The notes under the pieces were generated by a model. It made no database searches and was not told the DNA's origin. It worked only from the letters and a program-made list of their open reading frames with translations. Below, one piece after another: positions 1 through 64,000 of a stretch of DNA of 64,000 nucleotides. Location of the stretch: the NCBI RefSeq assembly GCF_964194155.1, contig NC_135907.1, positions 19,778,001 through 19,842,000 on the forward strand. The letters are read 5' to 3'. The position numbers and the translations under genes were made by a program. Source of the DNA: Cetorhinus maximus (lineage: Eukaryota). The first letter of the stretch is position 1, and each line of letters starts with the position of its first letter.

Positions 1-3000
1 TCTCTGTGGATTATGGGTGACTGCAGATCATACTAGGGATAGTCAAACGGCTTTAGCAACCCAAAATGGCAGACGTGGCAATCATGAAATGAGCAATTAG
101 GTAGTAAAAATAATTGCTCGACGGAACAAAAGCCACTGAAATAACTTAAAGTTTTAATTATGATGTTGAACTCATCTGAAAGAGCCCGTCATTTAGATTT
201 CCCCTGGTTGGAGTCCTGCCCTAAGCCTTCCTTCTGTTTAAACAGGGCTTAAGACTTCAAGACAGAGAGAGAAAGAGAGAGAGAGGTAGTGAACAGCTGG
301 GGTCTGGTGTCATCAGCACCGTGAGTCAACATTGCACTAACCCACCCACCCATCCACCCACTCATACACACACACACAACCCAGTCCAGGCCAGACTCTG
401 ACACAAGCCTGGTGCGTGCCCTTGACAGCAGTAGCAGGATAATCTGCAGAAGCGCACGGAGACCATCTGTGCCGTGACAGGAGGAAGCAAGAGCTGGCTT
501 TCTGTTTAACTGAAAGCATGCAACCCCTTTCCCTTCCTGGTAGTGGCCGTGTGGGGAGCGACGGCCAAGCGCAGCACATCTCGCATGACCACTTCAGCAT
601 AACATGGAAGGGAAAGGGAGAGAAGAAAGGGGAGGTAGCCAGGAAAGAGGGGACGGGGGTTGGATGGAGGGGAAAGGAGGGGAGGAATATAATGACGTGA
701 CTTTTGCACCAATGATTAAAACTCTATTTTTTTTAACTGAGGAGGGGGGGTCACATAATTCTTATCAATGCTGGGGATTAGAATACCTGCCCACTTCTGG
801 CAACCCAGGTTAACATCGAGCACTCCCAGATGACCTCTATCGATGGACAAGATGCATAATAAAGCTCCCACCGCCTCACAAGCTGTCTACATTTTATTTG
901 CAGCCATGCCCTGCCCAGTCAGCTGTGGCTCAGTTCATAGCACCCTCGCCTTTGAATCAGAAGGTTGTGGGTTCATGTCCCACTCCCGGAAACCAAGAAC
1001 TGTGAATGTACTCGAAAGAGTTACATGCGATCTGTCGATAACTCAAAAGAGTTACTCTTCAACCAGCCCAGGTTCCTTCAAAGGCAGCGTGTTACTCTCG
1101 CTGCTGCCAGGGGTTGTAGGACCTGCTTAAAGCTACCGTTACCCCTTTTTCATTATGGTACTTGCTGCGTTGGTGCTTTTCCTCCCATGTGCTACCCCAA
1201 TTAGTTCCGAATTACGACAGATGGGAAGGTAAATAAATCAGATAACGAGCGACAAACACAAGCGGCTAGCAGATTGTGTAGATCACCCCCTCAGGCGGTG
1301 CTGGGTGAACTCATGGCAATAAATGTGCAAAAGAGAAAACATGCAAAGATTCCTCGAAGATGTAAAACCCCTTTTGTCGTTGTTGCAAGCAGCTGCCATT
1401 CTCTTCAAAACGCACATAGTTATGTACATTATCGGTGGAAAAGCAACAACAACAACTTGCATTTAAATAGCGCCTGGAATGAGGCAAAATGTTCCAAGAA
1501 AAGCATGTCAAGAAATGCTCAAAGTGCATGAGTGTGAGTCTGGCTTCTTTTCTCTTCACCTCCTCACGTATCTTTCACGCTTTCCCCAATTCCCTTTTCT
1601 TCATCCAGAATTCTACCATTTCCTCACCCATTTTTAAATGTCACTCTCAGTCTTTTACCTGCCTTTATTGAGATTCATTCATTCACTTTCGTCAGCCTTT
1701 CTTTCCATCCTACTTTGTTTTCTTCCTCCGTTTTCCATCTCATTTCTTCTCTTTTTTCCCCCCTCTCCCCCCTCCTCTTTCTTTCCTCTCAGGGGAGTGG
1801 AAATCTGGAATTCCCTCAACAAGAGCAACTTGTATTTATGTAGCGCCTCGGACGTAACATTAAAATGTCTCCAGGGCGCTTGGTAGAAACGCTGTGAAAT
1901 AAAATTTCACACCAAGGCAAAGGCAGGTGATCAAAAGCTTATTGTGAAAGCTGTGGAGTGTCTTGAAGGAGGAAAGAGAGGTAAGAGGGGTTTGGGAAGG
2001 GAATTTCAGAGGCTGGGGCCTCTGCAGCTGAAGGTGAGCCACCAATGGTACAGCAATTAAAATCGGGTCTACCTAAAATAGCTGTTGGGGCTGGAGGTCA
2101 ATTGCAAATCTCAAAACTAAGACTGATAGATTTTTGTTAGGCAAAGACAATGAGTCTAACTAGATGGTGCAGTGAAGATATAGATGAGTTGTGATCTAAT
2201 TGAATGATAGAACAGGTTTGAGGGGCTGAATGGCCCCTGCTGTCCCTGCTGCCCTTATTTCTGTTTCTACTTCTTTCTTACCCGGCACAGTGTTTTTTTT
2301 TTTGCTCACTGTGTTCCAAAGACCATGCAGAAGACATTTTACAATACATTAAGAGTTAATTTCCCAATCCAGAGAGAAAGCTTGTGACCAGTGCCCCATC
2401 AAACCATGCTGAACATTCCTGTAGGGCAGTGAGACCTCAGCAACAACATTAACTTGCATTAATATAACACCATTAACTTGGTAAAGCTTCCCAAGATGCT
2501 TCATAGGAGACAAAATTTGGCACCGAACCACTTAGGAAGGGTAGCCAAAAGCTTGGCCGAAGTGACTGGTTTTAAGGAGTGTCTTAAAGGAGAAGAGAGA
2601 GAGGTGGAGAGGTTTAGGGAGAGAATTCCAGAACTTAGGGCCTTGGCCACTGAAAGTTTTATAAAATGAAACATGCAACACTGGTCATGCATTTAGTGCA
2701 AAGTCACAATATACCTAATCCCAATGGGAAAGCAGCCAGAGTGTAAAGAAGGTGTAAGAACATCAATTATTAATAAAAGTTGTTACATCAGTCAGATCAA
2801 CAAGTGAGCTTTCTTTAAGGAGTGGGGTAAGCCCATGGTAATTGGTGATGGTATGTTACAGTTCACTCAGGGAGTCTGGGTTGCTGTGGCAACATGCCCT
2901 TTTACATGCATGTTGTAGCCTGGAGCTATGGATAGTGATGGTAGAGGCTCCAACATTCTTTCCATCAGATGGCTGACCAGGAATCTCTCCCGCTCTTACC

Positions 3001-3299
3001 TCCTGTGTGTGTTGGAAGGATTTACATGTTGATATTCAAGCAGTTTGGCTGCATTATGAACGGACCTTCTTGGCCGTCATGTCCACTCAAACCTGAAGCT
3101 TCCGGTTCCGTGGTTGGGACAGTACCCACTGCATCACAAGACCTACCCCACTGTAATTAGAGACATTTAATTAAGAGGTAGGATAAATGAGATCTTTCCA
3201 GTCAACAGGCAAGGTGTTAGTATTTTGTGGTCCCCATTGTTCCTTGGCTGTGTCACCTGCTGAGTTGCTAAGTAACCCAGTGCCATCAACAGAGCGGGT

Positions 3300-3660
3300 T
3301 GTCAGTCATGGCTCAATGGATAGCACTCTCGCCTCGTGAGTCAGGATGTCTTGGGTTCGTAGCCCCACTCCAGAGACTCGAGCGTAGAATCTAGGCTGAC
3401 CGGAATACTGAGGCAGGGCTGCACTGTCAGGGGCGTTGTCTTACAGACGAGGTGCTAAGCCTCTCATGATGGATGTAAAACATCCCATGATGCTATTTCG
3501 AAGATAGGCGGGAAGTTCTCCCCAATACCCAGGGCCCAGTATTAATCCCTCAATCAGAAGCACTAACAACAAACCCACCGATCGCCTAGCCATGATCACA
3601 TTGCAGTTTGTACGGCTTCACTGTGCGCAAATTGACATGTGCATTTCCTACAACACTTGA
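3300..3660 (+). mobile_element. DeuSINE (SacSINE1/AmnSINE1-like)
   Basis: tRNA-like head (tggctcaatgg..ggttcgtagccc) followed by Deu-type core tactgag..gctgcactgtcag..gtaaaacatcccatg..ctatttcgaaga. Related copies at ~12300-12490(+), 19420-19860(-), 27205-27520(+), 28270-28600(-), 29655-30080(-), 35470-35710(-), 57480-57830(-). Confidence 0.75.
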
Positions 3661-4009
3661 GGAAGCTAACTTAGGACAAAGAAGAGAAATAGAGACTTTG
3701 TTGCCTTTTTTGGAATTATAGATGTATTTATTAATTGTAAATAAGCACCAACCAGCATCTTGAACTGACATGGAACTAAGGAGCCTAAAGAGGACAATCA
3801 CTCTGTCCCAGAGAAATTCTCTCTCTCGCACAGTTTCATCCTTGAACTTTTGTCCGGCTACCGTCAGTGTGCAAGTAAAAGTGACGCCTCACATCCCAAA
3901 TTCCCAGAGTGGACTAAAATAATGGTGAAGAGAGAGCCCCACCTCCAGAAGCTGCCTCACATCCAAGTTACCAGCATGGAATCATAGCAAAACCATGCAG
4001 TGTGGAATC

Positions 4010-4330
4010 CTATAACTTCCTTTGGCTAGGCCATAGGTCAATATACAATCTATAGGGTTATGTATACCCAAAATACCCTTCAGATAAACTATAGGGGCAA
4101 AAACATCCCATAGGGACCCAAAACATTCTTAAGGTAAACTATAGGGGCATATATACAGCACATAGGGATCCACTGTATGCTTTAGATAGGCTATAGAAGT
4201 ATTTGTGCTCTATAGGTACCTATAGCATGCATTAGATAAACTATAGGGGCATATATATCCTATAGGAGCCCATAGCATGCTTTAGGAATACATATCTGTA
4301 TACATACTTTTGAGTAGACTATAGGGACAC
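4010..4330. repeat. Degenerate ~50-bp tandem repeat in putative 3'UTR of C1orf94-like gene
   Basis: agataaactataggggc-like core recurs at 4082, 4132, 4184, 4234. Confidence 0.7.
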
Positions 4331-4493
4331 ATCAGACACATGAAAGGTTTTAGAGTAAGAGAGCCAGGAGTTACTCCAGAAACTAACCCTTCAGCTGCCC
4401 ACAATATATCTTAGACTGGTTTCCATTAGCTTGGGTCAGCAGGGATGCTCATTGACTTGTCCTCACGCTCTCTCTCTTAACACAGCACAGTAT

Positions 4494-6737
4494 TTACCAA
4501 TAATTGTAGCCACTTCCATCTGCGGGATAGTACATTTGGAAATTGCTGTTGTTGTACACAGGTCCCGTGCGGCTGGAACTGAACCTTGTGGCCGTGATGT
4601 TGGACTCCAGGTAGCCGTAGGCGGGCTGGAAGAGGCACTGGGGCCCGTCGCCCGCCATGGGAGGAGGGTTGTTGCCACCACCGACCGGGGTCAGCGGCTT
4701 GGGGGGATTCCGCGCGGTGTAGGAATACTCTGGCACAAAGGACCAGTACCCCACCAGGGGCGCGTAGGTGGCACGGATGTACGCCTGCCGCGGAACATAC
4801 TCCTGCGCCATTTGGCTGTAGTTGTACGGGTTGGTCGGCCGCACGAAGCAGCCAGCTTGCTGGTACGTAGGCTGCTGGTGGGGCATCCGCATGGTGCGCG
4901 GCTGGTAAAACGGCTGGTGTTGGGCGTAGCCGGGGGTGGACGGGGCAGCGGGAGGTGCAGCGGGCACCGGAGGGTAGTTCATAAGGGGTGGCCTGCTGGC
5001 CATAGGCAAGCTGCCACTGGGGAAGCGGGTAGGGTACATGTTGGCACCGTACTTGCTACCACAGTCGTACGTGGCCCCGGGCAGCTGGAGGTTGGAGCCA
5101 GCCGGACTCTTGTCCTGGTAGCTGATGGCCGCGCTTTCCAAGCCAGGAGGCTCGGCCTCCACTTGCGAGGGGAATAAGCTGCCGGCACACCTGCTGTCCC
5201 CATCTTTCCCTGCCCCGGGCGCCTGAAGGCTCTGCCCGCAAGCACTGTCCTCCTCCGCGCTGCTTGTCGTGCATTCGGACCCAACCGAGTCTGAGCTGGC
5301 ATGTCCGGGCCCAGGCTCAGCATCCTGTACGTCAGGTTTCTCCAGCAGCAAACAGTCTCTCTTGGCAGCGGCCATCTTGGCGTCGTCCTCGTTGAGCGTG
5401 AAAGCCGCCATCTTGTGACCCGCTTCTTTGCCACCTTCGCCGCCTTTGGCCAAATTGAAATCCTCCTTGTGTTTGACTCCCGCCAGACCGCCTGAAATAT
5501 CTCTGGCCTTGCCTGGCTCCTTTAGGGCTCCTTTTCTGGTGGAAGAAGCCATTCCTTTCAAGGCGTGGCGTGAGGTGCTGTAGCTATGTTCAGATTTGAC
5601 GCAAGTGCCACTCTGGGCCTTCTCCTTCGGCTCTGGAGAGTGGGTGTCGGGTGACTCCTGGCCTTCTGGTTCTTTCTGGGCGGCCTCCTTTTGGCCAGTG
5701 CAGAGCAGCTTGACCAAGTCATTGCCAGAGTCCAGGATCTCCTGAATCCTGGTGTCCGAGGGGGCCACGTGGCCCGTGGCCTTTGCGGCTGGCTCCTCGC
5801 GACGCTCCACGGTCCCGGGCGCCATGACCAGCTGGCGGCTCTCCGGCTTCGGGGCGGGCACCGGCTCCTCACACAGCTTAGCGAAGACGGGCAGCTGCCT
5901 CCGGGACTGCTCGTCCTGCGATTCCCCGGAAGTCAGGGGCGGGGGCGACGCCTCCACCTTTTTGTCTCCAGCGGAGCTGAACATGTTGTTCTGGAGGAAA
6001 TCCTTGATGATCTGAGCCTCCTCCATCACAACCTTGTTGTCGGGGGCCTCGGCCTCGTTGATGTGCTTCAAGGAGAACTGGGCGAGGAGTTGGCAGATCT
6101 CTTTGTTCGAGGCCACCGAGCCGCCCGTGTTCGCTTCAAGCTGAAGCAGGTCCTTCGGGCTGCATTTTGCGGGCTTCAATTCGGTTGCCTCTTCCTTGAC
6201 GAGGTTACTTTTCTTGGACATCGGGCCTGCGCCACTGACAGATTTCAAAATGTTGTTTAAGAAGTTGCCCTTTTCCAGCGGCTCCACACTGCAGCCTTGT
6301 AGCTCCACGTCTTTCCTAACGGAGCGCTCCAGGACAGACTCTGCCTGACATTTCTCGCCTGGCTTGGGCTGATGAAGTTCTATGTTGGCGTTTTCGCCCA
6401 TTATACTCATGTATTCCAAATGCACCAGCAGAGAAACGTCATCTTTACCACAGCTGTCCGGCACCTTCTCTTCCAGAGTTCCCTTGGCGTTTTCGCCGGG
6501 GTCCGCCATCTCGAGGTCGACCTCATTTCGGCTCGGCGCGGACTCCCCCGACTCCTTTTGGCTGGAATCGAGCTGGGCGGTGAGCTGCTGGACCCGCTTC
6601 CAGATCTCGTAGCAGGTTTTGTCCAGGCCGTCCTCCGGAGTATCCTCGTGGATCCAAGTGTAGCGTGGGTACGGCCCTAGAGGGAAGGAACACTTGGCAT
6701 CTTTCTGGGCATGGACCAACTCGAGCTTTGCCAGCAT
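4494..6737 (-). CDS. C1orf94: C1orf94/DUF4688-like protein, 747 aa, single coding exon
   Basis: Uninterrupted 2244-nt GC/CpG-rich ORF. Blocks recalled from human C1orf94 occur in the same order: LGPYPRYTWIHEDTPEDGLDKTCYEIWKRVQ, GKDDVSLLV, LLAQFSLK..PDNK..KDFLQNNMFS, RRQLPVFAKLC, RMPHQQ, PPPMAGDGPQCLF. Candidate AATAAA (minus) at 3727-3732; candidate 5'UTR acceptor near 6887. Confidence 0.85.
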   Translation of the reverse strand: MLAKLELVHAQKDAKCSFPLGPYPRYTWIHEDTPEDGLDKTCYEIWKRVQQLTAQLDSSQKESGESAPSRNEVDLEMADPGENAKGTLEEKVPDSCGKDDVSLLVHLEYMSIMGENANIELHQPKPGEKCQAESVLERSVRKDVELQGCSVEPLEKGNFLNNILKSVSGAGPMSKKSNLVKEEATELKPAKCSPKDLLQLEANTGGSVASNKEICQLLAQFSLKHINEAEAPDNKVVMEEAQIIKDFLQNNMFSSAGDKKVEASPPPLTSGESQDEQSRRQLPVFAKLCEEPVPAPKPESRQLVMAPGTVERREEPAAKATGHVAPSDTRIQEILDSGNDLVKLLCTGQKEAAQKEPEGQESPDTHSPEPKEKAQSGTCVKSEHSYSTSRHALKGMASSTRKGALKEPGKARDISGGLAGVKHKEDFNLAKGGEGGKEAGHKMAAFTLNEDDAKMAAAKRDCLLLEKPDVQDAEPGPGHASSDSVGSECTTSSAEEDSACGQSLQAPGAGKDGDSRCAGSLFPSQVEAEPPGLESAAISYQDKSPAGSNLQLPGATYDCGSKYGANMYPTRFPSGSLPMASRPPLMNYPPVPAAPPAAPSTPGYAQHQPFYQPRTMRMPHQQPTYQQAGCFVRPTNPYNYSQMAQEYVPRQAYIRATYAPLVGYWSFVPEYSYTARNPPKPLTPVGGGNNPPPMAGDGPQCLFQPAYGYLESNITATRFSSSRTGPVYNNSNFQMYYPADGSGYNYW

Positions 6738-7224
6738 AGTGTGGAAGGGGTGGGGGGGAGTTGGGCGGTGGGTGTGGTGTGGGGTTGCGGGGGTGGGTTA
6801 GGAGCCGGGCGGATTGCAGCAGTGTGATCCAACTTAGCTCTGCGTTTGCTTAACAACTTTACTGTTACTGAGCAACAGCCTTAAAACTGTAAATAAATAA
6901 TTACGACCTCACAATATTGCACTCCGATAGAGGATTCCGTGCCTGTAGGGCTCAGAATGTTAATAAACATCTTGTCCTTTGTGACATAGGATAATTTTGT
7001 CACTGTAACAACGGTGTTTAAAAGGATACAGTCGGTGAGGTCATAATGTAGTGTTAAAATAAAATGCCCCTTTTAAGAATTTTGAAACCATAAGGCTAGA
7101 AGCTGTTTAACACTCCTATGGAATTCCTGTCTCTGCTATTGCAAGGGGTGTCTAATCCATGATCCAATGACCAAATGTAGCTCCTGAGCCTTAGAGATCT
7201 GACCCAATATGACAGACAATTTAT

Positions 7225-7860
7225 AGAGTCATTAAGGCGCCAAATGAGGCCATTTGGCCCATCGAGTCCATGCCAACTCTATGTAGAGCAATCCAGTCAG
7301 TCCCGTTTCCCCGTTCTGTCCCTGTATCCCTGTAAGTTTATTTCCCTCATCCAATTTCCTTTTGAAATCATTGACCGAATCCTCTTCCACCACACTCATA
7401 GGCAGCAAGTTGCATATCTCTACTGCTTGCTGCATAAAAAAGTTCTTCCCCACATCCCCTCCCCTGTATCTATCTCTTGCCTAAAACCTTAAATCTGTGT
7501 CCCCCTAGTCCTTGTACCAATGGGAACAGCTTTTCTTTGTCCACCTTATCCAAACCTGTCATGATCTTGTACACCTCGATCAGATCTCCCTCAACCTCCT
7601 TTGCTCCAAGGTGGACAACCCTAAGCTTCTCCAACGTACCCTTGTAACTAAAATGCCCCCACCTTCCCATCCCTGGAACCATTCAGGCAAATCTCCTCTG
7701 CACACTCTCAAGGACCCTCACATCCTCCCTAAAGTGTCCTGACCAGAACTACATGCAATATAGACCAAGTTGTGGCCTAACCAAAGCTTCATAAAGGTTC
7801 AGCATAACTTCCCTGCCTTTGTGCTCAGTGCCCCGATCTTATGAAGTCCATGAACTCATA
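7225..7860 (-). mobile_element. CR1 LINE 3' fragment
   Basis: GDLIEVYKIMTGLDKVDKEKLFPL..HRFKV, KNFFMQQAVEICNLLP on minus strand. Confidence 0.88.
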
Positions 7861-8714
7861 TGAACATAAGAATTTGGCCCCTCGACCCTGCCCCTCTATT
7901 GGATAAGATGACGGCTGATCTGTATGTGGCCTTATGTCCAATTTCCTGCCTGCCCCTCCCCTCAAAACCTTTGAGTCCCTTTCAGACCCTTTAATGTCCT
8001 ATAGGGAAAGAAATCTGCCGTCCTTACCCAGCCTGGCCTACATGTGACTCCAGACCCAGAGCAATATGGTTGACTCCTAACTGCCCTCTGAAATGGCCAA
8101 GGCAGCCATTCGTTTCAAGGGCAATTAGGAGCGGGCGACAAATGCTGGTCTTGCCAGCAACAGCCACGTCCCATGAAAAGAATAAAGAAAAAAGATCAAA
8201 AGTCTGCCTAACTAAAGTCTTGAATATATTCAGCAGCTACTGAATTATACTTTGCTAACGACTCTCTCAAAATGTCCTGCTATCTTCATCCGCATGAACC
8301 TCCAGGTTGCTCTGTCCCTGTATACTCCATAAAACTGGGCCATTAAGTCTATATGGCCTCTCCCTATCCCTACTGCCAAAATGCACCACCTCACACTTCT
8401 CTGTATTAAATTCCATCTGCCACTTGTCTGCTAGACTATCTATGTCTTGCTGTCAATGGGTATCATCCTCATTGTCTGAGGCAGCTCCGCGTTTTAGATA
8501 CCTTCACATTTCTGCTTTGTTCTTGAATCTTTAGAATCACAGAAAGAGGCCCATCATACCTTACTAGCTGTCTGAAGGAGCTTTCCAATTAGTCCCAAGC
8601 TACTCATTCTCCATAACCCTGCAGTCTGTTTCCTTTTTGAAGTATTTATCCAATTTCCTGTTGAAAGTTATTAGTGAATCTGCTTCCACCACCCTTTCAG
8701 ACAGTGAATGAATG

Positions 8715-8948
8715 AAATGATAGTCACCATAGTCAAAGAGGGCCATAGGCTGCTCTCTCACTAGAGAGAGAGAGAGAGAGAGACGATTGGTGGTGAGTTT
8801 AACCTGAGGGTCACCACACCTCAGGCGAGGGGCGAGGTTGAGAAGGCGGGGCCTTCATGGATGACCTCAGCCGGTATGTGTATTGATCCCACACTAAATC
8901 ACTCTGCATCACAAACCAGCCATCCTGCCAATTGAGTTAACCGACCCC
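8715..8948 (-). mobile_element. tRNA-derived SINE (second family)
   Basis: Minus strand starts ggggtcggttaactcaattggc (A-box-like) and has gggatcaat B-box-like motif, internal cctgagg..cctcagg hairpin and (CT)n tract. Confidence 0.55.
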
Positions 8949-8959
8949 CCACCCCACCC

Positions 8960-9400
8960 ACCCCCCCACCCACTCGGGCAGTGTAATCCGGATCATAACA
9001 ACTGGCTGCTGTTAAAAATATTCTCCTCACCTCCTCTCTGGCTCTTTTGCCAATTATCTGAAATCTGTGGTCACCAACCCTCCTACCCCAGTGAAAACAA
9101 TTTCTCCCTACTTGCTCCATCAATTTGGAACACTCCATTAAATCTTTCCTTAACCTGCTCTGCTCTAATGAGAACCATCTTGGTTCCTCTATTCCCTCCA
9201 TATTGTTAAAGTCTTTCATTCCTGGTATCATCCTAGTAAATCTCCTCCGCACCCTCTCTAAGGTCTTGACAGCCTTCCTAAAGTGTGGTGCCCAGGACTG
9301 GACACAATCATGTTATTAGCAGTTAGGCTGAGTCCTAACTAGTTATTTGTTGAGGGTTAACATTACTCCCTTGCTTTTGTACTTGCTACCTCTGTTTACA
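8960..9400 (-). mobile_element. CR1 LINE fragment
   Basis: RRRFTRMIPGMK..FSLEQSRLRKDL on minus strand. Confidence 0.8.
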
Positions 9401-9559
9401 CAGCCAAAATTGATCATGTTTGAATTTTTTTGGAGGGTTGGAAGAGGCCACTTTCCTCTCTAATGTTGCTTATGGTTGACAATAAAGTGGACATCAAAGA
9501 AAATCAAAATCCTTTCCTTTGTTAACACGGTCCTATGATTATTTATTCCCTGGGTTGCC

Positions 9560-10342
9560 TGCCACTGTGACAGTACCCTCACTGAATCCCGCATCCTCAA
9601 TATTCTGGGGGGCACCATTGACCATAAGCCTAATTGGGCCAGCCATATAAATACTGTTACTACAAGAGCAGGTCAGAGGCTGGGGATTCTGCGCTGAGTA
9701 ACTCACCTCCTGACTCCCCAAAGCCTGTCAACCATCTACAAACCACAAGTCAGGAGTGTGATGGAATACTCCCCACCAGCCTGGATGAGTGCAGCTCCAA
9801 GAACCATCAAGGGCAAAGCAGCCCACTTGATTGGCACCCCATCTACCACCTTCAACATTCACTCCCTCCACCATCGACGCACGGTGGCAGCAGTGTGTAC
9901 CATCTACAAGATGCACCTCTGCAAGGCTCCTTCAACAGCTTCTTCCAAACCCGCGATCCCTATCCATTAGAAGGACAAGGGCAGAGATGCATGGGAACAC
10001 CCACCACCTGCAAGTTCCCCTCCAAGCCACACACTATCCTGACTTGGAACTATATCGCCGTTCCTTCACTCTGTCGCTGGGTCAAAATCCTGGAACTCCC
10101 TCCCTAACAGCACTGTGGGTGTACCTACACCACCAGGACTGCAGTGGTTCATGCAGCCAGCTCACCACCACCTTCTCGAGGGCACAGAAACAGAAAGTGC
10201 TGGGAAAACTCAGCAGGTCTGACTGCACCTGTAGAGAGAAAGGCAGGGTTAACGTTTCGAGTCCGTGTGCCTCTTAGGGCAGTTAGAGATAGGCGATAAA
10301 TGCTGCCCTAACCACATCCAACATCCCAGGATTAAAAAAAAA
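9560..10342 (+). mobile_element. 3' fragment of the same APE-RT LINE family
   Basis: Same sequence as 32500-33550 (MEYSPPAWMSAAP..., acttggaactatatcgccgttccttcact), ends in A-tail; carries a small insertion at 10185-10275. Confidence 0.88.
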
Positions 10343-12492
10343 ATCAGTGTCCAGGGGATTAATCGCTTGATTTCTGGAGACACCGGGACAATCCTGGAGA
10401 TGTTGGCCATCGATCTGCCCTGAAGTTGTGCAGAAAGTGCAGCAGTCACTGTGTCTGGGAAATGAGTGCAGGCCTTCTTAAGTGAGTAGGTGGGTGTGGG
10501 TAGGGCTTGGGTGGTGGAATGGAGTTGGGGGTGGTTGGGGGTGCGTTTGTTGACAGACTGGTGACAGAAGGTTTCATCACTTGCCAGCAGAGTGACAGGT
10601 GAGGAATGAGCAGTGAAATGTGAGCACAGTTCCTGGCAGGGGAAAGCACACCCACAGTGCGTGCGTGATGAAACTGGGACGAGACAAGCTGAGAGGAATC
10701 TCATTAAAACCTTGAGCCCATGAAGCCTCCAAGAATGTGCCCAACCACCTTTGCGATGCTCACTCTTTATTTTCGAGTCTGCCTCATTGTCGACATGCCA
10801 TCCTGAGTTGCCTGACCCGCCAGAGTTTGTCCGCTTTCAATCCTGAAGGAAAAAGGGGGTCAGCTTTTGCAGGGGTGGGGAGAGAGTTCCAGCCGTTTGA
10901 GGACTCTTTACCATATAATGTCTCTGCCCGCTCACTCAAGAATTGAACCTTTTCCAAATTGTATAATATTTCCTTCCCTTTGATAAATTGACTCCCTGAT
11001 TCATTCAGCACCATCATGTTGACGTCTTTTCTTCCTAGTTACCATGGCAATGTCAGGGATAATCCTTTTTTTTTTGGAACGAGCTCAAGGACTTCAGAGT
11101 GAAGACAGAGACTGGCCTTGTCATGCCAGCGGGAGGGGTGAATTTAATTTTATATCGACAGACCAGTCGGCTGCTAAACCTCACTGGCTTGTGCTGACTT
11201 TGATAGCCTTGCAACCATCCTAGTCATTCTGACGGGGGCCGAATTCACCCAGTTGCTGCCTTGAGCCGGTTCAGTTAAGGGCTGTGCATATCTTTCATTG
11301 GGGAAGCAAGGATGAAAGCAGCATTGTAAAACTTAACAGCTCAGGAGGCCATTCAGCCCATTGTGCCTCTGCCAATCCTCCCAAAGAGCTACACTATTAG
11401 TCCCCTAGCAACATGGGAACTGGAGGTGGGGGGGGCGTGGTGCAGTCAGGTCTTCAACACTGCTCCACCATCAACTCCATTCACCCATCTTAGCTCCATG
11501 CTCGTTGATACTGTTACTTGACAAAATAATTATCAATCTCAGTTTTGAAAGTTACAATCGTCCACCAGCGTCCACAGCATTTTGGGAAGAAAGCTCTGGA
11601 TTTCCACTACCCGTTCTTACAATCAGAGAATTAGAGGATGGTTACAGCACAGAAGGAGGCCATTCAGCCTGTCGTGTCCGTGCTGTCTCTCTGAAAGAGT
11701 AACTCAGTCCCACGGCCATGCCATTCTCCTGTAGCCCTGCAATTTTCTTCTCTTCAGATAAGCATCGAATTGCCTTTTGAAAGCTGTAAGTGAATCTGCT
11801 CCCACCAACTCTCAGGAAGTGCATTCCAGACCCTAGCCACTCTGCGTGGAAACAGTCTTTTTGATTTTGTTCCTAACGTTCGAACTCTAATTTTAAGCAG
11901 TTTCTCCATGTCTACCCCGTTGAGTCCTTTTAACCTTTTAAAGGTGTCGATCGGATCATCACCTCAGTCTTCTAAATTTATGGGAATATAAGCCGTGCTT
12001 TGCAACCTTTCCATGTAAGAATGCTCTTAAACCCCGGTATCATTCCCAAATGCTGCACCTCCTCCAAGCTCAGTATATCCTTCCTGAGGTGCAGTGTCCA
12101 ATTAAAACAGAAGGCAGGTCTGACCAAGGCTCTGAGCAACTCTCCCTCCCCTTTGTATTCCAATCTCCATTCTCTTCTATCTCATTAGTAAAGACAGTTC
12201 TTGTTTGAACTTTCCTTCGTGATTTTAAACAGCTCTGTCAGATCTCCTAACTATGGGTTTATCAAAGGTTATGCACATTATTTTCAGTCTTCCAAGGAAT
12301 TGCTTAGATGTGCGCCTGCCTCTGAAGGTTGCAGGTTCAAATCCGCTCCAGGGACTTGAAGACCTCATCAAGGCTGACACTTTTGTGCAATACTGAGGGC
12401 ATGCTGCCCTGTCAGAGGTACTGTCTTTCAGTTGAGACATTAATACAATGCCCTGCCGCTCTTCCAGGGCAATGTAAAATATTCCACGCTGC

Positions 12493-13800
12493 TGGGAGAG
12501 TTTGATAGAGCTTTACTCTGTATCTAACCCCATGCTGTACCTGTCCTGGGAGTGTTTGATGGGGACAGTGTAGAGGGAGCTTTACTCTGTATCTAACCCC
12601 GTGCTGTACCTGTCCTGGGAGTGTTTGATGGGGACAGTGTAGAGGGAGCTTTACTCTATATCTAACCCCGTGCTGTACCTGTCCTGGGAGTGTTTGATGG
12701 GGACAGTGTAGAGGGAGCTTTACTCTGTATCTAACCCCGTGCTGTACCTGTCCTGGGAGTGTTTGATGGGGACAGTGTAGAGGGAGCTTTACTCTGTATC
12801 TAACCCCGTGCTGTACCTGTCCTGGGAGTGTTTGATGGGGACAGTGTAGAGGGAGCTTTACTCTGTATCTAACCCCGTGCTGTACCTGTCCTGGGAGAGT
12901 TTGATGGGGACAGTGTAGAGGGAGCTTTACTCTGTATCTAACCCCGTGCTGTACCTGTCCTGGGAGTGTTTGATGGGGACAGTGTAGAGGGAGCTTTACT
13001 CTGTATCTAACCCCGTGCTGTACCTGTCCTGGGAGTGTTTGATGGGGACAGTGTAGAGGGAGCTTTACTCTGTATCTAACCCCATGCTGTACCTGTCCTG
13101 GGAGTGTTTGATGGGGACAGTGTAGAGGGAGCTTTACTCTGTACCTAACCCCGTGCTGTACCTGTCCTGGGAGTGTTTGATGGGGACAGTGTAGAGGGAG
13201 CTTTACTCTGTATCTAACCCCGTGCTGTACCTGCCCTGGGAGTGTTTGATGGGGACAGTGTAGAGGGAGCTTTACTCTGTATCTAACCCCATGCTGTACC
13301 TGCCCTGGGAGTGTTTGATGGGGACAGTGTAGAGGGAGCTTTACTCTGTATCTAACCCCGTGCTGTACCTGTCCTGGGAGTGTTTGATGGGGACAGTGTA
13401 GAGGGAGCTTTACTCTGTATCTAACCCCATGCTGTACCTGCCCTGGGAGTGTTTGATGGGGACAGTGTAGAGGGAGCTTTACTCTGTATCTAACCCCATG
13501 CTGTACCTGCCCTGGGAGTGTTTGATGGGGACATTGTAGACGGAGCTTTACTCTGTATCTAACCCCGTGCTGTACCTGTCCTGGGAGTGTTTGATGGGGA
13601 CAGTGTAGAGGGAGCTTTACTCTGTATCTAACCCATGCTGAACCTGTCCTGGGAGTGTTTGATGGGGACATTGTAGAGGGAGCTTTACTCTGTATTTAAC
13701 CCTTGCTGCATCTGCCCTGGGAGTGTTTGATGGGGACAGTGTAGAAGGAGCTTTACTTTGTATCTAACCCATGCTGAACCTGTCCTGGGAGTGTTTGATT
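12493..13800. repeat. 69-bp tandem repeat (~19 copies)
   Basis: Unit gagctttactctgtatctaaccccgtgctgtacctgtcctgggagtgtttgatggggacagtgtagagg; gives the spurious 23-aa-periodic ORF 12412..13671. Confidence 0.97.
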
Positions 13801-16589
13801 CTGCCTTTGGATCTCAGCCATTGTTCCATTTCCAGCATTGACATTGCTCACACAGAAAAAGAATTCTCGATTGCAACAGACCAGTGAAGCTGTGTTTCAG
13901 GGATGGAGTCACAGTGCAGAATGTCTCACGTACAGAGGTGATGCATTATTCACATCGAGTCTCTTTCAAGCCCTGCAGCCTCAGCTGTAAGGGGATGTGG
14001 AGAGCTTTATTTAATTTAATCACGAGGAAGGCAATGTTTAATCTGGTTGACAAAGACCAACTAAGCTTTAGACAAGGGTGGTGGTATAGTGGTATTGTCA
14101 CTGGACTAACAGTCCAGAAATCCAAGGTAATACTTGGGGGAACCTGGGGATCAAATCCTACCATGGCAGATGGTGAAATCTAGAATTAAATTGTAATTGT
14201 TGTTAAAAACTCATCTGGTTTAGGGAAGCCACTGTCCTGGCCTGGCCTCTAGACCCACAGCAATGTGGTTTACTGTTAAATGCCTCCTGGCCAAGAGCAA
14301 TTAGAGGGGTGGGTAATAAATGCTGGCCTAGGCAGCAATGCTCACATCCAATGAATAAAAGAAATAAGCTGAACTAACACAATAAAAGGATGTCCAGACA
14401 CAGCAAGAGGCTTTAAAAGCACGGCTTTCAATAAGTTTACCTGATGCCTCCCTTCCAACTGTTGTAGTTCAAGTCATGGATCTGAGATCCATACCTTACA
14501 TGGATAGGGTTTAACTTAAGGCTGACATTTCTGAATCACGGAATGATACAGCACAGAAGGAAGCCATTTGGCCCATCATGTTTGTGCTGGCTCTATTGAC
14601 ATTTCATAATGAATCTGCTTTCCATCACCCTGTCAGGCAGTGCGTTTCAGATCATAGCAACTTGTAACCGTGTGTGTGTCAGAATTGTTTTCCCACTGAC
14701 CTTGAGTCCAGGAATCCAAGAGCATAGTCCATTAAGAACAGAAAGTGATTTGTCAACCATAAGTCCAAAGGAATATTCTATGTACCAACTGCTGAATCAT
14801 CCATTGAATCATTGAGCTGCTACATTTTTAATGAGACTCCAGCTTAGTTCATGCTATTTCAGCTCCAGCTTACCTTGCCAGTTTTGATTTTTCTGTGGTA
14901 TTACCTCTGTGAGTTTCACTCAGCCCGTACGTCTGCCTCCCTCTCAGGGGTCGAGTGGTGCGAATCACCAGCCGGGCTTCCCACTTCCCCTGCGTGCGAG
15001 TGGCCTTCGATGGGAGGTCACGGTCTAGATTCGGCAGCGTGAAGCCTTCCAGAGCCGGACAGCCTGTCAATGCTCAGAGTTCCAAAGTGTCCATTGTGGG
15101 GGGGTGGGGGGGGTGGTGGGGGTGGTGGGTGGCTGTAGAGTGGGGATTCTGCCTGTCTCAGAGACCGGGAGAAGCTTGTCCACATGGGGAGACTATCGTC
15201 AGCCATCTGCGCTGTTTCTCCGGGAAGAGTCGGCAGAAGCTGAGGAGAACCCATTCGGCCCAACAGGTCCGTGCTGGTCTTTATGCTCCCCATGAGCCTC
15301 CTCCCACCCAATTTCATCTCACCTTACCAGAATATCCTTCTATTCCTTTGCCCTGCATGTGTTTATCTATCTTCCCCTTAAATGTACTTCTGTTATTCAC
15401 CTCAACCACTCACTATGGCAGTGAGTTCCACATTCTCACCATTCTCTGAGTAAAGGCATTTCTGAGTTCATTCATTCTTCCTTCTTTCTTCCTCCCTCCC
15501 TCCTTTATCCCTTCCTTTCTTTCTTATTACTTTTTTCCACTCTGCCCCACAACTCTCTATTTCCTTCTCCCTCTGTGTATGTATCAAGCTTTCTCTTCTA
15601 GTACTTCAATGCTATCCCCTTCAACCATTCCAATCATTCAGTGTAAAAAAAAAATGTTAACAGGCAAAAGTACTGCATTATATACAGGTCTGGTAATGGT
15701 GGTGTTGTGGTAATGTCCCTGGACTAGTAATCTAGGACAAGCCAGGTTAATCAATGTGGGTTCAAATCTCACCATGGTGACTAGTGGAATTTAAACTCAA
15801 TTAAAACAAAATCAAAGTTGATAGCTAATTATTGATGATCATAAAAACCCATTTGGTTCACTAATGTCCTTTAGGGGAAGGAAATCTGCTGTCCTTACCT
15901 GGTCTGGCCTACATGTGACTCCAGACCCACAGCAATGTGGTTGACTCTTAACTGTCTCCTGAAATGGCCCCAGCAAACCACTCAGTTCAAGGGCAATAAA
16001 CGTTGGCCTTGACATTGTCCACCTAAGAATATAAAAACAGTTTTCTTGAGATAGAAGGGGTAGGGCAATCAATGAATGACACGTTGGTTGGGTCAAAAGT
16101 CTGTGCATCCTTTTAAGGTGACGTTTTCAATTCTCCCCTCTTCCTTACAGGGCCATCCCCTCCCCAGCTATGATATGCAGTCACGAACTCTGCTCCCTGT
16201 TGAAGCTGTCTGTTCAGAGATCTTGTGAATTTTTAACTAGTGCCTCGAAGGCGTCAGCAGTTACACTTTATAATGATGTCAGCAAAATACGCAAGAGGCA
16301 TCTTGCCAGTAGAGAAAGATTACTCAAGTGCTATTGGGTCTCAAAGGCCTTGATTTAATAACAGAATGATTCTGACCTATTGTCACGATCACATGCAAAC
16401 GCCTCTGTCGCTCTGGGATATTTTAGCCCAGGGAAAAGTTACAGCGGATTGCAAGAGATTAGATCTTTCTGCAGTCACCTCGTGCATGACCCTGGGCTGA
16501 TGCTGCAGTACAGGAATTAGCATGAGCAGTAATCTCCCCAGCCTCCCACATTCTCTTGTGTGTATCCTCTCGCTGTACCAATTGCCCTC

Positions 16590-17180
16590 TCTCTCCTTCA
16601 CGCTTTCATTTCTTTCCTTTATTTTTGCCTTTTTTTTTTCATTTTCCCTGTCGGTTATCTTTCTATCTAATCATTTTTTTAAATATTCTTTGTCCTTTTC
16701 TCTTTCTAATTTTCTGCCTTCCTCTCTGTCTTTCTGTCCCTTTTCATCTCCCTCTATTTCTTTTGTCTCTCCCTCTCTCTCTTTCTCCATCCCTTTTGTC
16801 TCCCCCTCTCTTTCTTCATCTCTTTTTGTCTCTCTCTCTCTCTCTATCTCCATGACTTATTGTCTTCCTCTCTCTATCGCTATCTCTTTTTGTCTTCTGC
16901 TTCTCTTTCCTGCCTCTCTCCTTTTTCCGACTCTCTCCTTTTTCTTTTCCTCTCTACCTTTGTCTCTCTCGCTCAGTCACCATTTCTGTTTGTGCGTCTA
17001 ATTATTTCTCTCCCTTTCTGCCCTCTCTTTCATTCTACCTCATTGTCCTTCTCATCTCTCTCTCTCTCTCTTCTATTTTTCTCTCTCCCTCTAAATCACT
17101 ATTTCTACGTATTTTGTGTTTCTGTCTTTGACAGTCTGTCCTCTCTTTCTCTACCCCACCTCCCCCTCCCATCTTTCTGG
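16590..17180. repeat. Pyrimidine-rich (CT) low-complexity tract
   Basis: Almost exclusively C/T on plus strand; produces S/L/F-rich spurious ORFs. Confidence 0.9.
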
Positions 17181-17724
17181 CAGCCCCCGCTACAGGAATA
17201 CGCCTCCAGTACTCTGCTCGGAGGGCAGAAGCAGTATGCGTCATCCTCCCTTAATTAATGACTGGTGTCTGACAATTACACAGCCAGGGAACATCACGCA
17301 GCACCTGAGGACTAACACTCCAGCTGACGCCATCTCCCTCAGGATCTGATACCAGAGCTGTGTGTTTGCGAAGTAAAATCCTTTCCCCTTCGCTTTGATT
17401 GTGTGTGGGGCCGTTGCATATTATTTGGCAACACAAAAGCATTGACCTATGCAGAGTTCTGCCTGTGGCCAAGAGTGTCAACGGCAGTGACATTTTCAGC
17501 AAGAGACCCAGGCTGTTGTATGTCCCTGGGCCTCCCAAAGACCAGCGAACGTCACAGCGTTCCCTCTCCGAACCATCTTTCTCGTGAGAGTTAGAAAGAG
17601 AAAAGAGGGTCAAAGAATAAAATAAGTGATTAGCTGGATGGATAACCAACTAAAATAGCAATAAGGAGAGAATGTACGTAAGAAGGAAAACAAAAAGAAT
17701 TGGTATAGGGAACAGATACGGGGA

Positions 17725-18080
17725 GATGGTGGTGTAGTGGTAATCCAGAGGCGCCAAGCTGATACTCTGGGACTATGGGCTCAAATCCCACCACCACCAC
17801 AGCTGGTGAAGTTTAAATTAAAGTAATAAACTCTGGAATATAAAGCTAGTCTCAATAGCTATTATCAATTTTTGTAAAAGCCCATCTGGCTTACTGATGC
17901 TCTTTAGGGAAGGAAATCTGCCATCCTTACCCGATCTGGCCTCCTTGTGAGTCCGGCCTCCACAGTAATGGGGTTGACTCTTAACTGCCCCCTGAAATGG
18001 CCGAGCAAGGCACTCAGTTCAAGGGCAACAAATGCTGGACTTGCTGGCGTTGCCCACATCCCATGAATGAATTAAAAAAA
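17725..18080 (+). mobile_element. tRNA-headed SINE (same family as 34350-34745)
   Basis: ggtggtgtagtggtaatcc...ctcaaatccc...agggaaggaaatctgcc...cactcagttcaagggcaacaaatgctgg...cccatgaatgaattaaaaaaa. Confidence 0.8.
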
Positions 18081-18122
18081 CAAGAGACTGACCATGGTGA
18101 CTGAAGACGTTGGCTGGGGTGG

Positions 18123-18445
18123 GCTACTGAGTGACAGTGTGAGGGAGCTGGATTAACATCAGTAGGGATATCCTCAGTAACACAGTGCGCTGGGGGGGGA
18201 GAGGGGTTACTGAGTGACAGTGTGAGGGAGCTGGATTAACGTCAGTAGGGATATCCTCAGTAACACAGGGCGCTGGGGGGAGAGGGGTTACTGAGTGACA
18301 GTGTGATGAAGCTGGATTAACATCAGTAGGGATATAGTCAGTAACACAGGGCGCTGGGGGGAGAGGGGTTACTGAGTGACAGTGTGAGGAAGCTGGATTA
18401 ACACCAGTGGGGAAAGGGTCAGTAACACAAGGCACTGGCTAGGAG
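18123..18445. repeat. ~81-bp tandem repeat (~4 copies)
   Basis: Unit gttactgagtgacagtgtgagggagctggattaacatcagtagggatatcctcagtaacacagggcgctggggggagagggg repeated four times. Confidence 0.93.
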
Positions 18446-19419
18446 AGGTTACTGACCCTCTGCCGAATGGCCTCCTGTGCCAATGAAACCTGTCATTCTA
18501 TACAGGGAATAACAGGAGCACATTTCAGTCGTGCAGAGCAGCGAGTCCTGGGTTTGATCCACAGCCTGCGCTGATCCTGGCAAGGGACCTGACCTTGGTC
18601 CTTCAGATTTAGAGGAGGTACCAATCAGGTCAGGCCCCTTGACTCTGAGCAGTGACACCCCCTCCCCTCTCCACTGGCAAGCGTATGCCTGCAGGAGTCA
18701 CACAAAGGCAGCATTCGACTGCACTGCGATGGTGACTACAGTTGAATAGCCCACTCCATAGGCTCAGTGCAGAAAGGCTGCACAGACAAGGAGCAATAGG
18801 GGATGCCAGTGACCATTGCACAGTACTGCGTTTGCGAGGAGAAGAGGAAAATAACAAGCAAGAGAGGGCTGGCAGCCCCTCTTTCAATAATCAGCGTTCA
18901 CAAGATATTTAATTTGTAACATCACACATTTGAAAAACCACCCAAGGTCAGTAAATGTGCAACCAGAGCTCCGGGGTGGGGACAGGTTGGACATAATCTG
19001 TCAATCAAGCCCCAGGGGAGGAGATGGAAATGGCGGGGGTAGTTAAGGAGACGGGGCATTAAAGTATTATTTTTAAAACCTACGAACCGAACATATGCAG
19101 GAAGCAATAAATCAGGATTGATGTGGAACCTTCCCGTTCGAATGCAGCTTCTGAGAAGGTTCATATTCGTTTGCCTGCCCCGCTCGTTTGTTCATTTTAT
19201 TCCCCAGTTTGCCGACTAAAAGTCGGAGATTTACGATCCTAGGGATGACCAGCTGTTAGCTCTGAAAATTGAAATAAGCTCTGAGATGAGAGTCTTGCGC
19301 CATGTGGAGTAACTCCTTAAAAAAGGACCCAAGTGTTTCGGGTCACCTTGAGCAAGATGGGTGGGTGTTTTACACCACCTTGTGTCTGCAGTGAGTTACT
19401 GCAAGCCAGGGATGAAAGA

Positions 19420-19860
19420 CGTGCATTTATATTGCGCATCTCACAACCTCAAGGAGTCCCAAAGCGCTTTACAGCCAATGAAGTGCTTTTGTCGTGTAGT
19501 CACTGTTGAAATTTAGGAAACGCTGCGACCAATTTGCACACATCCAGCTCCCACAGACAGCAATGTAAGAATCTGCTCTTTTTTTTAAGGGATGTTGGTT
19601 GAGGGATAAATCTTGTCCCAGTCAGAACTCCCCTGCTCTCCTCTGAAACAGTGCCATGTAATCATTTACGTCCGCCGGAGAGGGCAGATGGGAGCTCGGT
19701 TTAACGTCTCACCTGAAAGACAGCACCTCCAGTAGTGCAGCACTCCCTCAATACAATACCTGGGGGAGTGTCAGCCTTAATGTTTGTTCTTAAGTCTCTG
19801 GAGTGGGACTGAAGCCCTCACTCAATCTTCTGACTCCGGGGTAAGAGTGCTTTCTACTGA
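19420..19860 (-). mobile_element. DeuSINE (SacSINE1-like), near complete
   Basis: Reverse complement of the element at 3300-3660 including core tttaacgtctcacctgaaagacagcacctcc..gtgcagcactccctca and L2-like tail. Confidence 0.75.
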
Positions 19861-19982
19861 GTGGTGCAGCAAAAGTCGAAGAAAACTGATGGCGAGGCGG
19901 GGAGAGGAGAGACTCAGAGTTCATACCTCAGCCCTCACTAAATATTACACGAGTCACTCTCCATGGATCTATTGTCATAACA

Positions 19983-19988
19983 TTTATT
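19983..19988 (-). terminator. Polyadenylation signal of MUC15-like gene
   Basis: TTTATT on plus strand ~40 nt beyond the stop codon at 20029. Confidence 0.5.
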
Positions 19989-20028
19989 TGCATTATTGCT
20001 TCTGAGTGGAAAAAATGTAAAATATATT

Positions 20029-23000
20029 TTAGAGAAATATCTTCACCGAGCTTTCGGACATGGGTTTCAGCTGAATCTCGTCGCGGGTTTGCGGCTGGGA
20101 AACAGGGGCTTTAACCTCCCCCGCTGCCTGGTTCAGGGCTCGCTGTGACGTCACATGGTCTCCCTGACCCACTCGGCCAAGGTCAGGGATCAGGCTGCCG
20201 TAGAATCGATCAGCGGGCTCCACCGACACATCAAGGCTGAGAACTGGGAACGAAGCAGTGAGTGTTAAAGGTAAACTCGCTCCGCAATCTAATTCTACCT
20301 CCGGTCACCAGCCCCCACCATCAGCTTCACTGGCACAAGGTAAAGGTACCTCTGTGACCTCTGAAACCTGACCTTACAGCCTCCATTTGACACGCTATGG
20401 CCTCACCTTGTGACCTCTCAAACCCGGTCTCGGTTACGCATTACTATTGATGATAACTTAGAATCATAGAATGGTCACAGCGCTGAAGGAGGCCATTTGG
20501 CCCATCGGTCTGTCCCGGTTCTTTGTAACAGCAACTCAGCTAACGCCACTCCCCTCCCCCGCCCTTTCCCATAGCCCTACAGTTTTGAAACCCACGATTA
20601 AACCTGCCTTCACCACACTCTCAGGCAGTGCGTTCCGGCGGAGGGAATGAACGTTTGTGGATGGGGGGGACAATCAAGCGGGGCTGCTTTGTTCCGGATG
20701 GACGGTGTCAAGCTTCTCGAGTGTTGTGGGAGCTGCACTCATCCAGGCAAGTGGAGGGTATCCCATCACTGTGTAAAAAAAAAGTTTTTCCTCATGTCAC
20801 CGTTGGTTCTTTTGCCAATCAGCTCAAATCGATGTCCTCTGGTTCTCGATCCTTCCACCAATGGGAACAGTTTCTCCCAGTCTAATCTGTCCAGAACCAT
20901 CATGATTCTGAGGCAGTCCACACCCAGATGCAGCAAGACCTGGACAATATCCAGGCTTGGGCTAACAAGTGGCAAGTAACATTCACACCGCACAAGTGCC
21001 AGGCAATGACCATCTCCAACCTGAGGGAATCTAACCATCTCCCCTTGACATTCAATGGCATTACCATCATTGAATCCCCCACCATCAACATCCTGGGGGT
21101 TACCACTGACCAGAAACTGAACTGGATCAGCCATATAAATACTGTAGCTACAAGAGCAGGTCAGAGGCTAGGAATCCTGTGATGAGTAACTCACCACCTG
21201 ACTCCCCAAAGACTGTCCACCATCTACAAGGCACAAGTCAGGAGTGTGACTCACTTGCTTGAATAAGTACTGCTCCAACAACACTCAAGAAGCTTGACAC
21301 CATCCAGGACAAAGCAGCCCGCTTGATTGGCACCCCATCCACAAACATTCACTCCCTCCACCACCGACGCACAGTAGCAGCAGTGTGTACTATCTACAAG
21401 ATGCACTGCAGCAACTCACCAAGGCTCCTTAATCTGCACCTTCTAAACCCATGACCCTCTACCATCTAGAAGGACAAGGGCAGCAGACACATGGGAACAC
21501 CACCACCTGGAAGTTCCCCTTCGAGCCACTCACCATCCTGACTTGGAAATATATCGCCGTTCCTTCACTGTCACTGGGTCAAAATCCTGGAACTACCTCC
21601 CTAACAGCACTGTGGGTGTACCTACACCACATGGACTGCAGCGGTTCAAGAAGGCGGCTCACCACCACCTTCTCAAGGGCAATTAGGGATGGGCAATAAA
21701 TGCTGGCCCAGCCAGCGACGCCCATATCCCATGAATAATTTTTTAAAAACCCATCTCAATGTGCACAATATGCCACCCCTGTCTCCATTACATTAAGGGG
21801 CTAATTTATTGTGTTAAAATGGATAAACACCTCTGCTGAATGCCCAGGTTAAGTGCCTGTCTGCAGTTTTTAATCATTTGCAGGTAGGGGCTTGGAGGAC
21901 ACGCTTGGCCTGTGCTACAGGTCCCAGATTTGCCAGGGCATTCCTGGCTCTTCACTAAACCAGGACATCTCACAAGGTCTGTCCGGGCCATTGTCCTGGA
22001 CGTGGAGTTGACTGCGTCTCTTGGCAACCATGAGGTCGCGTTCGGTGGAGGACGTGCAGCAGGTGCTGCAGCTCCAGGTCAAAGCACTCAATGAGGGGAG
22101 AAACAGCTCGATAAAAATTTTGGAATGGGGCACAATTGCATAGACTTTCATGCTTTAGTGTGGAACTCAATATTACCGGTAACTGGTCAACATGTCCCGG
22201 TTCTGACTTTTGAAATCTGGTCACCCTCGCCTGTGCAGCTGGGCGATGGGAGAATGGGGCTGAAGCAGGGCCTGAGGCTGTCAAGTCACCCAATGCAACT
22301 GCCACTGGACATGAGGCCAGAGGGATAGTCACGGGGCCCAGGAAAAGTTAGGAATTGGAGCTTCTGCCAAAGGCGCAGAATTTGCAAAGATAGGTAGGAA
22401 AGTTTAAATTGTGAAGAGGACGTAAGGAGGCTACAAAGTGACATCGTTGGGTTAAGTGAGTGGGCAAAGATCTGGCAAGTAGAGTGTAATGTGGGCAAAT
22501 GTGAAATCGTTCATTTTGGCAGGAAGAATTAAAAAGAAACTTATTATCTAAATGGTGAGAGTTTACAGAGCTCTGAGATTCAGAGGGATCTGGGTGTCCT
22601 AGTGCATGAATCACAAAAGGTTGGTATGCAGGTACAGCAGGTAATTAGGAAAGCTAATTGAATGTTATCATTTATTGTAAGGGGAATTGATTACAAAAGT
22701 AGGGAGGTTATGCTTCAGTTGTACAGGGTACTGGTGAGACCACATCTGGACTATTGTACAGTACTGGTCTCCTTATTTAAAGAAAGATATAAAGGCGTTA
22801 GAACAGTTCAGAGAAGGTTTCCTAGACTAATATCAGGACGGGTTGTCTTATGAAGAAAGACAGGACAGGTTAAGTTTGTATCCACTGGAATTTAGAAGAG
22901 TAAGAGGTGACTTATTTGAGACATTTAAGATCCTGAGGGGTCTTGACAGGGTAGATGTGGAGAGGATGTTTCCTCTTGTGGGAGAATCTAGAACTAGGGG

Positions 23001-26000
23001 GTCACCGTTTAAAAATAAGGGGTCACTCGTTTAAGACAGAGACGAGGAGAAATTTTTTTCTCTCAGAGGGTTGAGAGTTTTTGGAACTCTCGTCCTCAAA
23101 AGGCGGTGGAAGCAGAGTCTTTGAATATTTTTAAGGCAGAGCGAGATAGATTCTTGATTAACAAGGGGGGTGAAAGGTGATCAGGAATGTGGGGGTGAGG
23201 TGACAATCAGATCAGCCATGATCTTACTGAATGGCGGAGCAGGCTCGAGGGGCCAAGTGGCCGACTCCTGTTCCTAATTCGTATGTTCGATACCGGGAGG
23301 AATGTGAGGTGGGAATAATAAGGAGTGAGGGGAACGTGTGGGCTGGGGGAGTAACTTGTTCTTTCCAATGACGGTGCACTGCAAATAATAAAAAAGTCCT
23401 TCCTCTGCACTGTGTGACAGTCCTCCTTCTCCGGCTCCCAGCCCTACAGTGGGGAACTCTCTAGAAAAGAGGGAAGATGGGGTGGGGTAGCTAGTGCTTT
23501 CAGCCTGTGTGGCTTTGACGAAGGGAGTCTTAAACTCGGTCACCAACTCTGGCTGCGCACCTTCCTGGAGGTTTCATCGCATGACCAGCAGCCTCCAACA
23601 GCCCCACACCACCCCCCACACCCCGCCCCCTCACTACTCCCTCACACCCACCCCCTCAAACGCAACCGCCCCCCACCCCACCCCCCAGCATTTTTTTAAC
23701 AGTCCCCCGTGATTTTTCTTTTTTCTGGGTGTTATTCAGATGGCAGTGCCCCGGAGATGAATCTTTAATTCCTAGACACGCCAGATCAAAACTTTGAGGG
23801 GTTGGCAACCCAAGCAGTGAAGCCTGAACGAACAGGCCCGATTTTGTAACCCAACCGCCTCTTTTACCTGGGTCGCTGTTGTACAGCCTTTGGTGTGAGA
23901 AGGGGTCATCCTTTTGAGTCCTGTTGTAAATCAAGTAGACCAGCCCAAACACCAGCAGCAGGACAACCGCTAAGCCAACAAAGAGCCCCAGTGTTTTCCC
24001 GGACTGTCTCTTCTTCTCTGCCTCGGGATTGTTCTGACCTGAAACCAGAGACACAATGTCAGTCAGCTCCTCTGGACAATGTCCCACCGTTCATCCTCCA
24101 TAAGCTTAAGCTCATAGAGTTATAGAGTCATTAAGGCACGGAAGGAGGCCATTTGGCCCATCGAGTCCATGCCAGCTCCCCGTGGAGCACCCCAGTCAGT
24201 CCCACTCTCCTGCTCAGTCCCCATAGCCCGGCAAGTTTATTTCCCTCAAGTGCTCATCCAATTTCCTTTCAAAATCATTCATCGTCATCAGCTTCCATCA
24301 TCCTTGTGGGCAGCGAGTTCCAGCAGTCACTACCACTCACTGCATAAAAAAAAGGTTCTTCCTCACGTTCCCCCCCTACATCTCTTGCCCAATAAACCTT
24401 AAATCTGTGTCTTCTGGGACCTTGTTCCTCCACGACTCTGTTGGCCAAATCGCGCCAAGTCCCATTCGCCCATCACCCCAATCTATGCACGTGACCTGCA
24501 TTGGTTCGCAGTCCAGCATCGCCTCAATTTTAAATCCTTGTTTTCAAATTCCTCCATGGGCCTCACCTGCACCGCCATTCTCCCTGGGAGCAGGAACCCT
24601 CCGAGATCCCCAGGCTCCTCCGATCCCAGCTCCTTGAGCATACCCAGTTTTAACTGCTGCACCAGTGACGATGACCATGCCTCCAGGTGCCTGAGCTCCA
24701 AACTCTGGGATTCCTTCATGAAACACCAACTGTCCCCGTGATTTTTCTTTCTTTCTGGGTGTTTGCCATGATGTCGGTGCCCTGCAGATTAATCTTTAAT
24801 TCCTAGACGCTCCAGATCAAAGCTTTGAGGGGTTGGCAACCCGAGCAGTGAAGCCTGAATGAACAGGCCCGATCCACCCCTCTCTCCTCCTTTAAAACCC
24901 TCCTTAAAACCGGCATCTTGGACTCAGCTTTTGTTCACCCCTCCGAATACTTGCTCTCTTTGTGGCTCGGAGTTACATTTTATTTTGATAATGATCCTAA
25001 GGTTGCCTTTCTACACTGAGGGCTCTGTGTACATGCAAGTTGTTGTACTTCCTGTTTTCATGTGTCCCCATTGGACAGCAAGTTAGTCCAGTAATAGCTG
25101 GTGATGTGGAGGCTCTGCTTCACCCCACCCTTACGTTCCTCCCACGTCTTGAGTTCCTGCATGCTAGACCTCTGTCTTATTTCTCTTTGCCCTTCCACAC
25201 GCCCCCATCTCATTTTCACTTTGCTTGTTCTGGCGGGGCACAATTCCATTGGCATGATTAGCACCCCTCCCCCACACCCTGACCTCCAATCCCTTCAAAG
25301 TGGAACCTCCTACCCACCACACCACCTCCCCACCCCCCCCAACCTCCTCCCACACTTGGCAGAGGCTGAGAGATAATGTTAGCAGCTCATTCAACCAGAG
25401 AGTCCATAGCTGAACCCAAATCTCCCCTCACCCGACATTGACACAGCCTAGAAGAGAGAAATGCCCAAGAACTGCAATTGGCATTGGGGCCTGGTATCTG
25501 GAGATCATGGAACATAATTTTTACAAGAAGTTGTGTAAGTGTTAGAAATGACTTCATATAAAAGGGTAAGGGACAGAGAAATAGGGTTAGTTTAAAAAAA
25601 ACATTTTTCTATTTCTATAGCATCTTTTTATATACAGAACATCCCAAAGTACTTTACAACACAAGCCATTTGGCCCAATTGGTCCATGTTTATGTTCCAC
25701 TTGAACATCCTACCCCCTCTTCATTCACCCTATCAGTATATCCCTCTATTTTTTTTCTCGGCCTCGTTTACTTATCTAGCTTCCTCTTAAATGTAACTAC
25801 ACTATTCTCCTCAACCACTCCCTGTGGTAGCGAGTTCCACCTTCTCATCGTTGTCCGGCTAACCAACTTTCTCCTGAATTTTCTAGGAACATAGGACTTA
25901 GAAGAAGGGGTAGGTCATTCAGCCCTTTGAACCCGCTCCACCATCCAATAAGATCATGGCTGATCTGGTTGTGGCCTCAACTCCACTCTCCTGTCTGTCC

Positions 26001-28074
26001 CCCTTGACCCTTGACTGTCAACAACCTGACTAACTCAGCCTTGAGTAAATTCAATGACCTCCGCTGCTTTCTAGGGAACAGAATTCCACAGATTAACAAC
26101 CCTCAGAGAGAAAATACTTCTCCTCATCTCCGTCTGAATCGATAATTTAGTTTCCTATTGGATTTACTAGTGACCGTCTTATATTGTGGACCCATTAATA
26201 CCCAGCTCAGCTGAGATCAAGCGTCTTCTTAAATCCAGTCGCGGTGCCACATTCTCAGCATTCCCTGATTTACCTCTTTTCTGTAATGTCCTGTGATCAG
26301 GTCACAGCCTTATCCCTTCAGTGTCTGATGCATCTTACAATGATTGACTTTCACAACTGCCGCATGATCCTTATGATGTGACAATGCTCCCCCATTTCTG
26401 CATCACAGGAGTGTCTCTGTGACATAATAGGAGCAATCTAAAAGGGCCAGATCCTCTGATTCAACATCAAATCAAAGTCCATACCCTCTCCCAGGGTGAT
26501 TGTGAGGATTTGCTGGTGGCTGGCGGGGAGGGTGGATTTAAAATCGACCAAAAATTACAGCTCATCCTGTTGAGTCGGGACATTATCATCCCTCTGCCCA
26601 GCTGGCTCACTCACTTGCAGTCCCGCTCAAATCACAGACTTAACCCTGGAGACTACCAGGACCAGTCTCTCGCTGACCGACGTAGAGATACGGGGCAAAA
26701 GGCATCCCTTAAGGGTGACAAACAGTCAAACTAAGGGAGGATACCTTAAAATAAGGGACTCATCGCCCCACAAACAGACCCAATGTTGCTTGAGGGGAGC
26801 ACAGGCCAGAGAATCAGACTACGGGAGATAGTGAAATAAAAGCAAAATTCTGCAGATGCTCGAGATTGGAAATAAAAAAGGAAAATGCTGGAAATACTCA
26901 GCAGGTTCGGCAGCATCTGTGGAGGGAGAAGCAGAGTTAACATTTCGAGCCCAATATGACTCTTCTTCAGAACCCAAAGGGAAACAAGAGCCAATCAGGC
27001 TCAAAATGTTGAACCTGTTTGTCTCCCCACAGAAGCTGCCAGATCTGCTTAGTTTTTCCAGAGCTTTCTGCTTTTATTTGCGAGAGATCTCCCCCTGCTC
27101 CTGGCTCACCTCCTATACCACACAGAATTTATACCAGCCGGTAGCATCATCATAGTTAGCTACAGAAAGCTGTGGTGTAAATTCTAGGCTGCTCCTCTGT
27201 GTGCCGTATGGGGAGTGCTGCACTGTCAGAGGTGCTGTCTTTTGGATGAGATGTTAAACTGGGGCCATGTCTGCCCTCTCCGATGAATGGAAAAGATCAT
27301 AGTGCCAGTTGAAATGAGGGCAGGGAGCCTTCCCCCCAGTGTCTTGGCCCATATTAATCCCAAAACTGACATCACTGGCCATTGCTGCTTGTGGGAGCTT
27401 GCTGTGCGCAAATTGGCTGCCACACTTCCTACATGACAACAATGACCGCACTCCATTGGCTCTAAAAACGCTATGGGACGTCTTTGTATGGTAGAAGGCG
27501 CTATAAAAATGCAATTTCTTTAGTTTCCTATTTAACTTAAAACAATGGCAGCCGAACCGAAATGGTTTCATTTACCTGGAGCGATGGGGGGTTCACAAGA
27601 GACGTGTTCCATTTCCCGGGCGGTACTCGCAGGCGTTCCTGTCAGCGTGGTTGAGGGGACTCCGGGTTCCCCCGACGGAGAGGCAGGCGGCGGGGTGTCC
27701 TCGGGTCCATGAGGGGCCACGGTAGGCCGAGGCTCAGCGGTCGGACTCCCCGGCTGCGCGGCGGCGTTCCCCGTCCCAATCTCGGGAGCTTCGGTTCGCC
27801 CCGCCGGGAGGGGGTTGCCGTCGGGTGGCGTCTCGCTCTGGGCGGCCGGGGAGCTGCCGAGAGAAACGGTGGCGTTGGCCGGGCCGGCCTCGCTTTGGTC
27901 CGGCGTCGTGCTTCTGTTGTCCGGGGAGCTGGACGACGCTCTTACGGTGGAATGGACAGTGGCGTTGGCGGTGAAGAACATTGTGAGGGTGGAGTAATCC
28001 GGTGACTGGGCCACGGATGCCGAGTGAAGGCTGCACAGGAGCATAACGGAGAGCGAATGCACCAAAGGACTCAT
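20029..28074 (-). CDS. MUC15-like type I membrane mucin, 294 aa; coding exons 28074-27576, 24038-23868, 20243-20029
   Basis: Exon 1: good Kozak (gccATG), signal peptide MSPLVHSLSVMLLCSLHSASVA, S/T/P-rich ectodomain with NAT/NRS sequons. Exon 2: TM helix TLGLFVGLAVVLLLVFGLVYLIY. GT-AG phase-1 junctions join in frame (499+171+215=885 nt) giving tail DDPFSHQRLYNSDPVLSLDVSVEP...RDEIQL, which resembles MUC15 (DSFSHRRLYDDRNEPVLRLDNAPEP...RDGIPM). AATAAA (minus) at 19983-19988; 5'UTR acceptor at 28127-28128. Confidence 0.8.
20905..21750 (+). mobile_element. 3' fragment of the same APE-RT LINE family
   Basis: MQQDLDNIQAWANKWQVTF...PTINILGVTTDQKLNW and the shared 3' tail. Confidence 0.9.
22350..23290 (+). 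mobile_element. CR1 LINE 3' fragment
   Basis: Degraded RT C-terminus (LQSDI..WAKIWQ, GIDYKSREVMLQLYRVLVRPHLDY, RRVRGDLFETFKILRGLDRVD) and typical shark CR1 tail atcagccatgatcttactgaatggcggagcaggctcgagggg. Confidence 0.9.
23702..24873. repeat. ~141-bp direct repeat pair (23702-23842 and 24732-24873) bracketing the TM exon
   Basis: gtccccgtgatttttctt...ttaattcctagac.c.ccagatcaaa.ctttgaggggttggcaaccc.agcagtgaagcctgaa.gaacaggcccgat present twice in the same orientation. Confidence 0.9.
26832..27080. mobile_element. Inverted pair of Penelope-like terminal fragments
   Basis: aaaatgctggaaatactcagcagg..gcagcatctgtggag..gttaacatttcgag followed by its diverged reverse complement. Confidence 0.75.
26934..26975 (-). 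ncRNA. Minimal type I hammerhead ribozyme motif (Penelope-associated)
   Basis: Minus strand GGGUU-CUGAAGA-A-GAGUC-AUAUUG-GGCUC-GAAA-UG-UU-AACUC: stem I, CUGAnGA core, stem II, GAAA, minimal stem III. Confidence 0.6.
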
Positions 28075-29654
28075 GGCGTCGTCGCTATTCCTCGGTCCCT
28101 AACCTCTGGTTCCTTGCCTTGAGAGACTAAGGTGAAGAAAGACAAGACAGAACAATCGCCTGCCTGATTATCTTAATGGAATACTCCATACTGCAATTCT
28201 AACCTCCTATCTGAGCCATTCTTACTGATAGGTCCCACGACCGATAGCTAAAGGCCGAAAGACAGGACTGGCATTTCTATAGCGCCTCAGGATATCTCAT
28301 AACATTCTACAGCCAATGGCATTGCTTTTGCAGTGTTGGTCACTAGGAAACACGCGAGCCAATTTGTGCACAGCAAGCTCCCACAATCAGTGGATCTGAC
28401 CAGTTAGTCCATTTTTAGCGATGTTGGTTGAGGGGTTAACTGTGGGCCCCAGGACACCGGTGGGAGAACTCCCCTGCTCTTGTTCCAAATACTAGAGGTT
28501 GCACCGCTCCTGTTCCCCTGTCTGGGCAGACGGGGCCTCAGTTTAAAGGTCTCATCCGAAAGCCAGCACCTCCGACAATGCAGCACTCCCTCTATACTAT
28601 TTCCCGGTGGGCCAAGTGCCCATCTCATTTTGAAATCACCGGTTGCCTCTGCTTCCATCACCATCGTGGACAGCGAGTTCCAGGGTCATTGCCACTTGCT
28701 GAGTAAAAATGTTCTTCCTCACATTCCCCTCCACCCCCTCAACCCCACACAACTGCATCGCTTGCTCCAAACCTTAAAACACCGTCCCCAGTCCTTGTAG
28801 TGGGAACACTTTTCTCTTTGTCGACCTGATCTAAACCTGGCACAATCTTGCATACCTCTCTTAAATCTCCTCTCAGCCTCCGTCGCTCCAGGGTGAACAG
28901 CCCCAGTTTCTGCAACCCGACCCGTGTACCTGTTTCGATCTGAGAATGCACGAAATCAGTTTCCTCAGCAAAAAGCCTTACTTACTTACACTGTGGGGCG
29001 TGGAATCACCCCCACCGTGAAGCCCAGGTATCGTTTGGTGGATGAAGACTCAGGCGATGGACACTTGCTGCTTCTACAGGTGTCTCAGGCCCCTCCCCGA
29101 TATTCTGAGCAGGTATGACATCATTTCGAAGCTGACATCTCGCCGCTGAACGAGGAATGGGGGAGGGAGCCATGCGAGAACAAGGACGTGCAAAGCAAGA
29201 AAAATTCGGAGCAGGCGAATCAATGTGGTGGGGCTTTCGGACAGCTGGCCCACTCCTTAACAAACTACATGTTTAAAGAGTTGAGTTAAAATCTCGTCTT
29301 TTTTTATTCGGCTGGCTAATTAAAAAGAAACTGAGCAGGTGGCAGGAGAGGTAGCAGGTTCACAGGAGACTTCCTGCTGAAGTTGTTGACATTGTACAAG
29401 CACACTTTGCGTAGAATCCCTTCGGACATGAACGATTTTCAGTCCATTAACCCCTAGTACAATTCAATCGAAGTCCCAGAGGCTCAAAGCCACGGTAGCA
29501 TCGGATATCCTGTTGCTTTTGAGTTGAATGCAGCCCATTCTCTCCGCCAGGCTTACTATATCTTAATTTAGTTTCATCTTTAATTAAAAATAGGATTTTA
29601 AATGATATCTAAATCGCTGTTGGAACATAATAAAAAGAAGGATTAAAATATGAC

Positions 29655-30080
29655 TTGTATTCCATCAGTGTCTTTCACAACCTCAGGATGTCCTGAAGAA
29701 GCATTTTGCACCCAATGAAGTATTTTAGAAGTGTATTCACTGTTGTAATGTAGCAGACCCAGTCGCTGATCTGTGCACAGAAAGATCCCACGAACATGGT
29801 GATACTGTCCAAGACAACCTGTTCTAGTAGTGTTGGGCAGAGGAATAAATATCGCACAGGACCACTGGAGAGAACTACCCTGCTCTTCTTCGAAATGGTA
29901 GCCGTGGGATCTTGGATGTCCACCTGAGAGGGCAGACGGGGCCTCGGTTTAGCATCTCCATCCAAAAGGTGGCACCTCCAACCGTGTGGCAATCCTCAGT
30001 ATTGGCACCAGAGTGTCAGCTAGATTTTGTGTTCAAGTCTCCGGAGTGGGGACTTGACTCAGAGGCAAGAGTGAGACTGA
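29655..30080 (-). mobile_element. DeuSINE (SacSINE1-like)
   Basis: Same core (gtccacctgagagggcagacggggcctcggttt..catctcatccaaaagg) on minus strand. Confidence 0.75.
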
Positions 30081-30187
30081 GGCACGGGCTGACACTCAAA
30101 TTATGTAGAACTCACTGTAGGAAACATTGGGCAGTCAAACCCCTTTACCCCCATTGACTCTTAAATGCCTCTTAAAATGACTCTTAA

Positions 30188-33100
30188 ATGTGGTTGACTC
30201 TTAAATTCCCTCTGAAATGGCCTAGCAGGCCACTCAGTTGTAACAAACTGCTACAAAGTCCCAAAAAATGGAATCAAACCAAATGGGCCACCCGGCACCA
30301 ACCTAGACACCGGAAACAACAACGGCAAACTCAGCCCTGTCAACCCTGCAGAGTCCTCCCTACTAACATCTGGAGGCTAGTCCCAAAATTGGGAGGGCTG
30401 TCTCACAGACTAGTCAAGCAACAGCCTAACATAGTCATCCTCACGGAATCAAACCTTACAGATCATGTCCCAGACATCCCACCATCACCATCTTCTGTCC
30501 CACTGGCAGGACAGACCCAGCAGAGGTGGTGGCACAGTGGTATACAGTCGGGAGGGAGTTACCCTTGGAATCCTCAACATCAACTCTGGACCCCATGCAG
30601 TCTCATGGCATCAGGTCAAACATGGGCAAGGAAACCTCCTGCTGATTACCACGTACTGCCCTCCCTCAGCTGATGAATCAGTGCTCCTCCATGTTGAACA
30701 CCACTTGGAGGAAGCACTGAGGGTGGCAAGGACACAGAATGCACTGAAAGGGGGAACTTCAATGTCCATCACCAAGAGTGACTCGGTAGTACCACTACTG
30801 ACAGAGATGGCCTAAGGGACATAGCTGCTAGGCTGGGTCTGCGGCAGGTGCTGAGGGAACCAACGAGAGGGAAAAACATACTTGACCTCATCCTCACCAA
30901 CCTGCCTGCTGCAGATGCATCTGTCCATGACAGTATCAGTAGGAGTGACCACCGCACAGTTGTTGTGGAGATGAAGTCCCGCCTTCACATTGAGGATACC
31001 CTCCATCGTGTTGTGTGGCACTAGCACAGTGCTAAATGGGATAGATTTCGAACAGATCTAGCAACTCAAGGCTGGGCATCCATGAGGTGCCGTGGGCCAT
31101 TAGCAGCAGCAGAATTGTACTCGAGCACAATCTGTAACCTCATTGGCCTGGCATATCCCCCACTCTACCATTACCATCAAGCCAGGGGATCAACCCTGGT
31201 TCAATGAAGAGTACAGGAGGGCATGCCAGGAGCAGCACCAGGCATACCTAAAAATGAGGTGTCGACCTGGTGAAGCTATAACACAGGACTACTTGCGTGT
31301 CAAACAGCATAAGCAGCAAGTGATAGACAGAGCTAAGCGATCCCACAACCAATGGATCAGACCTAAGCTCTGCATTCCTGCCACATCCAGTTGTGAATGG
31401 TGGTGGACAATTAAACAACTCAGTGGAGGAGGCTCCACAAATATCCCCATCCTCACTGGTGGAGGAGCCCAGCACATCAGTGCAAAAGATAAAGCTGAAG
31501 CATTTGCAACAATCTTCAGCCAGAAGTGCCGAGTGGATAATCCATCTCGGCCTCCTCTGGAGGTCCCCAGCATCACAGATGCCAGTCTTCAGCCAATTCA
31601 ATTCACTTCATGTGATATCAAGAAACAGCTGAATTCATTGCATAGTGCAAAGGCAATGGGCCCTTCCAGCAATAGTACTGAAGACTTGTGCTCCAGAACT
31701 TGCCGCGCCCATAACCAAGCTGTTCCAGTACAGCTACAACATTGGTATCTACCCAGCTATGTGGAAAATCGCTTGGGTATGTCCTGTACACAAAAAGCAG
31801 GACAAATCCAACTCGGCCTATTACCGCCCATCAGACTACTCTCGATCATCAATAAAGTAATGGAAGGGGGTCATCAACAGTGCTATCAAGCGGCACCTGC
31901 TTAGCAATAACCTGCTTTCTGATACCCAGTTTGGGTTCCACCAGGGCCACTCAGCTCCTGACCTCATTACAGCCTTGGTTCAAACATGGACAAAAGAGCT
32001 GAACTCCTGAGGTGAAATGAGAGTCACTTCCCTTGATATCAAGGCCACATTTGACCGAGAGTGGCATCAAGGAGCCCTAACAAAAGTGGAGTCAATGGGA
32101 ATCAGGGGAAAACTCTCCACTGGTTGGAGTCATACCTAGCACAAAGGAAGATGATTGTGGTTGTTGGAGGTCAGTCATCTCAACTCCAGGACATCACTGC
32201 AGGAGTTCCTCAGGGTAGTATCCTCGGTCCAGTCATCTTAACCTGCTTCATCAATGACGCTTCCTTCCATCATAAGGTCAGAAGTGGGGATGCTCGCTGA
32301 TGATTGCACAATGTTCAGCATCATTTGCAACTCCTCAGATACTGAAGCAGTTCATGTGCAAATGCAACAAGACCTGGACAATATCCAAACTTGGGCTGAC
32401 AAGTGACAAGTAACATTTGTGCCAAACAAGTGCCAGGCAATCCTTATCTCCAACAAGAGAGAATCTAACCATCGCCCCTTGAAGTTCAATGGCACTACCA
32501 TCACTGAATCCCCCACTATCAACATTCTGGGGGTTACCATTGACCAGAAGCTGAACTGGACTAACTACATAAATACTGTGCAAAAACAAAAATACCTGGA
32601 AAAACTCAGCAGGTCTGGCAGCATCTGCGGAGAGGAACACAGTTGACATTTCGACTCAGAATGACCCTTCAACAGAACTAAGTAAAAATAGAAGAGAGGT
32701 GAAATATAAGCTGGTTTAAGGGGGGGTGGGACAAGTTGTCCCACCCCCCCTTAAACCAGCTTATATTTCACCTCTCTTCTATTTTTACTTAGTTCTGTTG
32801 AAGGGTCATTCGGACTTGAAACGTTAACTGTGTTCCTCTCCGCAGATGCTGCCAGACCTGCTGAGTTTTTCCAGGTATTTTTGTTTTTGTTTTGAATTTC
32901 CAGCATCCGCAGTTTTTTGCTTTTATCTTAGCATATAAATACTGTGGTTACAAGAGAAGGTCAGAGGCTAGGAATCCTGCAACGAGTAACTCACCTCCTG
33001 ATTCCCCAAAGCCTGTCAGCCATCTGCAAGGCATAAGGCACAAGTCAGGAGTGTGATGGAATACTCCCCACTTGCCTGGATGAGTGAAGCTCCTACACCA

Positions 33101-33560
33101 CTCAAGAGGCTTGACACCATCCAGGACAAAGCAGCCCCGCTTGATTGGCACCACATCCACAAACATTCACTCCCTCCACCACTGACACAGAGCAGCAGCA
33201 GTGTGTACCATCTACAAGATGCACTGCAGGAATTCATCAAGGCTCCTTCGACAGCACCTTCCAAACCCATGACCACTACCATCTAGAAGGACAAGGGCAG
33301 CAGATAGGTGGGAATGCCACCACCTGGAAGCTCCCCTCCAAGTCACTCACCATCCTGACTTGGAAATATATCGCCGTTCCTTCACTGTCGCTGGGTCAAA
33401 ATCCTGGAACTCCCTCCCTAACAGCGCTGTGGGTGTACCTACACCACATGGACTGCGGTGGTTCAAGGAAGCAGCTCAACACCACCTTCTCAAGGGCAAC
33501 TAGTGATGCAAAATATGCTGGCCCAGCCAGTGAAGCCCAGATCCCATGAAAGAATAATCT
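30188..33560 (+). mobile_element. Near full-length degraded APE-RT non-LTR retrotransposon (CR1/L2-related group), interrupted at 32581-32934
   Basis: Frameshifted fragments: endonuclease (PNIVILTES, LDLILTN, SDH), RT (YRPI/S, GVPQGSILGP, ADD), C-terminal PTINILGVTIDQKLNW; 3' tail caagggcaac..aaatatgctggcccagccag..cccatgaaagaata. Confidence 0.9.
32581..32934. mobile_element. Foldback (inverted) Penelope-like terminal element with hammerhead-like motifs, flanked by 12-bp TSD
   Basis: 154-bp arms symmetric about 32735 (32581-32889); ataaatactgtg duplicated at 32569-32580 and 32935-32946. Confidence 0.8.
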
Positions 33561-34349
33561 TTTTTTATTGTCCTGTCCTGGCGCCTGTAGCTGAAAAGGC
33601 TGTACCCAGCCACCAGGAGGCAGCAGCCTCTGCCCTGACTAGACCCATTCTTGCTCTGAAGCTGAGGAAAGCGAGACTCCATTCTATGCCCACCTATACC
33701 CCCATCACAACCCTTAAAAGACAAGCGTCTGGCTATCAATCTCCAGCAATGCCTCGCGGAGGAACTGCAGGGAACAAGAGGCCGGAAGGGATCACAGATT
33801 GGCCTGCAGCTCCATTCCCTACATCAAATCCCAACACTGAGGCACAACAGTCACCATGGCAACACCACCCCCGGAGACGCCTGATGGAGGCTTGTTTGTG
33901 CAGCTGGGTCATGTGACTAATCTGGTGTAATATCCTGGGTTTTAACAGCATTAACTCTTTAAGACCCGGATTTATCCCATTCACAGTTACTGAATAGTAG
34001 GAATTTATCAACCTCTTGTTTGACTTAAAACTTTAATGGATTAAAGGTGCCCGGGCCTCAATTACATCAAGGGGAATGTAGGTAATGAGATTTCCAACAG
34101 TTGCTTGAGAGGACAGAACTTGAATATCGCTGAAAAGAGAGACATGTTGCTGAAGCTTTTCATCTTGCACCCATCAGGACAAATGCAAGAATGCCAAATT
34201 TCAAACGATCACAACAATTTATACTACAGTGGAAAAGGGTGCTGATTGGTCATAATGAGACTTACAATGTTAGACTGTAAGACTGAGGCAGATTGTAGAT
34301 TCGCTTTATTTTTAAGAGTGAGATGCAGCAAATTTTGCAATAGGAGAGA

Positions 34350-34745
34350 TAATGGTGTAGTGGTAATGTTGCTGGACTAGTAATCCAGTAAATCTAGGCT
34401 AATGGTCTGGGCACAGGGTTCAAATCCCACTACAACAGCTACTGGAATCTGAATTCAATTAATAAATCTGGAATATTTATTATCTGGAATAGTTTCAATA
34501 ATGGTGGCCATGACAACTATCATCAATTGTTGGAAAAACTCATCTACTTCACTATGTCCTTTAGGGAAGCAAATCTGCTGTCCTTACCCAGTCTGGCCTA
34601 CATGTGACTCCAGACCCACAGCAATGTTTTAACTGCCCTCTGCAATGACCTAGCAAGTCACTCAGTTCAAGGGCAGTTAGGGATGGGCAACAAATGCTGG
34701 CCTTGCCAGCGATGCCCACATCCCAAGAAAGAATAAAGGAGAAAA
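34350..34745 (+). mobile_element. tRNA-headed SINE sharing 5' and 3' segments with the 30.2-33.5 kb LINE
   Basis: A-box tggtgtagtgg, B-box ggttcaaatcc, core tttagggaag.aaatctgc.gtccttacc..gtctggcctacatgtgactccagaccc, LINE-type tail. Other copies ~7990-8190, 14075-14360, 15695-16040, 17725-18080, and 46250-46550 (minus). Confidence 0.8.
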
Positions 34746-36929
34746 AGAATTACCATCGCTTCTATTGCCAATTTGCCACTCCTGCTGTGCCCCAACCAAT
34801 TGCCCCCTTCGCTGGGGCACAGTTCAACTGGTGTTGCCTGGGTCGAGATATTGATTGGCAAGGTATGGAGAGGTGACAATCATCACAACCGTGCTCAATC
34901 ACACTATGATCCTATATACAGAAAGGGGCAGAAGTCACTGGACAATGATCAGGCACTGGCTCATTTTGCCCTCCTGATTTCCATGCTTGGTGGTTAATTC
35001 TAGTCTGTGGGACGAGGGATTTTAGCTGCAAGGTTGGAGAAGCTGGGGTTGTTCTCCTTGGAGCAAAGGAGGTTGAGGTGAGATTTGATAGCGATGTACA
35101 GGATTGTGACAGGCTTAGATAAGCCATACAAAGAAAAGCTGTTCCCGTGAGCTGATCATAGAAGGACTAGGAGACACAGGTTTAAGATTTCAGACAAGAG
35201 GTGCAGGGAGGGAGTGGAACTTGCTGCCTAAGAGGGTGATGGAAACAGAGACGATCAATAATATCACAGGAAGCTGGATGGGTGCTATTTGTGGGAAATA
35301 AACTTGCAAGGGATAGAGTTGGGGAATGCAACTGACTGGATTGCTCTACAGAGAGCTGGCATCGACTTCCAATGGGCAGAATGGCCTCCTGTGCTGTAAT
35401 GACTCAATGACTAAGTTAGAAAGAAAGATAGAGAGAAAGAGAAAGCAAGTAAATACATTTTTAGAGGACTTTCCATGCTCAGTGAATGTCCCAAAGTATT
35501 ACACAGCCAATGGAATGGCTTGTGAATGTAGTTAATGTTGTTATGTTGGAAAATGTACCAAGATAGATGTGGTGGAGGAACGAATGTTGACCTAGGACAA
35601 CGGGAGATCTTCCTGCTCCTCTTTTAAGCAATAGAATGGGATCATTTACCTGTTCAGATTAACATCTCATCTGAAAGGCAGCACCTCGATGGTGCAGCAC
35701 TCCCTCAGCATCTCATTGGTCCACTATTCGGGAAGGCTGACCATCATTTAAAACCAGGAGGAAGCAAAGTACTGCAGGTGCTGGGAATTCAACATCAAAA
35801 TCAGAAAATGCTGGAAATATTCAGCAGGTCAGGCAGCATCTGTGGGGAGAAAAAGGGCTAACGTTTCAGGCTGATTACCTCTAATAGTGTTATCCACAGG
35901 ATCTTGTTAGAATACTCTAAGCCTTTTGTCTGGTGACACTGCAGTGACAGCATGATTGCACATCCCCCATCATTGGTCCATTAAAAATAGGCCCAATCTC
36001 CAAAGTGGTGCTGAATTCTCTCGCCTGAATCCCCTTTACATGGAGTTACAGTACAGAAACAGGCCTCTTAGGTAACATGCCAGGGTTTATGCTCCAGAAC
36101 AGCTTGCTTTTCATCTAAATTTATTCAACATTATATTATTATATTCAATATTAAAATATATTCAAGACTGAGATCGATAGATTTTTAGATTTTAAGGGAA
36201 TCAAGGGATTTGGGATTGGTCAGGAAATTGGAGTGAGGTCAAAGATCCGACATGATTTTATTAAATGGTGGAGTAGACTCAAGAAGCCACATGGCCAGTT
36301 ACTCCTATCTTTTATGTTCTTAAATGGAGTTAAGATACAGATCAGCCATGATCTAATCGAATGACAGAGTAGGCTAGGGGCTGAATGTTTCCTAATTCTT
36401 ACGTTCTATAATTTATGTGCTTCAATTTCCTCACTCCTGGCACACTATTAGAAGAGATCCTCATTAAATCTACTGTATTATTGAAATATAATAAATCCCC
36501 GCCATCAGATGTGTTGGAAATCAGGAGAACTCGACACTCTCTATCTCTGCAATTTCCTCCAACCCCACAACCCTCCTATAGCAGAAGGACCCAGCATATT
36601 AAGGGTAAACCTGGGACTGAGTGCAGCGCTGACCACCGGTGATGTAAGAAGGTACCTGACCCAGAGCTCAGGGCAGCCTTATAGAGCTAGGTAGCAACAT
36701 GTAAGGACATGCCATGAAGCCCTCTACTGTAAATATGTATATAGCTGCTTAATGGTGTCCAAGCAGTACACGTCATGAGTATCAACAACAAAACAACTCC
36801 CCATTCGGAAAATCCAGTACAATTTGGAAATGACTGGTACTCGTCCAAACTGGAGTTTTGTTTTAAGGTATACAAGAGAAGTTCAGATCAGTACTAGTCA
36901 TTTCCCAAGTTTTACTGGTTTTTCCTTAT

Positions 36930-37195
36930 CCTGCGCTCCTCTAATTCTGGCCTCTTGCGCATTCCCATTTATAACCGTCCCACCATTGGGTGACAGCGGC
37001 TTCAGTTGCCTGGGCCCCAAGCTCCGGAGTTCCCTCCCTCCATCCCTCGTCTTTTAAGATGCTCCTTGAAACCGATCTATTTGACCAAGCTTTTGATCAT
37101 CTGACCTAAAATCTCCTTATGTCTCCTGGGGTCAGATTTTGTTCTGTAATGATCCTGTGAAGCGTCCTGGGACGTTTATTGTGTTAAATGCATTG
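36930..37195 (+). mobile_element. L2-like LINE 3' end
   Basis: ctggcctcttg..ccaccattgg..ttcagttgcctgggccccaagctc.ggagttccct..tttgaccaagcttttg..cctgtgaagcgtcctgggacg; related pieces at ~1825-2090(-), 2450-2650(-), 24420-25040(+). Confidence 0.6.
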
Positions 37196-37526
37196 TGTAT
37201 ATTGTGTATGTTATTGTGTATATCTATTATACGTATATATCTATAAAAAATATAAATATATATTTATAAATATTTACTAAATGTATATTTATAAATATAT
37301 ATAAATACACATTTATATGTATTTATATTAAAAATATATACATTCATAAAGATGTGGTTGAGGGTATATGTAGTCATAAAGTTGTTGTTGTTGTTGTAAG
37401 GGGGCGGGGGGAAGTTTTCTTGGACCGGACCGGAACCTTTGTTCGGGACACGGGTTTCCGGGTCGGAGCGGAGCCGCGGACGCAATCGGAAGTTGGATCA
37501 GTCGTTAGAAACCGGCAACCGGCAGC

Positions 37527-55009
<17,483 letters not shown>

Positions 55010-55113
55010 GTCTTGATGATGTGAATGCTGTGACGATGTTTATTACAATGAAGACCTGATCATTTTGTTGATTTGATGCATATTTTTATCTGTCCCCAAA
55101 GTTTTTTTTGTAC

Positions 55114-55119
55114 AATAAA
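55114..55119 (+). terminator. RUVBL2 polyadenylation signal
   Basis: AATAAA ~105 nt after stop codon followed by GT/T-rich sequence. Confidence 0.7.
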
Positions 55120-57035
55120 TTCTGAAAGTTTTGAGTTTTGCAGTGAAATTTGCTGCGGGTTTTGATAATCTGCACTGTTAGTCACTACATCCCTGTGAAG
55201 TGATGGCTGGACTGGTGAAGAACCCTGCTGTAGTGCACCAAGGGGCTGAAATATACCTCTGTTCTGGACACCAAGTCCCCAGTCTCAGTCAGAGGGGCAT
55301 ATCTCCCCTCCTCTTGCAGCTTCTGGCGTACAGTTCCATGGGTACCAGCAACATCCGAGAGGCCATTCTGCATGGGTACACCTGGACAGTGAGGATGCCA
55401 GCTGTTTAACCAAGGGAGGTGCCTCTGCTTATATCCTGTTCTCAGGCTGACCTCTGCACATGCACAACACCAAGCAGGCCTTAATGAACATTGATCAGAA
55501 CACTGGCTGCTATTTCCCTTTCTTAGCCCAGAATTGCTGGGGTAATTGCAGCATTATAACTGCTGTCCCAGCCTGAACTCAGCAAGTTCAATGCAGACCA
55601 GGGAATGAGCCTTAGACCTTCTGTCTTGTATGCTGAGTGCTATCTGAATGCTGTGAAGCTTGATTTGATAGGTCTACTTTTTGAATTGTCTTTATTAGGA
55701 GTCCAAGCCCATGAGTCCTTGATTATGCAGGATTTTCAATTCCTACTTTCAACATATACAGTGAGTTATGCTGTACTCTTTAAAAAGTGTTTAATATTCC
55801 AAGATGTGGTAGTGTCATAGTTCTGTTTTACACAAAAATGTACTCACATGAGCAACCAGTTTAAAGGAGCAATGTACCTTCACATCTATTTTTACTCCAC
55901 ATTGACATTTTCGGTAATATTTTCAGTTATTTGTGTTAGGGCAGTCAGTTCTAGTATTATACAACTTTCTTACTTGTGGCATTCTGTATTTCCACATTAG
56001 ATATAGCCCAGGTTTGATGAGGGCAGAGTCCTTTTACACTGGTTCATAAAGTTCTCTAGGATGAGGTAGATCTTGAGTCCATGCAGAGTAAAGTTCCCTC
56101 TATACTGCCCAGCGTAGCTCAGTCCAAAAGCAGCACCTAACATGTCAGTGACATTTCCATTTCTGACACTAATCATTCTTACAGCAAGGAAGTGGTGTTC
56201 ACTAGCATTGGAATTTGGAAACTGTCCCAATTTCATGTGGAACCTTAGAAACAGGAGTCTTTCATCCTCAGTATGGAGCAAGTTCAGACCCAGGTTCCTT
56301 ATGTAAGAGGACTGCAATTTATCTCTCTGCTGCAGATGAAGGTGCAGCCAGCAACATTTGTTTATTTTTTGGGACTTTTTTAAAAAAGAAAATCGAGATT
56401 TTGAATTGAAATATTTTTGATTACTGTGCTGTTTCCTCCATTTTGGGAGTAGCCCGGGGTTACCACCTGTTCCAATTTAAACAGTCAAAACAATTTTGGG
56501 GAGCCAGCTGGAATTTGTGTGGTTAAATATTGGAAAGCAAAATCTGGTTTTGCAGCTAAAAGACCACATTCCCTATGGATAACTGCCACAAAATCTATCT
56601 TTTCACGTTAACAGTTTGAATCACTTTTAGAAGATGACTTCACCTGTTCCTTTGCCCACATAGCGTCCCCCTTCTCCCAACCCTCGCCAGCTCCCTTTGT
56701 TGCTTTGAAAGCTGGTAATTCTATACTGTTTCCAAAATGGCCACCATTTCAATCAGAATTCACATCTATAAAACAATTTCTTTGTAAAACTTCCAGTGAA
56801 ACTTTTTTTTTAATCACAGTGTTTTGAATGTCAGATGTATAGTGCTTTACTGTTGATTACAGTTTAGTGCTCCTTTTAAGCGGGTGAGTACAGGAAAACA
56901 CAGAGCACCTTCTTTAGGATGTCAAGAGAAACCGGCTCTGACACCACAAAGAAGACTCTAAATGAGCAAAGTGCAGCAGAGAAGGCACGAGAGTGGTGAG
57001 AAGAGAGGCGATGGGCGCTGGTGAAGAGGAACGTC

Positions 57036-60000
57036 TCACAGCAACACTCTCCTGGCACTGCAGAAGTCCGGTTTGATGCTCTGCACCGTGCAGTCAGTGT
57101 AATCCATTTTACAGCGGTTGCATTCACAGCTGACTGCCACAGGGTAGGTGTAGGTGGAGTCAACACCCAAGGGGCAGCCTGGCAGCCTGATGGCCTCATA
57201 TCGAATCTCCTTGTAAGTACACACATGCTGGTAAACTGACAGGAGAGGGCTCTTGTATACTGATTCCTGCAGTCAAAGAATATGTTCTTAGTTAATCATT
57301 ACAATGTTTCAACCTTGTCTCCAGACATTGAGTAAGATTCTTATTTTACAACCTTTGGGTAGAAAGTTCTTCCCCGTTTTATTTGAAATCTTTTGTTCCC
57401 AATCTTGGTACAATCTCAAAGTCTTTCTGTTTGCACTTCCTGTAAGCATTTCCCCATGGAACAGAAGGACAATTACTTAATGCTTTTGGCTATATCATTC
57501 ACAACTAATTAATTATTTTTGAAATGTAATCGCTGTTGTTTTGGAGGGAAACCAGGCAGCAAGGTCCCATGAACAGCAATCTAATAATGACTAGATCAAC
57601 TGTGGTGGTTTGAGGGATAGATGGTGCCCAGGACGCTGGGGAAATGCCCCTGTTCCTCCTCATTGGATCTTTTGCATCACGTGAGCGGGCAGAATTTTAA
57701 CATCTCACCTGAAAGATGATAGCTCTGGCAGTGCAATACTCCCTCAGTACTGTACTAAAGTGCCAGCTCAGATTACGGGTTCAGTCAAGTCTCTGGAATG
57801 GTCCTTGAACCCTTCACCACCTTGTTCAGAGGTTTAATTACATCATTTCCCCAAGGAGGCACTACCACCCATGGTGGGAGGATGTAACTAAAGTGTGACA
57901 AGTTATAAATATGTATTTAGGAACTCATGCATTAGTTTGTTTTTCCAGTATGAATGAATACCAGGCCCAGTTACCTCACATTTACCCCATTGTAGACTTT
58001 CCATGACAGGATATTAACTAGTATTTTCTAATCTTTTTCCCTTTTCCACATTTTTATTTCTTCCCCCAAAGGCCATTTTCAAAGTGTGCAAAATTACACA
58101 TGTTGTACAATAATCTGGGCTTCGGGTAATAACATTTCAATTTGCGTTTCAACCACCGATGTTTTAGCCCCAAAAGTAACAGTTTCCACCTCAGATATTT
58201 CTGAAAGGTGACTCTAGTTTTAGATTTCATAGAATCAGACAGACCACAAGGAGGCCCATCATGTGTGTGTCAGCTCTGTGAAAGAGCGACCCAATGAGTC
58301 CCACACCCTCGCTCTTTTCCCATTGTCCTATAATTTCTCCCCTTCAATTATTTATTCAATTCCTTTTTGAAAGGTACAACTGCCACCCTTTCAAGCAGCA
58401 ACATGCATTCTTGCTTTATCAGGTAGACTGTTGGATGCTGGATTCCAACTTAAGGAAATTTGTCAAGTTCTTCTCCAGCATAACTGCAGAAATGAACCCT
58501 GCTTTCCATATCCATGCATCTTCCTAGACATACGTAAGGTCCCAGCCCTTGAAGGCAACTCACCACCACTCCTTTCCCACCCTGGTGAGTGTCAGCACAA
58601 TATTTAATCATGAGATGTGAATCCTACTCTTTCTCCATCTCACACCCACCACTGCACTTCTCAAGCTAGATCATTGGGTAATTGTCGTGCAGGACTCCAA
58701 TTAATCTTAGCCCCTCACTTAGTCAAAGGGTGCCAAAGCCAGTAGTGATTCAGCTGCTGCCCAGTACAAAAGCAGCTACCTCAGGTATTGAACATATGAC
58801 CACTGCTGTGGGCAACACTATTTGTGGCTACAAGGGCAGGTCAGAGGCTGGCAATGCTGTGGAGGGTAACTGAATAATTTTTGGAGGGTACCTCACCTGA
58901 TACCCCAAAGCCTGTCCATATACAAAAAAAACCCATTAGCATAGAAAGGGAGGAGGTTCTAAGTGGTCTGGCAGGATTAGAAGTAGATAAATCTCCAGGC
59001 CCGGATGAAATGTATCCCAAGCTGTTGAGTGAAGCAAGGGAGGAGATAGCAGGGGTGCTGGCAATAATTTTCAATACCTCTCTGGCCACAGGAGAGGTGC
59101 CAGAGGACTGGAGGACAGCCAATATGGTACCGTTATTTAAGAAGGGAGGAAGGGATAAACCAGGGAACTACAGGCCAGTCACTCTAACTCAGTGGTGGGG
59201 AACATATTGGAAGCAATTCTGAGGGACAGAACTAATCTACACTTGGAGAGGCAGCGATTAATCAAGGACAGTCAGCATGGTTTAGTTAAGGGGGGTGTCA
59301 TGTCTGATCAATTTGATTGAATTTTTCGAAGAGGGGACCAGGGTATGTAGATGAGGGAAATGCATTTGACGTAGTCTATTTGGACTTCAGCAAGGCTTTT
59401 GATAAAGTTCCGCATGAGAGACTGATAATGAAGAGCCCATGGGATCCAAGGCAAATTGGATCCAGAATTGGCTGAGTGGCAGGAAGCAGAGGGTGATGGT
59501 CAGGGGGTGTTTTTGTGACTGGATGCCTGTGTCCAGGGATCGGTGTTGGGTCCCTTGCTGTTTGTGGTATGTAGGAGGGTTGATAAGTAAGTTCAGGGAT
59601 GATGAAAATTGGTGGGGTGGTAAATAGTGAGGAGGATAGCCTTAGATTACAGGAGGATATAGACGGGCTGGTCAGATGGGCTGATCAGTGGCAAATGGAT
59701 AAGTGTGAGGTGATGCACTGGGGCAGGACAAACAAAGCACAGGAATACACGATGAATGGTAGGACCCTGGGAAGTACCGAGGATCAGAGGGACCTTGGTG
59801 TGCATGTCCACTGGTCTCTTTAGGTAGTGGGACAGGTAGATAAGGTGGTTAAGAAGGCATATGGGATACTTGCCTTTATTAGCCGAGGCATAGAATATAA
59901 GAGCAGGGAGGTTGTGCTGGAACTGTATAAAATGCTGGTTAGGCCACGGCTAGAGTATTGCATGCAGTTCTGGAATCCGTATTATAAGAAGGATGTGATT

Positions 60001-61475
60001 GCACTTGAGAGAGAGCAGAGGAGATTTACCAGGCTGTTGCCTGGGCTGGAGAGTTTTAGTTATGAGGAGAGATTGGATAGACTGGGGTTATTTTCCCTGG
60101 AGCAGAGGAGATTGAGGGGGGACATGATTGAGGTGCATAAAATTATGAGGGGCATAGCTAGGGTAGACAGGAAGGAACTTTTCCCCTTTGGAGGAGGGAT
60201 CAATAACCAGGGGGCATAGATTTAAGGTAAGGGGCAGGAGGTTTAGAGGGGATGTGAGGAAGAATTTTTTCACCCAGAGGGTGGTGGGAATCTGGAACTC
60301 ACTGCCTGAAAGGATGGTAGAGGCAGAAACCCTCATAACATTTAAGAGGTATTTGGATGTGCACTTGCGATGCCATGGCATACAAGGCCTAGTGCTGGAA
60401 AATGGGACTAGAATAGTTAGCTGCTTGTTTGACCGGCACAGACTCGATGGGCTGAAGGGCCTTTTTCTATGCTGTACAGCTCTATGACTCTATAACCATT
60501 GGATTTGCCTGTTAAACTTTCTAGGAACTTGGAATTGTTATAAATGAGGATCTAAGCCTCAGCAGTTTTTTGGGGGAAAGAGCTCTCTGAGAAGGCTCCT
60601 TTGGTGTTGGTACAGAACAAGTAAAGGCCAGTCAGCCCTTCCAGCTCACCATGTCACTCACTTTCAGATTCACTGCACTACTTCAGAGAGGGAGACAGGC
60701 TTCATTATTTCCATCAATTCCAAGCCCAAACTGTGGGTCTTCATGGGGAGGGGGGGAGAGGGGTGGGCTGGTATATCACCAGTCTCCACCTTGTTTAATC
60801 TTCCCCAGGTGCTTATGGGCTCACTTCACTCAGTCTCGATGGACCCTGAGTAGTTTAAAAGAAAATTATTCAAGTGTTCCCAATGCTGACTGACAGGTCC
60901 AGCAGCCTTGTGCTAGCGCGCGGACACTCGGGTGAGGAGGGTTGTTAAACTTTGGAATGCTCTTCCCCTGAGAACAGTGAAGGTTGGGTCATTGACTACA
61001 TTCAAGACTGATTATCATTTTTGATTGATAAAAGAGTCAAGGGTTATGGAGGGAGCAGAAGGAAAGTGGAGTTGATCAGATCAGACATGATCGCATTGAA
61101 TGGCAGAGCAGGCTTGAGGGGCTGAATGACCTCTTCCTGAGTAGGATAGTAATAAGAATGGCTGCTTGCACAAGGTGCTGGGGAAAACCTTTGGATGATG
61201 GGGTGGGGTGGTGGGCGGCGGGGGGGGGGAGCGGTGGTACAAGTGGCAGGGGATGTGAGTAGGGTGTACAAAGAAAAGGCAGAGGTCCCATTTCCCCCCC
61301 CATCCCCCATTACCTTTGTTGGACAGTAGCCACTGCATATGGAAGTAGTGAGGCTCACACAGATAGGGCACTCATCCTTTTCGGCAGAGATTGTCACGTT
61401 GGTCGGGTGGCAGAGGTGTCGGCTTTGGACAAAACACAAGCACAGTGCGAGGAGGAACAGCTGAGAGGAGCACAT
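57036..61475 (-). CDS. LHB: Luteinizing hormone beta subunit precursor, 130 aa; coding exons 61475-61314 and 57266-57036
   Basis: Signal peptide, then [36 protein letters not shown]|[69 protein letters not shown]; 12 cysteines of glycoprotein-hormone beta cystine knot, single NVT sequon; tail-to-tail with RUVBL2 as for mammalian LHB. Confidence 0.95.
58935..60495 (+). mobile_element. CR1 LINE fragment in LHB intron 2
   Basis: [68 protein letters not shown]; ends in ctctatgactctat tail. Confidence 0.95.
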
Positions 61476-61729
61476 GCTGCAAAAGAAAAAAAAAATGATA
61501 TTTTCCCCACATTTTGCCAGTTAGATTATATTTTCAGACTCTACGTTCTGCCAACATCGGGCGAAGGTGTCATATTAGACTCGAAACGTTAACTGTTTCT
61601 CTCTCCACGGATGCTGCCAGACCTGAGTCATTTTTTTTCTCCCCGGCACTTCCTGTTTTTACTTCAGATCTCCAGCATCTGCAGTATTTTGCTTTTACTT
61701 TAGCCAAGGTGGGGCACTTGGGCTGCTGG

Positions 61730-62100
61730 GTTTTTTTTTTGAAAAATATACTTTATTCATAAAATATCTGGAAGAACATTACAAAACATTTCTAAATCGC
61801 CATCGCAAAAAGTGCAATCAGATTCAACTTTTACACATGGATCGAGAGGTGGCTTCAATACAATCAATGAATATTACAGTCATTTCAATATGGTCATTAC
61901 AGACAGTCAGTCAGTGCAATGGGATTGGAGTTACCAACATACATCATGTTGCACTCTGAGGTGCTTCAATACAATTATAATACAATTAGTATTCAATGCA
62001 TGCATTCATTGTACAGCCCGAGGGGGTCTATACAATTCCCAGCCCCTCGGTGCACTATGGCAGAAAGGTCTTAGACAAAGACCCTTCCCCATCCCAGAGT
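61730..62100 (-). mobile_element. 3' end of a poly(A)-tailed LINE (L1/Tx1-like) in LHB intron 1
   Basis: T-run at 61730-61740 preceded (minus) by AATAAAG at 61751-61757 and an AT-rich 3'UTR-like stretch. Confidence 0.55.
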
Positions 62101-62251
62101 GTGTGGCAGACACTCTGAGTTTCCCTTCCCTGTGGGGAGCAGCCTCTACATAATGCTCAGGACCCCTTGGTAAGAAGAGTGATTCGGCCAATGGAGCCTA
62201 TTGCCTTAAGTATCACACCAACCTGAGAGAACCCATTTATTCATCAGTGTA

Positions 62252-62483
62252 AAAAACAAAAATAAAAATAACTGGAAAAACTCCAGCAGGTCTGACAGCA
62301 TCTGCGGAGAGGGACACAGTTAACGTTTCCAGTCCGCATGACTCTTCAACAGAACAAGAGTCATAGGGACTCGAAACGTTCACTGTGTCCCTCTCCGCAG
62401 ATGCTGTCAGACCTGCTGGAGTTTTTCCAGTTGTTTTTGTTTTGGATTTCCAGCATCCGCAGTTTTTTTTTTGCTTTTATTTG
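62252..62483. mobile_element. Foldback Penelope-like terminal element in LHB intron 1
   Basis: ~95-bp inverted arms (ctggaaaaactccagcaggtctgacagcatctgcggagagggacacag / reverse complement); tcagtgta duplicated at 62244-62251 and 62484-62491. Confidence 0.8.
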
Positions 62484-62950
62484 TCAGTGTAGTTTTTCGG
62501 ACTGACCCCCAACATTAAAAATTTCGACCAATGATATATAAACCAGCTGATAGGTAACCCATTGACTGTCTGACTTCAAATGAAAGCGTCTCATTCGCTT
62601 TTGCCCGTTTTGTACCATCTCTACAAGTTGAAAATTACCTCCCCTGCCCCCCACCCTCCACCCCCACCCCACAGGAGGGCTGTGCTGAAATGAAGACTTA
62701 TCCTACTCTTAACGCAATCTTTCCCAGAAGCTCCAAAAACTGTGCAATCGTCGCTCTCCTCGTGCTGTCCAGATTTAAACTTGGCTTCAGCCACTTTTCG
62801 TATTTTACCCTCCGCTGGGCTAAAGACAAGAACTGCCGGTGACCTCCTAATATCTCCAACCCCTTCTGCAGTAGGACCAGCAGCAGCGGAGTCCTGGTCC
62901 CCAGGTGCCTGGGAATGGAACTAGACAATATGCTATAAGATGACCTTTAC

Positions 62951-63005
62951 CTGATTTCGGCTGTGTTGCTGTGGTGTGGACTGTTGCAGATCTCACCCTG
63001 AACGC
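62951..63005 (-). other. LHB: Probable non-coding exon 1 of LHB
   Basis: ATG lies 1 nt after an acceptor (ttttgcag|C ATG at 61476), so an upstream exon is required; strong donor CAG|GTAAAG at 62951/62950 about 75 nt downstream of a TATAAAA box; no ATG in the segment. 5' boundary approximate. Confidence 0.65.
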
Positions 63006-63026
63006 TCTGGAAGAATTGCGTCAACC

Positions 63027-63227
63027 TTTTATAGGGATATTTTTGCCCCGATGACCATCTTCCTAGGATTTAGTCCACAAGGTTACCAGACAGTATTCAC
63101 TCGATATCTGGAATTAAGCAGGCACATTGGCCGCTTTATGATGCTGTTGGTGTTGCAGGCTCAGGAGGTGGATTATGGTCATGTATCTTTACGCAGCTCC
63201 CTCAATGTGAAACGGGCTCCAAGGCCG
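63027..63227 (-). promoter_or_regulatory. Candidate LHB proximal promoter
   Basis: Minus strand: TATAAAA 63033-63027; AAATCC 63071-63066 and TAATCC 63175-63170 (Pitx-like); TAACCTTGT 63085-63077 and CGGCCTTGG 63227-63219 (SF-1/NR5A1-like); CCAAT 63130-63126. Confidence 0.55.
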
Positions 63228-63544
63228 CGAACCTCGAGGAGTTGCACTTAGTTAAAATTGGGAATCAGGCGCGCAGAGTGATATTAAAACAGGTGATCCA
63301 AAACGCGGACAAAGAGCTGAGTTTTAAGGAGGAGAGTTTTAGGGAAGGAATTTTTAGACCCAGGAAATAAGAATAGACCCTAAGGTCCCCCCCCCCGCCC
63401 CCCCCCGCCTCAAGCCTGCTTCGCCATTCAATACCATCATGGTTGATCTTGGGCTTCAACTCCCACTCTCCAGCCCGCAATCCCCAATTCCCTTGATCCC
63501 CTGAGAGACCAAAAATCTGTCCATCCCAGCCTTCAATGAATTGG

Positions 63545-64000
63545 TCAGGAAAGCAAAAGCCCATGGGATTCAGGGTAATGTGGCAAACTGGATAAAAGGT
63601 TGGCTTTGTAACAGGAAACAAAGGTCGATGGATGCCCTTGCGAATGGAAAGTTGTCTCAAGTGGTGTTCCACAGGGCTCGGTGTCGGGTCCCTTGCTGTT
63701 TGTGTTATATATTAACGATTTGGACGTGAACGTGGGGGGCACGATTGGGAAATTTGCAGTTGACACAAAGATTGGCCGTGTAGTGGATAGTGTAGAGGAT
63801 AGCCATAATCTCCAAAACGATATAGATGGGTTGGTGGAGTGGGCGGTAAAGTGGCAGATGGATTTTAACATAGAGAAGTGTGAGGTCATACATTTAGGGA
63901 GGTCAAAAAGTTACAGGGATTACACAATAAATGGGAATATACTAAGAGGGGTAGATGAAGTAAGAGATCTTGGTGTACAAGTACACAGGTCCCTGAAGGC
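63545..64000 (+). mobile_element. CR1 LINE RT fragment running off the window
   Basis: AHGIQGNVANWIKGWL, GVPQGSV.GP, LQNDIDGLVEWAVKWQMDFN. Confidence 0.9.

Follow-up and report, generated by a model that had tools for sequence, protein, structure and literature searches.

A 64,000-nucleotide stretch of Cetorhinus maximus contig NC_135907.1 (here the window; the contig is called C30 below) carries an unnamed gene for a mucin-like membrane protein beside RUVBL2 and LHB, and the question is whether this gene has been lost from mammals or is known there under another name. The sequence-only reading considered it a genome-duplication twin of MUC15 that was retained in sharks and lost in mammals. 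The best overall explanation (probability about 0.8) is that it is the shark orthologue of GFY (Goofy) and that GFY and MUC15 are twins produced by the early vertebrate genome duplications.

The locus is confirmed as a real, intact three-exon membrane-protein gene. Its coding exons are on the minus strand at 28074-27576 (499 bp), 24038-23868 (171 bp), and 20243-20029 (215 bp), its introns are canonical (GT-AG, phases 1 and 1), and its product is a single-pass membrane protein of 294 amino acids. Two of all GT/AG combinations tried gave open frames, and the one with good splice contexts is the 294-residue model, which is 100% identical over 294 aa to the unnamed NCBI model XP_078388105.1; as that model may derive from the same genome, it is not independent support. 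DNA contigs of run X1 span all three exons. A presumed RNA run (X5) gave repeats only, with the exons uncovered, and has no bearing on expression either way. Seven relatives are found in other sharks, rays, and skates, and in two species the RefSeq models include one that skips the membrane exon. The features of the gene are as follows.

27576..28126, minus strand: first coding exon, with 52 nt of 5' UTR from the acceptor at 28127, the ATG at 28074, and the S/T/P-rich ectodomain
23868..24038, minus strand: membrane exon (171 bp, phase 1-1), with the transmembrane helix and the juxtamembrane F-x-H-x-R-L-Y motif
20029..20243, minus strand: last coding exon, with V-L-x-L-D, which continues the motif of the membrane exon, and the rest of the cytoplasmic tail, including an I-Q-L motif
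20031-20029, minus strand: stop codon TAA, in the last coding exon
19983..19988, minus strand: AATAAA, candidate polyadenylation signal 41 nt past the stop codon

Position 28126, previously read as the start of the gene, is a splice acceptor preceded by a pyrimidine tract, and a noncoding first exon should therefore lie further upstream; tblastn searches for it with the N-terminal extensions of ray proteins gave nothing convincing. No matches to O/E (EBF) site patterns occur between the gene and the first matched RUVBL2 exon.

By eye and in the alignment, residues 1 to 22, approximately, look like a signal peptide, and the one hydrophobic segment covers about residues 181 to 203. The ectodomain is rich in serine plus threonine (25%) and proline (17%) and has three N-glycan sequons. 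Conservation exceeds chance, as 42 of 61 positions are invariant in the membrane-plus-juxtamembrane core of seven cartilaginous-fish proteins versus 2 of 180 in their ectodomains. The ectodomain is of low complexity, and an Atlas model of the skate orthologue has a pTM of 0.18. Mucin15 is the sole Pfam match of the shark protein, with an E value of 7.5e-5 for the spliced product (22.8 bits, below the cut-off of 27 bits) versus 0.12 for a single unspliced exon. The tail is thus visible only after splicing, as had been proposed, and the proposed homology with MUC15 is borne out by this sub-cut-off match and by a common exon layout.

A separate, true MUC15, which the sequence-only reading had called for, is present on another contig (C9:130782469-130795036), where an anoctamin gene encloses it and FSHB and BDNF are 270 kb and 2.4 Mb away; its exon scores 60.7 bits against Mucin15. 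Human MUC15 is likewise nested antisense in ANO3. The C9 gene is nested antisense in an anoctamin gene near FSHB and BDNF, whereas the window gene is not, since none of 68 anoctamin matches in a stricter first-look search is on C30. Both shark genes have three coding exons, a membrane exon of exactly 171 bp, phases 1,1, the same intron position, and paralogous neighbours. They differ in sequons (3 in the window gene versus 14 in MUC15), threonine content (12% versus 28%), the start of the helix, and a Y-Y-N-P-type tail motif that only MUC15 has.

The neighbours of the gene within the window are as follows.

4497..6797, minus strand: DUF4688 gene, a 767-codon open frame between the shark gene and the VGLUT (SLC17A7) gene
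40763..50001, plus strand: TIP49 (RUVBL2), two exon-bearing frames of a gene that reaches past these limits
57060..61418, minus strand: LHB, two cystine-knot exons (57060-57269 and 61308-61418)

The TIP49 gene is taken from its motif to be RUVBL2 rather than RUVBL1, and with that assumption the neighbours named earlier, RUVBL2 and LHB, were both found; the last LHB exon taken alone scores best on FSH-beta. The order on C30 is ALDH16-like (minus, 19.60 to 19.64 Mb), PIH1D1 (plus, 19.66 Mb), VGLUT (plus, 19.73 to 19.77 Mb), DUF4688 (minus), the shark gene (minus, 19.80 Mb), RUVBL2 (plus), LHB (minus), and SNRNP70 (minus), and PTH2 is also on this contig. The VGLUT gene, 31 kb from the shark gene and followed by PIH1D1 and the ALDH16-like gene, is called SLC17A7 from its position, not its sequence, which matches VGLUT2; no VGLUT1 chain turned up. 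A parallel block on C9 contains an anoctamin (128.48 Mb), VGLUT (plus, 128.67 Mb), MUC15 (minus, 130.79 Mb, within an anoctamin), FSHB (minus, 131.06 Mb), and BDNF (133.21 Mb), such that VGLUT (plus), the mucin-like gene (minus), and the gonadotropin-beta gene (minus) have the same order and orientation on both contigs. None of the three neurotrophin matches found is on C30. A third paralogous block on C23 contains VGLUT (4.75 Mb), an anoctamin (5.27 to 5.31 Mb), and a TSH-beta-like gene (5.52 Mb). A search of 780 kb of this block found no further family member, with no match below E 0.46; both known exons scored well (77 and 83 bits), although they were in the profile.

The shark gene is very probably an ohnologue of MUC15, as both genes share intron phases 1,1, the membrane exon of 171 bp, a motif, and paralogous flanking pairs in the same order. 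The suggested origin by large-scale duplication is supported by the paralogous blocks and common exon structure, and the suggested small family consists of two genes in the blocks searched. No report of MUC15-GFY kinship was found in the literature searched. The kinship is nevertheless already implicit in databases, as Pfam Mucin15 matches frog GFY at 28.2 bits, above its cut-off, and the surprise of the finding is therefore limited.

The link to GFY was provided by profile searches. A profile of eight cartilaginous-fish proteins, searched against 1.84 billion representatives, gave 29 matches, of which the eight best new ones (81 to 56.5 bits) were a coelacanth protein named "mucin-15-like" (XP_005996776.2, the top bony-vertebrate match at 80.9 bits), six frog proteins named GFY, and a newt protein; the best MUC15, that of gar (51.4 bits), scored below all eight. 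Three of the 29, which did not have the motif, were set aside as matches of composition only. With profiles built without shark rows, the shark protein scored 71.8 bits on bony-vertebrate GFY versus 47.5 on bony-vertebrate MUC15, and the C9 gene scored 46.0 versus 101.9. For the skate orthologue, Atlas lists a GFY cluster (518 aa, 288 members) at 0.94, ranked below mucin-15 clusters (0.96 and 0.95) and TMEM108 (0.95). A search of the shark genome with frog GFY placed the membrane exon of the window first of six candidates, weakly (E 0.225). Neither the surrounding 464 kb nor genome searches yielded a second copy, the latter scoring first-look candidates only and giving copy counts as lower bounds; with these limits, the gene is single copy and a reciprocal best match. 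The GFY name is on none of the seven cartilaginous-fish clusters looked up; in PMC11456436, in the part available, "GFY" is mostly a motif of that name.

Like the shark gene, amphibian GFY (e.g., Xenopus laevis XP_018083672.1) encodes a single-pass protein with a low-complexity ectodomain, a helix starting with K-x-L-x-x-F-x-G and ending with Y-x-I-Y, the motifs F-S-H-x-R-L and D-P-V-L-x-L-D, and a tail of some 90 residues with I-Q-L/M near its end. The spacing between the two motifs is 3 residues shorter in the shark gene than in frog GFY, ectodomain proline is higher (17% versus 3 to 6% in bony-vertebrate rows), and, unlike GFY, the shark gene retains MUC15-like E-P-x-D-x-x-Y-G residues. The shark clade, GFY, and MUC15 have 18 of 142 columns in common, and in a column-by-column comparison, the shark clade matches GFY at nine and MUC15 at eight. 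The tyrosine-containing motif emphasized in the sequence-only reading survives in part: the Tyr of H-x-R-L-Y is retained in 8/8, 12/14, and 7/10 aligned rows, but Y-x-x-L at 238 is not retained in amphibian GFY.

In the main tree (32 rows, 129 columns; short and unrooted), a 100/98 split separates the shark gene clade, coelacanth, lungfish, and 12 amphibian rows from 10 MUC15 rows that include the C9 gene. The GFY side follows species order (shark, coelacanth, lungfish, newt, frog), and the intermediate proteins, Latimeria XP_005996776.2 and Protopterus LOC122791794, are also unnamed or misnamed. A tree of the 61 core columns again placed MUC15 on one side (99/99), with a long-branch warning and the GFY side held together in only 64% of bootstrap trees. 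The tree places the duplication that produced MUC15 and the shark gene before the split between sharks and bony fish; no lamprey, hagfish, or invertebrate homologue that could act as a preduplication outgroup was among the profile matches. If the gene were a duplicate of MUC15 particular to sharks, or a translocated copy, Mucin15 being the only Pfam match would be accounted for, but frog GFY matches that family too, and each copy has a VGLUT and a gonadotropin-beta gene at its flanks, paralogous between the two loci and oriented alike. In addition, the shark gene does not group with gar, bichir, teleost, amphibian, or bird MUC15, and the AU test rejected a clade of the shark gene group with shark MUC15 (p 0.0019; the group was named after the tree had been seen). 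Such a copy is therefore very improbable.

Orthology must also be distinguished from sister paralogy. A MUC15 ohnologue kept in sharks, lost in mammals, and distinct from GFY (e.g., a third member, sister to GFY) would be compatible with an unrooted tree, which cannot separate orthologue from sister paralogue, with the long stem of the shark clade and its eight MUC15-like columns, and with the lack of mammalian sequences among the profile matches. Mammalian or reptile GFY was among neither the 29 nor the 16 matches of two profile searches, and the link between amphibian and mammalian GFY thus rests on NCBI names and human gene order; the rows shown by an Atlas query with frog GFY likewise included no named mammalian GFY. 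Human GFY presumably adjoins SLC17A7-PIH1D1-ALDH16A1, in tail-to-tail orientation. With this order assumed, the shark gene is in the position of GFY, beside VGLUT, PIH1D1, and the ALDH16-like gene on the LHB/SNRNP70 block. Human GFY is listed at 19q13.33 in a table of PMC10076756. Gene order around it was given neither in PMC8858539 (main text and supplement) nor in the PMC10076756 supplement, and a co-deletion list for the region (PMC2859053) does not contain GFY. The shared chromosome block, the single copy found, and a branching order that fits one orthologous line all argue against a sister paralogue, which is improbable. The shark gene is very likely the cartilaginous-fish orthologue of GFY. 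The claim that mammals lack a MUC15-like gene in this region, and with it the "lost" gene, is not supported; a match to a different named mucin had been recognized as counting against that claim, and the gene falls among proteins called GFY by NCBI.

The function of shark GFY can be proposed by orthology. Mouse Gfy, in the partial accounts available, resides in the Golgi membrane of chemosensory neurons in the nose, its expression extends to V2R-lineage vomeronasal neurons, and its knockout phenotype concerns Adcy3 and cilia. The signal peptide would direct the shark protein into the secretory pathway, and the fast-evolving S/T/P-rich part may be a glycosylated spacer whose exact sequence is of little importance. 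The conserved work would fall to the membrane helix and to the cytoplasmic motif F-x-H-x-R-L...D-P-V-L-x-L-D, which MUC15 also has and which probably serves in sorting or adaptor binding. By orthology, the protein would be sited in the Golgi of chemosensory neurons in the nose and would help signalling proteins to reach the sensory membrane, and the shark cells concerned would be microvillous V2R neurons. Deletion of the MUC15 tail left its anti-metastatic action unaffected (PMC12752613, in the part available), and a tail-based mechanism is therefore unproven even for MUC15.

The catshark olfactory epithelium appears to have no ciliated neurons (PMC10116579); a term search of the main text of PMC11979771 found nothing on catshark expression of the gene. 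Set against the mouse cilia phenotype, this apparent lack of ciliated neurons, together with the isoform lacking the membrane exon, would suit a GFY orthologue that is MUC15-like in sharks, an epithelial cell-surface glycocalyx protein with a secreted form whose olfactory Golgi role arose later, in tetrapods. However, mouse Gfy expression includes V2R-lineage vomeronasal neurons, the tail of the shark gene group is longer than that of MUC15 by the same measure (83 to 97 versus 64 to 67 residues) and without the Y-Y-N-P-type motif, and its ectodomain is poorer in S/T (0.23 to 0.32 versus 0.30 to 0.47). This alternative is unlikely, though to be taken seriously, and a Golgi and olfactory role of the gene in sharks is slightly favoured.

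A false "lost gene" is thereby removed, and Goofy, a little-studied olfactory trafficking protein, gains an origin and a relative; database names are corrected for shark, ray, skate, coelacanth, and lungfish proteins. The 18 common columns, mostly one cytoplasmic motif, provide a mutagenesis target for both Goofy cargo sorting and MUC15 tail function. As the catshark nose seems to lack ciliated neurons, catshark GFY, XP_038639605.1, is a natural test of the tie between Goofy and cilia. Tentatively, and with somewhat less than an even chance, Goofy may be as old as jawed vertebrates, a twin of MUC15 serving cilia-free microvillous V2R neurons in sharks; originally it would then have sorted chemosensory cargo in general through a short cytoplasmic motif still present in MUC15, the delivery of Adcy3 to cilia in mouse would be one use of this function, and the gene may have disappeared from ray-finned fishes.

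The gene is encoded by three minus-strand coding exons with GT-AG joins and phases 1 and 1, where the sequence-only reading had placed it:

Coding exons of the gene (window coordinates)
28074-27576, minus strand, first coding exon
24038-23868, minus strand, second coding exon
20243-20029, minus strand, third coding exon

The spliced product of 294 residues is identical to the NCBI model “uncharacterized protein LOC144669511,” which may derive from the same genome. It crosses the membrane by a single helix, carries an ectodomain that is divergent and prone to glycosylation, and shares a conserved juxtamembrane motif with MUC15. Residues 175 to 294 as the query recovered 10 proteins among 426 candidates: the window protein itself, two short isoforms, and seven further complete membrane forms of shark, ray, or skate origin. 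Database names of these relatives are uninformative (PERK1-like, mucin-5AC-like, and sialidase-like). For one skate relative (269 residues), the coding sequence lies on a Logan contig of 994 bases, which we infer to be a spliced transcript. Of the 61 core positions, 42 do not vary across seven of these cartilaginous-fish proteins, compared with 2 of 180 ectodomain positions and 13 of 53 distal-tail positions. Mucin15 is the sole Pfam family matched (E 7.5e-5), with a score short of the cut-off. RefSeq isoforms of Stegostoma and Hypanus (P0009 and P0010) omit the membrane exon without a frameshift (57 and 59 residues), from which a secreted form is predicted, and since the membrane exon of the window gene is phase 1-1, the same skip is permitted there.

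The genome search with Mucin15 gave one match above the cut-off, on contig C9, a separate shark MUC15. A third paralogous block lies on contig C23:

MUC15 and the third paralogous block in the genome searched (G000)
G000:C9:130782469-130795036 (L002-L007), antisense to an anoctamin gene, shark MUC15, 376 aa, three coding exons
G000:C23:4750001-5530000 (L073-L150, L012), block with VGLUT, anoctamin, and a TSH-beta-like gene

The C9 exons (784, 171, and 176 bp) match those of the window gene in phase; in both genes the membrane exon is 171 bp long and the second intron sits at the same position. C9 MUC15 lies inside the span of the anoctamin gene (exon matches at 130.74 to 130.90 Mb), at distances of 270 kb from FSHB and 2.4 Mb from BDNF; a VGLUT gene is found at 128.67 Mb on this contig. 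The order and orientation of VGLUT (+), mucin-like gene (−), and gonadotropin gene (−; LHB in the window block) are the same in both blocks. Given a separate MUC15 near FSHB, the matching exon layout, and the paralogous neighbors, the earlier argument that the window gene is an ohnologue of MUC15 holds and is supported. No MUC15/GFY family member was found across the 780 kb on C23, where the TSH-beta-like gene best matches thyrotropin beta and could correspond to the second TSH-beta that cartilaginous fishes are reported to have. None of the three neurotrophin matches in the genome (C8, C9, and C12) lies on the window's contig, C30, where NTF4 would be expected; that on C8 (L010; G000:C8:57081511-57084840) is divergent.

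An unrooted tree was built from 32 rows and 129 columns covering the membrane helix and the tail; exon-skipped isoforms, near-duplicates, a truncated protein, a low-quality protein, and three matches dropped from the profile search were left out of it. The 10 MUC15 rows, among them the C9 gene, are set apart by one branch (100/98) from 22 others, which comprise the window clade together with coelacanth, lungfish, newts, and frogs and follow the species order. A constraint placing the window clade together with shark MUC15 was rejected (p-AU 0.0019; group named once the tree was seen). In a core tree of 61 columns, MUC15 remained a single group (99/99) but the GFY side did not, and a long-branch warning was raised. 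The window clade has nine residue columns in common with GFY and eight with MUC15, and 18 are common to all groups; sequence alone does not prove orthology to GFY.

Human 19q13.33 carries a single-pass gene, GFY (Goofy), and identity with it was tested. An Atlas protein-cluster search with the skate orthologue placed mucin-15 clusters (0.96 and 0.95) at the top, followed by TMEM108 (0.95) and a GFY cluster of 518 aa (0.94). A profile from eight cartilaginous-fish proteins had 29 matches among 1.84 billion representatives, four of them from the shark and ray set. The other 25 comprise nine named GFY (frogs), a coelacanth “mucin-15-like” protein, unnamed lungfish and newt proteins (one each), one truncated GFY-like protein, seven named MUC15, two unnamed MUC15-like proteins, and three dropped because the motif is absent; the top eight all belong to the GFY side. 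Searching again with an alignment of 14 rows recovered 16 proteins out of 7,989 candidates scored: two are unnamed Logan proteins, the named ones come from amphibians or sharks, and none is labeled as mammalian. With profiles built without shark rows, the window protein scored 71.8 bits on the GFY side versus 47.5 on MUC15, and frog GFY as the genome query found the window exon as its first, weak match. The coelacanth protein (P0011) and lungfish LOC122791794 (P0021) look like unrecognized GFY orthologues. Gar, bowfin, bichir, and teleost matches in both searches were all MUC15-type; among the 29 and 16 matches, the GFY side included no protein from a ray-finned fish, a weak hint that GFY may have been lost in this group.

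Gene order over 464 kb is ALDH16-like, PIH1D1, VGLUT, DUF4688 frame, window gene, RUVBL2, LHB, and SNRNP70, followed by PPP1R12C-like, troponin, and DUF4471 exons, with no second GFY-like copy in this span. The aldehyde dehydrogenase, presumably ALDH16-like, has two separately matching ALDH stretches and, among solved structures, best matches an enzyme of 767 residues. PTH2 maps to 25.83 Mb of this contig. We take the human order to be GFY-SLC17A7-PIH1D1-ALDH16A1, with GFY tail-to-tail to SLC17A7, which agrees with the shark arrangement. In the accessible text, a table places human GFY at 19q13.33 (PMC10076756), and a co-deletion list contains PTH2, SLC17A7, PIH1D1, and ALDH16A1 (PMC2859053). 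The simplest reading is that the window gene is the GFY orthologue; the proposed loss in mammals is not supported, as the window clade groups with named amphibian GFY and humans carry GFY. The DUF4688 frame (4497-6797, minus strand; 767 codons; two matches, E 1.7e-37; Tyr/Pro/Gln-rich C terminus) is the single such locus found in the genome, between the VGLUT and GFY-like genes; from its first Met it is absent from the protein collection, and the term DUF4688 occurred in no paper searched. A 427-codon frame (12415-13695, minus strand) is a near-perfect 81-bp tandem repeat, probably a noncoding minisatellite. Exon-like frames without Pfam matches lie between LHB and SNRNP70 (L051:2700-3164, minus strand) and between PIH1D1 and VGLUT (L043:7677-7850, plus strand).

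Both GFY and MUC15 have been described before, and in amphibians GFY already bears its name; the Pfam Mucin15 profile also matches frog GFY (28.2 bits), so the MUC15-GFY kinship is implicit in databases. No statement of this kinship or of shark GFY was found in the literature searched, most subscription journals being outside its coverage, nor any paralogon paper on MUC15/GFY. In the accessible parts of that literature, the two genes occurred together only in a cancer expression study, and no title on Gfy evolution in olfactory epithelium concerned fishes; “gfy” was absent from the 20 best-ranked of 3,485 shark, frog, and fish papers.

In published work, mouse Gfy resides in the Golgi membrane of olfactory, vomeronasal, and Grueneberg neurons (bioRxiv 10.64898/2025.12.17.694945), and its loss mislocalizes Adcy3 and shortens cilia (PMC12677133, PMC5243839). 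Combined with Clgn and Rtp1 it gives a modest rise in receptor surface expression, and its expression spans both the V1R and V2R lineages. By orthology, the shark protein may be a Golgi sorting helper in nasal neurons working through the juxtamembrane motif, a role to which we assign a probability of about 0.55. The conserved tyrosine-containing tail motif proposed earlier is general only in part, as Y219 is widely retained but amphibian GFY lacks the Y-x-x-L at 238. The alternative is a MUC15-like surface role, with which the two isoforms without a membrane exon would fit. For MUC15 itself, an anti-metastatic effect is reported to be unchanged by tail deletion (PMC12752613), and a mechanism acting through the tail is thus not proven even there. 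Catshark data are consistent with a nose without ciliated olfactory neurons (PMC10116579), so under the Golgi sorting role the cargo of shark GFY would differ from that in mouse.
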